Shown here: positions 1 to 64,000 of the stretch, piece after piece
Position numbering within the stretch: the stretch's first letter is position 1
How the letters are laid out: the number at the start of each line of letters is the position of its first letter
NCBI GenBank assembly: GCA_963833095.1
Contig: CAWHWQ010000005.1
Location: 352,001-416,000 of the forward strand
Direction: 5' to 3'
DNA length: 64,000 bases
Origin: Vulcanimicrobiota bacterium
GTDB lineage: Bacteria; Vulcanimicrobiota; Vulcanimicrobiia; Vulcanimicrobiales; Vulcanimicrobiaceae
The notes under the pieces: generated by a model
Databases searched by the model: none
Seen by the model: only the letters and a program-made list of their open reading frames with translations
What the model was told of the DNA's origin: nothing
Position numbers and translations under genes: made by a program

Positions 1-442
1 CGGCACGTTCGAGGATGGCACCGATGAGGATCCGGACTTTCTGACGATCCTCAACCAACCGTTCGCCGTGCAGCTCGACGCAACGACACTGCGCGATCTC
101 ACACGGCTTCACGGGATGGTTCCATTTCAGGCGGCCTCGCCGCTGGGCGGATCGCGTCTCTCCGGGTATCTGCGCTCCGCACCGCCCGGAATGGTCAGCG
201 GACACCAGGTCGTCGGCGTGCGCTTCGAGGCCACGGGACCAATGACCGGGACGCTGCCCGAGCATCCCGACGCACTCCTCTCGGGGAACATGCACATGGA
301 CGGAACCGCCTACTATGCTCAGCACGGAGCGCTCTTACTCGCGCTCGACGCAACCCTTACCATCGACGGCAAGCTCCAAAGCGGCCACGACAGCGTGCCG
401 GTGCGCATCATCTACCACCGCGTGATCCGCTGCGCAAACTAG
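1..442 (+). CDS. Hypothetical protein, 5'-truncated by the window edge
   Basis: The frame is open from position 2 (GTFEDGTDEDPDFLTILNQPFAVQLD...) to TAG at 442; no family recognised. Confidence 0.7.
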   Translation, partial: GTFEDGTDEDPDFLTILNQPFAVQLDATTLRDLTRLHGMVPFQAASPLGGSRLSGYLRSAPPGMVSGHQVVGVRFEATGPMTGTLPEHPDALLSGNMHMDGTAYYAQHGALLLALDATLTIDGKLQSGHDSVPVRIIYHRVIRCAN

Positions 443-458
443 GGCCGGCGCGGCCCGA

Positions 459-851
459 TCAATAGGCTCCCACGAGTTGAACTTCTAAAGGGTGCCGAAA
501 CGGCATCAACGACAAGTTCGTGACCGGCGTAAACGCGAGATGGCTTTGGTGACAATCGATGAGCATCTCAATGCCGCGCTTAACGCAGCCCGTCTCTTCG
601 ATGTACTTTGAAAGCTTCTTCATGAAATAGGTGTGCGGATCGTGCAGCACCTTTGCGTAGTACGGATCGTCAGTTAAACCGACGGCACTAATGCCTTCTT
701 TTGGAACGAGCCACACGAACCACGGATCCTGATTTCGACGGTACCCGATGAGCACGAGCGGAATTGCTCGCGATGAATCGAGATTGGGCAGAAAACTACA
801 CAGAGTGTACGCGTCGAATGAGATCTCCGTCGGCTCGATCGTCTGCTGCAT
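459..851 (-). CDS. Hypothetical protein (~130 aa)
   Basis: ATG at 851 (MQQTIEPTE...) follows a GGAGAGG SD; visibly more AT-rich than neighbours; no family recognised. Confidence 0.6.
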   Translation of the reverse strand: MQQTIEPTEISFDAYTLCSFLPNLDSSRAIPLVLIGYRRNQDPWFVWLVPKEGISAVGLTDDPYYAKVLHDPHTYFMKKLSKYIEETGCVKRGIEMLIDCHQSHLAFTPVTNLSLMPFRHPLEVQLVGAY

Positions 852-874
852 GGGCGTTCCTCTCCATGTGCCGT

Positions 875-920
875 AAAACAACAACCGCCGCGTCGCTTGG
901 AGCGACCGGCGGTTGAAAAA
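875..920 (-). terminator. Intrinsic-terminator-like hairpin in the leader of the 459-851 gene
   Basis: Stem CAACCGCCG..GTCGCT / AGCGAC..CGGCGGTTG (882-915), followed on the minus strand by TTGTTTT. Confidence 0.5.
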
Positions 921-1056
921 CTGGTGCGTGCGGCACGTCGTGTACCATGCTCGAAAGGTTCCCTCGCGGCGGTCGGTGGCCCTGGCGACCCACCTTCAGG
1001 ATTTTCCGCGCGCAGCGTGAAACCCGCAGGAGGCGGGAAGTGGTCAGGATCACCGT

Positions 1057-1725
1057 ATGAGCGTGCTCGCACCACTCCCATGGGGAGTCCACGTGCCATC
1101 TGCGGCCCAGCAGACCAAGCCGCCGTCCAGCCGGACGTCGGATAAGGCTGCACCGAGCGTCGAAACCTTCGATCGCATCGTCGATGACTATCAGCGCCGC
1201 CTGTATGGTTTCGCCCTGCGTATGACCGGCAATCGCGAAGACGCCGAAGAGATCGTGCAGGACGCTTTCGTCCGAGCCTATCGCGCGCTGGGTAAAATGT
1301 CGCTCGAACAGCGGGCCGATCTGCGCCTGCAGCCGTGGCTCTACACCATTACGCTCAACGTGACACGCAACCGCCTGCGCAGCAAACGGCCGACCAACGT
1401 TGCGCTCGACGCTCTCGCCGACCCGGATGCCCTCTTACGCGACTCGCATGAGGGGCCGCCACAGCCCGAGACCATCGTCGAGCAGAACGCCGAGGTCGCG
1501 CTGGTAGAACGAGCGCTTCTGCAGCTGCCGATGCATTTACGTGCCGCGGCGACGCTGCGTTTTATCGAAGGTCGCAGCCATCCGGAAATCGCCGAAATTC
1601 TGCATCAACCGATCGGTACGGTGAAGTCGCACGTTCATCGCGCCGTGCGGATCTTGCGTCGCATTCTTGGTCCGCAAATCGGACGCACTGCCCCCGAAGG
1701 AGATCCCTTACATGCGCTGTCGTGA
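1057..1725 (+). CDS. ECF (sigma-70 group 4) RNA polymerase sigma factor
   Basis: Region 2 'DAEEIVQDAFVRAY...WLYTITLNVTRN' and region 4 'SHPEIAEILHQPIGTVKSHVHRA'. Confidence 0.92.
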   Translation: MSVLAPLPWGVHVPSAAQQTKPPSSRTSDKAAPSVETFDRIVDDYQRRLYGFALRMTGNREDAEEIVQDAFVRAYRALGKMSLEQRADLRLQPWLYTITLNVTRNRLRSKRPTNVALDALADPDALLRDSHEGPPQPETIVEQNAEVALVERALLQLPMHLRAAATLRFIEGRSHPEIAEILHQPIGTVKSHVHRAVRILRRILGPQIGRTAPEGDPLHALS

Positions 1726-2455
1726 CGTCGAAGCACTCTGGGACGAAGTCCGCGAGGACTGCGGAGAGTCGCTCAAGGAAGCCGTCGACATTCACCTACG
1801 CGCCTGCCCCCATTGCCAAGAGCTCTTTGAAGAGTTCGAAGGTGTCGCGTTTTGCCTCTCTTGTCTTCCGAAGCCCGAAGCATCGTGCGATCTCACCAAA
1901 CGCGTCGTCGAACACATCGCGTTGATCAAACAGCGCGAACGCACGACGCCGGTCGTGTTGGCGTCGGCGCAAACGCCGATCGGCCGACTTTATGTCGGCT
2001 TCAAAGAAGCGCGCATCGCCTATGTAGGCATCGATACCGGTGAAGATTTTGAGTTGGTGCGCGCGCGCGTCGAAAGCCGGCTGCGGCGCCCCGTCATCGC
2101 GGGGGAGGCACCGACCTGGTTGAGCCGCACGCTCGAACAATTCTTTAACACTTGGAGTGTCGATGACCGGATCATGGACATCGAGGATCTGACCCCGTTC
2201 GAACAGGCGGCGCTCCGGGCCGCAGCCCAAATCCCGCCCGGCGAGGTGCGCTCCTATTCGTGGGTCGCCACGCAAATCGGCCGCCCGCGCGCCGCGCGCG
2301 CCGTCGGACAGGTCATGGCCCGTAATCCGCTCGCGCTGCTTTTCCCCTGCCACCGCGTCGTCGACGCGCAGGGCGAACTCCATAACTACGGTTACGGGAT
2401 CGAGATGAAGGCGCGGCTACTCAAGATGGAAGGCTACATCGCGCGAAAGCTGTAA
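1712..2455 (+). CDS. ogt: zf-HC2 (zinc anti-sigma) domain fused to methylated-DNA--protein-cysteine methyltransferase (Ogt/AGT)
   Basis: N-terminal MRC...HLRACPHC (C..HxxxCxxC); C-terminal 'IPPGEVRSY...AARAVG...NP...PCHRVV'; the start overlaps the end of the sigma gene. Confidence 0.88.
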   Translation: MRCRDVEALWDEVREDCGESLKEAVDIHLRACPHCQELFEEFEGVAFCLSCLPKPEASCDLTKRVVEHIALIKQRERTTPVVLASAQTPIGRLYVGFKEARIAYVGIDTGEDFELVRARVESRLRRPVIAGEAPTWLSRTLEQFFNTWSVDDRIMDIEDLTPFEQAALRAAAQIPPGEVRSYSWVATQIGRPRAARAVGQVMARNPLALLFPCHRVVDAQGELHNYGYGIEMKARLLKMEGYIARKL

Positions 2456-2467
2456 CCTATCGCGGCA

Positions 2468-3178
2468 GTGGCCAGACACATCCTCATCGCGGGGTTCGAG
2501 CCCTTTGCCGGTGACAAGATCAACCCCAGCGAGATGGTGGCGCGCAGCTTTGAGGGCGCGCTGCTTTCCGGACGCTCGGTCGCGTCGCGGGTCATCCCCG
2601 TCGAGACGCGCAACGTTCGCGAGCGTTTCGAGCAGGCTCTGCTCGTCGATCAGCCCGACATCGTCATCTTGCTCTCGCAACTCGGTGGCCGCACGGCACT
2701 CTCGCTTGAACGCGTCGCCGTGAATGTGCTGGACTTTGAAACGCCCGACAATGTCGGCGTGATGCGCAAGGGCGACGTCGTCGCGCGCGGCGGTCCCGAA
2801 GCGCGCATCTCGAATCTTCCTTTCGAGAAGATCGTCGAGGCGTGGGCGGCCGCCGGCGTCCCGGGTTTTGTGTCCAATTCGGCCGGCACGTTTATCGGCA
2901 ACCAGGCGCTCTATGAGATGCTGGCGCTTACCGAAAATTCCGTACCACCGGCGATCGTCGGATTGGTGCATCTGCCCTATCTCCCCGCGCAGGCCATTGC
3001 CGCCGGAAGCGACTCGAATCCCTCGATGTCGTTCGACGTGATGAAAAAGGGTATCGAAATCATGGCCGAGACACTCGTGCCGTGGGTCGACGGGCGCACG
3101 CCCGAATCCTCGAAGCCTCGCGTCGGCTCGAAGCCGTCGGCTTGGATCCCTCGCGGTGTAAAGGAAGTAGAACGCTGA
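2468..3178 (+). CDS. pcp: Pyroglutamyl-peptidase I family (C15); catalytic Cys replaced by Gly
   Basis: 'GFEPF..INPS', 'LERVAVN' and 'HLPY' are present; 'SNSAGTFIGN' stands where SxxAGxFxCN is expected. Confidence 0.85.
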   Translation: MARHILIAGFEPFAGDKINPSEMVARSFEGALLSGRSVASRVIPVETRNVRERFEQALLVDQPDIVILLSQLGGRTALSLERVAVNVLDFETPDNVGVMRKGDVVARGGPEARISNLPFEKIVEAWAAAGVPGFVSNSAGTFIGNQALYEMLALTENSVPPAIVGLVHLPYLPAQAIAAGSDSNPSMSFDVMKKGIEIMAETLVPWVDGRTPESSKPRVGSKPSAWIPRGVKEVER

Positions 3179-4800
3179 GCGACCCTCGTATTGCGGCGAT
3201 CCCCGACGTCCACGGTCACGCGAAGGGCGAACATCGTTCTTTTGCCGAGGAACGGCCGATCGCATATTCCCCCCGAATGCTGTTCTTGTGGTTCTACCAT
3301 GCCTGCCGGCGAAATTCGCCGCGCTTTCTCATGGTCTCGGATCACATCAATTATCTAACATTCGAGGACCCCGGCGCCGTGCATACCGTGCGGCGCGCGC
3401 TGAAGCTCGCCCACGCGGGCGATCTCTATGGCGCAGCGGAAACCGCCGGCGTCGATGTGACCCATGCCGCGGTGGTCGGCGAAAGTTTGCGACGCGGCAT
3501 GCGCTTTTCGATCGGTGCCGAGGTCGATAATGACCCGCGCGCAAGACCGGATGCGCAGAACATCGTTGACGCGATGCGACCGGACGGAATCATCCGCTCG
3601 GTCCATTTCTTACCGATCGACCATCCGGAGAAAGGGGCCGACTATATGTGGCCCTACGACAATCCGGAGTTTACGCATCTCTTCGACCACGTCGGCGTCG
3701 AGCGTACGTGGGAGCTCTACACCGCGCGTCTCTTCGACGACATCGAAAAGCTGCCCGGACACGTGATCGGCCACTTCTATCGCCCGGCAAGTTTCGGCCA
3801 TTGGCCCGACGAGAAAACGCTGGAAAAATACGAGGATCGGCTCCTCGATCTTGCCCATGCGCGCGGAATGGCCGTCGAGATCAACTCACGCGGCATCTAC
3901 CGCGCCGAAAACGAAGAACAGCGCGCCAAGTACATCGCCGCGAACAAGCGCCTAATGCGCAAGGCTCAGGCCCGCGGCGTCGGCATCGCCATCGGCTCCG
4001 ATGCGCACAGTCCCAAGGACCAGGGCGGCGCGTTCGACGCGGTACTTTCTATGCTCGACGAGTGCGGTATCAACGAGGTCGTTTTCCCGGTTGGCGGACG
4101 CCTGGCACGCGTCGTGCTGCGCGCCACGCGCGAACATCTCGAAGCGCACGCGCAGCGCTCGCCCGAGCCGGTGCAACCCGGAAGCAGTATCAGCGGCTTT
4201 AGCCGAGCGGAACTCGGCCTCCCCGACCAGCCCGAGCTCCAACCGCGCGTGTCGCGCGCGAGCGCGCAAGCTGCGCGGGATGCCGGCCCCAAAAAGCGCG
4301 CGAGCAGCCCGGAACGAACAACGAAGAAGCCCGCCGCCGCGGCGTCGCCCAAATCGACGTCGAAGCGCAGCGCCGAATCGTCCGCCTCATCAGCAAAAAG
4401 CAAAGAGACCAAGAGCGTCGCCAAGCCGCCGGTAAAAAAGACTGCGCCGGTCAAAAAAGCCGAGCCCGTGAAAAAGGCCGCTCCGGCCAAAAAGGCCGCG
4501 CCCGTCAAGAAACCTGTGCCCGCCAAGAAGGTCGCGCCCGTGAAAAAGGCGCCGGCCAAGAAGGCCGCGCCCGTGAAAAAGGCCGCACCGCTCAAAAAGA
4601 CGGCGGTGAAGAAGGCCGCGCCCGTCAAGAAGGCTGCGCCGGCAAAAGCCGCCGCAGCCAAGAAGAGCGCCAAGCCGGTGGTCAAGAAACCGGCTCCGGC
4701 GAAAAAACCGGCAGCGAAACCGGTAGCCAAGAAATCTGCAAAACCAGCTTCGAAACCGTCGAAGGGAACGACCAAAAAGAAAACCGTTAAACGCCGTTAG
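3175..4800 (+). CDS. PHP-domain (histidinol-phosphatase-like) protein with a long Lys/Ala/Pro-rich histone-H1-like C-terminal tail
   Basis: PHP motifs DVHGH, SDH, GAEVD, RSVH, IGHF, GSDAH; tail of PVKKAA/PAKK repeats. Start uncertain: a CTG at 3175 overlaps the pcp stop and follows AAGGA. Confidence 0.8.
   Translation: MSDPRIAAIPDVHGHAKGEHRSFAEERPIAYSPRMLFLWFYHACRRNSPRFLMVSDHINYLTFEDPGAVHTVRRALKLAHAGDLYGAAETAGVDVTHAAVVGESLRRGMRFSIGAEVDNDPRARPDAQNIVDAMRPDGIIRSVHFLPIDHPEKGADYMWPYDNPEFTHLFDHVGVERTWELYTARLFDDIEKLPGHVIGHFYRPASFGHWPDEKTLEKYEDRLLDLAHARGMAVEINSRGIYRAENEEQRAKYIAANKRLMRKAQARGVGIAIGSDAHSPKDQGGAFDAVLSMLDECGINEVVFPVGGRLARVVLRATREHLEAHAQRSPEPVQPGSSISGFSRAELGLPDQPELQPRVSRASAQAARDAGPKKRASSPERTTKKPAAAASPKSTSKRSAESSASSAKSKETKSVAKPPVKKTAPVKKAEPVKKAAPAKKAAPVKKPVPAKKVAPVKKAPAKKAAPVKKAAPLKKTAVKKAAPVKKAAPAKAAAAKKSAKPVVKKPAPAKKPAAKPVAKKSAKPASKPSKGTTKKKTVKRR
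4420..4797 (+). repeat. Coding tandem repeats encoding (K)KAAPVKK / PAKK units
   Basis: Recurrent units such as 'gccgcgcccgtgaaaaag' and 'cccgtcaagaag'. Confidence 0.9.
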
Positions 4801-4818
4801 GCGACGAGGTACGCTGGC

Positions 4819-6873
4819 ATGGACATCGAGCGGCAACGCAACATCGCTTTTGTGGGCCCGCATCACGCGGGTAAGACCACGCTAGTCGAGGCCGTGCTTG
4901 CACATGGAGGCGCAATCGGGCGACGAGGATCAATTGCCGACGGTACCACCGTCACCGATCATGAACCCGAAGACATTGCGCACGCGCAATCCACGACGGT
5001 GGGCTTCGCCCACTGTTCCAGCGGCCAGGTCGACGTCACCATCCTCGACGCGCCGGGCTTCATCGACTTTTTCGAAGAGACGAAGCTTGCGTTGCGCGGT
5101 GCTGACGGTGCCGTCGTCGTGGTCGAAGCCGATCCCGCGCGCGTCGTGCAAACCAAAGCGCTGCTCGATTATCTCGAGTCGCGCACAATGCCTCACTGCT
5201 TCGTTATCAACAAGCTCGATCGGCCCGGCGCCGATTTCGAGGGGACGCTTGCGGCCTTGCAGAGCTTGTACGGACGGCACGTCGTAGCCGAGCAGTGGCC
5301 GATCTTCACGCGCTCGGCAGCGACCGAGAAAAACAGCGGATTTACGGGCTACGTCGATCTCGCCGATATGAAGACCTACACGTACGACGGCGAAAAAGAG
5401 CGCGAAGGCGCGGTCCCCGGCGACATTCTCGAGCGAGTGCGCACGGCGCACGGCGAGCTGCTCGAGGCGATGGCTGACTTCGACGACCACTTGATGGAAG
5501 AGTTGCTGGAAGGCGTTGAGCCGCCCCTCGACGAGGTCGAGCGCGATCTATGCAACGAGTGCTCGCACGACCAAATCGTTCCGGTTCTCGTCGCCGCCGG
5601 CGGGACGGGTGCCGGCGTCTCCGCTTTGATGCGCGCGCTCGAGCGCTGGTTCCCATCACCGGCAGAAGCTCCGGTTCTTGACGCGGAAGGCCGGCCGATT
5701 CCAGCCGATCCAGCGGCCGCCGTGATCGCGCACGTCATAAAAACGACGATCCATCCGCAATCCGGCAAGCTCTCGATCGTTCGCGTCGTCTCGGGCACGC
5801 TAAAATCCGACGCCACGCTCACCAATATTTCGCAGGGCGATGAGAAAGCGCGCTCGGGCGGTCTCTACCGTTTGCAGGGCAAGAAGCAAGAGGCCATTCC
5901 CGAGGCCGGGCCCGGTGCAGTCGTCGCCATCGCACGCCTCGAGTCCGTGAAGACTGGTGACGTGCTTGCCAGCAACGGGCACAAAGTGTTGCTGTCACGC
6001 GTCACGCTCAGCGAACCATGCTTCGCGATTGCGGTTAAGCCAAAGGAGCGCATCGACGAAGCCAAGATCTTTGCCATGCTCGCGCGCATCGTCGATGAGG
6101 ATCCGTCGCTGCGCTTGACGCGCGCCGAGATCACGGGCGAATTGTTGCTGCTTGGAAGCGGCGAGCAACACGTCACAATCGCCGTCGAACGGCTAGGGCG
6201 TAAGTATAAAGTCGAAGTCGAGACCGCGGCGCCGCAAATCCCGTATCAGGAGACGATCAGCGCAGGCACCGAGGTTCACTCGCGCTACAAGCATCAAACC
6301 GGTGGCCACGGACAATTCGGCGATGTCTGGCTGCGCTTCGAACCGCGTGAACGAGGTTCTGGGGTGACGTTCGAAGACAAAATCGTCGGCGGCGTCGTGC
6401 CACGTCAGTTCGTTCCGGCGGTCGAAAAAGGCGTGCGCGAGGCGCTGGCGCACGGACCGGGCGGCTATCCGGTCAGCGACGTTCACGTGACCCTCTTCGA
6501 CGGCCAATATCACGACGTCGATTCGAGCGAGCAGTCGTTCAGGACCGCGGCCAGTATGGGCGTGCGCGAGGCGCTGCCCAAATGCCATCCCGTCGTGCTC
6601 GAGCCGATCTCGCGCGTGAGCGTAACCGTGCCGACGCAGTACACCTCGACCGTAATCCAGCAACTGACCGGAAAGCGCGGGCAGATCCTTGGAATGAACC
6701 CGGCGGGGACACCGGGCTTTGACGTGGTCGAGGCCGACGTCCCACAGGTGGAGCTCTCGCGTTACATCACCGAATTGCGCACCGGTACCCAGGGACTGGG
6801 CACGTTTGCCTCTCGGCATGAGCGCTACGACCCCGTGCAAGGCAACAAGGTCGCTCCCAAAGCAACGGTCTAA
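4819..6873 (+). CDS. Elongation factor G-like protein (EF-G2 type)
   Basis: G1 GPHHAGKTT, G3 DAPG, G4 NKLD; 'KHQTGGHGQFGDV' and 'YHDVDSSE'; 684 aa. Confidence 0.92.
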   Translation: MDIERQRNIAFVGPHHAGKTTLVEAVLAHGGAIGRRGSIADGTTVTDHEPEDIAHAQSTTVGFAHCSSGQVDVTILDAPGFIDFFEETKLALRGADGAVVVVEADPARVVQTKALLDYLESRTMPHCFVINKLDRPGADFEGTLAALQSLYGRHVVAEQWPIFTRSAATEKNSGFTGYVDLADMKTYTYDGEKEREGAVPGDILERVRTAHGELLEAMADFDDHLMEELLEGVEPPLDEVERDLCNECSHDQIVPVLVAAGGTGAGVSALMRALERWFPSPAEAPVLDAEGRPIPADPAAAVIAHVIKTTIHPQSGKLSIVRVVSGTLKSDATLTNISQGDEKARSGGLYRLQGKKQEAIPEAGPGAVVAIARLESVKTGDVLASNGHKVLLSRVTLSEPCFAIAVKPKERIDEAKIFAMLARIVDEDPSLRLTRAEITGELLLLGSGEQHVTIAVERLGRKYKVEVETAAPQIPYQETISAGTEVHSRYKHQTGGHGQFGDVWLRFEPRERGSGVTFEDKIVGGVVPRQFVPAVEKGVREALAHGPGGYPVSDVHVTLFDGQYHDVDSSEQSFRTAASMGVREALPKCHPVVLEPISRVSVTVPTQYTSTVIQQLTGKRGQILGMNPAGTPGFDVVEADVPQVELSRYITELRTGTQGLGTFASRHERYDPVQGNKVAPKATV

Positions 6874-6963
6874 TATACGCTTTCGCTGAAATACCGCGGC
6901 TCGGCCCCCAGGCAGAACCCCGCGGATTCAGCGCAGCTGAATCCTGGGAGGCTTTTTCGCTTC

Positions 6964-8589
6964 GTGAAACCCCTGTTTGCCCTCGCCCTCCTCGCCGGGC
7001 TCCTTGCCGGCTGCTCGAAAGTTGCTAGCGACGCCGGGGGCGAGCACTCGTGGACGCTGCCGGGCGTCTTGCGCGTCGCGATTCAAACCGAACCGAAGAA
7101 CCTCAATCCGCTGCTGACCTCAAACACGACCGACGTGTTTATCGCGCGGTTCATGTTCCTACCCCTGATCCAGCCCAACGGAAAAGGTGTGCAGGAACCG
7201 CTCCTAGTCACCCAGGTTCCCGATACGAAAAACGGCGGCATTAGCGCCGACGGGCTTACGATCACCTATCACTTGCGCAAGGACGTGAAGTGGAGCGACG
7301 GTGTTCCATTCTCGAGCAAAGACGTCAAGTGGACCTGGCAAGCGCTCATGAACCCCAACAACAACATCGTTTCCCGGCACGGCTACGACGACATCAAGTC
7401 GATCGACACGCCCGATCCGGCGACGGTCGTCGTCCACCTCAAAGCGAAGTTTTCGCCCTTCGTCAACACCTTCTTCACTGACAGCGATCAGCCATACGGC
7501 GTCGCTCCCGAGCACGCGCTGGCAAAATATCCGAACGTCAATCAGATTCCGTTCAACAGCGAGCCGACCGTCTCGGATGGTCCGTTCCGTTTTGCCGAGT
7601 GGGTCCGTAACGATCACGTCTCGCTCGTCGCCAACAACGACTTCTTCCTAGGCAAGCCGGGACTCAAACGCATCGAGATAAAGGTCATTCCCGATGAGAA
7701 CACCTCGGTCGAGCAGCTCAGAACGCATGCGATCGACTGGATCTATCAGGCGTCGATCCATCTGTACCCGCAGGTTAAAGACATCCCCGGCGTTTCGATC
7801 GCGTGGATGCGAGTGAACGGCTACTACGACGTGCAGTTCAACACCGCGAGCCCGGCGATGAAGGACATCCGGGTGCGTCAAGCGATCGCTTACGCGCTGG
7901 ACAAACAGAATCTGGTGAATACGACGATGTACGGCCAGGAGACGGTGGCGACCGAAGACTTGCCGGACTGGATGTGGGCCTTCGATCCTCACGTGCGCTC
8001 GCTCCCCTACAACCTCGGCAAGGCGCGCCAACTCCTCACGCAAGCTGGCTACACTTCGGGCGCGGGCGGCATGCTGCAAAAGGATGGAGAGCCGCTGTCT
8101 CTGCTCTTAGTGACCAACAACTCGGACGCAACCTACAAACAGCTTGCCGTCCAGACTCAAGCGCAGCTCCACCGGATTGGGATCCAAGCGCAGATTAAGC
8201 TCTTCCCCGGGGCGCAGCTCTACGCGCCGGCTGGAGAGGGCGGCGTCTTGCAGAACGGCCACTTCGATCTCGTCGTCGACGGGTGGTATTCGGGCATCGA
8301 TCCGGATGACTCGTCGCAATTCATGTGCGCGAACGTCCCGCCGGGCGGGTACAACTACCCTCGGTATTGTAGTCCCGAGATGGATGCAGCCGAAACGATG
8401 GCACTGACCCATTACGATCAAGCCACGCGCAAGGCGGCCTACGCAAAAACGCAGGCATTGCTAGCGCACGACGTTCCGGAGATCTTCATCAACTGGTTGC
8501 GTCAAATGCACCCGATCAACGTCGACTTCAAGAATTTCGATCCGAACCCGGTCGTCGAGAACTGGAATGCATGGCAATGGACCATCTAG
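6964..8589 (+). CDS. Peptide/nickel ABC transporter substrate-binding lipoprotein (SBP family 5)
   Basis: Lipobox LAGC; 'SADGLTITYHLRKDVKWSDG', 'GPFRF', 'VRQAIAYALDK'. No permease genes adjacent. Confidence 0.92.
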   Translation: MKPLFALALLAGLLAGCSKVASDAGGEHSWTLPGVLRVAIQTEPKNLNPLLTSNTTDVFIARFMFLPLIQPNGKGVQEPLLVTQVPDTKNGGISADGLTITYHLRKDVKWSDGVPFSSKDVKWTWQALMNPNNNIVSRHGYDDIKSIDTPDPATVVVHLKAKFSPFVNTFFTDSDQPYGVAPEHALAKYPNVNQIPFNSEPTVSDGPFRFAEWVRNDHVSLVANNDFFLGKPGLKRIEIKVIPDENTSVEQLRTHAIDWIYQASIHLYPQVKDIPGVSIAWMRVNGYYDVQFNTASPAMKDIRVRQAIAYALDKQNLVNTTMYGQETVATEDLPDWMWAFDPHVRSLPYNLGKARQLLTQAGYTSGAGGMLQKDGEPLSLLLVTNNSDATYKQLAVQTQAQLHRIGIQAQIKLFPGAQLYAPAGEGGVLQNGHFDLVVDGWYSGIDPDDSSQFMCANVPPGGYNYPRYCSPEMDAAETMALTHYDQATRKAAYAKTQALLAHDVPEIFINWLRQMHPINVDFKNFDPNPVVENWNAWQWTI

Positions 8590-8591
8590 GC

Positions 8592-9131
8592 GTGCCCAAT
8601 CAACCCGTCAGTCCGATGCCCGAACTGATCTGGCTGCGCAAAATGATCGTGGAGCGTGCGCTGACACGCGGCGACTACGTGCTTTCGGGCGGCGTTCGCA
8701 GCGACTACTATATCGACAAGTTTCGGCTGTTCTCGGATCCCCAGGTGTTGCGGCGCATCGCACGGCTGTTTGTTCCGCTCATCACCGAGGTCAATCCCGA
8801 TCTCATCGCCGGAACGGAACTCGGCGGTGTGGTGATCTCGACAGCGGTTTCGCAGATGTCCGGGCTTCCGCTGATCGCTGTTCGCAAATCACCCAAAGGC
8901 TACGGTGCGTTCGCCGACGAGTACGTCGAGGGCCCGTATGAAACCGGTCAGCGTGTCCTATTGCTCGAAGACGTCGTGACCTCGGGTCGCGAGTTGTTAG
9001 CGTCCACGGCGCGGCTCGAAGAACTGGGCCTGCACGTTACACCCTGCGCGGTCGTGAGTCGCGGCCTGGCGCCGGTACGCGCGCTGATTCAGTTCTCGCT
9101 TCCCCGCGGCGAAGCTAAGACAGAGAACTAA
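8592..9131 (+). CDS. pyrE: Orotate phosphoribosyltransferase
   Basis: 'YVLSGG..SDYYID', 'VRK..KGYG' and the PRPP motif 'VLLLEDVVTSG'; start is GTG 8592 or ATG 8616. Confidence 0.85.
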   Translation: MPNQPVSPMPELIWLRKMIVERALTRGDYVLSGGVRSDYYIDKFRLFSDPQVLRRIARLFVPLITEVNPDLIAGTELGGVVISTAVSQMSGLPLIAVRKSPKGYGAFADEYVEGPYETGQRVLLLEDVVTSGRELLASTARLEELGLHVTPCAVVSRGLAPVRALIQFSLPRGEAKTEN

Positions 9132-9469
9132 GCTTCTCGTTCGCTCCGAGCGGCAGGCGAGTTCCCGCCGTGCAGCTGCCCGAATGTTCGGGCGAGCATC
9201 ACGCCCATGATGAGTGCGCCCAACCCCGCCGCGAGAACGCAATCCGTCGAACGTAGGTCGAAGTTTCCGACACGGCAGACGAGGACGTAACCGACCGCAA
9301 CGTTGAGGAAACCCCAAAGCACGTTGACCGTCGAAGAAGAGAGGCCCTTACCCGGCGGTTTCGCAAACGGGCTTTGAAAGGCATGACCCATCAAGCCGCT
9401 TACAACGTGGGGAATGCCGTTTGTTAGGAACGCGCCGCCGAAAAAGTATGCGACATACACAAGCCACAC
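9128..9469 (-). CDS. Small hypothetical membrane protein
   Basis: About three hydrophobic segments; conserved-looking 'NGIPH..SG..G..FQSPFAKPPG.G.SS...NVLWG'. Confidence 0.75.
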   Translation of the reverse strand: MWLVYVAYFFGGAFLTNGIPHVVSGLMGHAFQSPFAKPPGKGLSSSTVNVLWGFLNVAVGYVLVCRVGNFDLRSTDCVLAAGLGALIMGVMLARTFGQLHGGNSPAARSEREA

Positions 9470-9485
9470 TGTTGAAAGGTCCCCT

Positions 9486-10262
9486 TTAAATCGTTAGTTC
9501 GGTTCCATCGTCGGCGATGGCGCAAGGGCCGTGGTAGACGCTGCGCGCCGCGTCTTCTAATTCGCCCGGCGCGAATTCCGTACCGTAATGCGTGAGCACG
9601 AGCCGGCGAGCGCCGGCGCGCTGAGCCATCTCACCGGCTTCCACCGCTGAAAGATGGCCGCGCATGGGGCCGGTTTCAACGGAAAGTCCAAGCGCGGCTT
9701 CGCAAAGAAAGATGCTGCAGCCGCGCGCGAGATCTTCGACCCGCTCGCACGGCGCTGTGTCGCTCGAATAGCAGACGCTCGCGCCGTCGCGCTCGACGCG
9801 AACAGCATAGGCGTCGATGTAGTGAATGGTCTTCGCGAAGGTCACCGAGAGACGCCCAACCTCCAGCGTTTTGTTCGGATCGTACTCCGCAACCTCGAAG
9901 ACCTCGTCGAGAAAATCGTTCGGCCCTTCGCTCGAAAATGTCGCGGCGAAGGCGCGCAGTTGCCCCTCTCCTCCCGGTGGCAGCCAGATCGGCATACGAT
10001 CGTCGCGAAGCAGCGGTCCATACTTGAGACCATAGCGCAGCGGAATCAGATCGAGGAAGTGATCGGCGTGCATGTGGGTGATCACGATCCCGTCGAGATC
10101 CGGGTAGTCCATCACGATCCGAAGGTTCGCGAGCGCGCCCGTGCCCATATCGAGCAATAGGTTCGTCCCGCGTGCACGAATGAGATGGCAACTGCACGCC
10201 CGCCCGGGGCGAGGAACCGAGGCACTCGAGCCGACGACGCGCACGCGCATCGCCGCTGCCAT
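9486..10262 (-). CDS. MBL-fold metallo-hydrolase (RNase Z / cyclic phosphodiesterase-like)
   Basis: THMHADH, YSSDT, CEA, GHL and LTHY motifs; TAATG coupling to bcp. Confidence 0.88.
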   Translation of the reverse strand: MAAAMRVRVVGSSASVPRPGRACSCHLIRARGTNLLLDMGTGALANLRIVMDYPDLDGIVITHMHADHFLDLIPLRYGLKYGPLLRDDRMPIWLPPGGEGQLRAFAATFSSEGPNDFLDEVFEVAEYDPNKTLEVGRLSVTFAKTIHYIDAYAVRVERDGASVCYSSDTAPCERVEDLARGCSIFLCEAALGLSVETGPMRGHLSAVEAGEMAQRAGARRLVLTHYGTEFAPGELEDAARSVYHGPCAIADDGTELTI

Positions 10263-10678
10263 TACGGTAGCGATGCGAGCACCTCATCGGCGTGATCGTC
10301 GACTTTGACTTTCGGCCAGACCTTGACGATCACACCCGTTCCATCGATCAAAAATGTCGCACGCGTCGTGACCCCGAGCGCAGTGTAAAGGCGAGAGTCG
10401 GTATCCGAAAGCAACATGAACGGGATCCCAAACTTCGCCTTGAATTTTTCGTGGGACGCGGGCGTGTCTCGGCTGACGCCGACGATGCGCGCACCCTTCT
10501 TCTGGAATTTTGGGTAGAGATCGCGAAACTGCGAGGCCTCGCTGGTACAGCCCGGTGTATCGTCCTTGGGATAGAAATACAGCACGAGCGGCCCGCCAAG
10601 CAGATCGGCCAGCTTCACGGGCTTACCTGCGTCATCGGCGACGGTGAGGTGTGGGAGCTTATCGCCTTGGGCCAGCAT
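10262..10678 (-). CDS. bcp: Peroxiredoxin, Bcp/PrxQ family
   Basis: 'LYFYPKDDTPGCTSEA'; start at MLAQGDK after AAAGGA. Confidence 0.9.
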   Translation of the reverse strand: MLAQGDKLPHLTVADDAGKPVKLADLLGGPLVLYFYPKDDTPGCTSEASQFRDLYPKFQKKGARIVGVSRDTPASHEKFKAKFGIPFMLLSDTDSRLYTALGVTTRATFLIDGTGVIVKVWPKVKVDDHADEVLASLP

Positions 10679-10688
10679 TGCCGTCCTT

Positions 10689-12608
10689 TCAATTCGCATC
10701 GCTGAATTGGTCGAGCGGGACCATAAATAACAAGCGGTCGCCCGGTCTGACGTCCTGATCAAACTTGTGTACCGGAACGGCAACCCCTTTGCCGGCGCCC
10801 TGCTCGCGCCACACGTAAAGTGGAATCCAACGTACTTTGTATCCCGGCCGTTCCGGCGGAGCCGGGGGTGGGGCGTTTTCGGCACCCTGAAAGCGCTCGG
10901 CGAGCTGGAAAACGCGCGCGAACGGCCGGCCGGCAAAGATCGCAAATCGTCCGCGCGTACTCTCGAAGCGGGCGAGTCCGGCGATCGTCGGGGCCGTGAG
11001 TTCCGTGGTCGAAAACGAGGCGATTCCGAAGTGCCGCTTGATAGACGCTCCGAACGCGAGGTCATCGATCCGTAAGACCACGTGCATGTCAGATCGCGCG
11101 TGCTCACGCGTGCGGGTTCGCGCGCCGAGCGCGACTTCGAGGTTGGCAGTGTCGCTGTTTGTGACACCCACCAGCGCCTTGGCGCGCTCGGGCGAGCAAT
11201 AGGCGATGGTCTCGTCATTGGTCGCGTCACCGGTAAGAAGGTCGATCTTACGATCGCGAGCGAGCTCGATCAGAATCGCGTCGGGGTTGCGCTCCACGAC
11301 AACGACGTCTTCGCCCAGCTCTCGCAGATAATCGATGACGAGCGAACCGACATTGCCGGCGCCGCAGACGATCACATGACCGGCGCGGTGAATGCGCCGC
11401 AACCCGCGCGTACGGCGTAGCGTCGCTGCGTTGAGCGCCGAGGTGACTGTTGCCGTGAAGACCGCGAAGATCGTCACGCCGACGAGCATGGTGGCCATCG
11501 CTACGAGCAACGACAACGCTTGCCACGGAGGGATGTTCTGGGTCGCACAGTTCGCGCACGGTGTAATGTCGCCATAGCCCACGGTCGTCATCGTCGTCAT
11601 CACGAAATACAACGCGACGATCGGATTGATATGCAGAGCGATGGCGAAATAGATCGAGAAGACCAAATACATCACGAGGGCGACGCCGAAGACCGTACGT
11701 AAAATAGGCTCGGTTCGCTTGAGCGCGACGCGCACATCGCGCATACTCGCTCCCATCCGGCTACGCCACGAGGTTTCGCGTTTGCGCTCGCCTTGCGGCC
11801 ACGTGCGCTTGATATTCGCAATCGGGCCGAAAACGCAGACCCGCGCGTCCTCGGGAATCGGCGCGGCGAGCGTGTCGCCGTCGGCGCGATCCTCGTCGCC
11901 GTGGCAAATATACGGCGGGTTCCCGTCGATTGCCACGATACGCGCGCGCAGATGCTCCTCTGCGGCGATCACATCGAGCCCGTCGATGCCGAACTGCGCA
12001 GCGTCACGTTCGCAAAATCCGAAGAGTCCGCCGGGGGCATGTTGATCGGACTCCTGCTGATCGTGACGATGCACCGCTTTCGCGACCAGCGTTTCGAGCG
12101 TCGGAAACGGCAGCGCGTAGAAGCATGACGCATCGACCGCCGACGCGGCATAGGTTGCGGCCGCGTGCGCGGCCGGGGAGATCGCGGTGCAGTTATACTT
12201 CAACCCCTCTTGGATCTTGTGACCCAGCACGGGATTGAATTGGCGAATCGTTACGCGAGTGCGCTCGTTGATGTCGCGTGCAATCAGAGCGACGCGCAGG
12301 TTCAACCGGTCGTCTTGCGATACCGCGACGATGCAGAAATTCGGCTGCTCCGCTCGCGAGCCGGCCGGTTCGAGGCCCGCCTCACGCAGGCTTGCGGATT
12401 CTGCCGGGTCAAGGGCGTAATGGAAGAACGTCCCGGGAAACTCCGCGCGAAATTTCGCGACGGTTTGGGCGAGCAGATTCGCTGCCCGCTCCTCCTCGTG
12501 CTTCCAGACCAGGGCAACGCGCTGCCCAGCCGTCTTTAAAATCTCGCGGCAGATTTCGTAGGCCAGGTAGTCACCGCCGACGACGATAATGAGCGTCTCG
12601 GTCGCCAT
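10689..12608 (-). CDS. Potassium channel with RCK (TrkA_N) domains on both sides of the pore
   Basis: Filter 'TTMTTVGYGDI'; N-terminal RCK-like 'IIVVGGD..A' and C-terminal RCK 'VIVCGAGNVG...GDAT'. Confidence 0.88.
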   Translation of the reverse strand: MATETLIIVVGGDYLAYEICREILKTAGQRVALVWKHEEERAANLLAQTVAKFRAEFPGTFFHYALDPAESASLREAGLEPAGSRAEQPNFCIVAVSQDDRLNLRVALIARDINERTRVTIRQFNPVLGHKIQEGLKYNCTAISPAAHAAATYAASAVDASCFYALPFPTLETLVAKAVHRHDQQESDQHAPGGLFGFCERDAAQFGIDGLDVIAAEEHLRARIVAIDGNPPYICHGDEDRADGDTLAAPIPEDARVCVFGPIANIKRTWPQGERKRETSWRSRMGASMRDVRVALKRTEPILRTVFGVALVMYLVFSIYFAIALHINPIVALYFVMTTMTTVGYGDITPCANCATQNIPPWQALSLLVAMATMLVGVTIFAVFTATVTSALNAATLRRTRGLRRIHRAGHVIVCGAGNVGSLVIDYLRELGEDVVVVERNPDAILIELARDRKIDLLTGDATNDETIAYCSPERAKALVGVTNSDTANLEVALGARTRTREHARSDMHVVLRIDDLAFGASIKRHFGIASFSTTELTAPTIAGLARFESTRGRFAIFAGRPFARVFQLAERFQGAENAPPPAPPERPGYKVRWIPLYVWREQGAGKGVAVPVHKFDQDVRPGDRLLFMVPLDQFSDAN

Positions 12609-12610
12609 AG

Positions 12611-13174
12611 ATGTCACCCGTTTCGCCAGAGCCTGCCCGCCGCCCGCCGCATCCCCTCGCACTCGACCTCATCGAGCGCCTGGCGGACCGCCCCGGCGCG
12701 CGCGTGCTCGAAGTGGGGGCGGGAAGCGGACGCAACACACGCGCGCTGGAGACCGCGGGATTCGCGGTCTGTACGCTACCGCTGCAGGAGGCGTGCGCGG
12801 CGGGACTTACGACCCATGCATTGCTCCATGGGACGCCGCAATCCATCAGCGACCGACTGTCCGCAATCGCGCACGCGCTCGAACCCGGCGCCCCGCTCTT
12901 TGCGACGTTCGGATCCGTTCGCGATGCGCGGTACGGCGTAGGTGAAGCGCATGAAGCGCACGTCTACGCGTCGCGTGAAGGCGACGAGATCGGCATCGCG
13001 CATGCGTATTTCGACCGGGAACGCTTGCGCGCGCTCCTCGCGCCCCATTTCACCATTGAGTCGATGCGCGAAGTCGACGTCGACGAGGTCGCCGGGACGT
13101 GGGCGCACACGAGCGCACCGCTACGCGGCGCAGTGCATTGGTTCGTCGTCGCGACCGCGCGACTCTGTCAATAG
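12611..13174 (+). CDS. Class I SAM-dependent methyltransferase
   Basis: Motif I 'RVLEVGAGSGRN'; 'LEPGAPLFATF'. Start uncertain. Confidence 0.75.
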   Translation: MSPVSPEPARRPPHPLALDLIERLADRPGARVLEVGAGSGRNTRALETAGFAVCTLPLQEACAAGLTTHALLHGTPQSISDRLSAIAHALEPGAPLFATFGSVRDARYGVGEAHEAHVYASREGDEIGIAHAYFDRERLRALLAPHFTIESMREVDVDEVAGTWAHTSAPLRGAVHWFVVATARLCQ

Positions 13175-13488
13175 CGCGCGAGCGTCGGCTCGATGTGCTC
13201 CGCGTAGGCGTCGATGCCGCCTGCCACATTGACGACGTTCGAAAAGCCGCGCGCAGCGAGGAATCCGGCGACGCGCTCGCTCCGGCCGCCATGATGACAC
13301 ATGACGGCGATCGGAACCCCCGGATCGAGCTCACCGATGCGATGCGGAATTTCGGCCAGAGGAATCCAAACCGAACCGCCGACGCGCGCGGTAGCGACTT
13401 CATCGGGCTCGCGCACATCGAGCAGCACGAAGTCCTTGCCTTGGTCGCGCCAGTTCGCCAGATCGTGCACGCTGATCTCCGGAATCAT
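13168..13488 (-). CDS. Single-domain rhodanese (sulfurtransferase)
   Basis: 'LLDVREPDE', active-site loop 'CHHGGRS', 'NVAGGIDAY'. Confidence 0.9.
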
Positions 13489-14273
13489 GCGCCTTTGGTT
13501 CCGATCAGATCGCGCATCGGACTTGAAGCATTCGCGTAGAGCCGCTTTTCCATTCGTCCCGCGAGGAACGCCTCGCGCCCGGCGATAACCGCGTGGCGCA
13601 TAGCACTCGCCATGCGCACGGGATCCTTGGCGGCGGCGATACCCGTGTTCATCAGCAGCGCATCGACGCCAAGCTCCATCGCGATCGCCGCGTCGCTTGC
13701 GGTGCCGACGCCCGCGTCGACGATCACCGGTACCTTTGCACGTTCCTTGATGATCGCAATCGTGTAGGGATTGCAGACACCCAGGCCGCTACCGATGGGC
13801 GCGGCCAGCGGCATCACGGCGGCGCAGCCCAGTTCCTCGAGTTGCTTGCAAACCACCGGATCGTCTCCGACGTACGGAAGAACCGTAAACCCGTCATTGA
13901 CGAGTTGCTCGGCGGCGTCGAGCGTACCGCGCGCATCGGGGTGAAGGGTCTGCGCGTCACCGATCACCTCGAGTTTGATGAGATCGGTCTCGAGCAGCTC
14001 CCGCGCGAGCTGAGCGGTCAGCACTGCATCTTTCGCGTTGTAGCACCCGGCGGTATTGGGAAGAATGCGAAACTTCGAGCGATCGATGAAATCCAACATC
14101 GTTTTCCCGCTGGCATCGTCGAGACTGATCCGGCGGATCGCAACGGTGATCATCTGCGCGCCGCTGGCTTCGTGGGCCGCCTGCATGACCTCCATCGAGG
14201 GATATTTCCCCGTCCCAACGATCAGTCGCGACGTGAACTCGTAGGCACCGATTCGCAAAATAGCATCACTCAT
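13485..14273 (-). CDS. thiG: Thiazole synthase
   Basis: '[10 protein letters not shown]', 'LPNTAGC', 'IKLEVIGD', '[10 protein letters not shown]', '[10 protein letters not shown]'. Confidence 0.97.
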
Positions 14274-14284
14274 GTTCGTGCCCT

Positions 14285-14485
14285 TTACCCACCAGCGACC
14301 GCTTTGATGATCTCGACCGTGTCGCCGTCAGCGATTTCGATCGCGTCGTATTCGCCGCGCCGAACCACGCGATCGTTCTTTGCAACCGCGATTCCTGAGC
14401 GCAGAACCCCCAACCGTTCGAGCAAGCTCGACACGGTTGTACCGCTGGGAAGGTCGCACGACTCGCCATTGACCGTCGCTTTCAC
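14285..14485 (-). CDS. thiS: Sulfur carrier protein ThiS
   Basis: 66 aa, MKATVNGE...EIIKAVAGG, with C-terminal GG; lies between thiO and thiG. Confidence 0.93.
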
Positions 14486-15624
14486 GCATGGATGATTCGG
14501 CCCGCACTCCCCGCCATCCTCAAGGGCGAGAACGCTTGTAACGGCGTTGCGTCGCCGGTTTCGACAAAACTCGCAATCATCTCGGCGGTTTCGGGAGCTA
14601 GCAGAATGCCGTTGCGGTAGTGACCGGTCGCGAGCAACAAGCCCTCGATTGTGGTGGGGCCGATGAACGGACGCCCGTCTGGGGTCCCAGGTCGTAGCCC
14701 CGCCCACGATTCGGTGACCGTAAAAGCCCCAAGCGACGGTGCTGCGGCGAGCGCGGCATCCAGAAGCGCGCGAACGGCGTTCGCGGTCACGCGCTCATCG
14801 AATCCCGCATCCTCGACGGTCGCACCCACCAGCAGCCTGCCGTCGTCACGCGGCACCAGGTAGGCGCCGGGAACCCACGTGGCGCGCCGCAGGAGCCCGG
14901 CCGGTGCTCCCAGCGCCAGCATCTGGCCCTTGACGGGCTTGACCGGGGGCCGGGCTGATGCCGGAAGACCGGGCACGTTCGCCGCCCAGGCGCCCGCTGC
15001 GTTGATCACGACCGAAGCGGATGCAAAGCCGAGTTCGCTGCGCACCCCCAGAACGCGCCGCTCATCACACTCCACGCCGAGCTCGCCAACCGGCGCGTGC
15101 ACGACGACCCCGCGCGAACGCGCGGCGGCGAGCAGGGCTCGGCCCAGCCGGCGATTATCGACGCATCCCTGGCCCTGCACCAGGAGTGCGCCGGCGACGT
15201 GTTTGCCAAGCACCGGTTCCGCGATCAGCGACGCGCGACGATCGAGCATCTCGCACGGAACGCCGCGCGTCGTGAGCTCGCGCGCGAACGCTTCGAACGC
15301 GGCAAGCTGTTGCGCGTCAAACGCCGCTTCGATGATGCCGTCCAGCGAAAGCTCGACACGTAAGCCGCTCGCTTCGCTCACGCGCTCGACAAACGCCGGA
15401 TAGCGTTCGAGTGAACGGCAGCATAATTCCAACAACGCTTCGTCATCGATGTGCTCGGCATACGGCGCGAGCATACCCGCACCGGCCCAAGACGCCCCGT
15501 GTCCGGGCTCACCGCGATCGTAGACGCGCACCGTCGCACCGCGTTGCGCGAGCTCGAAGGCGATCGACAGGCCGATCAGTCCGCCGCCGACGACGATAAC
15601 ATCGCCATCGAGTAGATGCTTCAC
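14482..15624 (-). CDS. thiO: Glycine oxidase ThiO
   Basis: 'VIVVGGGLIG', 'ASWAGAGML', 'PVKGQ', 'WAGLRP', 'GHYRNGILLAP'; the GTG start overlaps the ETF-QO stop. Confidence 0.92.
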   Translation of the reverse strand: MKHLLDGDVIVVGGGLIGLSIAFELAQRGATVRVYDRGEPGHGASWAGAGMLAPYAEHIDDEALLELCCRSLERYPAFVERVSEASGLRVELSLDGIIEAAFDAQQLAAFEAFARELTTRGVPCEMLDRRASLIAEPVLGKHVAGALLVQGQGCVDNRRLGRALLAAARSRGVVVHAPVGELGVECDERRVLGVRSELGFASASVVINAAGAWAANVPGLPASARPPVKPVKGQMLALGAPAGLLRRATWVPGAYLVPRDDGRLLVGATVEDAGFDERVTANAVRALLDAALAAAPSLGAFTVTESWAGLRPGTPDGRPFIGPTTIEGLLLATGHYRNGILLAPETAEMIASFVETGDATPLQAFSPLRMAGSAGRIIHA

Positions 15625-17285
15625 TACATACCCGTGTAGACGGGGCCTTCGCCGCCTTGCGGCGGTACCCAGGTGATGATCTGATACGGGTCCGCGATAT
15701 CGCACGTCTTACAATGCACGCAGTTGGTGAAGTTGATCTGCAATCGTCCATGCACCGCGCCTTCGTCGCCGTCTTTTTCGAACATCGGCTCGTACACGGC
15801 GGCGGGACAGAAGTACGCGCACGGATTTCCGTATTCGACCGTGCAGCGGTCGCGACAGATGTTGGTGTCGGCCACGTGGAGATGGCTGGGCTGATTCTCT
15901 TCGTGGACCGCGCCGGAGTTATACACGTCGGTGAGCTTGTCGAAGGTCAACACGTTGTCGATCTTGGCGCGCGGCGTCTCTTTGGGACGATAGCCGGCCT
16001 TCACCATATTCTCGTAGCCGGGCTTGGACGGCAATTTGTCGATGAAACCGAACGCGCGCCCGCCCGTGTAGCTCGCCAGACCCGCGTTGAACATACCGGC
16101 CCACATCCCGTGTTCGAAGCCTTGGTGGAAGTTGCGCGCGCTGCGCATCTCGTCGTACGCCCACGAGTCGCGGAAGCGCTGTTCGTAGACCGAGAGCTGT
16201 TGGGCATCGAATTTTCGCGCTTGCAGCGCGTCCCACGCCGTGTCGGCGGCCATCATGCCGGATTTCATCGCGAGGTGCACGCCCTTAAGCCGCATCCCGT
16301 TGAGGAATCCCGCCGAATCACCGGCGATCATCAGTCCGTCCGAATACGGACGAATCATCGCGAAGAGTCCGCCTTCAGGAATCGCCTTTGCACCGTAACG
16401 AATCAGCTTCGCGCCCTCGAGCATCTTGCGGATCTCGGGATGTTCTTTCATGCGCTGTAACTCGTTGTGCGGGTCGGTCGTTGGGTTTTTGTAATCGAGC
16501 CCGGTGACATGACCGATATCGAGCACGCGGTCTTTCATTCCATAGATGAAACCGCCGCCAAAGGTTTCGGGCGGGAGCGGATAACCGAGGGTGTGTATTA
16601 CCGTGCCCGCGGGGAAACGATCGTCGGGTAACTGCCACAGTTCCTTAACGCCGGCGGCGTAAACTTGCGGCTCCTTGCCGTCGTCGAGTCCGAGGCGCGG
16701 AATTGCCTGCTTGGCAAGCGTACCGCGCGGGCCTTCACCCAACACCACGATCTTTGCGAGAAGATCGGCGCCGGGCTCGAAGTTCGCTTTTGGCTTGCCG
16801 TCGTGATCGACGCCCTTGTCACCGGTGCGCACACCGATAACGCGATCGCCGTCCCACAACAATTCTTGTCCGGGAAATTCACCGAACACTTGCACGCCAA
16901 GCTCCTCGGCCTGCGCCGCCATCCACTTGGTGAGGCGTTGGAGCGAGGAAACGAATTTACCGTGGTTGTTGAGGGGCGGCGGCGTGAACGGCGCCTTGAT
17001 CTTGCCGCCCTTGGTCAGAAACCAGAGTTCGTCGCGACCAACCGGCGCATCGACCGGCGCACCGCGCTCGAGCCAATCGGGAAGCAGCTCGGTAATTGCA
17101 CGGGGGTCGAGCACAAGCCCGGAGATCCCATGGTTGCCGATTTCCGCTGCCTTTTCGATCACCAGGATCTCGAGCTCGCGACCGGCCTCTTGTGCCAGCT
17201 GTCCGAGTCGAATCGCCCCGGCCAGCGAGGCTGGCCCTGCCCCCACGAAGAGCACGTCGACTTCTAATTGATCACGCTGCGCCAT
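15624..17285 (-). CDS. Electron-transfer flavoprotein:quinone oxidoreductase
   Basis: 'DVLFVGAGPA', 'GVKELW', 'KGVHLAMKSG' and C-terminal Fe-S 'CPAAVYE...NCVHCKTCDI'. Confidence 0.94.
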   Translation of the reverse strand: MAQRDQLEVDVLFVGAGPASLAGAIRLGQLAQEAGRELEILVIEKAAEIGNHGISGLVLDPRAITELLPDWLERGAPVDAPVGRDELWFLTKGGKIKAPFTPPPLNNHGKFVSSLQRLTKWMAAQAEELGVQVFGEFPGQELLWDGDRVIGVRTGDKGVDHDGKPKANFEPGADLLAKIVVLGEGPRGTLAKQAIPRLGLDDGKEPQVYAAGVKELWQLPDDRFPAGTVIHTLGYPLPPETFGGGFIYGMKDRVLDIGHVTGLDYKNPTTDPHNELQRMKEHPEIRKMLEGAKLIRYGAKAIPEGGLFAMIRPYSDGLMIAGDSAGFLNGMRLKGVHLAMKSGMMAADTAWDALQARKFDAQQLSVYEQRFRDSWAYDEMRSARNFHQGFEHGMWAGMFNAGLASYTGGRAFGFIDKLPSKPGYENMVKAGYRPKETPRAKIDNVLTFDKLTDVYNSGAVHEENQPSHLHVADTNICRDRCTVEYGNPCAYFCPAAVYEPMFEKDGDEGAVHGRLQINFTNCVHCKTCDIADPYQIITWVPPQGGEGPVYTGM

Positions 17286-17386
17286 GGCGGACCTGTTCGA
17301 GCTTCTTTAAATCGATCATTTCACGATAGTCTGAGAAACCGCATGCTGGTCCTCCCCTAGCCGCAGCGAGGCACTGACGTGAATGT

Positions 17387-18007
17387 ATGGGCATGAGTCT
17401 CGCACAAGCCGTGGGCCGCGGCTTTCGCTTGCTGTATCAGCCACGAGCCGAATTTCTCGCGGCTCTTCAAGAATCTGATGGCACATCAGATATTGCCCTG
17501 CGATTCCTTGCGCCGTGGCTGGCAGCAACCGCAGCCTTCTACGCCGTCCAAACGTCGTTCCGAGCAGGCTTCATAAACTTCGTGCTCGACCTCGCGGTCA
17601 CGTTCATCGCCGCTTGGGCCCTGATGCTGTTCTCTCGGGCTCTGAGCTCGCCGATCGATTTTCGCTCGGCGTTCCGCATCAACGCGTACACTGCACCGGC
17701 GGCGTTTGCCACAACCGTCCTCTGCGTGGTTCTGGCGAAGTTTTCCGCTCTCATCGCTCTCGCTGGTTTCGTATATGGGATCTACGTCATGTACATCGGC
17801 TGCAAGGTCACGATGCCGCGCGGCGGCGCCGTTGCAACTCGCGCCACCGCTGGAACGCTCTGCGTCGGCTTCGTAGCCTCGCTAGTCCTCGTAATGTTCA
17901 TGGGCGGATCGCCCGGCGGCGGGGGCGGCGAAATGCTCAGCCCCGACACAATTGCGCGCGAGCACATTCAATTCCGTGAAATGATGCACGACGCGCACAT
18001 GCGCTAA
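17387..18007 (+). CDS. Yip1-family membrane protein
   Basis: 'LLYQPRAEF' N-terminus, about five TM segments, 'AY..P' and 'YGIYVMYIG'. Confidence 0.65.
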   Translation: MGMSLAQAVGRGFRLLYQPRAEFLAALQESDGTSDIALRFLAPWLAATAAFYAVQTSFRAGFINFVLDLAVTFIAAWALMLFSRALSSPIDFRSAFRINAYTAPAAFATTVLCVVLAKFSALIALAGFVYGIYVMYIGCKVTMPRGGAVATRATAGTLCVGFVASLVLVMFMGGSPGGGGGEMLSPDTIAREHIQFREMMHDAHMR

Positions 18008-18711
18008 AGGAGTGTCAGCGCAAGCCGCACCGCTGCGACGTGAGTCGCAACGCGTGTAGCGAACGGGAGTACGGCCGACGGCGTCTCTAGCGTGAGCCCA
18101 AGCCGCGCCGCGTTGCGCACGAGCAACTGTGTGAGCGTTCTGCCGCCGATCTTTTCGGCTTCTGTGTCGGGATCGGGTGTGAGGACGTCGCGAGGATCGA
18201 TCGGTGTGCCGCCGCTTGCAAGCACGTCCACAATTTGCCGCCCGATTCCGGCTCCGCCGTATTCGTAACAGTAGAAGCCGCTGGCCTCATCGTCTTCGTG
18301 CAGATCGATGGCAAGTTCGAATTTGCGATCGCGATTGGCAGTAATGATCGCGCGCGCCTCCGGCGATGAGCCGCCTCGCCCAAACGTCCGATTGACATCG
18401 ACGCCGTCGATGCTCTCGCGGGTGCGCGCATCGTAACCGCTCGGATTCGTGCAGGGCCACAAACGGTACGAAAAGCGCGGATCGAGTTCGTCGTTCTCGA
18501 GCAGCGCGAGCAATGCGTGCGGACCGGCGGCCTCATCGCCGTGAACGCCCGCCGCGATGTGGATACCTGGAAGCCGATAGTCGCCGTACTCCGCGCATAA
18601 CAACGTGCGCGGCGCACCGACGCACGCCACTTCGCGAACGCGCACGTCTTTCGCGCGTAGCGCCTTCCAGCGCCGCACAATATCTTGGTAGGTGGGCTCT
18701 TGTACCGTCAT
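18004..18711 (-). CDS. M14-like / succinylglutamate desuccinylase-aspartoacylase family metallopeptidase
   Basis: 'AGVHGDE', 'NPSG', 'DVNRTF', 'IDLHED', 'TLETP'; start at 18711 or 18726. Confidence 0.85.
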   Translation of the reverse strand: MTVQEPTYQDIVRRWKALRAKDVRVREVACVGAPRTLLCAEYGDYRLPGIHIAAGVHGDEAAGPHALLALLENDELDPRFSYRLWPCTNPSGYDARTRESIDGVDVNRTFGRGGSSPEARAIITANRDRKFELAIDLHEDDEASGFYCYEYGGAGIGRQIVDVLASGGTPIDPRDVLTPDPDTEAEKIGGRTLTQLLVRNAARLGLTLETPSAVLPFATRVATHVAAVRLALTLL

Positions 18712-18837
18712 AAACATCCCATCCATGAAAATCCAAAACGGGGCGATGGGTTCCGCCGGCGTAGGCCTGGCGGCGATGGCCCGAGGATCATTTAGCCGGA
18801 AGGCCGACGTCGCGCACCGCGGAACAACGGCGACACC

Positions 18838-19878
18838 GTGATACACCGAAGCTTTGCTAGCGATAACAATGCACCGATTGCGCCGGAGATCCTTGCGGCG
18901 ATGCTCGCGGCCAACGAGGGCGACGCCGTCGGGTACGGCGACGATCCGTGGACCGCGCGCGCGGTCGCGCGCTTCCGCGAGCACTTCGGCGACGCAACCG
19001 GCGTGTATTTCACGTTCAACGGCACCGGGGCCAACGTCGTCGCGCTCAGTTGTGTCACACGACCCTGGGACGCAGTACTTGCGCCCGCGAGCGCGCATTT
19101 ACAGACCGACGAATGCGGCGCCTTCGAGCGTTTCACCGGTTCGAAGGTCATTCCAATCGCGACCGCCGACGGCAAGCTACGCGTCGCCGATCTCGAGCCG
19201 TACCTGCTCGGCGGTCACGGCGAGCATTTTTCGCAACCACGCGTCATTAGCGTTTCCAACACGACCGAATACGGCGACGTCTACGAGACGCGCGAACTTG
19301 CCGCGCTGTGCGCCTTCGCCCACGATCGCGGGCTGCTCGTGCACGTTGACGGCGCGCGCATTTCCAATGCCGCTGCCGCGCTTGGCACGACGCCGCGCGC
19401 GATCACCAAAGACGTCGGCGTCGATATCCTCAGCTTCGGCGGCACGAAGAACGGTCTGATGGGCGGAGAGGCAATCTGTTTCTTCGACCCGAGCCTCAGT
19501 GAAAACGTCGCACTGTATGCGCGCAAACAAGGGATGCAACTCGCTTCGAAGATGCGCTACATTTCGGCGCAGTTTGAGGCGCTGCTTACCGGCGACCTGT
19601 GGCTGCGTTACGCGTCACATGCCAACGCAATGGCGCAACGCCTGCTCGCCGGCGTGCGCGACATTCCCGGCGTAACGATTACGCGACCGGTACGCGCTAA
19701 TGCAATCTTCGCGACGCTCTCACGCGAGGCGATCGCACGCATTCAAGAGCAATTCTTCTTCTATTTCTTCAACGAAGCGCTTCCCGAAGTGCGCTGGATG
19801 ACCCATTGGGCTACGACGGAAGCCGACGTGGACGCGTTCATCGCTGCGGTAAAATCCGCCGTGTCATCCCGAGCATAG
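18838..19878 (+). CDS. Low-specificity L-threonine aldolase family
   Basis: 'SFASDN', 'YGDD', 'GTGAN', 'HVDGARISNA', 'SFGGTKNG'. Confidence 0.92.
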   Translation: MIHRSFASDNNAPIAPEILAAMLAANEGDAVGYGDDPWTARAVARFREHFGDATGVYFTFNGTGANVVALSCVTRPWDAVLAPASAHLQTDECGAFERFTGSKVIPIATADGKLRVADLEPYLLGGHGEHFSQPRVISVSNTTEYGDVYETRELAALCAFAHDRGLLVHVDGARISNAAAALGTTPRAITKDVGVDILSFGGTKNGLMGGEAICFFDPSLSENVALYARKQGMQLASKMRYISAQFEALLTGDLWLRYASHANAMAQRLLAGVRDIPGVTITRPVRANAIFATLSREAIARIQEQFFFYFFNEALPEVRWMTHWATTEADVDAFIAAVKSAVSSRA

Positions 19879-19886
19879 GGACTTCC

Positions 19887-20041
19887 TTTGTCATCCCGAG
19901 CGTAGGCGCGAAGTGCCGCAGTCGAGGGACCGAGAGATCATTGTTTCAGCGGACCCTGCGAGAATGCTCGCGCCGTCGGGAAGCGCGAGCCGCAGCTTCG
20001 GCTGTCCCTCGACTACGCTCCGCTACGCTCGGGATGACAAA
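19887..20041. repeat. Inverted pair of REP-like palindromic units between convergent genes
   Basis: Perfect 19-bp terminal IR TTTGTCATCCCGAGCGTAG (19887-19905) / CTACGCTCGGGATGACAAA (20023-20041); each unit ends in GTCGAGGGAC; a partial copy TGTCATCCCGAGC lies at 19862-19874. Confidence 0.85.
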
Positions 20042-20043
20042 AG

Positions 20044-21276
20044 CTATGCGGTCCAGTCGAACATCGCTTCCCACTGAGGTTTGGGGAAGCGTTCTTTGCT
20101 CTTGATCGCCTCGACGTACTTGCGTTTGCCGGCGCGGTTGCCTTTGCCGAGCATGATCCCGCCGACCAGTCGGTCTTGCCAAAAGAATAGCGCGCGGTAC
20201 CAGTTCTTCTCACGATCGATCTTGCGCGCGACCTCGAGTTCGGGCTGCAGATCGGGCGAGAGACCGAACTGCGTGATCGTCTGCCCCTTGAAAAGCAGGG
20301 ATGAGTACTCGGGCACATCGTGGTATTTTTCGCTGCCGCCCATCATGTTCTGCGCGACGACCTTGCCATGCGCACCGGCATTGTTCCACGTTCCCATGCG
20401 ATAGCGCATTTCGAGGATCGGATCGTAGAAGTCGGCGATGTCGCCGGCCGCATAGATACCGGGGACGCTGGTTTCGAGATGGTCGTTGCAGATGATACCG
20501 TTCTTGCTCGCCTGGATCGGCGTCCCGTCCACGATTTCCGTGTTCATCGTCAAACCGAATCCGACGCCGTAGCAGTCGCCCGGAATCTCCAGGCCCTTCT
20601 TGGTGCGCACCTTGGTGACGACGCCGTTGGAACGAACGAACTCCTCGACCTCTTCGCCGTAGTGCATGTGCACGCCGTCGTTCTTGGCCGCTTCGTCGAC
20701 AAACTCACCCGCGACGTCGTCGAGCAGCCGGTGCAGCACGTGGGGCCCGCGCATGATCCAATGCGTCTCTACTTTGCGCGCGGCGAAGGCCTCGGCGAGC
20801 TCGTACGCGATGAACGAACCGCCGATTGCAACCGCACTCTTCGAACGATCGATTTGCTCGGAGATGGCACGCGTGTCATCCAGGTACTGAAAGTTATACA
20901 CGTTGCTAGCGCCGGTTCCACCGGGTGCCGGCGCCGGATTCGGGCGGCCGCCGGTTGCGATCAGAAGTGCGTCGAACGGATATTCGACGCCGCCGGCGCT
21001 CACGGTACGACCCTCGGTGTCGATCGCGTCGACACGCGTTCCCAGTTTGAGCGCGATGCGATTCCCCTCGTGCGCGGCGAAGTCGCGCATCATGACCTTC
21101 TCCTCGGGCAGCTGCTTGCGCAGCATCGGCGGGAGGGAGATGCGATTATAGAGGGGATACGGCTCGTCGCCGAAGAGCGTGATCTCGCAGTTGGCGTCGT
21201 GCTTACGCAGCTGTTCGGCCGCCGTCGTCCCGGCAAAGCCATTCCCTACGATGACATAGCGTCGCACATCGGACAT
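20044..21276 (-). CDS. NAD(P)/FAD-dependent oxidoreductase (ferredoxin/rubredoxin-reductase-like)
   Basis: 'VIVGNGFAG', 'LLIATGG', 'IGGSFIAYE', 'ETSVPGIYAAGD'. Confidence 0.9.
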   Translation of the reverse strand: MSDVRRYVIVGNGFAGTTAAEQLRKHDANCEITLFGDEPYPLYNRISLPPMLRKQLPEEKVMMRDFAAHEGNRIALKLGTRVDAIDTEGRTVSAGGVEYPFDALLIATGGRPNPAPAPGGTGASNVYNFQYLDDTRAISEQIDRSKSAVAIGGSFIAYELAEAFAARKVETHWIMRGPHVLHRLLDDVAGEFVDEAAKNDGVHMHYGEEVEEFVRSNGVVTKVRTKKGLEIPGDCYGVGFGLTMNTEIVDGTPIQASKNGIICNDHLETSVPGIYAAGDIADFYDPILEMRYRMGTWNNAGAHGKVVAQNMMGGSEKYHDVPEYSSLLFKGQTITQFGLSPDLQPELEVARKIDREKNWYRALFFWQDRLVGGIMLGKGNRAGKRKYVEAIKSKERFPKPQWEAMFDWTA

Positions 21277-21287
21277 AATGGAGTATA
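21274..21287. promoter_or_regulatory. Overlapping divergent -10 boxes for two probably leaderless genes
   Basis: Minus-strand TATACT lies 5 nt before ATG 21276; plus-strand CATAAT lies 7 nt before ATG 21287. Confidence 0.5.
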
Positions 21288-21634
21288 TGGACGTTCGGCT
21301 CGTGCAACTCCTGGGTTCGTTCATCACCGCGCGCAGCGAGTACGCGCTGGTGCGGCTCGAGTGCGCGATGCATGACCCCGCGCTCCCGGCGCCTCCCGTG
21401 ATCGACCGCTTGAGCGACGCCTCCGAGCGAGCGCTCCGCGACGAGTGGCCCGCGATCGAACGGCAATTGGAGGCGGCCCTTAGCTACGGGAAACATTTAT
21501 CGCGCAGCAGCGGTAAACGTTGGAGCGAGGACGCCGCCTACCGGGCATTCGACCGGGCGCTTCGCGAGCTTGACCAGTATGCGCGGGCGATCCGCTGGGT
21601 ACTTACCGTCACGGAAAGCGAGGATGCATCGTGA
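21278..21634 (+). CDS. Hypothetical protein (helical)
   Basis: Clean ORF coupled to the next gene by GTGA overlap; start at 21278 or 21287. Confidence 0.7.
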   Translation: MEYMDVRLVQLLGSFITARSEYALVRLECAMHDPALPAPPVIDRLSDASERALRDEWPAIERQLEAALSYGKHLSRSSGKRWSEDAAYRAFDRALRELDQYARAIRWVLTVTESEDAS

Positions 21635-21861
21635 GCAGCGACGATTTTATGACCAAGGCTATGGAACAGGCACGGGAGTTGCAAGCCAAAATTGCGCAAG
21701 CGCTCGGGGAGAGCGACAAACTGCGCGATACACTCATGGCGCAAGCTCGGCAGAGTGCCGACGTTACCAATGAACAGACCAAGACCGCGCTCGACAACCT
21801 CGAGTCGGCGATGAAGTCGGGATCGGAGTTCCTGCAGAAGTTTCTGCGCGGCGATCAGTAG
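21631..21861 (+). CDS. Small coiled-coil hypothetical protein
   Basis: GAGG SD and GTGA overlap; amphipathic helical composition. Confidence 0.7.
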   Translation: MSSDDFMTKAMEQARELQAKIAQALGESDKLRDTLMAQARQSADVTNEQTKTALDNLESAMKSGSEFLQKFLRGDQ

Positions 21862-21864
21862 ACC

Positions 21865-22983
21865 GTGCTCGCTGCCCTGATCCTTGCCGCGTCGATTAAC
21901 GGCGATGCCGCTTTTAAAGCGGGTGACTTTGCCGCGGCACAGAGCGCCTATGCCGCGACGATCCGAACGAATCCCAGCGACCTCGACGCGGCGTTGGGGC
22001 TCACGCGCCTGGCAATTTATGCCAACGATATGAACGACGCCGAGGTTTGGCTCGGCGTCGCGCACGGAATGGCGCCCAACGATTCGCGGGTCGCGGCAGA
22101 CCGGAGTACGATTGACGCTCGCACCAACGGCAGCATCGACAGTGTCGCTCCACATAAAGGACCCGCCGTCGTCCCATTCGTTCAAACCGATCCGTTGCCG
22201 ATGATCGAAGTGCGAGTGAACGGCCGCGTCGCGCACTTTCTGATCGACACCGGTGCGCCGAATATCGTGCTCGACGCGGACTTCGCGCGCGTGCTCGGGC
22301 TCGCAACCAGCAACGCGGGCCAAGGAACGTTCGCCGGCGGAGAGCGCGCGCAGACGATGAAGACGACGGTCAACGAACTCGACCTTGGCAGTTGGCAATT
22401 GAGCAACGTTCCCGCCACCGTGCTTCCGTTGCCCGCGTTTGGCGGTCCGCATGTCGACGGTATCCTGGGCTCGGCGCTTTTCACGCATTTCCTCGTGACG
22501 CTGGACTACCGCAACGGGAAGCTCATCCTCGACGACCGCAGCCGTTCGGAGGCGTTCGAACGCGAAGCCGCCTCCCAAGGAGAGACGAGCGTGCCGATGT
22601 GGCTTGTCGGCGATCACTTCATCTTCGTCCAAGGTCACGCCAACAGCGGACCGCTCGGACTCTTTAATGTCGATACCGGCGGAACGTTCGGCGTTCAGCT
22701 CACGAAGGCCGCACTTGACGATGCGGGTATCACCGTCGACACGGCGCATCCGCAAAGCGGCATTGGCGGTGGCGGCGCGGTCTCGTCGCTTCCCTTCAAC
22801 GCGAGCGTAACGATCGGCGCGTGCACGGTCGACAGTCTCGACGGCGTCTATTTTCCCGAACGAAACCAGTACGGCATCTTTCCCTTCACCGTAGCCGGAA
22901 CCGTCTCGCATCAATTCTTTCGCAAGACCGCCGTCACATTCGACTTCGTCGCCATGCGCCTGGTGATCGACTCAAAGAGCTAG
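21865..22983 (+). CDS. Secreted TPR + double retropepsin-like aspartyl protease
   Basis: Short signal peptide, TPR-like N-terminus, 'FLIDTGA', 'DGILG', and a second 'FNVDTGG'. Confidence 0.85.
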   Translation: MLAALILAASINGDAAFKAGDFAAAQSAYAATIRTNPSDLDAALGLTRLAIYANDMNDAEVWLGVAHGMAPNDSRVAADRSTIDARTNGSIDSVAPHKGPAVVPFVQTDPLPMIEVRVNGRVAHFLIDTGAPNIVLDADFARVLGLATSNAGQGTFAGGERAQTMKTTVNELDLGSWQLSNVPATVLPLPAFGGPHVDGILGSALFTHFLVTLDYRNGKLILDDRSRSEAFEREAASQGETSVPMWLVGDHFIFVQGHANSGPLGLFNVDTGGTFGVQLTKAALDDAGITVDTAHPQSGIGGGGAVSSLPFNASVTIGACTVDSLDGVYFPERNQYGIFPFTVAGTVSHQFFRKTAVTFDFVAMRLVIDSKS

Positions 22984-24140
22984 CCGATCAGCGCGAGCTC
23001 GACCATCATTTTGAAGCCTACTTCGAGCGAGCGCTCATCGATGTCGTAACGCGACGAGTGTTGCGGCTCGATGCCGAGCGTCGGCCCGCGCACGCCCACG
23101 ACAAAGTACGCGCCGGGACGCAGCTCCATCATGTAGGACATGTCCTCGGCCCACATCACCACGTCGTGCGGATCCACGATGTTCTCCGCCCCGATCGCAC
23201 GCGCTGCCGCAGCGCGCACCACGTCGTTCATCGCGCGGTCGTTGACGGTCGGCGGATAGCCCCACAAATATTCGAACTCGTAGTCCATCCGCATCGCATC
23301 GCACGTGCCCTCGATCATACGCTCCATACGTTCGGGAATCGAGCGGCGGACCTCGTCGCTAAAGGCACGGACCGTGCCCATCATCTCGGCATTATCCGGA
23401 ATCACGTTGAAGGTGGTGCCCGCGTGCATCGTGCCGACCGTGACCACGACGGGATCTTTCGGTGCAATCTCGCGGCTCGCGATGGTTTGCAGCATGTTCA
23501 CGAGCTGCGACGCGCCGACGATCGGATCGACCGTCACCTGCGGCATCGCGCCGTGGCCGCCGCGCCCCTTGAGCGTGAGCGTAAAGCGATCCGACGAAGC
23601 AAAGAAGGCGCCGTCACGGATACCGACCTTACCGACCTCGAGCCCGCTATACAGATGGAGCGCAAAGCACCGATCGACGTGCGGATTCTCGAGCGCGCCC
23701 TCCTCGATCATCAGCTTGTTGCCCGCGGGGCCCTCTTCGGCAGGTTGAAAACAGAAGACGAGTGTCCCCGCGACGAGCTCACGACGGCGTGACAGCGCGC
23801 GCGCCGCGCTGAGCAAAATCGCGATGTGTCCGTCGTGACCGCAGGCATGCATCGCGCCCTTGCGCGTGGAGCGGTACGGAACGTCGGCGACTTCGTCCAT
23901 CGGGAGGCCGTCCATGTCGGCGCGCAATAACGTCACCGGCCCCGGGCGTCCGCCTTTTAAGGTAGCAAGGATCCCGGTCTTGCCGACACCCGTGCGAATC
24001 TCGTCGAAATTGCACGCGCGCAATTCGCGCTCGATGAATGCGGCGGTCTCGTACTCTTCGAACGAGAGTTCCGGATTGGCATGGAAGTGCCGGCGGTAGC
24101 GAACCAGCTCCTCGACCGGCACCTCAATTGTGTTATTCAT
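22980..24140 (-). CDS. M20D amidohydrolase
   Basis: 'RRHFHANPELSFEE', 'LRADMDGLP', 'MHACGHDGH', 'FQPAEE', 'GGHGA'. Confidence 0.93.
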   Translation of the reverse strand: MNNTIEVPVEELVRYRRHFHANPELSFEEYETAAFIERELRACNFDEIRTGVGKTGILATLKGGRPGPVTLLRADMDGLPMDEVADVPYRSTRKGAMHACGHDGHIAILLSAARALSRRRELVAGTLVFCFQPAEEGPAGNKLMIEEGALENPHVDRCFALHLYSGLEVGKVGIRDGAFFASSDRFTLTLKGRGGHGAMPQVTVDPIVGASQLVNMLQTIASREIAPKDPVVVTVGTMHAGTTFNVIPDNAEMMGTVRAFSDEVRRSIPERMERMIEGTCDAMRMDYEFEYLWGYPPTVNDRAMNDVVRAAAARAIGAENIVDPHDVVMWAEDMSYMMELRPGAYFVVGVRGPTLGIEPQHSSRYDIDERSLEVGFKMMVELALIG

Positions 24141-24326
24141 ATCAGTCGACGATGAAAACGCTACGACCGGCTGCGTCGGGGTGTTCGGGGTTCCGTGACA
24201 TGAGCGGCATGGGGCGACGCATACGCTCGCTCGCCCGAGCGCCCCTGCGGGAGAGGATTTCCTTAGGGCCGCTCGCACTATCAATTCCCGGGCCCTGCGC
24301 CAGTTCTCACCCTAGGGAAGTAATCG

Positions 24327-25352
24327 ATGGCAAAAACCGACACGAAGGCCAAGAGCCTGGATCGTCGCGGACTCAGCGACGACCAGCTGCGGCAAATGCT
24401 TCGCAATATGCTCCTGCAGCGACAACTCGATAATCGCGGCTTCCAGCTCAATCGGCAGGGTAAGGTACCGTTCGCGCTGGGCAGTGAGGGACACGAAGCG
24501 CTACAGGCGGGTGCAGCCATGGCCTTCGAGCGCGGCAAAGATATTCTCGCGCCCTACTACCGTGATCTTGGACTCGCGCTCGGCGTCGGCCTCACGTCGT
24601 ACGAGATCATGCTCTCGATCTTCGCGCGCGCTGCCGACCACAACGGCGGACGCCAATTTCCCAATCACTACAATTCGAAGTCGCTGGGCATCATGTCGTT
24701 CTCCTCGATTCTCGCAGCGCACATTCCGCATGCGGTCGGGGCAGCATACGCGATCACCTATCGCGGCGAAAAGGATCGCGCCGTGTTGGTGACGTGCGGT
24801 GACGGTACGACCAGCGAAGGCGAGTGGCACGAGTCCATGAACTTCGCGTCGGTTCACAAGTTGCCGATCGTGATGTTGGTCGAGAATAACGAGTGGGCAA
24901 TTTCGACGCCGCTCGACAAGCAAATGGCGCAGCCCGAGATTTGGAAACGCGCCGCTGGTTACGGTATGCCGGGCAAGCGTTTCAATGGCTTTGATCCGAT
25001 CGAAACCTATGCAAATGTCAAAGAAGCTCTCGATCGTGCGCGCAACGGCGGAGGTCCGACCCTGCTCGAAGGGATGTGCTACCGTTTCCTCGCGCACTCG
25101 ACCGACGACAACGACATGACCTACCGCACGCGTGACGAGGTCAGCGAACATCGCAAAAACGATCCGGTGCCACTTTTCGTGAGCGTGCTCGTCGAAGCGG
25201 GCGTCGTGACCGAAGCCGACGTGAACAATCTCAAGAAAGACGTTTTGCGCGAAACCAACGAAGCGACCGATAAAGCCGAGGCTATGCCCTTCCCGCAACC
25301 ATCGGATCTTTACACGAATCTCTACGAAGGAGCATGGCAGCCGTGGCAGTGA
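24327..25352 (+). CDS. 2-oxoacid dehydrogenase E1 alpha (branched-chain type)
   Basis: 'RQGK', 'GHEA', ThDP motif 'GDGTTSEG...NNEWAIS', 'HSTDD'. Confidence 0.93.
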   Translation: MAKTDTKAKSLDRRGLSDDQLRQMLRNMLLQRQLDNRGFQLNRQGKVPFALGSEGHEALQAGAAMAFERGKDILAPYYRDLGLALGVGLTSYEIMLSIFARAADHNGGRQFPNHYNSKSLGIMSFSSILAAHIPHAVGAAYAITYRGEKDRAVLVTCGDGTTSEGEWHESMNFASVHKLPIVMLVENNEWAISTPLDKQMAQPEIWKRAAGYGMPGKRFNGFDPIETYANVKEALDRARNGGGPTLLEGMCYRFLAHSTDDNDMTYRTRDEVSEHRKNDPVPLFVSVLVEAGVVTEADVNNLKKDVLRETNEATDKAEAMPFPQPSDLYTNLYEGAWQPWQ

Positions 25353-26344
25353 CCGCCGGTACGAAGGTTCTCAACAACGTCGAGGCCGTACGCGAAACGC
25401 TCTACGAAGCGCTCAAGAGCGACGATCGCACGCTCATTCTCGGCGAGGATGTTGGCGCGCGCGGCAACGTGTTTCTCATCACCAAGGACTTCATCAACGA
25501 GTTCGGGCCGCAGCGCATCATCGATACGCCGATCGCCGAAGCTTCGATCGTCGGCATCGCGGTCGGCATGGCGATGGAAGGTTTGCGCCCGATTGCCGAG
25601 ATTCAATTTGCCGACTTTATCTATCCGGCGTTCAATCAAATCGTCGGCGAAGCCGCCAAGACGCGCTATCGCAGCAACGGCGAATACACTTGCCCGCTGG
25701 TGATCCGCACGCCCTACGGCGGCGGCGTGCGCGGCGCCCTCTCACACTCGGTTTCGATCGAAGCGCTCTTCTACCATGTACCCGGACTGAAGATCGTGGC
25801 GCCGGCCTTCCCGGCGGATGTGAAGGGTCTGCTCAACGCGGCGATCGACGATCCTGATCCCGTGCTCTTCCTCGAACATAAGAAAACGTACCGCTTGATC
25901 AAGGGTGAGGTCCCCGAGGGTCATTACACCGTTCCGATCGGCAAAGCCAACGTCATAAAGGAAGGCACGCAGCTCACGGTCGTCTCGTACGGCCTTTACG
26001 TCCATTGGGCGCTCGAAGCGGCGCGCGCGCTCGAGAACGAGGGGATGTCAGTTGAAGTGATCGACCTGCGTTCGATTCGTCCGATGGACAAGTCGACGAT
26101 CATTTCTAGCGTAGAGAAAACGCGCAAGCTCTTGATCATTCATGAGGACAATAAATTCGGCGGTATCGGCGCCGAGATTTCGGCGATGGTCGCTGAGAAC
26201 GCGCTGTTCGCGCTCGACGCGCCGATCCGGCGCCTGTGCGGTCCTGACGTTCCGGCGATGGGCTATGCCGAACCGCTCGAACACGAGTTCATGTCATCCC
26301 CGGCCAAAATGGCCGACGCAATGCGAGATTTGGTGAAGTTCTAA
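25343..26344 (+). CDS. 2-oxoacid dehydrogenase E1 beta
   Basis: 'GEDVG', 'DTPIAE', 'EIQFADF', 'FLEHK'; start at 25334, 25343 or 25349. Confidence 0.93.
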   Translation: MAVTAGTKVLNNVEAVRETLYEALKSDDRTLILGEDVGARGNVFLITKDFINEFGPQRIIDTPIAEASIVGIAVGMAMEGLRPIAEIQFADFIYPAFNQIVGEAAKTRYRSNGEYTCPLVIRTPYGGGVRGALSHSVSIEALFYHVPGLKIVAPAFPADVKGLLNAAIDDPDPVLFLEHKKTYRLIKGEVPEGHYTVPIGKANVIKEGTQLTVVSYGLYVHWALEAARALENEGMSVEVIDLRSIRPMDKSTIISSVEKTRKLLIIHEDNKFGGIGAEISAMVAENALFALDAPIRRLCGPDVPAMGYAEPLEHEFMSSPAKMADAMRDLVKF

Positions 26345-26346
26345 TC

Positions 26347-27750
26347 ATGGCAACCACGATAACCATGCCGCAACTCGGTGAAACCGTCACCGAAGGGACC
26401 GTCGCGCAGTGGCTCAAGAAAGTCGGCGATCCGGTTGAGAAGTACGAAGCGTTTCTCGAAGTCTCGACCGACAAGGTCAACGCCGAAGTGCCGTCGCCCG
26501 TTACCGGCGTGATCACGCAAGTGTTGGTCAAAGAGGGCGATACGGTTCCGGTCGGCACTGCAATTGCCGTCATTGACGAGGTTGGCGGCGCAACATCGAG
26601 CGCGCCGGAATCCGCCGCGTCGCCGCCCGCAACAACCGCCGCCATGGCCAACAGCGTGCAAGAGGATCCCGTTCCGGGATTCAACATTCCGCAGCTCGAG
26701 CCCAAACCGCAAGGCAACGGACACGCGCGCAGCGAGAACGTGATTCCGAGTTCGTACGGCGCCCCCGGCGGACTCGAACCCGAGGCCGATGCGCTAACGC
26801 AAGACGCGCTTCGCGGTGCATCGCCTGCGGTGCGCAAGCTCGCGCGCGAGCACCACATCGACATCCGCGCGCTCAAAGGCACCGGCCAGAACGGGCGCGT
26901 GACGGCAGACGACGTCTTGACCGCATCGCGCCTGGGACCGGCGGCAGCCGTCGGCCAGGCAATCGCCGTAGGAACCAACTTCGGCGCGGCGCCTCCGCCG
27001 GCGGCAACCGCGGCGCCTCCGGCCGCCGGGACCTCGACCTACGCGCAACCGATCCCGGGAACCCTCGTTCCGCTGACGCAGGCACGACGCATCATCGCCG
27101 AGCGCATGGTCGAATCGATCCACAACGCGCCGCACGCATGGACGATGACCTCGATCGACGTGACCGGCGTGTGGAAGTGGCGCGCACGCGAGAAAGATCG
27201 CTTCGAGCGCGAGACCGGCTACAAACTCACGCTGCTGCCCTTCTTCATCCGCGCGGTGGTCGAATCGCTCGCGGCTTTCCCGCTGATGAATTCCAAATTC
27301 GCAGCCGAGGGCATCTACGTCAACAAAGACGTGAACATCGGTATCGCAATCGGCCTGCCGGCGACGCTGATGGTGCCGGTGATCAAAGGCGCCGACAAGC
27401 TCTCGATCAAGGGCCTGGCCATCGCAGCGGGCGAGCTGATCGATAAAGCGCGGCGCGGCAAGATCGGCGCTGACGATCTCGCCGGCGGTACGTTCACCGT
27501 GAATAACAACGGGGCGAACGGCTCCTGGGCCTCCGCACCGATTATCAACGCAGGCCAAGCCGGCATCGTTACCATGGAGACGGTCGAGAAGAAACTGCTG
27601 GTGCGTGAGGACGATTCGTTCGCGCCACGCTACGTGATGAACTCATGCCTCTCGCTCGATCACCGCGTGGTTGACGGATACGTTGCCAGCGGTTGGCTCG
27701 CAGATCTCAAGAAACGTCTCGAACGCATGACGCCCGACGGAGCACTCTAG
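26347..27750 (+). CDS. Dihydrolipoamide acyltransferase E2
   Basis: Lipoyl domain 'STDKVNAEVPSP', E3-binding 'SPAVRKLARE...GTG..GRVT', catalytic 'DHRVVDG'. Confidence 0.94.
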   Translation: MATTITMPQLGETVTEGTVAQWLKKVGDPVEKYEAFLEVSTDKVNAEVPSPVTGVITQVLVKEGDTVPVGTAIAVIDEVGGATSSAPESAASPPATTAAMANSVQEDPVPGFNIPQLEPKPQGNGHARSENVIPSSYGAPGGLEPEADALTQDALRGASPAVRKLAREHHIDIRALKGTGQNGRVTADDVLTASRLGPAAAVGQAIAVGTNFGAAPPPAATAAPPAAGTSTYAQPIPGTLVPLTQARRIIAERMVESIHNAPHAWTMTSIDVTGVWKWRAREKDRFERETGYKLTLLPFFIRAVVESLAAFPLMNSKFAAEGIYVNKDVNIGIAIGLPATLMVPVIKGADKLSIKGLAIAAGELIDKARRGKIGADDLAGGTFTVNNNGANGSWASAPIINAGQAGIVTMETVEKKLLVREDDSFAPRYVMNSCLSLDHRVVDGYVASGWLADLKKRLERMTPDGAL

Positions 27751-27831
27751 ACGGTTCGGCCGGCTGCGCCGGTCGCACGTCCAGTGCTCCGAACCTTCAG
27801 CCGCATCGTGCGGCTCCAATGGAGAAAGTCA

Positions 27832-28485
27832 ATGGCAACTGCACACGCGATCAAAGAACTTCTGCGCCTGCCCTCGCCGGCGCCGCTACCGCTGGGCCTC
27901 GCCTGCGACGGCGATACACTTTGGATGGCCAGCCGCGAAACGCATCGCGTTTACGCAATCGACGCAAAACGCTGGACGGTCGGTGAGGAGGCGGAAGCAC
28001 CGGGCGGTCCGTTCGGGATGACGATGGTAGGCGATGATCTGCGCGTCGTGATTGGACTCGGTGAAAAGGATCACGACCGGTACATCTATCGTTTTGTTCC
28101 GGGTCACGGCTTCAAAAACGATCGCATCACCTGCCCCGATCTGACCGGAGCGCACGTCGCCTTTGACGGCGACACGCTCTTTCTTTCGCAAGCGTCGTAC
28201 CGCAAGATTCTCGCGCTCGATGGGCAAGGCAACACCGTACGCGAGATTCCCCTCGAACGCACGCCCATCGGCATGACGATAGCCGACGGCGTCTTCTACT
28301 TGATTACGGGCGACGAAGAGTTCGAGAATCTCGAGTTCTGGAAAGTCGACGCCCACACGGAAACGCCGCAGATCACGGTGTTGGCTTCGATTCCGTTCGA
28401 TGCGCGTGGTCTCGCGTACGACGGCACGAAGTTCTGGACCAGCCATCGCGATAACAACGAGATCGTCGCCTTCGAGAAACCCTAG
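27832..28485 (+). CDS. Hypothetical beta-propeller protein
   Basis: Repeated 'GLA.DG.TLW/FW' blades; GGAG SD before ATG 27832. Confidence 0.7.
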   Translation: MATAHAIKELLRLPSPAPLPLGLACDGDTLWMASRETHRVYAIDAKRWTVGEEAEAPGGPFGMTMVGDDLRVVIGLGEKDHDRYIYRFVPGHGFKNDRITCPDLTGAHVAFDGDTLFLSQASYRKILALDGQGNTVREIPLERTPIGMTIADGVFYLITGDEEFENLEFWKVDAHTETPQITVLASIPFDARGLAYDGTKFWTSHRDNNEIVAFEKP

Positions 28486-28486
28486 C

Positions 28487-29203
28487 CTAGCCGCTAAACG
28501 GCCCCTGGCTCTTCCCGTACTCGTCGTGCCAATTCCACCACTCGTACGTTGGAGTTTGCGGGTAGCCGGCGGGTGAGTCTTCCCACTCTTCCTGGCGCCC
28601 GAGCGCGGTGAGATCGAGGTAACTCCACGTGCTCCCAAGTGCTTCGTCGCCACGGTTGTTGACGAAGTAGGTGCGAAACACGCGCCCACCGTCGCGGATA
28701 AACGCGTTGGTGCCGTGCCATTCTTCCACGCCGAAGTCCGCGTCAAAATTATCCGTGATCGTGTACCAGGGAAACGTCCAACCCATCCGCGCTTTAACGC
28801 GCGCGATGTCCGCCTGCGGCGCGCGCGACGCATAGACGAAGCTGGTGTCCCGCGCGTGCAGGTGCACGACGTCGGCGACTTGGTCGGCCATCAACGAACA
28901 GCCGACGCACGCGTGGTCGGGCCAGCCCTTGACGCCGGGTTCGAAGAAGGCGCGGTAGACGACTAACTGGCGGCGCCCCTCGAACAAATCGAGCAGGCTC
29001 ACGTTGCCGTTGGGTCCTTCAAATTTATATGATTTCTCGACGGCGAGCCACGGCATCCGGCGGCGTTGCGCAGCGAGCGCGTCGCGCGCACGGGTTACCT
29101 CTTTTTCCTTCACGAGCAGTTGCTCGCGCGCAGCTTCCCACTCTTGAGCCGATACCACCGAAGGCGTTTTCATTGCGAGATCTTTCATTGCGAGATCGTT
29201 CAT
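28487..29203 (-). CDS. DUF899 family thioredoxin-like protein
   Basis: 'EW.AAR..LL.KEKE.TR.RD.LAA.RRRMPW', 'SLLDLFEGRRQL', CVGCS, 'LDLTALGRQE.WE'. Confidence 0.9.
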   Translation of the reverse strand: MNDLAMKDLAMKTPSVVSAQEWEAAREQLLVKEKEVTRARDALAAQRRRMPWLAVEKSYKFEGPNGNVSLLDLFEGRRQLVVYRAFFEPGVKGWPDHACVGCSLMADQVADVVHLHARDTSFVYASRAPQADIARVKARMGWTFPWYTITDNFDADFGVEEWHGTNAFIRDGGRVFRTYFVNNRGDEALGSTWSYLDLTALGRQEEWEDSPAGYPQTPTYEWWNWHDEYGKSQGPFSG

Positions 29204-29206
29204 TGC
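29168..29206. repeat. 15-nt tandem repeat (~2.6 copies) at the DUF899 start
   Basis: TTTCATTGCGAGATC twice plus GTTCATTGC; encodes MNDLAMKDLAMK. Confidence 0.9.
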
Positions 29207-29213
29207 ATTTCTC

Positions 29214-29759
29214 CTAAAGTGTTGATCCGCCGCACATCGGCGGGATGAGCCCCAGAATCGACAGGGGCGCGACGATGAGTACAATTCCGACTGCCACGAT
29301 CGCTAGTCCAAGCGGCACATCGATGAGGGCCTTGGGGGGCACAAGTTTCTGAGCCAGCACGATCGCGGCGATCGCCGCCATCCACACAACGTTCATCGTA
29401 CCCAGAGCCGCTTGCATCAACATGAGCCCGACGCACGAGCCGACGCAATAGAACCCGAAGGTAAACCCGTAGCGAACATTCTGCTCGCAGCGGCGACGAA
29501 AGTACCGTTTGAGCGGCGTGAGCTCATAGACGCCTGCGAGTATTGCGACGGCTCCGGCGAAGAGTGTGCTATGCGACGAAGCCAGCGCGCGGATACCAAA
29601 GCTCACAAGCAACCACACGGCGAGATACGACGCAATGAAGAGAAGCACGGCCGCCACGCGATCCCCGCCGCGAGCGCGCCGCCACGTGGCGGGCGCTGCG
29701 CTCGGCAGCATCATCGCCGCCATCATCGACACCCATGACGCCGTGCCCATTTCCATCAC
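29214..29759 (-). CDS. DUF2182 family predicted metal-binding membrane protein
   Basis: 'W..MMAAMMLPS', 'Y.LTPLK...RRC', 'G.YCVGSC..LM', 'MNVVWM'. Confidence 0.85.
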   Translation of the reverse strand: MMEMGTASWVSMMAAMMLPSAAPATWRRARGGDRVAAVLLFIASYLAVWLLVSFGIRALASSHSTLFAGAVAILAGVYELTPLKRYFRRRCEQNVRYGFTFGFYCVGSCVGLMLMQAALGTMNVVWMAAIAAIVLAQKLVPPKALIDVPLGLAIVAVGIVLIVAPLSILGLIPPMCGGSTL

Positions 29760-30202
29760 AGCACGCGTTCCAGCTCCACGAGCATCGCACCCCAGCCCTT
29801 CGCATGATTGTCGCGCTGCTGCGCATCACGGAAGTTTTCATGCGTGAGGGTGAGTTCGGTCTGCGTGCCGCGCGGCGCGAACTCGAGGCTGAGGATCGTC
29901 TCGCGCGCGAGCGCCGGATCGTCCTCTTCCCACGACCACGTGCACACGATGCGCTCATTCGGCACGAGCTCGCGATAGGTTCCGGTCGCTATGAACTGCT
30001 CCCCGTCCTCGCGATGCATAACGATGCGAAAGCTTCCGCCCAGACGCACGTCCGTCTGAGCATCGACGCGCGCGTTACCTGAAACGCACATGAATTCGCG
30101 CAAGATATCCGGGTCGGTCCAAGCCTTATAGACGCGCGCGGGCGAAGCATTGAACGTGTGTTTCAAGATCAATGTCGTCGGCGCGGTGGTGCTGTTATTC
30201 AC
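29756..30202 (-). CDS. SRPBCC/AHSA1 domain protein
   Basis: 'FNASPARVYKAWTDP', 'DVRLGG', 'VPNERIV.TW', 'H..GW'. Confidence 0.9.
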   Translation of the reverse strand: MNNSTTAPTTLILKHTFNASPARVYKAWTDPDILREFMCVSGNARVDAQTDVRLGGSFRIVMHREDGEQFIATGTYRELVPNERIVCTWSWEEDDPALARETILSLEFAPRGTQTELTLTHENFRDAQQRDNHAKGWGAMLVELERVL

Positions 30203-30543
30203 GTCTGATCGATCCTTTCAGGATTGCGGGCGAAGTAGTCATCCAAGCGTGCAAATGTCGCTTCCCAGAACCGGCGCTGCTCTTCGAGCCAACTCGATGC
30301 GGCCTGCATCGCCTTGGGCTCCAGCTCGCAATGGTGCACGCGGCCATCGATCTCGCGATTGAGCAAACCCGAACGCTCGAGCACCTTGAGATGCTTGGAG
30401 ACCGCCGGCTGCGACATCGAAAATTCCGAGGCGATCTGCCCTACCGTGAGCCGGCTGTGGGCCAGACGCTCGACGATCCGGCGCCGCGTAGGGTCCGAAA
30501 GGGCGGCGAAGACGGCGTCGAGCCTCAAACTATTGTTAACCAT
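30199..30543 (-). CDS. ArsR/SmtB family transcriptional regulator
   Basis: 'LDAVFAALSDPTRRRI', 'MSQPAVSKHLKVLE.SGL'. Confidence 0.92.
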   Translation of the reverse strand: MVNNSLRLDAVFAALSDPTRRRIVERLAHSRLTVGQIASEFSMSQPAVSKHLKVLERSGLLNREIDGRVHHCELEPKAMQAASSWLEEQRRFWEATFARLDDYFARNPERIDQT

Positions 30544-30580
30544 TTGGTTATATATTAGGCGAAACACGCCGCCTTGTCAA
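30537..30580 (-). promoter_or_regulatory. Sigma-70 promoter and palindromic operator over the ArsR start
   Basis: TTGACA (30580-30575)-N17-TAATAT (30557-30552); palindrome TAACCA-N2-TGGTTA (30537-30550) covers the ATG. Confidence 0.8.
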
Positions 30581-30593
30581 ACGTAGGTTCAGC

Positions 30594-31292
30594 ATGAGAC
30601 GCCTGCAATTTTTGCCCATCTACGCCATGCTTGCCGCGCTGATCGCGCTTCCGACGGCCGGTTGCGCCTTTGACGAAGGGCGCGTGAACGAAGACTTCCA
30701 TGCGACGCTGGCCCAGGCGCCGGCTTCGATCGAAGTGCACAACGCGGTCGGCGGAATTACCATCGTGGCCTGGGACAAGCCAAGCGTTGAGATCGATGCG
30801 CGCAAGTGGGGGAGTTCGCTCGAGGACGTTCGCGCGATTACGATCTCCGTTCAACCGAGCGCCACGGCGCTGATCGTAACCTCGCATTTCCCCACGAATT
30901 CGACCCACTGCCGGGTCGAGTACACGATTCACGCGCCCGCCAAGGCGAATCTCGATCTCGAGGAAAGCGTCGGAGGCATCAAGAGCACCGGCTTTACAGG
31001 GAATGCGCGCGAGAGCACCAGCACGGGCGCGGTCGCCGCGTCGATGGCGTCCGTCGGCGGAGCGCAGCACATCGCGCTGGAGGTCAGCGTCGGCGCCATT
31101 GCGCTCAAGATTCCCGCACAAAGTAGTGCCACGATCTCTGCGTCAACGTCGGTAGGCGCTATCAAGGCCGATTTTCCACTTTCGTATACGCAAAAATTCG
31201 TTGGTTCCAGCGCGAGAGGATCGATCGGCAAAGGCGACGCGCAGGTTGAGCTCACCGCGGCGACGGGCGCGATTGCCATCCAGCGCGAATAG
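30594..31292 (+). CDS. DUF4097-like beta-strand repeat exported protein (possible lipoprotein)
   Basis: Signal peptide ending TAGC; repeated 'S.G.I' units. Confidence 0.75.
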   Translation: MRRLQFLPIYAMLAALIALPTAGCAFDEGRVNEDFHATLAQAPASIEVHNAVGGITIVAWDKPSVEIDARKWGSSLEDVRAITISVQPSATALIVTSHFPTNSTHCRVEYTIHAPAKANLDLEESVGGIKSTGFTGNARESTSTGAVAASMASVGGAQHIALEVSVGAIALKIPAQSSATISASTSVGAIKADFPLSYTQKFVGSSARGSIGKGDAQVELTAATGAIAIQRE

Positions 31293-31298
31293 CGCCGG

Positions 31299-32474
31299 AT
31301 GCAGCGAACCGACCTCGGTATCGAAACGATCCTCGTTCACGGCGACCGCGACGCGGCTTCGGGCGGTTCTGTCACACCGCCGATCTACCAAACCTCAACC
31401 TTTGCCTTTGACGACGCCGATGCTATGGCCGCGGCCGCGCGCACGCCGACGTTCGAGCGATTCTACACGCGCTACGGCAATCCGAATCACGGCGCGGTCG
31501 AACGGATTCTCGCGTCGATCGAAGGCGGCGAAGCGGCAATGGTTAGCGCTTCGGGCATGGGCGCGATCACCTCAACCGCGATTGCACTAACCTCGGCCGG
31601 CGCGCATGTCGTCTCGCAGCGAATGATCTACGACGGCACGCGCGCGCTTTTGAGCGACATTCTCGCGCGGTTCGGCGTCGAGGTCACATACGTCGATCAG
31701 CACGATACGACCGCCTTCGCGGACGCCATGCGCCCGAACACGCGACTGGTCATGCTCGAATCGCCCAGCAATCCGTTGCTCGGCATTACCGACGTTGCCG
31801 CCGTCGCGCGCATTGCGCACGATGCCGGAGCGCTGGTGAGCATCGATAGCACGATCGCGACGCCGGTGAATCAGCGCCCGCTCGAACTGGGTGCCGACGT
31901 CGTGCTCCACAGCGCGACGAAATATCTCGGCGGCCACTCCGACCTCATCGCCGGCGCGGTCATCTCCTCGCGCGAGCTCATCGCGCGCATTTGGGAAGCG
32001 CACCACATCTTGGGTTCAACGCTCGGGCCGTTCGAGGCTTGGCTCTTGCTGCGCGGCTTGCGTACGCTCGAGATGCGTGTTGAACGGCACAACGCCAACG
32101 CGTTGGCCGTTGCGCGCGCAATGGAAGCGCATCCCCGCGTTACCCGTGTTTACTATCCGGGGCTTGAAACCCATCCCGGCGCCCAGATCGCCAAGCGGCA
32201 GATGCGCGGCTTCGGCGGCCTGGTCAGCATCGAGATCGACGGAACGTTCGACGACGCGCGTGGCGTCATCGACCGTTTGCGACTCTTTCATTCGGCTGCC
32301 AGTTTGGGCGGCGTGGAGTCATTGGTAGCGCAGCCTGCAACGATGTGGCCCGCTTCGAGCACATCCGCGAATGCGCGCGCGATGGGCATCATTCCGTCGT
32401 TGCTGCGCCTTTCGATCGGGGTTGAGCGCGCCCAGGATCTCATCGACGACCTCGCACGCGCGCTTACGTTCTAA
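31299..32474 (+). CDS. PLP-dependent trans-sulfuration enzyme (Cys/Met metabolism family)
   Basis: 'PPIYQTSTF', 'YTRYGNP', 'ESPSNP', 'HSATKYLGGHSD', 'SLGGVESL'. Confidence 0.93.
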   Translation: MQRTDLGIETILVHGDRDAASGGSVTPPIYQTSTFAFDDADAMAAAARTPTFERFYTRYGNPNHGAVERILASIEGGEAAMVSASGMGAITSTAIALTSAGAHVVSQRMIYDGTRALLSDILARFGVEVTYVDQHDTTAFADAMRPNTRLVMLESPSNPLLGITDVAAVARIAHDAGALVSIDSTIATPVNQRPLELGADVVLHSATKYLGGHSDLIAGAVISSRELIARIWEAHHILGSTLGPFEAWLLLRGLRTLEMRVERHNANALAVARAMEAHPRVTRVYYPGLETHPGAQIAKRQMRGFGGLVSIEIDGTFDDARGVIDRLRLFHSAASLGGVESLVAQPATMWPASSTSANARAMGIIPSLLRLSIGVERAQDLIDDLARALTF

Positions 32475-32477
32475 GCG

Positions 32478-33248
32478 GTGAAGAAGCCCTGGGAACCCGA
32501 GATCGACGTTGATGCGCCCCTCGCTCGGCGCTTGATCGCTGAGCAATTCCCGCAGTTTTCCGATGCCTCGCTGCGGCGCATCGGCGCAGGCTGGGACAAC
32601 GCTGCGTACTTGGTCGAAGAGCACCTCATCTTTCGGTTTCCCCGGCGCACCGTCTCAGCGCCCTCGATCGTGAAAGAATCCGCTGTGTTGCCGCTGTTGG
32701 CTCCGCGGCTTCCGTTCGCAATTCCGAAGCCGCTTTTTACCGGCGCACCGAGCGACGCGTATCCCTGGCACTTCGGCGGCTACGAGATTTTGTTCGGCGC
32801 GCCGGCGGATACGCGCGAACTCACTGCAGACGACGCCCGCGCGCTCGCTCTCGATCTGGCGACGTTCTTGCGCGCACTTCACGATCTCGATCCGGGGCCG
32901 CTGCTGGCCCACGATTTACGGAGCGACGAAATCGGCAAACTCGACCCAAAACGGCTCGGCGTGGATGAACCACCCCTTGAGGGAGCGCTGCGGATCGTGC
33001 ACGGTGATCTCTACGAAAAGCATCTGCTGCTCGATCAGCGTAACCGGCTGTGCGGCATCATCGACTGGGGCGACGTCCACCACGGACTCCCAGCGGTCGA
33101 TCTCTCCGCCGTTCATATGGTGATCCCGCCCGAGTTTCACGGCGCGTTTCTCTCAAGGTATGGCCAGGTCGACGAACGCACGTGGCAGTTTGCAGGCCAT
33201 CGCGCGCGTTACCACGTCGCGATGCGCCAAGAGGCTAATGCACGTTGA
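32478..33248 (+). CDS. APH/choline-kinase-like phosphotransferase
   Basis: 'GWDN', 'FRFPRR', 'HGDL', 'IIDWGD'. Confidence 0.88.
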   Translation: MKKPWEPEIDVDAPLARRLIAEQFPQFSDASLRRIGAGWDNAAYLVEEHLIFRFPRRTVSAPSIVKESAVLPLLAPRLPFAIPKPLFTGAPSDAYPWHFGGYEILFGAPADTRELTADDARALALDLATFLRALHDLDPGPLLAHDLRSDEIGKLDPKRLGVDEPPLEGALRIVHGDLYEKHLLLDQRNRLCGIIDWGDVHHGLPAVDLSAVHMVIPPEFHGAFLSRYGQVDERTWQFAGHRARYHVAMRQEANAR

Positions 33249-34101
33249 AATAAGCCGCGAGATTCGCGTGTTCGTCGAGCTCGACGTCGATCGCGCCCTT
33301 CGCTGAACTCAAGATCGTCGTGACGCCCGGACCATGCCCCGCGACGAACGATCCGCCATGCACCACGACGCCAACCGAAATTGCGCCGCTGCGATAGATT
33401 CGGCCAAATGAATTATCGGCATCGCTGATTGCCACGATGTCGCCCAGACGCAACTCACGCAAGCCGTGTTTCTCTGCCAACTCGTCGTCGAACGTCTGGA
33501 TATCGTAATCCCCGCGCACGACCGTCGACCGCCCAAGCCCCGACCCCATGACCGCAGCCGGTGCGATACGTGCAACGCGTACGCGTAAGCGCCCGCCGTG
33601 AATCTCCATCCCCATGCGATGCACGAGGTCGGGATCGAGGTTGAATGCGCGAATATCCGGCAGATCCAGGAAGCGCAGCCCAAGCCCGCACGACCAAACC
33701 GTAATCTTGTCGCCGATCGTCATGCGGCGCATCACTTCGGGTGAGAAATCGACCATCACGTGCTCGACCCCGCCGTGCTTTCCCGTGACACGGCCGCGCT
33801 CACCCTTCGCATCGCCGGATGACACGACTGCCTCGTTGCCGATACAGGCAAGAACGTTGAGCGTCGTGTTCAGCCGGTCGTCGGGATGTTTGACCGACAC
33901 CGCCGGCTCGATGTGATCGGCCATAAACGCAAATGCCGAAGCGCCCACACGCACGTTCGGCGTGATACCGCCCACCGAGGGAACGATAAACGGCCGGCCA
34001 TCGAAACTCACGTCGTACAGGCCGGTGTTCACGAGCATCGGCGCAACTTCGCCGGTGACGGCGGAGAGCACCAGCTCTTCGCGGTTGATACGCAGGGACA
34101 A
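33235..34101 (-). CDS. DUF4438 family protein
   Basis: 'GGIT.NVRVG', 'DHIEPAVS', 'CIGN.A.V.SG.AKG..G.VTGKHGG', 'GHGPGVT'. Confidence 0.8.
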   Translation of the reverse strand: MSLRINREELVLSAVTGEVAPMLVNTGLYDVSFDGRPFIVPSVGGITPNVRVGASAFAFMADHIEPAVSVKHPDDRLNTTLNVLACIGNEAVVSSGDAKGERGRVTGKHGGVEHVMVDFSPEVMRRMTIGDKITVWSCGLGLRFLDLPDIRAFNLDPDLVHRMGMEIHGGRLRVRVARIAPAAVMGSGLGRSTVVRGDYDIQTFDDELAEKHGLRELRLGDIVAISDADNSFGRIYRSGAISVGVVVHGGSFVAGHGPGVTTILSSAKGAIDVELDEHANLAAYFNVH

Positions 34102-34145
34102 CGGACTCGCTCCATGCGGGCGCGAACCACCCGCTAAGCTCTCTT

Positions 34146-34520
34146 ATGCAAATCCGAAAGCACTTCCGCTTTGAAGCGGCCCATGTACTTCCGTACCACC
34201 CCGGCAAATGTGCCCGCTTGCACGGCCACTCCTACCGGCTCGAGGTCGCTGTGCGCGGGCCTTTACAATCGCAGGGCCCGGCGCGCGGCATGATCGCCGA
34301 TTTCGAGACCATCAAGCAGGTGGTGCGCGCCGAAGCCGTTGACGTGCTCGATCATCAGAACCTCAATGATTTCATAGACAATCCGACCGCCGAGCAGATC
34401 GTGATGTGGATCTGGCGTCGCCTCGATCCACAGCTCGAGGGTCTCGACGAACTGGTCTTGTGGGAGACGCAGACGAGCTGCGCCGTCCTGCGCCGCTCCG
34501 ACTTCGGCCCCGGGGCTTAG
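34146..34520 (+). CDS. queD: 6-carboxy-5,6,7,8-tetrahydropterin synthase
   Basis: 'FEAAH', 'C.RLHGHSY', 'LDH..LN', 'NPTAE', 'WET'. Confidence 0.95.
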   Translation: MQIRKHFRFEAAHVLPYHPGKCARLHGHSYRLEVAVRGPLQSQGPARGMIADFETIKQVVRAEAVDVLDHQNLNDFIDNPTAEQIVMWIWRRLDPQLEGLDELVLWETQTSCAVLRRSDFGPGA

Positions 34521-34534
34521 CGGTTCTTTTCGCA

Positions 34535-35110
34535 ATGCTGCAACTCGCGGAGATTTTTTACAGCATCCAAGGCGAGGGTACGTGGAGCGGAACGCCGGCG
34601 GTGTTCGTGCGTCTTGCAGGCTGCAATCTCGCCTGCGATTTCTGCGACACCGACTACTCGTTGAAGTTTCTCGCCAGTATCGACGACGTCGTGCGGGACG
34701 TTCGCGCCGAGGGCGGTGAATGCCCAATGGTGATCCTGACCGGCGGAGAGCCGCTCGCGCAGGCGGAAACGCTGCCACTTATCGAGGCGTTGCGACGCGA
34801 TGGTCGCCGCGTTCACATCGAATCGAACGGCACGATCTACACCGAACTTCCCGACGACGTGTGGCTGTGCGTGTCACCCAAGGAGCGTGTGGATCCGCGC
34901 ATGGCGCAACGCGCCAACGAGGCCAAGCTCATCGTCGACGAACGTGTGCCTGAAGAGCATCTCCAACTCTTTACAGGAAAACCCGTCATTTTGCTGCAGC
35001 CCGAGGGCAACAAACAAAAGAACGTGGAGATCGCGCTCGAATACGCCAAAGCACATCCGGAGCGGTTTCGCCTCTCCTTGCAAACGCACAAAATGATTGG
35101 AGTGCGATGA
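34535..35110 (+). CDS. queE: 7-carboxy-7-deazaguanine synthase (radical SAM)
   Basis: 'EIFYSIQGEG', 'CNLACDFCDT', 'TGGEP', 'LSLQTHK'. Confidence 0.95.
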   Translation: MLQLAEIFYSIQGEGTWSGTPAVFVRLAGCNLACDFCDTDYSLKFLASIDDVVRDVRAEGGECPMVILTGGEPLAQAETLPLIEALRRDGRRVHIESNGTIYTELPDDVWLCVSPKERVDPRMAQRANEAKLIVDERVPEEHLQLFTGKPVILLQPEGNKQKNVEIALEYAKAHPERFRLSLQTHKMIGVR

Positions 35111-35724
35111 TTCTCTTAGTGAGCGCCGTGGCACAGGAACTCGAGTGGCTCGGACCCCGGGCTGGCGTCGAAACACTGGTCTCGGGCATCGGCCCGGTCG
35201 ACGCGGCCGTGCGCGTCGCCCGTGCGCTCGCGGCCAAGCGGTACGACATGGTGGTGAATGCCGGGATCGCGGGCGCCTTCCCCGGGGTCGCGCACGTCGG
35301 TGATGGCGTCGTCGTCGGCGAAGAACTGTACGAAATGCAGCAAGAAAGCGGCGCGCCGCTGGCTCTTCCGCCGGGCAATTTGATCGCCGATCGCGTTCCC
35401 TCTGATGCGCAGTTGATAGAAGCAATCACCTCGCTCGGCTTTCCGCTCGTGCGCGGCATCACCGTCGCGCACGTGACGGCTACCGATGCTACGGCGGCGC
35501 GCCTGCGCGCGCGGGGCGCCGAAATCGAATCGATGGAAGGATTCGCCGTGCTACGGGCTGCGCAACTCGCCAACGTTCCGGCAATCGAAGTGCGCGGCAT
35601 TTCGAACATCGTCGGCGATCGCTCCAAGAGCGAGTGGGATTTTGCCGCGGGAATTCTCGGACTGCGGCGCGTGCTCAACGCAACGCTCGATCTGTTGCAC
35701 ACCAGTCCGACTCATGCCGACTGA
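35107..35724 (+). CDS. mqnB: Futalosine hydrolase
   Basis: PNP/MTAN fold 'GIGPVDAA', 'NAGIAGAF', 'ESMEG', 'EVRGISN.VG.R...W'; adjacent to mqnD. Confidence 0.88.
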   Translation: MILLVSAVAQELEWLGPRAGVETLVSGIGPVDAAVRVARALAAKRYDMVVNAGIAGAFPGVAHVGDGVVVGEELYEMQQESGAPLALPPGNLIADRVPSDAQLIEAITSLGFPLVRGITVAHVTATDATAARLRARGAEIESMEGFAVLRAAQLANVPAIEVRGISNIVGDRSKSEWDFAAGILGLRRVLNATLDLLHTSPTHAD

Positions 35725-36558
35725 CGTTCGAACGCACACGCTGGCCTATTCGCCCTGTCCGAACGACACGTACGTTTTTGCGGCGCTTACCAACGGACTG
35801 CTAGCCGATGCACCGGCGGTGCGCGTCCACTTTGCCGACATCGAAGAACTCAACCTCGCCGCTGCGCGCGCGGACTACGAGCTCACCAAAGTCAGCTATG
35901 GCGCGATTCCATCGCTCATGCGCGACTACCGCATCCTGCGCTCCGGCGGTGCGCTCGGGCGCGGCTGCGGACCGCTGGTCGTGACCCGGCCGGGCCGCGC
36001 GCGCGATCTTGCCGCCGTGCGCGATCTACGCGTCGCCATTCCGGGCGAACGCACCACCGCGTTCATGCTCCTGCAGCTTGCGCTGGGCGAACGCCCCAAG
36101 ACCGTCAAATGCGTTTCGACCAGATCATTCCCGCCGTTGAGAGCGGCGAGGTCGACGCCGGGCTGATCATCCACGAATCGCGGTTCACCTATCAAGCAGC
36201 GGGACTCGTGAGCGTCGCCGATTTAGGCGAATGGTGGGAATCCGTTAGTGGTATGCCGATCCCGCTCGGCGCGATTCTTGCGCGCAATGATCTGGGCGAT
36301 GAACGCATCCACGCAATCGACGAAGCGATTCGCGCCAGCTTGCGCTTTGCGCGCGCCAACGAGGCAGCCATCATGCCGTTCGTTCGCGAGCATGCCTTTG
36401 AAATGAGCGATGAGGTGATGCGCAAGCACATCGCCCTTTACGTTAACGACTACAGCGACGATATCGGCGACGATGGCATCGCGGCGGTCAACGAACTCTT
36501 CGCGCGCGCGCGCGCAGCCGGCATTCTGGAGGCCGATGCAACGCCGCGCTTTTCTTAG
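35714..36558 (+). pseudogene. mqnD: 1,4-dihydroxy-6-naphthoate synthase split by a 1-nt frameshift at ~36107-36109 (possibly a sequence error)
   Basis: The 5' part has 'YSPCPNDT', 'GGALGRGCGPL' and 'IPG..TTA'; the 3' part, in another frame, has 'MRFDQI...GLIIHESRFTY...DLGEWW...PLG...HIALYVN'. Confidence 0.88.
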
Positions 36559-37744
36559 CATCGTGGGTGCATTGCCGCTGCTTGCGGCAACCGTTCCTTC
36601 GGCGAACGTTACCCTCGGCGATGAAGTCTTCCTGAATCAAACCTGGCGCGAGCTTCGGGGACGGCGCGTCGGCGTCATCACCAACCAGACCGGCGTCACC
36701 TCAAAACTCGAGTCGCTGGTCGACGCAATCCGCCGCAATCCATCGATTCATCTCAGCGCGGTTTACGCGCCCGAACATGGCTTTCGCGGTGACCGCACTG
36801 CCGGCTCGTACATACCCTCGTACACCGATGAGGCGACCGGCTTGCCGGTCTATAGCCTATACGGTCCCACGCGTCATCCAAGCGAGGCGATGCTGCATGA
36901 GGTCGACGTGCTGCTCTTCGACATTCAAGATGTCGGGTCGCGCGCCTATACGTTCATCTCGACAATGGCTTACGCAATGCAGAGCGCTGCGGCGCAGGGC
37001 AAGGAGTTCTGGGTGCTGGATCGGCCCAATCCCGTCGGCGGCACGCTCGTCGAAGGGCCGGTGCTCGAACCCAGCGAGGAATCATTCATTGGGTTGTACC
37101 CGATCGCGATGCGCCATGGGATGACGGTCGGCGAGCTCGCGCGGCTTTTCAACGAGCATTTCAACATCGGCGCAAAGCTGCGCGTGATCGCGATGCAGCA
37201 GTACCGCCGCGCCATGATTTGGCCCGACACGGGATTGCAGTGGGTCCCGAGCTCGCCGAACATTCCCACCTGGCAGACGACCTTTCCGTATCTGTGCACC
37301 GGCTTGATCGATAACGCGGGCGTCAACGGCGGCGTCGGCACGACCAAACCGTTCTTTTATGCCGGCGGCCCGGGGCTCGACGCTGATGCACTGGCAAACC
37401 ATCTCAACGCGCGCAACTTGCCCGGGGTCTACTTTCGCTCGGCCTCGTGGTCGCCGATCGCGGGATTCTGGAAAGATAAGGAACTGCGCGGCGTGGAGCT
37501 GATGATCGTCGATCCGCGCAGCTTCATGGCCGTGCGCAGTGCCGTCGAGATTCTCTGCTCGGTGCGCGAGATTGCTCCGCGTCAGATCGAGATCAAAGAA
37601 CCCGCCGCGCTGGATCGCGACTGGGGAACGACATCGCTACGTTTGGGCCTGGTGAGCGGAAGAAGCGCCGATGCGATTGTGGACGAGTGGAGCTCGCGTG
37701 TGGAGGCGTTCCGCGAGCTACGCTCGCGCTTCTTGACCTACTAA
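36536..37744 (+). CDS. namZ: Exo-beta-N-acetylmuramidase NamZ (DUF1343) family
   Basis: Tat-like 'MQRRAFL'; 'NQTG', 'PEHG', 'YSLYG', 'FDIQDVG.R.YT', 'LDRPNP', 'SPNIP'. Confidence 0.9.
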   Translation: MQRRAFLSIVGALPLLAATVPSANVTLGDEVFLNQTWRELRGRRVGVITNQTGVTSKLESLVDAIRRNPSIHLSAVYAPEHGFRGDRTAGSYIPSYTDEATGLPVYSLYGPTRHPSEAMLHEVDVLLFDIQDVGSRAYTFISTMAYAMQSAAAQGKEFWVLDRPNPVGGTLVEGPVLEPSEESFIGLYPIAMRHGMTVGELARLFNEHFNIGAKLRVIAMQQYRRAMIWPDTGLQWVPSSPNIPTWQTTFPYLCTGLIDNAGVNGGVGTTKPFFYAGGPGLDADALANHLNARNLPGVYFRSASWSPIAGFWKDKELRGVELMIVDPRSFMAVRSAVEILCSVREIAPRQIEIKEPAALDRDWGTTSLRLGLVSGRSADAIVDEWSSRVEAFRELRSRFLTY

Positions 37745-38058
37745 GCTGCGCCAGGAAGTTCGTCGACGCGCCGGATGATGTTCAGCGAGTCGGCGAGGGG
37801 GATCGCGCGCAAGGTTGACATGACGCGATCCTCGAGGGCGACGCACGTCACACGTGCGTGCAGCTCCGATGCGCGGCGCAGCAGCCCCTGCAGCGCCGCG
37901 ATCGTTGCTTCCTCGAGATTGGGGAACGTGTCCATGACGACAACGATGTTTTTTCGGCCGCCCGCCACAAAGCGTTCGACCTGCGCAAGCAGCTCCGCAT
38001 CGAGCGGTTCGCTCCCGCGAGCATGACCCGTGATAAACGCGAGGTTATGCTGTGTCAT
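37741..38058 (-). CDS. STAS-like small protein
   Basis: ~105 aa alpha/beta pattern resembling an anti-anti-sigma STAS fold; start at 38058, 38079 or 38103. Confidence 0.55.
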   Translation of the reverse strand: MTQHNLAFITGHARGSEPLDAELLAQVERFVAGGRKNIVVVMDTFPNLEEATIAALQGLLRRASELHARVTCVALEDRVMSTLRAIPLADSLNIIRRVDELPGAA

Positions 38059-38126
38059 CGTGCGACTATCGTACGACATGAGTCTGGGGGCGACATTAGC
38101 CACGCGGTAAAGCGTCAGACCTCCGG

Positions 38127-38158
38127 ACTATACAAGAGCGGTGCCCCTGTCGTATAGT
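38127..38158. promoter_or_regulatory. Symmetric divergent -10 boxes (ACTATAC-N18-GTATAGT)
   Basis: TATAGT on both strands; the plus-strand copy is 5 nt before the gltB ATG. Confidence 0.5.
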
Positions 38159-38163
38159 TGGGC

Positions 38164-42387
<4,224 letters not shown>

Positions 42388-42389
42388 GC

Positions 42390-42433
42390 CTTGTCATGGT
42401 GAGCGTAGGCGCGAAGCGCCGTAGTCGAACCAT
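42390..42433 (+). repeat. REP-like palindromic unit (variant with ATGGT/ACCAT stem)
   Basis: CTTGTCATGGTGAGCGTAGGCGCGAAGCGCCGTAGTCGAACCAT; same layout as 19887-19930. Confidence 0.8.
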
Positions 42434-42436
42434 CGC

Positions 42437-42793
42437 CTAAGAGCTTTCGCGTCGAAACTCGTGGATAACCTCGATGGCGCCGACAAGATTTGCGTTAAAG
42501 CTTTCTAGGTCGGCGGCGGGAATCCAGTACTCCAGGTGTGTCTTGCTCCCTACCTGGCGCACCTCATACCCCTTGAGAAACGCCGACTTCACGCGAAAGC
42601 GCGTTACATAACCGACACCTGTTGTCTCCTGCGTATTCCATTCCCGAGCGATCTCGATCGCGTACTCTTCGTTCAGAACAGGATAGAATATCGGCTGCTC
42701 GGGTAACCGTGGCGGAAACCGCGTGTGCCCCGATTCTCGAATGAGATCGAGTTCGGATGCTCCAACAGGCCGATAGAGCGTTGTGGCTTCGAT
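42437..42793 (-). CDS. Conserved small protein of the type usually annotated 'ADP-ribosylation/crystallin J1'; no canonical start (ATC); missed by the ORF track
   Basis: Manual translation: (I)EATTLYRPVGASELDLIRESGHTRFPPRLPEQPIFYPVLNEEYAIEIAREWN...GYVTRFRV...HLEYWIPAADLESFNANLVGAIEVI...*. An in-frame TAG lies 10 codons upstream with no ATG/GTG/TTG between. Confidence 0.8.
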   Translation of the reverse strand: MEATTLYRPVGASELDLIRESGHTRFPPRLPEQPIFYPVLNEEYAIEIAREWNTQETTGVGYVTRFRVKSAFLKGYEVRQVGSKTHLEYWIPAADLESFNANLVGAIEVIHEFRRESS

Positions 42794-42811
42794 CTCGAGA
42801 GAGATTTCGCC

Positions 42812-42870
42812 GTCCCTCGACTACGATGGGTAACGCTTCGCGTTACCCATGCTACGCTCGGGATGACAAG
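42812..42870 (-). repeat. REP-like palindromic unit with extended internal hairpin
   Basis: GTCCCTCGACTACG-ATGGGTAACGC-TTC-GCGTTACCCAT-GCTACGCTCGGGATGACAAG. Confidence 0.85.
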
Positions 42871-42879
42871 GTGCGCAGG

Positions 42880-43398
42880 TCACTTCATTGCTTCGGCGCG
42901 GAGCCGAATCTGGTGCAGTTGCCACAAATGAATGAAGCGCTGCAGCTCCTCTTGCGTCTCGGGCTCGATGTCGGTGAACTTCAGGCCGTGCGCAAGTTGT
43001 TTCGTGGAAGGCACGTAGAACGTCGACAGGATAGTGCCGCCGATACGCATTGCTGCAAATGGCGCGGGTGCGCTTTTGACGGTTTCAGGACGCAAGCCAA
43101 ACGGCGTCTGCTTGAAGACTTCTTTCTCGATCGTAAGCTCGCTGATAAACTCGTCGGGCAGTTGAAAATCCAGGCTAAGGACCGAACCCTTGAGGAAATC
43201 CTCGTCGGTTGAAAGCCGCAGACCACCGGCCGAGAGGTCGTTTGCTCGCCCGTGGCGCCGGCCCGGCCGATCGCGCAGCGTGTACAGCACGTCGAATTCC
43301 ACGGGCATGCGAAAGGATGACCGTTTTTGCGGCGACTTGCCTTGGGCTTTGGCATCGCCCTTAGACGCGTCGGTGCGCTTACGCCGAAAGAAGAACAC
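42880..43398 (-). CDS. PilZ domain protein (c-di-GMP receptor)
   Basis: RxxxR 'KRSSFR' and DxSxxG 'DLSAGG'; 'GLKF'. Confidence 0.85.
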   Translation of the reverse strand: MFFFRRKRTDASKGDAKAQGKSPQKRSSFRMPVEFDVLYTLRDRPGRRHGRANDLSAGGLRLSTDEDFLKGSVLSLDFQLPDEFISELTIEKEVFKQTPFGLRPETVKSAPAPFAAMRIGGTILSTFYVPSTKQLAHGLKFTDIEPETQEELQRFIHLWQLHQIRLRAEAMK

Positions 43399-43458
43399 GC
43401 GAGGGTGGCGTTGTCGCGGGCAGGCCCCGCTTCCTGCTCACCCAAAGACCAGCCGTGG

Positions 43459-44847
43459 ATGCTCCACCAACGGTTGATCGAAGCGCTTGGCGCAGACGCG
43501 GTTAAGACGGCGCCCGAAGACCTGCGCGCCTATGCGTTCGATGCGTATACCGAAGGGCGGCTGCCGTCTGCGGTAGTTCTGCCTTCGAACACGCGCGAGG
43601 TGAGCGCGCTGGTAAAGATTGCGCGCGATTGCGGCGAGCCAATCGTGCCGCGTGGCGCCGGCACCGGCCTGTGCGGCGGAGCAGTCCCCGTCGACGGCGG
43701 CATCGTCTGCTCGTTTACACGCATGAACCGTGTACTGGCCTACGAACCAGAACGGCGCCGCGCACGCGTGCAACCCGGATTGATCAACCTCGATCTCTCC
43801 CGTGCAAGCGAACGTGACGGACTCTTCTACGCACCGGATCCGTCGTCGCAACGCATTGCGACCATCGGCGGCAACATCGCGACCAACGCCGGCGGCCCGC
43901 ACTGTCTTTCCTATGGCACGACGATCAATCACGTGCTCGCGCTCGAAATCGTCGACGATCGCGGCGAGGTCTTCACGACCGACATCGATCGGCCGGGATA
44001 CGATCTCACCGCTGCCTTCGTCGGCAGTGAGGGCACGCTTGGCCTCGTCACCGCGGCTTGGGTGCGTCTCATGCGCTTGCCCGAAGCGGTGCGTGTGTGG
44101 CTGGCCACGTTTCCCGACGTAGAATCCGCTTCGGACGCGGTCTCGGCGATCATCGCTGCGGGAATCGTACCGACCGCGCTTGAGATGATGGACGCCGTTG
44201 CGACACGCGCCGTCGAGGCGGCGTTCTCGGCCGGCTATCCGACCGACGCGGGGGCGGTGCTGCTAATCGAACATGCCGGGCTCGACGACGATATGAATGC
44301 TTACGAACGTGAGATCGAACGCATCGCGCGCGAGCACGGCGCAAACTCGTGGCGCGCAGCGCGTTCGCAGGCCGAGCGCGATGCGCTCTGGGCCGGGCGC
44401 AAAGGCGCGGCCGGAGCGATGGGACGCATTGCACCGAACTATTATCTGCAAGATGTCTGCGTGCGGCGCAGTACGCTCCCGCAAGCGCTGCACACCATCG
44501 AACGGATTGCCCACGACTACAAGCTCACGATGGCCAACGTCTTTCACGCGGGCGACGGAAATCTGCACCCGATGATCTGCTATGACAAGCGCGATAAAAA
44601 GCAAGTCGCGGCGGTGATCGAGTCCGGCAACGAGATATTGAAAATGGCGGTGGATCTGGGCGGAACGGTTTCGGGCGAGCACGGCATCGGCTTCGAGAAG
44701 CGCGAAGCGATGACCGCGATCTATACGACCCAGGATCTCGCCGCGATGGCACGCGTGCGCGAGGTCTTCGATCCGCATCGCGCTTTTAATCCCGAGAAAA
44801 TTTTTCCGGTGGGCGTACGCTGCCCGGAAGTCGCCCCGGTCGCATGA
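43459..44847 (+). CDS. glcD: FAD-linked oxidase, glycolate oxidase subunit D type
   Basis: 'PRGAGTGL.GGA', 'YAPDPSS', 'GSEGTLG', 'HAGDGNLHP', 'GEHGIG', 'NPEK'. Confidence 0.9.
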   Translation: MLHQRLIEALGADAVKTAPEDLRAYAFDAYTEGRLPSAVVLPSNTREVSALVKIARDCGEPIVPRGAGTGLCGGAVPVDGGIVCSFTRMNRVLAYEPERRRARVQPGLINLDLSRASERDGLFYAPDPSSQRIATIGGNIATNAGGPHCLSYGTTINHVLALEIVDDRGEVFTTDIDRPGYDLTAAFVGSEGTLGLVTAAWVRLMRLPEAVRVWLATFPDVESASDAVSAIIAAGIVPTALEMMDAVATRAVEAAFSAGYPTDAGAVLLIEHAGLDDDMNAYEREIERIAREHGANSWRAARSQAERDALWAGRKGAAGAMGRIAPNYYLQDVCVRRSTLPQALHTIERIAHDYKLTMANVFHAGDGNLHPMICYDKRDKKQVAAVIESGNEILKMAVDLGGTVSGEHGIGFEKREAMTAIYTTQDLAAMARVREVFDPHRAFNPEKIFPVGVRCPEVAPVA

Positions 44848-46037
44848 CGATCGAATCCCTCGCGCGACTACTCGGCGCGTGCGCGCGCGACCGCCGCGCG
44901 GTAGCGATCCAAGGCGGTAACACCCTGCGCGGCATGGGGCTACCACCGCTGCGCGCCGATGTCACGCTTTCGACGCTCGAGTTGAACGAGATCGTCGAAG
45001 ACGCTCCCGCCGATCTGACGATCGCGGTGCAAAGCGGCGTGACACTGCGCACCCTTTCGACGCGCCTTGCCAAGCATGGCGCGCACGTGCCCTTCGACGC
45101 GCCGCGCGCGGCTGACGCAACGGTCGGCGGTACGCTCGCCGCCGGCTGGCTCGGGCCGCGCCGCCATTGCTACGGGCGCCCGCGTGATTTTGTCATCGGG
45201 TCGGTCGCGGTCTTGGCCGACGGCACGATTGCGCACGCTGGGGGCATGGTCGTGAAAAATGTCTCAGGCTACGACTTGAGCCGGCTATACGTCGGCTCGT
45301 TCGGCACGCTCGCCGTGCTCGCGCAAATCAATTTGAAGACGATCGCCGCGCCGCCGGCGGCCCGCATGTTTCACCTGCGATTGCCCGTGGGGACGCGCGC
45401 ACGCGCGCTCGCGCAATTCGCACACTTGGCCATTGGGCCGTCGGCGGCATTTTGGATCGAAGGCCATCGCGGAACGGTCGATGGCGACGACGGCGACGAG
45501 GGCCGGATGTCGGTTTTGCTCGAGGGATCCCGGGCCGTGCTCGAACGCGCGACGCGGGATCTGCGTTCGGCGATGGGGCGAGCCGGCGTCCCCGAGACGC
45601 GGATCGTCGACGCCGGTGCGAACGAATCATTCGAGCGCATCGTCGACGCGTACGTCGCATGTCTGGGTGAACGCTCGATTACATACCGCATCCCGGCGTT
45701 TCCCGACGAGGTGCTACCGCGTGCGGACGCGTGCAAGGCTCTCGCCGAGCGCTTCGAACTGCGCACCGATACAATTGTCGACGCAATGAACGGCGACTTG
45801 CTTTTTCGCGTAAGCGATCTCGATGCGCGCGCCTTCGGCACCAAGATCGAGATGTTCGACGACGCCCTTCATGACGACGAGCCGCGCGCCGTCATCGTCG
45901 CCGGCAATCATCCCAGCCGCTCGCTGCTCAACGTGTGGGGAGAACCTCCCGACGGCCTCGAGCGCATGCGCGAACTCAAGAAGCAATTCGATCCGGGCAA
46001 CATTTTGAATCCCGGCCGCTTCGTTTCGGGACTGTAG
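44844..46037 (+). CDS. glcE: FAD-binding subunit, GlcE type
   Basis: 'ATVGG', 'GGMVVKNVSGYDL..LYVGSFGTL', 'FDPGNILNPGRF'; ATGA overlap with glcD. Confidence 0.85.
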   Translation: MTIESLARLLGACARDRRAVAIQGGNTLRGMGLPPLRADVTLSTLELNEIVEDAPADLTIAVQSGVTLRTLSTRLAKHGAHVPFDAPRAADATVGGTLAAGWLGPRRHCYGRPRDFVIGSVAVLADGTIAHAGGMVVKNVSGYDLSRLYVGSFGTLAVLAQINLKTIAAPPAARMFHLRLPVGTRARALAQFAHLAIGPSAAFWIEGHRGTVDGDDGDEGRMSVLLEGSRAVLERATRDLRSAMGRAGVPETRIVDAGANESFERIVDAYVACLGERSITYRIPAFPDEVLPRADACKALAERFELRTDTIVDAMNGDLLFRVSDLDARAFGTKIEMFDDALHDDEPRAVIVAGNHPSRSLLNVWGEPPDGLERMRELKKQFDPGNILNPGRFVSGL

Positions 46038-46043
46038 CGGTAC

Positions 46044-47144
46044 GTGTTCGGCGACATCGTGTTTGCACTGAAAACGGTGCTGCGCAGCCCCGAGCGCTTG
46101 CGCGCCCTCTTTGCCGGGGGCCCGTCGACGGCGGTTGACCTCGTGCGGTTCATGACCCGCATCGTTCCACTTTCGGCTGCCAGCTTGGAAGCGATTCGCG
46201 AGCGAGCCGCCGCGATTCCCGATCCGCAGCTACGCGCGCAAGCCCTCGCCAGTGTCGACGGAAAGGCCTATCACGTCGCGGGAGCCTGCATTCTCGCGAC
46301 CTTTCTGCCGCCCGACGCTGCGCGTCGTTACGTGGCCATCGTCGCGCCGCTGGAGACGATCTACGATTATCTCGACAACCTGTGCGACCGTCATCCCGGC
46401 GTTAGCGTCGAGGCCTATCCCGTGCTCCATCAAGCCATCAGCGATGCGCTCGACCCTTCCGCACCGGCTCGCGACTATTACGCATGCGGACCGACCGGCG
46501 ACGACGGCGGCTACCTGCGCAACCTCGTGCAACGCACCCAACACGCGCTCGCGCAGGTGCCGCACCTCGACCTGCTGCGTCCGCGTTTCGCGCATGCGGC
46601 GCAACTCTATGGTGAAATGCAAACGCACAAACACTATCCCGCTGGTGAACGCGAACAACGCTGCGTCGCCTGGTACGAGCAGCATCGCGAGCGCTACAAA
46701 GACATCGACTGGCACGAGTTTGCGTCGGCGGCGGGATCGCAGTTTCACGTGTATGGACCACTCCTCGAGGCCTTTCTCGATCGGCGCGAAGCGATCGCGG
46801 GAACCTACGACGCGTACTTTCCGTACGTCAGCGCGGTGCACGTACTGCTCGATGCCTTCATCGATCAAGCCGAAGATCGCGAACACGGGGAATTGAATTT
46901 CAGCCGCGTCTACGGCGGCGCAGCCGCACTACGCTCGCGCGTGCGTAGCCTGTTCGATGCGGCACGGCAACGGCTCGGGGCGCTCCCCGGCGACCGGGCG
47001 CATCGTTTCGTCCTCGACGTGATGACGCTGTTCTATCTCAGCCATCCCAAAATCGCGGCGCAGGGCCTCGAGCGCGAGGCGCGGGCGCTGCTTCGCACGA
47101 ACGCTTTATCCAGGGACGCATACCACGGAGGGCTTCGCCGCTGA
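46044..47144 (+). CDS. DUF2600 / YtpB-like tetraprenyl-beta-curcumene synthase family terpene cyclase
   Basis: 'LR.QALAS...KAYH', 'TIYDYLDNLCDR', 'DGGYL..LV', 'W.EF.SAAGS', 'YFPY', 'LLD.FIDQ.ED...GELNF'. Confidence 0.82.
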   Translation: MFGDIVFALKTVLRSPERLRALFAGGPSTAVDLVRFMTRIVPLSAASLEAIRERAAAIPDPQLRAQALASVDGKAYHVAGACILATFLPPDAARRYVAIVAPLETIYDYLDNLCDRHPGVSVEAYPVLHQAISDALDPSAPARDYYACGPTGDDGGYLRNLVQRTQHALAQVPHLDLLRPRFAHAAQLYGEMQTHKHYPAGEREQRCVAWYEQHRERYKDIDWHEFASAAGSQFHVYGPLLEAFLDRREAIAGTYDAYFPYVSAVHVLLDAFIDQAEDREHGELNFSRVYGGAAALRSRVRSLFDAARQRLGALPGDRAHRFVLDVMTLFYLSHPKIAAQGLEREARALLRTNALSRDAYHGGLRR

Positions 47145-47149
47145 ATCGC

Positions 47150-48964
47150 TTGATCGCCGCGCTCCTGAGCGCCAGTCTCCTTTACGCGCTGGCCGGGACC
47201 GCGCGCGCCGACGAACGCTCGAACGAGCAGCTCGTGATCGACGGGCCAAGCGCTGCCGCAGCCCAAGCCGACGCGGCGCGGATCAATCAAGAATCGCATT
47301 ACGCGAGCACGCCGGGCGACTATCACATCGCCCAGTGGATGCGTGGCGAGCTCGCTGCCGCCGGATTCATTGCGACTAACGAAGTTTTCACCCACGACGT
47401 GCCGTTTTCCAGATTTCTCGGGTTGGAAGAATTCCAGTATCCGCGCTGGACCAAGTTCAAACTCGGTGAGGTCCCCATTCCCGCCGATCCCGACGGGACG
47501 CGCCGCGACGCGGGGCCTCCCTTCAATGCGTGGAGCGGCAGCGGTGTCGCAGTCGCGAACGTCGTCGATGCGGGACATGGTCTTCCCGCGGACTATGAAT
47601 CGCTGGCTTCGCGCGGAGTCGACGTGCGTACGCGCATCGCGCTCATCCGCTATGGCCGTGAATTTCGTGGAGAACTCGCCAAGCGCGCTCAAGATCGCGG
47701 CGCAGCCGGCGTCATCTTCTTCTCCGATCCGGCGGATCCCGATGGATCGTTGCACGGGCCTGCCTATCCCGATGGACCCTACCGCCCGCTCGGCTCGGTG
47801 CAGCGTGGCGCGCTCGATCAGGACACTATAACTATTCCAACGTTGCCGATCAACGCGCTCAACGCGCAGCGCATTCTGTCAACGATGTCAAACGGTATCA
47901 GCAATGTGCCGTTCCGCCTCACCGTGCAGATGGACGTCAAGCACAACGTGAAGCTGTGGAACACTGTGGGCGTGCTGCCCGGTAAGGATCCGACGCATAG
48001 CGTGGTGATCGGCGCGCACCGCGATGCGTGGGTTTACGGCGTTACCGACAACGGCTCGGGTACGTCGGTCGTGCTCCAAGCCGCGCGCGCGATTGCCTAC
48101 CTGTATCGCGCCGGCTGGCGTCCGCAGTATTCGATCGTCGTCGTCGGGTTCGACGGCGAAGAAATCGGAGAGGTCGGCTCCAACGCGTACGTGCGCATGC
48201 ATCACGGCGAACTCGAGAGCGGCTGCCTAGCGTACATCAACGAAGACGAAATCACCACTGGACAATATTTCGGCGCGAGTGCAGCCGACGCGTTGCGCGA
48301 CGCGATTCTTCCGGCGACCGAAGTGATCCCCGATCCGGCCGCGCCCTCGCAAACGATCTTCAACCGCTGGCAGGCCCAAAAGGGCGGAAGCACCGTGCGC
48401 GGTCCAGGCGGTGGCTCCGACTTTGAACCCTTTCTCTACGATTTGGGAGTCCCGATCGTACAAGTCGGTTTTTACGGCATTTTCGGTGTGTATCACTCGG
48501 GCTTCGATGATCTCAACTACGCGATGACGCAGGCCGACCCGGGTTTCGTCAACCACCGCGCTATCTCGCAGCTCGTCGCGCTGCTAACCATGCGTCTCGC
48601 GAGCGGGATCATGCCGTATCGCCTGACGCCCTATGCTGCGACGCTGCGCAACGACGCGCAAACGCTCGCGGGAACGCAACATCACCGCGACCTCGCGCCG
48701 TTCCTCGCAGCGGTCAACCGATACGCAAATCGCGCGGCGACGGCGGATCACCGCGGGATCGACGGCAACGCCGAAATCGGCATCGTGCACCGGCTGGACA
48801 AACTTGCCTACGGACGCAACGGCTACGCGTCGGTTCCCCTTCCGATCGTCAATGACGCGCTTGCGCGCGGCGACGAGGCGGCGATCTCTGCTGCCGTCGG
48901 ACGTGCCGTTCACGATCTCGACGATATCTCGAGCGCGATCGCGAGCGCGACAACACGGCGCTAG
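47150..48964 (+). CDS. Secreted M28 peptidase with PA domain (glutamate carboxypeptidase II-like)
   Basis: 'IALIRYG', 'VQRG', 'GAHRDAW..G..DNGSG', 'FDGEE', 'GGGSDF', 'YHS..D'. Confidence 0.9.
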   Translation: MIAALLSASLLYALAGTARADERSNEQLVIDGPSAAAAQADAARINQESHYASTPGDYHIAQWMRGELAAAGFIATNEVFTHDVPFSRFLGLEEFQYPRWTKFKLGEVPIPADPDGTRRDAGPPFNAWSGSGVAVANVVDAGHGLPADYESLASRGVDVRTRIALIRYGREFRGELAKRAQDRGAAGVIFFSDPADPDGSLHGPAYPDGPYRPLGSVQRGALDQDTITIPTLPINALNAQRILSTMSNGISNVPFRLTVQMDVKHNVKLWNTVGVLPGKDPTHSVVIGAHRDAWVYGVTDNGSGTSVVLQAARAIAYLYRAGWRPQYSIVVVGFDGEEIGEVGSNAYVRMHHGELESGCLAYINEDEITTGQYFGASAADALRDAILPATEVIPDPAAPSQTIFNRWQAQKGGSTVRGPGGGSDFEPFLYDLGVPIVQVGFYGIFGVYHSGFDDLNYAMTQADPGFVNHRAISQLVALLTMRLASGIMPYRLTPYAATLRNDAQTLAGTQHHRDLAPFLAAVNRYANRAATADHRGIDGNAEIGIVHRLDKLAYGRNGYASVPLPIVNDALARGDEAAISAAVGRAVHDLDDISSAIASATTRR

Positions 48965-48967
48965 ATC

Positions 48968-49810
48968 ATGCGCGTTGGACTCGTAGGGGCCTCGGGCTTC
49001 ATCGGCCGGCATCTACGCGCTGCCCTGGTCGCGCGCGGCGATGAGGTCGTCCCGGCGTCGCTGCGCAACCCTACGGCAGCCGCCAATGCGGTACGCACTT
49101 GCGATGCCGTGATCAACCTCGCGGGGGAGCCGATCGCCCAGCGCTGGACGCCCGTTGCTAAGGAGCGACTGCGCAGCAGTCGCGCCGGCGCGACGCGCGC
49201 GTTGCTTGACGCTTTGGCTAGTGATAACCGGCGTCCGGCGGCCTACATCAGCGCATCGGCGATCGGCTACTATCCACCAAGCGAAACGCAAACGTACACC
49301 GAGGATAGTCCAGCAGGCCTCGATTTTCTCGCCGAACTGTGCGCCGCATGGGAGCTTGAAGCGCGGCGCGCGCCCGAACTCGGCATGCGTCTGGCTATCG
49401 TTCGCACCGGTGTCGCGCTGGGCGCCGACGGCGGGGCACTCGCCAAGATGCTGCCGCCCTTTCGCTTGGGACTCGGAGGCGTGGTTGGGAGCGGCAAGCA
49501 ATGGATTTCGTGGATCCACATCGACGACGTCGTCGGCATCTACTGCATGGCGCTCGACGGAGCAAGCGGCACCTTCAATGCGACCGCGCCGCATCCGGTC
49601 ACAAACGCCGAATTTACGCAAGCGCTCGGCACGACGCTGCATCGTCCGGCCGTTTTTACGGTTCCTTCATTTGCCTTGCGCATGATGCTCGGCGAAGGTG
49701 CCGGCATCTTACTGACCGGCGCTCGCGTGCTGCCCCAGCACACGCTCGAATCCGGCTACATGTTTCGGTTCACGGCCGTAGAAGACGCGTTACGGAATCT
49801 CTTACCTTGA
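48968..49810 (+). CDS. TIGR01777 family NAD-dependent epimerase-like protein
   Basis: 'GASGFIG', 'INLAGEPI..RWT', 'SASAIGYY', 'GSGKQWISWIH'. Confidence 0.92.
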   Translation: MRVGLVGASGFIGRHLRAALVARGDEVVPASLRNPTAAANAVRTCDAVINLAGEPIAQRWTPVAKERLRSSRAGATRALLDALASDNRRPAAYISASAIGYYPPSETQTYTEDSPAGLDFLAELCAAWELEARRAPELGMRLAIVRTGVALGADGGALAKMLPPFRLGLGGVVGSGKQWISWIHIDDVVGIYCMALDGASGTFNATAPHPVTNAEFTQALGTTLHRPAVFTVPSFALRMMLGEGAGILLTGARVLPQHTLESGYMFRFTAVEDALRNLLP

Positions 49811-50142
49811 CGATTGCCTACGACGACTTTGTGAAAGTCGATATTCGTGCGGGAACGGTTTTGGCAGCCGAAGCGCTCGAGGGAGCGCGCAAGCCGGCCT
49901 ATAAGCTCCGCATCGATTTTGGCCCGGAGTTCGGCGAGCGCAACTCATCGGTGCAAATTACGGTGGTGTACCGAACCGACGAACTGATCGGCACGCAAGT
50001 CTGCGCGGTGGTCAATTTCGAACCCAAGCGCATTGCCGGATTTATCAGCGAGGTGCTCGTACTCGGCATGAACGATATTGAGGGCAACGTCGTGCTTGTT
50101 CGTCCGCAGTACCCCGTGCCCAACGGCACGCGCCTGTATTAG
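49807..50142 (+). CDS. csaA: tRNA-binding protein / chaperone CsaA
   Basis: 'DDF.KVDIRAG', 'KPAYKL.IDFG', 'VVNF.PKRIAGF.SEVLVLG', 'VPNG.RL'; TTGA overlap. Confidence 0.9.
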   Translation: MTIAYDDFVKVDIRAGTVLAAEALEGARKPAYKLRIDFGPEFGERNSSVQITVVYRTDELIGTQVCAVVNFEPKRIAGFISEVLVLGMNDIEGNVVLVRPQYPVPNGTRLY

Positions 50143-51080
50143 CTCGCGACTGTTTCCTTGATCGTGAACTCGAGCGCCTCGAGATAACGCTCCGCGTCCA
50201 TCGCGGCTCGGCACCCGGCGCCGGCTGCGGTGATCGCCTGCTTGTAGCGTATGTCGTTCACGTCGCCCGCGACGAAGACGCCGTCGATGTTGGTCTCGCT
50301 GCCGTCGGGCGAAACGATATAGCCCATCTCGTCCAAATCGAGCTGCCCTTGAAAAATTCCGGTGTTGGGCGTATGGCCGATTGCAATAAAGAGCGCATCG
50401 GCTTCATATTCCATCTCACTGTTGTCGTGCACGTTGCGCAACTTCAACCCCGTCATGTGGTGCTCGCCCAGCACCTCGTCGACGACGGTGTTCCAAATGA
50501 AATCGATTTTTGGATGCGAGCGCGAGCGCTCGGCCATGATCTTACTGGCGCGAAGCCCTTCGCGACGATGGATGACGGTCACCTTACGCCCGAAGCGGGT
50601 GAGGAACAGCGCTTCTTCCATCGCCGAATCGCCGCCGCCCACCACCACGATGTGCTTTTCGCGGAAAAAGGCGCCGTCGCAGGTCGCACAGGTCGAAACG
50701 CCGCGCCCGCGCAGTTTTTCTTCACCGGGAATCTCGAGCCACCGCGCGCTGGCACCGGTGGCGACGATTACGGTCTTGGCGTGAAATTCTTCGTCGGCGG
50801 TGCGAACGACAAACGGCTTCTTTGAGAAATCGACCGCAGTCGCATCGACATTCTCGATGCGCGCGCCGAAGCGTTCGGCCTGCTCGCGGAACTTGATCAT
50901 CAGATCGGGCCCCTGAATGCCCTCGGGAAATCCGGGGTAATTCTCGACCTCGGTGGTGAGCATCAACTGCCCGCCGTAGAGACCTCCCGCCAGAACCAGG
51001 GGTGCAAGATTTGCGCGGGCCGCGTAAATCGCGGCGGTCAGCCCGGCGGGGCCGGACCCGATGATGAGAACTCGTTCCAT
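50139..51080 (-). CDS. trxB: Thioredoxin-disulfide reductase
   Basis: 'IIGSGPAG', 'GVSTCATCDG', 'GGGDSAMEEA', 'FVAGDV...YKQAITAAG'. Confidence 0.97.
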   Translation of the reverse strand: MERVLIIGSGPAGLTAAIYAARANLAPLVLAGGLYGGQLMLTTEVENYPGFPEGIQGPDLMIKFREQAERFGARIENVDATAVDFSKKPFVVRTADEEFHAKTVIVATGASARWLEIPGEEKLRGRGVSTCATCDGAFFREKHIVVVGGGDSAMEEALFLTRFGRKVTVIHRREGLRASKIMAERSRSHPKIDFIWNTVVDEVLGEHHMTGLKLRNVHDNSEMEYEADALFIAIGHTPNTGIFQGQLDLDEMGYIVSPDGSETNIDGVFVAGDVNDIRYKQAITAAGAGCRAAMDAERYLEALEFTIKETVAS

Positions 51081-51139
51081 GGTTGCTTGGGCTTCGACCC
51101 GTCGGCAGTGGCTCCCGGTTGCGCGGCGAAGAGCCCGCC

Positions 51140-51982
51140 ATGAGCCGCTGGCCGGATATCCCACTCGAGGACACCTTCGGCGACGTGCTGCGCAAAGCGA
51201 TGCGCGGCAATCGCGTCGAGACCCGCGCGTTGGCATCGCAGACGGGCATCGACGCCGCTGCCATCACGGCATGGCTGGCCGACGACGGCACCGCTAACGC
51301 GTCACAAGCGCGCGCGCTAGCCAAAGCGTTGAAGTTGAACGGCGAGCGCCTCGTCGAACGCGCCGCCGGTGCGTTCGCTCCGCCCAAGGTCGTAATGCAC
51401 GGCGTCCAGCAGCACACCCAAGATTCTCAGCCGAACAGCAACGGCTACATCCTCTTCCGTGGCGACCGCAAACGCGCTGCACTGGTCGATCCGGCAGGTA
51501 CGCCGCAGCGATTGCTGGATCTACTGCGCGAAGGCGGCTTCGACTTGGAGTATATCCTCGTCACGCATAAGCATAATGACCATTGTGGCGCTGTTGCCGC
51601 CATCGCACGAGCCTATCCCGACGCGCACATCGTCATGCATCCACTCGACATGCATGCAATCGGCGCTCTCGCGTCGAGCGCATATGCCGCGAATGACGGA
51701 GCGACCTTCCCGTTCGGCAATGATGCGCAGATTCGTGTGCTGCACACGCCGGGACACACCGACGGCTCAGTCTGTTATCTCGTCGACTCGACGGTCTTTA
51801 CCGGAGATATTCTCTTCTCGGGCAGCGTGGGCGGCGCGTACGGCGACGAGAGCACGTATGAGGACATACTTCAGAACGTACGCGCGAAGCTCTTTACGCT
51901 CCCCGAAGAGACGGTCATTATGCCCGGGCACGGGCCACCCTCTACGGTCGGCGCGGAGCGCGCGCACGACCCGTTCTTCTAG
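51140..51982 (+). CDS. MBL-fold hydrolase (glyoxalase II-like) with N-terminal HTH-like extension
   Basis: 'THKHNDH', 'HTPGHT', 'FTGDILF..SVG', 'PGHGP'; N-terminal 'LEDTFGDVLRKAMRG...LASQTGI'. Confidence 0.85.
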   Translation: MSRWPDIPLEDTFGDVLRKAMRGNRVETRALASQTGIDAAAITAWLADDGTANASQARALAKALKLNGERLVERAAGAFAPPKVVMHGVQQHTQDSQPNSNGYILFRGDRKRAALVDPAGTPQRLLDLLREGGFDLEYILVTHKHNDHCGAVAAIARAYPDAHIVMHPLDMHAIGALASSAYAANDGATFPFGNDAQIRVLHTPGHTDGSVCYLVDSTVFTGDILFSGSVGGAYGDESTYEDILQNVRAKLFTLPEETVIMPGHGPPSTVGAERAHDPFF

Positions 51983-52053
51983 ATATTAGGGTATGTCGTA
52001 GCGCGCCGGAGTCGACAGCCGGAGAACGCCGTTCAAGAGTAGGCCAATTCGAA

Positions 52054-52085
52054 AAGAAGCTGCCGATGTCGATCGGCACCTTCTT
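52054..52085 (-). terminator. Intrinsic terminator of the minus-strand operon
   Basis: AAGAAG.TGCCGAT-loop-ATCGGCA.CTTCTT, followed on the minus strand by a T run, directly after the stop. Confidence 0.65.
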
Positions 52086-52426
52086 TAGCGTGAGGCTTGC
52101 GGGACAATCAGTCGCGAGCCGTCGCTGCCGGTGATGACCGCGCCGCTCCGGTGCGGCGCATCCTCAGTTTCACGAATCAGCTCGAACTGCACCACCACGC
52201 TGCCCGACTTTGGAATCACTTCTGAGACCTTCGTCGGCGAGCAGACGCGCGTGTCACAAAACGCCGCGATCCACCCTTGCGCGACGCCGCTGGTGTTCAA
52301 GTGAATCGTCGTGCCCGGCGTCCCCGAGAGCGTCAGGCGATATTTTGCGGCCGCCTGCGTCGCCGTCGGTAGATCGCTTCCGCTCCAAGGCGTGATTCCG
52401 ATAGCGGCGAGGATGAGAATCAGCAT
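52085..52426 (-). CDS. Small secreted hypothetical protein
   Basis: AAGGA SD, hydrophobic N-terminus, 'GWIAAFC...VC'. Confidence 0.7.
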   Translation of the reverse strand: MLILILAAIGITPWSGSDLPTATQAAAKYRLTLSGTPGTTIHLNTSGVAQGWIAAFCDTRVCSPTKVSEVIPKSGSVVVQFELIRETEDAPHRSGAVITGSDGSRLIVPQASR

Positions 52427-52439
52427 ACTGTCCTTTTTC

Positions 52440-53219
52440 CTACGTGCGCAGTTTATACCCGATAGCCATCAACCGTAACGCAGTCGAAAGCGCGATCGCA
52501 GCGAGCACGGCGATCGCACCGAGCGAGATCGGTAGAATCAGATATCCGCTTCCCGTATAGCTATAGCGGAACGCGTCAATCGTATAGAAAATCGGATTAA
52601 ATAGTTCGAGTCGTCGCAGCACCGGCGGTAGCATTTGGGCCGACGTGAACACGCCCCCGACAAAGGTGAGCGGTGTGATAATGAACGTATTGAGCACCGC
52701 CAGGTGATCGAACTTTTCGGCCATCAGTCCAAAGATCAGACCCAGTGACGAGAACAGGATAGAAACGATCGTCAGCACGACGAAGTAAAGGAACCAATCG
52801 CGCGGCCATGTGTGCACCAACACGGCGCCGAGTATCGTGATGAGCACCGCGATGAAATAGGCACGGACGAGCGAGCCGAGCACGTAGCCGAAGACGATCT
52901 CGACTGCCGACATCGGCGCGATGAGCATCTCCTGGATCGAGTTCATGAAGCGGCCCTGAAAGACCGAACTCGACGATTCACCGTACGACGAATCGATGGT
53001 CTGCAGCATGATCAGTCCGGGGATGAGAAACTGGGCGTAGCTCACACCTTGCACGCTCTTGATACTGCTGCCTAGCGCCAGCCCAAAGACAAAGACATAG
53101 AGCAGCGTCGAGATGATCGGCGGCCAAATCACTTGGTTGATGATTTTGAGGCTGCGAATCATTTCGCGCTTGATCAGCGTCCACAGCGCGACGCCGTTAA
53201 AGGAAGCAACGGCGATCAT
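52440..53219 (-). CDS. ABC-2 type permease (YadH-like)
   Basis: 'PPIIST.LY..VFG', 'Y.QFLIPGLIM', 'PLTFVGGVF', 'NPIFY.IDAFRY'. Confidence 0.9.
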   Translation of the reverse strand: MIAVASFNGVALWTLIKREMIRSLKIINQVIWPPIISTLLYVFVFGLALGSSIKSVQGVSYAQFLIPGLIMLQTIDSSYGESSSSVFQGRFMNSIQEMLIAPMSAVEIVFGYVLGSLVRAYFIAVLITILGAVLVHTWPRDWFLYFVVLTIVSILFSSLGLIFGLMAEKFDHLAVLNTFIITPLTFVGGVFTSAQMLPPVLRRLELFNPIFYTIDAFRYSYTGSGYLILPISLGAIAVLAAIALSTALRLMAIGYKLRT

Positions 53220-53943
53220 GCGCGCGTAAGTTCCAAGAATACGTCCTGCAGACTCGCCCCATCGGCGATTAGCTCTTGGGTCGGCTTCTGCGCGACGATG
53301 CGGCCTTGGCGAATGATCGCAATGTCCTTACACAACTCCTCGGCCTCTTCCAAATAATGCGTGGTAAGAAAGATCGTCAGGCCGTCACCATTGAGTTCGC
53401 GCAGCAGGTCCCATAGTTCCAGGCGCAATTCAACATCGACTCCGGCGGTCGGCTCATCGAGAATCAGGAGTCGCGGCTCATGGATCAACGCGCGAGCGAG
53501 CGTGAGACGGCGCTTCATGCCGCCCGAGAGTTTGGTGTACTCCTGATTCGCCTTGGAAGAAAGGCCAAAGCGTTCGAGCAGCATGTCGGATCGCGCCCGC
53601 ACGGCCGGACCGCGTAACCCAAAATACCCGGCTTGAAAAATCAAGACGTCACGAATCGAAAGGTAGCGATCGAAGTTATACTCTTGCGGCGCAAGGCCGA
53701 TCGCGCGACGCGCTTCGCGCCATTGCTCACGATTGTCGTAGCCAAAAACGTGAATCGATCCGCCGTCGGGGCGCGCGAGCCCGACGATCGCATTGATCGT
53801 CGTCGTCTTGCCGGCGCCGTTGGGGCCCAGAAAACCGAAAAACTCACCCGATTCAACGCGCAACGACACATCGTTGACGGCGGTGAAATCATCGTAACGT
53901 TTGACGAGATGGTCGATGACGATGGCAGGTTCTACGGTACAAA
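53216..53943 (-). CDS. ABC transporter ATP-binding protein (YadG-like); start codon uncertain
   Basis: Walker A GPNGAGKTT, signature LSGGM, Walker B LILDEPT, 'TTHY'. The nearest canonical upstream start is TTG 54013. Confidence 0.88.
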
Positions 53944-54660
53944 TCCTTTGAGGCGCCGATAGCGATGGCGACGCAGCGTGGCGATCAACTCGCCACTTCC
54001 AGGAATCCCGCAATCGGCGAGCTGGGTTGCAACTTTCTTGACGTCAAACTCGACGCGGCGGTGCTTGACCTCCCAGCCACCCACGCGCTCGGTGAAAATC
54101 GCATAGCAAGCGCGCGCATCGCCGTCCTTGGGCAATCCCGCCGAGGCGCAGTTCACCAACATCTTTCCACGCCAGACCCGAACGTAGGGAAGATGCAAAT
54201 GGCCAAAGGCGATCGTCGTCGCGCGCTCGTCGCCGATCATCCGCTCCAGCGTCGCATCATCGGCGTCCGGCCACAGGTGCTCGTCATCGTTGGCCGGATT
54301 GGCGTGCACGATGAGCAATTGATTTTCGTCTTCACCGATGCGGATCGCAAAGGGGAGATCGTTGAGCCACAAAAGCCACTTCTCACCCAGATCTCGACGC
54401 GTCCATTCCAGCTGCGCGTGTTCGGGGGTCTCGAAACGCTCCGCGCCCGGCGCGGAGAGATAGCGGTCGGTATTGCCGCGAATCGATTGCGCGCCGACCT
54501 CTTCGAGGCGCTGCAGCACTTTCTTCGGCTTGGGACCGTCGATGCATAGATCGCCTGCGGCGATAATCGCGTCGGCTCCGCCCTGCGCATGCAGATCGGC
54601 CAAACAGGCATCGAGCCCGACCAGATTTCCATGAATGTCGGAGAGAACCGCAACGCGCAT
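53932..54660 (-). CDS. Calcineurin-like metallophosphoesterase (YfcE family)
   Basis: 'SDIHGN', 'GDL', 'RGNTD', 'VHA', 'FGHLH'. Confidence 0.9.
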   Translation of the reverse strand: MRVAVLSDIHGNLVGLDACLADLHAQGGADAIIAAGDLCIDGPKPKKVLQRLEEVGAQSIRGNTDRYLSAPGAERFETPEHAQLEWTRRDLGEKWLLWLNDLPFAIRIGEDENQLLIVHANPANDDEHLWPDADDATLERMIGDERATTIAFGHLHLPYVRVWRGKMLVNCASAGLPKDGDARACYAIFTERVGGWEVKHRRVEFDVKKVATQLADCGIPGSGELIATLRRHRYRRLKGFVP

Positions 54661-54661
54661 T

Positions 54662-54831
54662 AGTGGCCCACGATATCCCAGCGAACGGGGAACCCAAAGG
54701 GCAGCCGCATGCGGAGCGCATCTACATCGTGGCTCTTCGCTCGCAAAGCGCTGCTTTTGTCGCTCATCGCTCCTTGTATCTGCGCCGCGCATGCGGCTGC
54801 GGCGCCGTTCGTTGGGACATTACAGGCCACT
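54662..54831. other. ~170-nt rod-like imperfect inverted repeat filling an intergenic region (candidate structured RNA)
   Basis: Nested pairs AGTGGCC/GGCCACT, TCCCAGCGAACGG/CCGTTCGTTGGGA, GCAGCCGCATGCG/CGCATGCGGCTGC, GCGCA/TGCGC, TACA/TGTA. Confidence 0.7.
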
Positions 54832-54834
54832 CGT

Positions 54835-55662
54835 TCAGTCGCGCTTGAGCGCGAGGGTCAACAGCGACGGAGTGATGCCCACCTTTTCGAAATCGTAGAG
54901 ATCGATGCCCTCAACGACAACACCGGCCTTTCGCATCCGCGCGAGCGCCGTGCGATAACGAGCGTCGGCAATCACGTGATGCTCGCCTAAGCAAACCACA
55001 CCCGCGGCGTGTTCCTCGCCGAGCTCGAGTTGGATCGTTTTGAATCCGGCGAATGCCTCTGCATCGACCTTGTCGGGCGCAATCACCACGGTGTCGCGAG
55101 CGACGGCCGACGCGACCGAACGTAGCGAGACGACATCCGATGCGAGCGCAACTTCGATCACGTCGAATCCATGCGCGCGCGCGACAGCGGTAAACCCGGC
55201 TCGCCCGATCGCGTTACCGCGTGTACTGCGGCCAAGGAATGCGGTACGGCCGACAAGCAACACGTCCCCGCCGTCGAGCAACCCCGGCGCCGCAATCGTT
55301 CCGGCAATTGGGACATCAAGTCGCGAGCATTCGCTTTCAAAGCGATCGGCTTCGGCCCGTCGCGACATCGCACTCGGGCGCATCACCATCGCACCGTCTT
55401 CAAAGACCACCGCCGCGTCACCGATCGCTGTTTCGTACGGATCCTCGCCGCGCGGCTCGAGCACGATCGTGTCGACGCCAAAATATGCCAGCGTCTTGCG
55501 CAAGATCTCATGCTGTTCGAGCGCGCGCGCGTACACAGCGCCCGGTTCGCCCGGCAACGGCGTTGCTTGTTCCAACGTTGCGGTCGGTTTCATCAGCATC
55601 ACGGCGCGCAATTTACCGGTGGGTGTACCCACCAGCCGAGGACCAAAGTTGATGGTCGTCAT
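54835..55662 (-). CDS. Dimethylarginine dimethylaminohydrolase / amidinotransferase-fold protein, catalytic His and Cys apparently absent
   Basis: 'ALEQH', 'RP...SRRAE', 'LDGGDVL', 'GRSTRGN', 'DFEK'. Confidence 0.8.
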   Translation of the reverse strand: MTTINFGPRLVGTPTGKLRAVMLMKPTATLEQATPLPGEPGAVYARALEQHEILRKTLAYFGVDTIVLEPRGEDPYETAIGDAAVVFEDGAMVMRPSAMSRRAEADRFESECSRLDVPIAGTIAAPGLLDGGDVLLVGRTAFLGRSTRGNAIGRAGFTAVARAHGFDVIEVALASDVVSLRSVASAVARDTVVIAPDKVDAEAFAGFKTIQLELGEEHAAGVVCLGEHHVIADARYRTALARMRKAGVVVEGIDLYDFEKVGITPSLLTLALKRD

Positions 55663-55674
55663 CGTTTCCTTAAT

Positions 55675-58065
55675 TTAGGGGAGGGCCTGGTACGTGGTCG
55701 GATACGGGACTTGTCCAAAGAAATCCGCCATATCCGTCGAGAGCAGGTCCGCCAATGAGAGTCCGGGGAGACCTAAGAGCTCCTCTTCGGTCTTGACCAC
55801 GCTTGCGACCGAAAGGTGCGCATGACCCACATAACCGGGGCGCGCGAGCGGCGAAACGACCAGCGCATAGCTCCGGGCGCGGTTAACGTGATCGCGCGGA
55901 CCGGCTACACCCTCTCCCACCACAAAGATCGCGGTCGACGACCAGTGCGGGGTACGGCTCAGAAACGCCACCGCCTGGCCCAGCGCACGGTCAGCCGCAG
56001 CCATGCCGCCCGCATCGCTCGCCGGCAACCACAAATACGTGAACGCCGGTTCCTGGTCACTTTGAACCAGGCGCCCCATGTCGTCGACGAACTGGGCGAC
56101 CCGCGCGTCGTCCCCGATCGCCGGATTCCATCCCGGGTAATCGAGGTCGACATTCCCGTCCAGCGCGGCAAGCGCCGGCACGTCGAGGGTATAGCTGCCC
56201 CCAAGGCCCGGCACGGCCGGCCGTGGGTTGCGCCCACGGGTGTTCACCGGCGAGGCCCGGTAGCCCGAGAGCGCGAGTAGCCCGCCGTAGTCCCGGTACG
56301 AAAGACGAGCTCGAGAGAGCGCGTTGAAAAGATAGCCAACGCGCGGATAATCTTCGGGATCGTCGCCGCGATCGTCGAGCGGAAGCCGCGCGGTGTTTAC
56401 CTGCACCGCGCGCTGCGCGTACAGGGTCGCTGCTCCGCCGAGCTCCGCTAACGCGTTGATATCGAGATTCGAATCGGCGACGTAAAAATTGTCAGCGATG
56501 CCGTATGCGTTCGCGAGCGCGTGCAGATTCGGTGTCACACTCGCGCCGTCGGTAACGTACGATGGATCGCCGTTCCCGCGGCCAAGGTCGCCGAAGATCG
56601 CGTCGTAGCTTTCATCGCCAACGGCAATGAAGACGACGTGATCGATCACGTTGCTGCGCTTTCCCGAGTGCAGGGTCGGCACCACGTTGTTTCGTTTCGG
56701 GGAAATCTGCGTGCGATTGTAGCGCAACGCGGAGTACGTCGCCGCAGCGAGCGGCAAATGCGCCAAATCGACCCGTTGCAACTCACCCCAGCCGTCGACG
56801 CCCTTGGCCGCGGTAATGTAGAGGTAACGTCCATCCGGCGACAGAGCGAGCGCCGACGGATACCAGGCCGTGGGGATCAATCCGAGACGGTGCAGGCGGG
56901 CGGGATCGTGTGCATCGATCACGGCGACAGCGTTGAGCCCGGCAAGCGCGACATAGAGCCGCTTGTCGTCGCGGGAGAGCGCTTCAGCGCTGGGCTGCGT
57001 TCCGTACGGCGACGTGAAGGTCTTGGTGACGAAGAAACGCAGGTCCAAGCCGGGAACGACATGCGGATCACCGTCGAGCTGCACCGTTGCTACCCGATCG
57101 ACGTTCGCAAGCGTCACGTACGCATAGCCTCCGGCGTGACGCGCAACCACGGCATCGGGGCGCGCACCGCCAACGTTGTCCACGCCGTCAGGAACGGGAT
57201 CCATCGGCACACTGGCCGCGGCGGACTGCGCGGAAAACGCGCCGGTCCCATCAAGCGCAAAGATCGAGAGCGATGACGATTGCAGTGGATCGGCGCTCGC
57301 AGGGGCAAACTTTGGCGCCGGCACCGGTTGGGCGAGCGGCGCGTACGCCGAAAGGCCGCCATTCGCGAGGATGATGCGGTCGCCGGCTGTCGCGATGCCG
57401 GCCGGAAAATATCCGGTGGGCGCGTTGCCAAGCACGCGCCGCGTCGCAAGGTCGATTGCGCTTACCCGTCCGGAAAGATTGCTGGCCACGTAAGCCACGC
57501 GCCCACCGGATCCAAGTGCGATAGCATCGGGAAATCCGGGGACAGAGATGCTTTGCTCAGGTGTCAGCGTTCCATCGGCGCCAAGATCGAAGCAACGCAC
57601 CAGGCCGTGCGCTCCGTCCGAAGCGAGTACGAGCGTGCGCGACGGATTTGCCGGATCGATGGTCGCGGCAAGACCCGTGAAGAGGCTCAGCGCAGCATCC
57701 CGATAGACGCTGACGACGCTCATCGCATGGGTATCGACCACCGCCAGACTGTATCCGGCGACCACATTGGGTGCCGAAAGCGGCGGTGCGCCCAGCCCCG
57801 GATTCTGCTCGGCGTTCCCAACGACCGCGAAGCGGCCGTCGGGCGAGATGGCGAGTCCGAGCGGATCGGTGCCGACAAAGGCGGACATGCCCACCGGAGC
57901 AGCGATGCGGCCGTCGGGGAGCACGGCGTCGGTCGGCCGCAGCGCTGAAGCGCCGGCGGGCCGTGTGCCGGAGGGGGCGACATAGACGGGGTAGGGCATC
58001 GGACGCGGGGCTGCGCCCAGCAAAACGGCGGCCAAAGCCGCCGCGAGGGGTCCTCGGAAGTTCAC
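55675..58065 (-). CDS. Exported YncE beta-propeller + phosphoesterase/alkaline-phosphatase-like protein
   Basis: Signal peptide; propeller repeats ('P.GLAISPDGR', 'IPTAWYPSALALSPDG'); C-terminal 'IDHVVFI...YD.IFGD', 'TPNLH.LA...DNFY', 'W.STAIFV', 'HV'. Confidence 0.8.
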   Translation of the reverse strand: MNFRGPLAAALAAVLLGAAPRPMPYPVYVAPSGTRPAGASALRPTDAVLPDGRIAAPVGMSAFVGTDPLGLAISPDGRFAVVGNAEQNPGLGAPPLSAPNVVAGYSLAVVDTHAMSVVSVYRDAALSLFTGLAATIDPANPSRTLVLASDGAHGLVRCFDLGADGTLTPEQSISVPGFPDAIALGSGGRVAYVASNLSGRVSAIDLATRRVLGNAPTGYFPAGIATAGDRIILANGGLSAYAPLAQPVPAPKFAPASADPLQSSSLSIFALDGTGAFSAQSAAASVPMDPVPDGVDNVGGARPDAVVARHAGGYAYVTLANVDRVATVQLDGDPHVVPGLDLRFFVTKTFTSPYGTQPSAEALSRDDKRLYVALAGLNAVAVIDAHDPARLHRLGLIPTAWYPSALALSPDGRYLYITAAKGVDGWGELQRVDLAHLPLAAATYSALRYNRTQISPKRNNVVPTLHSGKRSNVIDHVVFIAVGDESYDAIFGDLGRGNGDPSYVTDGASVTPNLHALANAYGIADNFYVADSNLDINALAELGGAATLYAQRAVQVNTARLPLDDRGDDPEDYPRVGYLFNALSRARLSYRDYGGLLALSGYRASPVNTRGRNPRPAVPGLGGSYTLDVPALAALDGNVDLDYPGWNPAIGDDARVAQFVDDMGRLVQSDQEPAFTYLWLPASDAGGMAAADRALGQAVAFLSRTPHWSSTAIFVVGEGVAGPRDHVNRARSYALVVSPLARPGYVGHAHLSVASVVKTEEELLGLPGLSLADLLSTDMADFFGQVPYPTTYQALP

Positions 58066-58126
58066 CCGCTTAGGCTACGGACGGGAAGCCCGGGGAACCT
58101 GCACTCCCAGCGAAGACTAAAGATGC

Positions 58127-59158
58127 GTGCGTTTTGTATTCGCTGCTTGGCTTGCTACTCGCGCTTTGATCGTTGCGATGTTTCTTGCTGCGAGCACGCA
58201 TCCGCTCGCGAGCGCCGGCAATTGGGACGGCGCGTGGTATGGATCGATCGCGCAGCACGGATATGGGTACGCGCAGATCGGCGCGCAGCGCGACATTGCA
58301 TTCTTCCCGCTTTTTCCCATGCTCGCGTCGCTGCTATTGCGCATCGGCATCGGATGGCCCCTCGCGGGCCTGCTCGTCAACAACGCGGCATTCCTCGGGG
58401 CACTCATTCTGCTCCACCGGATCGCGAGTAAACGATGGAACGCCGCGACGGCGCGCTGGTGCGTGGCATTTGCATGCGCTTGCCCACTATCTCTGTTCGC
58501 AAGCGTGGCCTATCGCGAGGGTGTCTATCTGTTTTTCAGCGCGCTCGCGCTATGGTTCGCGTTGCGATCGCAACGGCTCGCAAGCGGCCTGGCAGCTGCG
58601 GCCGCGAGCGCGACTAGCGCGATCGGCATCGCACTCGGAGGCGCGCTGATCATCGACGCCGTCCTGCATCGTCGCAGCGCGCGCGACATTGCGTCCGCAG
58701 CACTCGCATTCGCCGGTATCGGCGCCTTTGTACTCTTTTGCTATCTTCGTTTCGGAGACGCGCTCGCGTTTGCGAACGCCGAACATGGCTGGCGAACCGG
58801 CGGGGTTGACTTGAGCGCATGGCTTCGCGTGCTCGAAAGCCTGCGCCGTTGGGAGGGTCTGCGCGCGAATCTCATGGTAATCGTGCTCGTGCCGCTGGCG
58901 GCGGTCGCGATCGTCGTGCAGCGCAGGGCGCTGGGAGCGTTGCTCGCGCTCTACGGGATGTTAGCGATCGTCCTAATCATGCTTGGCGGCGAACCGATCT
59001 CGGCAGATCGTTACGCCTTTGCCGTGGTCCCGGTCCTCTTGGCGTATGGCCGCATTTTGCAGCGCATCCCGATCATAGGAGCGGCTGTGTTAGCGGCTTC
59101 GCTCTGCCTGCTCGCCTACGACGCGGTCCAATTCGCCCAATTCCACTGGGTCGCGTAG
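58127..59158 (+). CDS. GT-C membrane mannosyltransferase (PIG-V-like)
   Basis: 'WDG.WY..IA..GY', 'AFFPLFP', 'P.SLF..AY.E', 'RY'. Confidence 0.85.
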   Translation: MRFVFAAWLATRALIVAMFLAASTHPLASAGNWDGAWYGSIAQHGYGYAQIGAQRDIAFFPLFPMLASLLLRIGIGWPLAGLLVNNAAFLGALILLHRIASKRWNAATARWCVAFACACPLSLFASVAYREGVYLFFSALALWFALRSQRLASGLAAAAASATSAIGIALGGALIIDAVLHRRSARDIASAALAFAGIGAFVLFCYLRFGDALAFANAEHGWRTGGVDLSAWLRVLESLRRWEGLRANLMVIVLVPLAAVAIVVQRRALGALLALYGMLAIVLIMLGGEPISADRYAFAVVPVLLAYGRILQRIPIIGAAVLAASLCLLAYDAVQFAQFHWVA

Positions 59159-60598
59159 CCCGGCACCGATGCGGCGCGCGCCTTCGCGCGCTGTCGCGAT
59201 ATCGACGTGTCCAAACGAAAGGCGCAGCGCGGGCGGGCCACTGCGCGTTGGATAAAATGGCTCGGCCGGCATCACCAGTACTCCTTCGCGCGCGCATGCA
59301 TCGAAGGCCGCCTGCGTCGAGATGCGCGACGGAAGCGCGAGCCACACGTTGACACCCGCAGCCGGCGGGCGCACTTGCGCCCACGGGACATACGTCGTGA
59401 GCGCGTCGACGAACGCATCGCGGCGTTCTCGGTAGAGCGCGCGCGAGCTGCGCAGGTGACGTGAATATGCAGGGGAGTTCATGAAGCGCCACAACGCACG
59501 CTGCGTCAAGGTCGACGTAAACACATCGGCGCGCACCTTAGCGATTTCAAGCGCTTCGGCGATCGTGCCACGTGCATAGAGATACCCGATTCGGAGCGCC
59601 GGAAAGATGGATTTGGAGAGACTTTCCATCACGATCACGCGACCGTCGGTGTCGAAAGCAGCGAGCGGCTGCGGTGCGGCCGCGTCGTAGGTAACTTGCC
59701 ATCCCGTCTGATCTTCTAACACCATCACGTCATAGCGGCGCGCGAGCGCAACGATTTGCTTTGCGCGACGCGCCGGCAAAACGGCGCCGGTCGGATTCTG
59801 CGCGATTGGATTGACGTAAAATAAGCGCGGACGATATTCGGCGAAGACACGCTCGACATCGTCGACACGCACGCCGTCGTCATCGCTGCGTACCTCGACA
59901 TAGGCAACTCCGCGCGCGTCGAAGACGCCTAGTGTCCCCGAATACGTGGGGCTTTCGCTCGCCACCACACTGCGATCGTCGAGCAGAACCGTCGCGACCA
60001 AGTCGGCCGCTTGTTGCGCGCCACTGCAGACGATCATGTCGCTTGCACTCGCGCGTACGCCCCGTCCGCGTAAGAGCTCGGCGAGCGTTTCACACAGGTC
60101 GGGATCGCCGGTTGAAGAGCGGTATTGCATCGCCTCGGGCGGATCGTCGAGCAACGTGCGATGCACCGCGCGGCCGAAGTCTTGCAGCGGAAAAGTCTCA
60201 GGCGCCGGATGGCCGGTAGCAAGCGAGATCGCCCCCGGATGCGTCGCACGCGTGAGCTGCTCCATCACGCCGTCAAGACGCTGCGCGCGCGCGAAGCGCG
60301 AGACGTCGGGTTCCCAGCGACGCGCGAACGGCGATTCGCTCGCCGGCGGCGGCGCGACGAAGGTTCCTTTGCCCACGCGCGAGATGACGCGCCCGCGTGC
60401 GGCGAGCAGTTCGTAGGCTTGCGACACCGTCACGAGCGCGCAGCCCAGCTCGTGGGCCAGATCGCGCATGGCCGGCAAGCGAGCTCCAGACGCAAGTGCG
60501 CCGGACTCGATCGCCTGCGCGAACTGATCGGCTAGTTGTACGTAGAGGGGACGGCCGTCTCGCGCGTCGAGGGTTAGGGAAGCTCGGGAGAAGTCCAT
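59090..60598 (-). CDS. MocR/GabR family regulator (GntR wHTH + PLP aminotransferase domain)
   Basis: 'PLYVQLAD...G.RLP..R.LA..LG....TV.QAY..L...G...GKGTFV'; 'QNPTG'; 'SLSKSIFPALRIG'. The 3' end overlaps the convergent gene by 69 nt. Confidence 0.92.
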   Translation of the reverse strand: MDFSRASLTLDARDGRPLYVQLADQFAQAIESGALASGARLPAMRDLAHELGCALVTVSQAYELLAARGRVISRVGKGTFVAPPPASESPFARRWEPDVSRFARAQRLDGVMEQLTRATHPGAISLATGHPAPETFPLQDFGRAVHRTLLDDPPEAMQYRSSTGDPDLCETLAELLRGRGVRASASDMIVCSGAQQAADLVATVLLDDRSVVASESPTYSGTLGVFDARGVAYVEVRSDDDGVRVDDVERVFAEYRPRLFYVNPIAQNPTGAVLPARRAKQIVALARRYDVMVLEDQTGWQVTYDAAAPQPLAAFDTDGRVIVMESLSKSIFPALRIGYLYARGTIAEALEIAKVRADVFTSTLTQRALWRFMNSPAYSRHLRSSRALYRERRDAFVDALTTYVPWAQVRPPAAGVNVWLALPSRISTQAAFDACAREGVLVMPAEPFYPTRSGPPALRLSFGHVDIATAREGARRIGAGLRDPVELGELDRVVGEQAERSR

Positions 60599-60855
60599 GC
60601 GCCGATCGTTATGGCCCCGATGGTTGCAGATGCGAGGAGTCGGTGAGGAAGCATAGCCGCGGTGTTCTGTGACCGAACCGACGACGACGCAGATGCACCA
60701 TCGCGGCCATAACCCGAAGGGCGAGGACATTCCCTGTGCAACTCATCGTTGCATCCTCGGTCACAGAGCGCTGTGCTATGCTCCCTCGGCTGCGCCTTGA
60801 TTCGCACCGGAAATGCTCCTCGCGATCGGCACAGCGACTTCTTCCGAGCTTCCCT
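60576..60855. ncRNA. Candidate ~280-nt structured RNA/element with closing stem and two hairpins with mutually complementary loops; family not recognised
   Basis: Outer IR 60576-60608/60823-60855 (29/33 match); helix A 60608-60644/60677-60713; helix C 60721-60756/60788-60823; loop 60645-60676 is complementary to loop 60757-60787. Confidence 0.6.
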
Positions 60856-60858
60856 CGG

Positions 60859-61551
60859 TCAACGTTTGTCGAGACGATAGCCGATGCCACGTACGCTCGA
60901 AATCTCGAGCGGAGCATCAACCTCGATCAGCTTCTTTCGCAGCGCCGCGACATGGACGTCGACGACGCGCGTGGGAACGCCCGACGTATCATTCCATACG
61001 TGCTCGAGGATCTGCGCGCGCGTAAGCAACCGCCCTTCGGCTTCGCCCAAAAACCACAAGAGGCGAAATTCGAGCGCCGTCAGAGGAACGTTCGTGGTGT
61101 TGTTGAGCAGCGTGTGAAAATCGCGGTCGAGCTGCGCACTGCCAAGAGCGAGGATATTGTTGCCCTCTTTCTTTGCCGTCGACTTCTCGCGGCGGCGCAA
61201 GAACGAGGCGATGCGCGCAACCAGCTCGTTACCGGAAAAGGGCTTGGTAATGTAGTCGTCCGCTCCAAGACCAAGGCCAAGCAGAATATCCTGTTCGCGC
61301 GAATGGCCGCTGACCATGAGGATGAAGCAATTGTTCGAGTTGGAGAGCGACGTGCAGACGTCAAGCCCGGAGATATCGGGCAGCCCGACGTCAAGCACGA
61401 CGACGTCGGGCTTATAGGTATCGGCAAGCTCGAGGCCCTCGGCGCCGCTAGAGGTTACCTTCACCTCGTAACCGGCGCGCTCGAGAACCGTCTGTTCTAA
61501 GCGGGCGACGTCCTCGTCGTCCTCGATAACCAACATCCGGGCTAGCGCCAC
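60859..61551 (-). CDS. OmpR/PhoB family response regulator (no cognate kinase adjacent)
   Basis: 'LVIEDD', 'VLDVGLP', 'GADDYITKPF', 'LT.LEF.LL', 'VDVHV..LRKK', 'VRGIGY'. Confidence 0.94.
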   Translation of the reverse strand: MALARMLVIEDDEDVARLEQTVLERAGYEVKVTSSGAEGLELADTYKPDVVVLDVGLPDISGLDVCTSLSNSNNCFILMVSGHSREQDILLGLGLGADDYITKPFSGNELVARIASFLRRREKSTAKKEGNNILALGSAQLDRDFHTLLNNTTNVPLTALEFRLLWFLGEAEGRLLTRAQILEHVWNDTSGVPTRVVDVHVAALRKKLIEVDAPLEISSVRGIGYRLDKR

Positions 61552-61578
61552 CGATTCACCTCCAACGGGTCAGAATGC

Positions 61579-63021
61579 CTATACCTTAGCTTCGATCTCT
61601 TCTTCCTCGGACTTTACCAGTGTCCGTCGGGCAACGCCTTCGTCCACGGCGGCGCTACCCACCGCCTTTGCGACCGCATCGACCACGCGAGGGTCGAAAA
61701 CGCTCGGGATGATGTATTCGGCGCTGCGCTCCTCGTCGGTGACCATCGAGGCGATGGCGTACGCTGCCGCGATCTTCATTCGCTCGGTGATGCGGCTCGC
61801 GCGAACGTCCAGCGCACCCCGGAAGATACCCGGAAACGCAAGCAGGTTGTTCACTTGGTTGGGGAAGTCCGAGCGTCCGGTCGCTACGACCGCCGCCACC
61901 GGGGCCGCGACGTCGGGCATGATCTCGGGCGTCGGATTGGCCATCGCAAAGACGATCGGATCGCGCGCCATCCCGGCAATATCCTCGGGTTTGAGGATTC
62001 CGGGTGCAGAGACGCCGATGAAGACGTCGGTGCCCCGCAGGACGTCGGCGAGCGTGCCCCGGCGATTTTCACGGTTGGTGTGCTCGGCGAGCCAGCGCCA
62101 GTGGGCATTGTCGTAGCGATCTTCGCGATTGATCGCGCCGTTGCGATCGACCGGGATAACGTCGCGCACCCCGGCTTCGAGTAACATTTTGATCGTTGCG
62201 GTTCCGGCTGCACCGCTGCCCGAAACGACGATCTGCAAGTCGTGCAAATCTTTGCCCACGACTTTAGCTGCGTTGATCAGCGCGGCAAGGATCACGACGG
62301 CAGTTCCATGCTGATCGTCGTGCATCACCGGAATGTCCAGCCGCTCGATCAGGCGCTGCTCTACTTCGAAGCACCGCGGTGCCGAGATATCTTCGAGATT
62401 AATGCCGCCGAAGACCGGCGCAATGCGCACTACCGTTTCGACGATCTCATCGACGTCTTTGGTGTCTAAACAAATCGGGAACGCATCGATGTTGGCAAAC
62501 TGCTTGAAAAGCATCGATTTGCCTTCCATCACCGGCAGCGCGCCGAGCGGGCCGATGTCGCCTAAGCCGAGCACCGCGGTACCATCCGTCACGACCGCAA
62601 CCGTGTTGCGTTTGATCGAGAGCTGAAAGGCCTTGCTCGGGTCTGCGGCGATGGCCATCGAAACGCGCGCGACGCCAGGCGTATACACCACCGAGAGATC
62701 GTTGCGCGTCTTAACCGGCATCTTCGGTTCAATGCGAATCTTGCCGCCGAGGTGCGCAAGGAAGGTCGAATCCGAGACCGAGATCACCCGCACACCTTCA
62801 AGGCGCTCAACGGCACGTCGCACTTCGGCGGCGATCACGTCTGAGCTGACGTTGATCGTCACGTCGCGCACGACTCGTGCGCGCGTGACCGAGCGCATAT
62901 CGACCGCGGCGACCTGTCCGCCGGCATCGCCGATTGCATTGGCTAGCGTCCCGAACGCGCCGTTCTCGTTCGGCATCTCCACGCGCATGATCAAAGTGAA
63001 ACTTATTGCTACCTGTGGCAT
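61579..63021 (-). CDS. NAD(P)-dependent malic enzyme with N-terminal ACT domain
   Basis: 'YTPGVA', 'TDGTAVLGLGDIG', 'MEGK', 'INLEDI', 'DDQHGTA', 'FAMANP', 'NQVNN'. Confidence 0.95.
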   Translation of the reverse strand: MPQVAISFTLIMRVEMPNENGAFGTLANAIGDAGGQVAAVDMRSVTRARVVRDVTINVSSDVIAAEVRRAVERLEGVRVISVSDSTFLAHLGGKIRIEPKMPVKTRNDLSVVYTPGVARVSMAIAADPSKAFQLSIKRNTVAVVTDGTAVLGLGDIGPLGALPVMEGKSMLFKQFANIDAFPICLDTKDVDEIVETVVRIAPVFGGINLEDISAPRCFEVEQRLIERLDIPVMHDDQHGTAVVILAALINAAKVVGKDLHDLQIVVSGSGAAGTATIKMLLEAGVRDVIPVDRNGAINREDRYDNAHWRWLAEHTNRENRRGTLADVLRGTDVFIGVSAPGILKPEDIAGMARDPIVFAMANPTPEIMPDVAAPVAAVVATGRSDFPNQVNNLLAFPGIFRGALDVRASRITERMKIAAAYAIASMVTDEERSAEYIIPSVFDPRVVDAVAKAVGSAAVDEGVARRTLVKSEEEEIEAKV

Positions 63022-63028
63022 CTTCTCA

Positions 63029-64000
63029 TCAATTTCCGCTGATGGTCATCTCCGCCACGCGAAACGACGGAGCGACCGTCGAGCTATCGAAACGCAGATC
63101 GCTTGCCACCCTATCGACGCCTGCGAGCATCTCCGCAAAATTTCCCGCTACCGTGAACTCGTCGATCGGGTAGGCTAACTCGCCGTTTTCGATCATGAAC
63201 CCGCGCGCTCCCCGGCTATAGGCGCCGGTTGCGTGTTCGGTGGCAAATCCGATCGTATCGAGCACCAAGACGCCGCGGCCGGTCGCCGCAATCAGCTCGG
63301 CGAGCGATCCCCTCCCGGGTTCCAGATAGAAGTTATTGGCGCCGATGCCGCCGCCGGTCGAATTCCCGGTCGTCTGCGCCCCCAGTTTACGCGCGTAATA
63401 GCTGTCATAAAGGAACGTTCGCAACACCCCTGCTTCAAAGACCGGCGTGCGGCGCGTTGCCACACCCTCCCCGTCGAATGGCGCACTGCCCAAACGGCCC
63501 GGCAGCGTACCGTCGTCGACGATGGTAACCAGCTCGCTCCCAACGCGATCCCCGATTCGTTCCGCCAGCCACGAATTTCCGACCGCGACGCTGGATGCCG
63601 CAACCGCCGAAAACACGTCATCCAGCACCGACGCGGCGACGTCGCGTTCGAAGATCACGGCGGCCCGCATCGTCGGCGGCTTGCGCGCGCCAAACATCTC
63701 TACGGCGCGGCGTGCAGCAACGGCTCCGACCGCAGCCGAGTCCTCGAGATCGCGCATAAAGCGCCCGGCCGTTCCGTAGTGCGCGGTGCGCTTGGAGCCG
63801 TTCTCCTCGGCCAGCGGAGCGGTCGAGCGAGATGCGCGCGTGGCCGTATAGGCGCCGCGAAAGCCGCTCGAATTCGCAAGCGCGATCGCGCTCGTCGCAT
63901 CGCCATAGTGCGAACCGCTCGAATTGACGACGCGCCGATCTGCGGCACGAATTGCGCGTTCGAGGGCGAGGACGTCCTCGATTTTTTCCGCGTCGTCGCG
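63029..64000 (-). CDS. TldD/PmbA family protein (PmbA-like), 5'-truncated
   Basis: The frame is open to the window end; 'FDGEG', 'G.YSRGA.GF.IENG...YP..E.TVAGN', 'MTISG'. Confidence 0.9.
   Translation of the reverse strand, partial: RDDAEKIEDVLALERAIRAADRRVVNSSGSHYGDATSAIALANSSGFRGAYTATRASRSTAPLAEENGSKRTAHYGTAGRFMRDLEDSAAVGAVAARRAVEMFGARKPPTMRAAVIFERDVAASVLDDVFSAVAASSVAVGNSWLAERIGDRVGSELVTIVDDGTLPGRLGSAPFDGEGVATRRTPVFEAGVLRTFLYDSYYARKLGAQTTGNSTGGGIGANNFYLEPGRGSLAELIAATGRGVLVLDTIGFATEHATGAYSRGARGFMIENGELAYPIDEFTVAGNFAEMLAGVDRVASDLRFDSSTVAPSFRVAEMTISGN

Follow-up and report, generated by a model that had tools for sequence, protein, structure and literature searches.

A 278-bp gene-less MITE with two inverted G·A-ladder hairpins at the junction of a response-regulator gene and a MocR-type gene

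The structured element at positions 60576-60855 of the window (the 64,000-nt stretch of a Vulcanimicrobiota contig analyzed here) is a 278-bp gene-less MITE that landed between two genes, and is neither a kissing-loop ncRNA nor a switch of MocR. The best overall explanation, which we hold with good confidence, is a non-autonomous DNA transposon (type II MITE) in which two insertion-sequence ends are fused back to back. Sequence features expected of a type II MITE were found throughout: terminal inverted repeats (TIRs), an empty site together with a target duplication, a short length without a transposase gene, dispersed copies, and an autonomous element with the same ends. An earlier note, made from the sequence alone, had named a structured miniature mobile element as one of its readings, and the dispersed copies, target duplication and empty sites bear this reading out.

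Results

The element is built in the order TIR - arm - mini-hairpin - arm - TIR. It is preceded by a left target copy, TA at 60575-60576 as read from the sequence (TTAG at 60574-60577 if the duplication is 4 bp), and begins with the left TIR, which forms one side of the closing stem (60577-60608, + strand) and matches IS5-family ends over its outer 12-13 bp. Arm A (60609-60712, + strand) is a variable stem of ~20 bp topped by a tandem G·A ladder, which shows covariation and matches the arm covariance model with 102.8 bits on the + strand only. After a central CCC-NNN-GGG mini-hairpin of 9 bp (60713-60721) comes arm C (60722-60822, - strand), a second copy of the same G·A-ladder hairpin that aligns with arm A and matches the model with 89.7 bits on the - strand only. 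The right TIR (60823-60854, - strand) completes the closing stem and is followed by the right target copy (60855-60856), which is TC in the window and TA in the orthologous copy of genome G014. The TIRs pair at 29/33 positions, as the earlier note had described for an outer stem (60576-60608 with 60823-60855) containing the MocR ATG, and helices A and C also pair as described there. The ORF list of the window contains none of at least 80 aa that falls entirely within the 278 bp.

Both neighboring genes are read on the - strand: an OmpR-type response regulator upstream (60859-61551; Pfam PF00072 and PF00486), whose stop lies 3 nt before the element, and a MocR-type gene with GntR and aminotransferase class I/II domains downstream (59090-60598; PF00392 and PF00155). 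Comparison with congeners revealed that this junction measures 6 nt in empty alleles and 286 nt in filled alleles, thus the insert amounts to 280 nt, which corresponds either to 278 bp plus a TA duplication or to 276 bp plus a 4-bp duplication. The element is absent from the orthologous junction in 14 of 17 congeners. The filled 286-nt junction is found in the window genome and in G014, where TA is retained on both sides of the element; G003 has a partial copy at the start of a contig, and G015 only a 28-nt remnant. The comparison shows that the element inserted at a TA-centred site where the response-regulator stop meets the MocR start.

The element supplies an ATG (60596-60598, - strand) in frame with the MocR-type gene, which adds MDFSRAS before the conserved L-x-L-D. 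This gain is a side effect in one lineage, and is not the reason for conservation of the structure. MocR has no consistent ATG, GTG or TTG near the conserved start in the empty alleles; its frame in 14 congeners starts with G(T/C/G)T overlapping the regulator stop, with an invariant 6-nt gap, and five order-level relatives have a conserved ACG thereafter, some with a purine-rich box upstream. The starts in the empty alleles suggest near-cognate initiation or translational coupling. At the same junction in G015 (L053), the 28-nt element-end remnant has kept the MocR frame and is preceded by a TTG overlapping the regulator stop.

Both strands of the element fold at about -160 kcal/mol, and the folds stood up against shuffled controls, with z-scores of -10.0 (+) and -8.7 (-) and 0 of 200 shuffles as good on either strand. 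The earlier note had described two 31-nt loops (60645-60676 and 60757-60787) as reverse complements, and this complementarity was found, with five substitutions (four of them G-U on the + strand) and one gap. The loops are not open, however, since tandem G·A pairs fold each of them on itself on the relevant strand (+ for A, - for C), where it forms the upper part of its hairpin. Read on these strands, arms A and C align as one motif and the element is two-fold symmetric. The top of each arm runs stem - GA/GA - 2 bp - GA/GA - G·T, C-G, A-T, T·C, A-T - variable tip; below this top lie one or two further G·A steps.

At the four inner ladder positions, GA is kept in 109, 113, 103 and 110 of 120 arms from 60 non-redundant elements; the 2-bp spacer between the GA/GA steps swaps between GC, CG and AT, and a fixed G·U wobble is retained in 98 of the 120 arms. 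Arm covariation in two alignments was 0.461 versus 0.166 and 0.552 versus 0.208, with neither value reached by any of 500 shuffles, which ignore relatedness; slid controls were also far lower. Single mismatches on the ladder strand of the arm stems comprise 59 G·T and 30 A·C, versus 53 and 54 in the closing stem, thus indicating that the arms are selected as single-strand folds and that the closing stem is a duplex-like TIR. The analysis shows that each arm is a strand-specific hairpin maintained by compensatory change. The selection on a + strand RNA proposed in the earlier note accordingly survives as + strand selection on arm A, but arm C is selected on the - strand, and the closing stem shows selection on neither strand. 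When RNA parameters are used, 170 of 180 arms fold better on the ladder strand than on the complementary one. In 68 of 90 elements the central loop has the form GNA or, on the complement, TNC; as it is a stable DNA triloop on one strand and a cUNCGg RNA loop on the other, it does not discriminate between a DNA and an RNA role.

Two loci, L156 and L176, have extra hairpin sequences inserted in the tip of one arm (presumably REP-like at L156), an insertion that the tip tolerates. A resemblance of the arm to K-turns, hammerheads and attC sites, judged by eye, was dropped. The earlier note had recognized no known family, and the Rfam scan agrees: no match at gathering was found in the window, where one chance match (E 5.6) lies outside the element, and a scan of 20 related loci gave tmRNA only.

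The arm covariance model gave 19 matches at 13 loci in the window genome, six of them two-armed and seven single, and matched 26 of 41 genomes with the window genome included. A BLAST comparison with the window genome and its relatives, which the earlier note had proposed, found relatives of the element elsewhere in the window genome and copies in 17 of the 41 genomes, again including it. Two Verrucomicrobiota-titled genomes yielded at least 148 and at least 150 arms among 150 scored, a Planctomycetota-titled genome 52, and five further genomes 6-44, with one of these five not counted as a separate group. A 20-base arm pattern matched at least 119 loci in the genome collection; most of the 80 titled matches listed are Verrucomicrobiota or Eremiobacterota, with single Planctomycetota, Nitrospinota, Bacteroidota and Myxococcota titles among them. 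This range follows the records' own titles, some of which are apparently wrong, with L081 (no stem; chance) and L132 (doubtful title) left out. Viral contigs gave 0 matches to the arm pattern, and plasmids gave no match for two element types and chance matches only for the TIR. Lengths were compared in 130 bounded elements, a set gathered via the arm, so that arm-less relatives are under-counted: 100 measure 255-300 bp, 21 are shorter than 215 bp and 4 longer than 300 bp. These counts show a dispersed family that was recently amplified in some genomes.

Copies in the window genome mostly sit between a stop codon and the next start, and copies were found at stop/start junctions in operons, for example pyrB-pyrC, pyrD-pyrF, gmhA-rfaE and accB-accC (gene names from translations). 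The scan of 100 of the 142 flanking ORFs at 80 loci revealed no recurring neighbor gene. The biotin carboxylase gene after accB seems to start at ATT, both in the window genome (G000:C1 near 449783, - strand) and in two congeners (L010 and L013). Arms almost always lie ~30 bp inside a TIR. The one-armed copies of the window genome have the ladder on the mRNA strand twice and on the opposite strand three times. A second family member in the window (54663-54830), which is one-armed and has GTG..CAC (IS630-like) ends, carries a variant-type arm on the - strand (54702-54801) and also lies between a stop and the next ATG. A terminator-like hairpin comes after a lone arm at G000:C5:550601-550697, for which no enclosing TIR was found. 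The same ends also occur as TIR-only mini palindromes of 22-44 bp at L186, L220:2182-2225, L274:1507-1531 and L287:322-343; these could be either deletion scars or minimal MITEs.

The TIR consensus GGGAAGCTCTGAA, from which the window copy departs by two changes, is common to the MITE family and to both IS5 copies identified, L268 and L271. A search across 301 genomes of the phylum recovered the TIR pattern in 49 of them, a tally that takes in the unpublished G254 and G206, on which no other result rests. At L268 and L271, which come from two genomes of the window organism's bacterial family, GGGAAGCTCTGAA/GGAAGCTCTGAA ends lie 1.1-1.2 kb apart around an IS5 transposase of 316-321 aa (NF033581; 341 and 316 bits), and CTAG flanks both elements on both sides. 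A tblastn search of the window genome (81% complete) found no relative of this transposase. Among the congeners, DUF4096 and DUF772 were each found in 0 of 17; DDE_Tnp_1 gave no match in G015 and one sub-threshold match in the window genome, where no IS630 was found either. Flanks of the GGGAAGCTCTGAA-type MITEs show an exact TA in 10 of 27 cases and an exact 4-bp repeat in 3 of 27, and an exact 4-bp repeat flanks 4 of 7 copies in G015. Related autonomous elements show a 4-bp YTAR duplication, and the available text of PMC5009759 gives YTAR as the duplication of E. coli IS5.

Two further end types were found. MITEs with GAGAC/GAGCC ends, in which TNA is duplicated in 17 of 25, share this end with two truncated IS5 (NF033580) copies in G041. 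The GTG..CAC ends of a further set of MITEs, to which the second copy in the window belongs, resemble those of IS630 elements of the same bacterial family (the IS630 tally, 7/121, includes the unpublished G295, whose loci went unused). The arm core thus recurs in MITEs with three end types, corresponding to two IS5 groups and IS630. No arms were found in the end-matching IS5 or IS630 elements, which indicates that the arm is not needed for transposition; it is missing in L268, L271 and 7 viral relatives, and the interior of the MITE is not derived from the NF033581 IS.

Arms do flank a transposase gene in another group. In G322, an IS5 transposase gene lies within TIRs between two arms that are spaced 900 bp apart, and a copy with an internal deletion also exists. 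Among 80 metagenome loci, some of which have short flanks, 21 of the 22 with at least 49% identity to the arm-flanked transposase have an arm (13 on both sides), versus 0 of 58 below 49% identity, and the arm is always oriented + before the gene and - after it. These counts and the fixed geometry indicate that the arm is a subterminal part of one IS5 clade (NF033580; L296, L331-L346), whose members come from gut-metagenome contigs and one Bacteroidota-titled genome. They measure 1.1-1.26 kb and show TNA repeats. Long open frames are present in several of them, and many others are disrupted. An early ATG is absent from most of the transposase frames, and most arms are followed by GGTAA. TAnnTTTG is a Bacteroidota-type promoter box; an outward box of this kind in the armed IS ends is not claimed, since no more than a few of 26 ends contain an exact match. 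The window element has the geometry of the armed IS5, with a 9-bp hairpin in place of the gene.

Discussion

Type II MITEs such as Correia, QMITE and Chunjie, as far as the available text of PMC10969869 describes them, resemble the window family in being shorter than 500 bp, in having TIRs and a target duplication but no transposase, in their dispersed intergenic copies with deletion derivatives, in their stable fold, and in a similarity to the parent IS that is confined to the TIR. In contrast to these, the window family has an interior that is better conserved than the TIR and GC-rich rather than AT-rich, and that consists of a symmetric, strand-specific pair of G·A-ladder hairpins across three end types and several phyla. 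The IS5 subgroup of L268 and L271 (NF033581) shares the GGGAAGCTCTGAA/GGAAGCTCTGAA TIR and a CTAG-type target, but those elements carry a transposase and no arms, and the MITE flanks fit TA more often than 4 bp. The armed IS5 elements (NF033580) share the order TIR - arm(+) ... arm(-) - TIR and the core GA-NN-GA-G·T-CG-AT; they differ in length, in the transposase gene between the arms, in the TNA duplication, and in their TIR and lower arm. The arm's recurrence across end types and phyla is the unusual part of an otherwise known kind of element.

The nearest printed remark found is a sentence on REP dimers of Halothiobacillus neapolitanus in the accessible part of PMC3733652, where CGTC REP dimers lie within a 41-bp palindrome. 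What is shared is an inverted hairpin pair enclosed by an outer palindrome; the palindrome consensus, which starts with GGGaaGCTT-GAAAa, is close to the window TIR. However, the Halothiobacillus units are CGTC-tagged REPs of 20-40 bp with 8-bp stems, whereas the window arms are ~100 nt long, untagged (Ssn motif in 1 of 130 elements) and built on tandem G·A pairs; the repeat is not called a MITE in that part of the paper. For some IS elements, the portion of PMC3196728 at hand predicts hairpins within the first 50 bp. Within the literature covered, to whose scope subscription journals and ISfinder did not belong, no description of a G·A-ladder end module was found.

Judged from sequence comparison, an IS5 DDE transposase acting in trans very probably moved the element, with copies persisting at targets that overlap a stop or start codon because no gene would be broken there. 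The arm would be a cis-acting end module that folds when single-stranded or when extruded as a cruciform, with the G·A ladder forming on the strand that runs 5′ to 3′ inward from each end, and a host protein would bind the ladder and thereby favor transposition or retention. To such a DNA-level end module, bound by a putative host protein, we give slightly less than an even chance. It is favored because the arms are symmetric to the ends, are kept in gene-less MITEs, are shared by three transposase groups, and occur in one-armed copies both sense (twice) and antisense (three times); a host reader is suggested by the arm being common to the three transposase groups.

The structure could act in RNA instead. 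The earlier note had proposed a large ncRNA or a two-state switch in which a 31-bp loop-loop helix controls MocR translation. This helix is indeed predicted on the + strand of the window copy (0.93 paired), whose minimum is a rod that uses it; the minimum of the - strand, the mRNA of the response regulator and MocR, is a Y with both arms, and the Y and rod folds of this mRNA strand lie ~7 kcal/mol apart (-195.6 versus -188.9 kcal/mol). Yet the two loops of an element do not covary: they match as well between elements as within one (0.700 versus 0.701; 943 of 2000 permutations reach the observed value), and in 92 of the 112 cases in which two arms differ, pairing is retained within each arm. 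The rod fold is missing on both strands in 50 of 69 non-redundant elements, many copies are one-armed, as the 21 of 130 below 215 bp illustrate, and the element is missing at MocR in most congeners. The MocR ATG (60598-60596, - strand) lies where the outer stem opens into a 2x2 internal loop, and is paired alike in both folds. A 31-bp helix is about 9 nm long, or three turns, and the end of a closed hairpin cannot accommodate it; helices A and C therefore cannot coexist with the full loop-loop helix. The covariation, rod-fold and empty-site results refute the ncRNA or switch at family level, and we regard it as extremely improbable; the complementarity of the loops is a by-product, because the same module is present twice in inverted orientation. 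A role of the arms in read-through transcripts of the same MITE ranks close behind the DNA-level role, as a lesser but serious possibility. A transcript entering from either side would meet the TIR and a G·A ladder first, and in armed IS elements the fold or a bound protein could limit how much read-through reaches the transposase gene; in MITEs, operons would keep working with the insert closed as a compact domain between stop and start. Such a role is consistent with the copies at stop/start junctions inside operons, with the better folding of the ladder strand with RNA parameters, the cUNCGg loop and the fixed G·U wobble, and also with the transposase-damping end hairpins that the available part of PMC3196728 describes for IS200 and predicts for several Amoebophilus elements. 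Against it, the ladder of the one-armed window-genome copies is no more frequent on the mRNA strand than on the opposite one (two versus three), and the arm is retained in MITEs, where there is no transposase gene to be silenced. A scan of 60400-61000 revealed neither a promoter-like nor a terminator-like site, and the central loop is a DNA-stable GNA triloop on its other strand.

Two further readings concern the origin of the arm. RAYT/Ssn-type nucleases read strand-specific mismatched hairpins, and the arm could be a selfish, REP-like hairpin that such a single-strand nuclease spreads and that has repeatedly colonized IS ends and TIR-only minis as inverted dimers. The same core inside three unrelated end types, the TIR-only minis as possible targets, and the TIR-less arm at C5:550601 of the window genome would all fit, as would the Halothiobacillus REP dimers, enclosed by a palindrome whose end is similar (PMC3733652, available part), and the kind of hairpin that such nucleases are described as reading in the part of PMC11893778 at hand. 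We nevertheless consider this improbable, as the arms almost always keep a fixed distance of ~30 bp inside the TIR, and a tagged 20-50-nt hairpin of the CGTC/GTAG REP or SRM pattern (taken from the same part of PMC11893778) matches only 1 of 130 elements. The arm-flanked genes, where found, are DDE transposases, and no HUH or GIY-YIG gene was found in 100 flanking ORFs (cut-off 1e-15, ORFs of at least 100 aa, by which small nucleases could be missed). A little less probable again is that the arms are functionless, a decayed palindrome kept by hairpin-templated repair whose mismatches let the inverted repeat escape deletion. Deletion derivatives are indeed common, and replicating DNA holds imperfect palindromes more stably according to the accessible text of PMC3733652, but the mismatches are specifically G·A, on one strand and at fixed spacing, across phyla and end types, and neighboring pairs swap; neutral repair would have no strand bias, yet G·T exceeds A·C by 59 to 30 in the arms.

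The DNA-level end module bound by a host protein thus remains our preferred reading of the arm. Its widest form, which we put forward only tentatively and consider rather doubtful, is that the arm may be a portable single-strand module, read by a conserved host protein and independently acquired at both ends by IS5 and IS630 elements and MITEs in several phyla, where it would promote transposition or harmless operon insertion. For the genomes concerned, the family is a practical matter: with arm copies that can number 150 or more in one genome, it breaks assemblies, supplies new start codons, as at MocR, and will go on being mistaken for ncRNAs or riboswitches. MITE interiors are usually seen as decayed filler; here the interior is conserved and the ends are exchanged. 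The ends of DDE elements are thought to be read as duplex DNA, and a covarying, non-canonical, strand-specific hairpin at both ends of such elements points to a single-stranded step or a host factor, for which the arm offers a short, mutable test substrate. If the proposal is true, it would mean a host-factor docking site of transposon ends that is defined by structure and not by duplex sequence.
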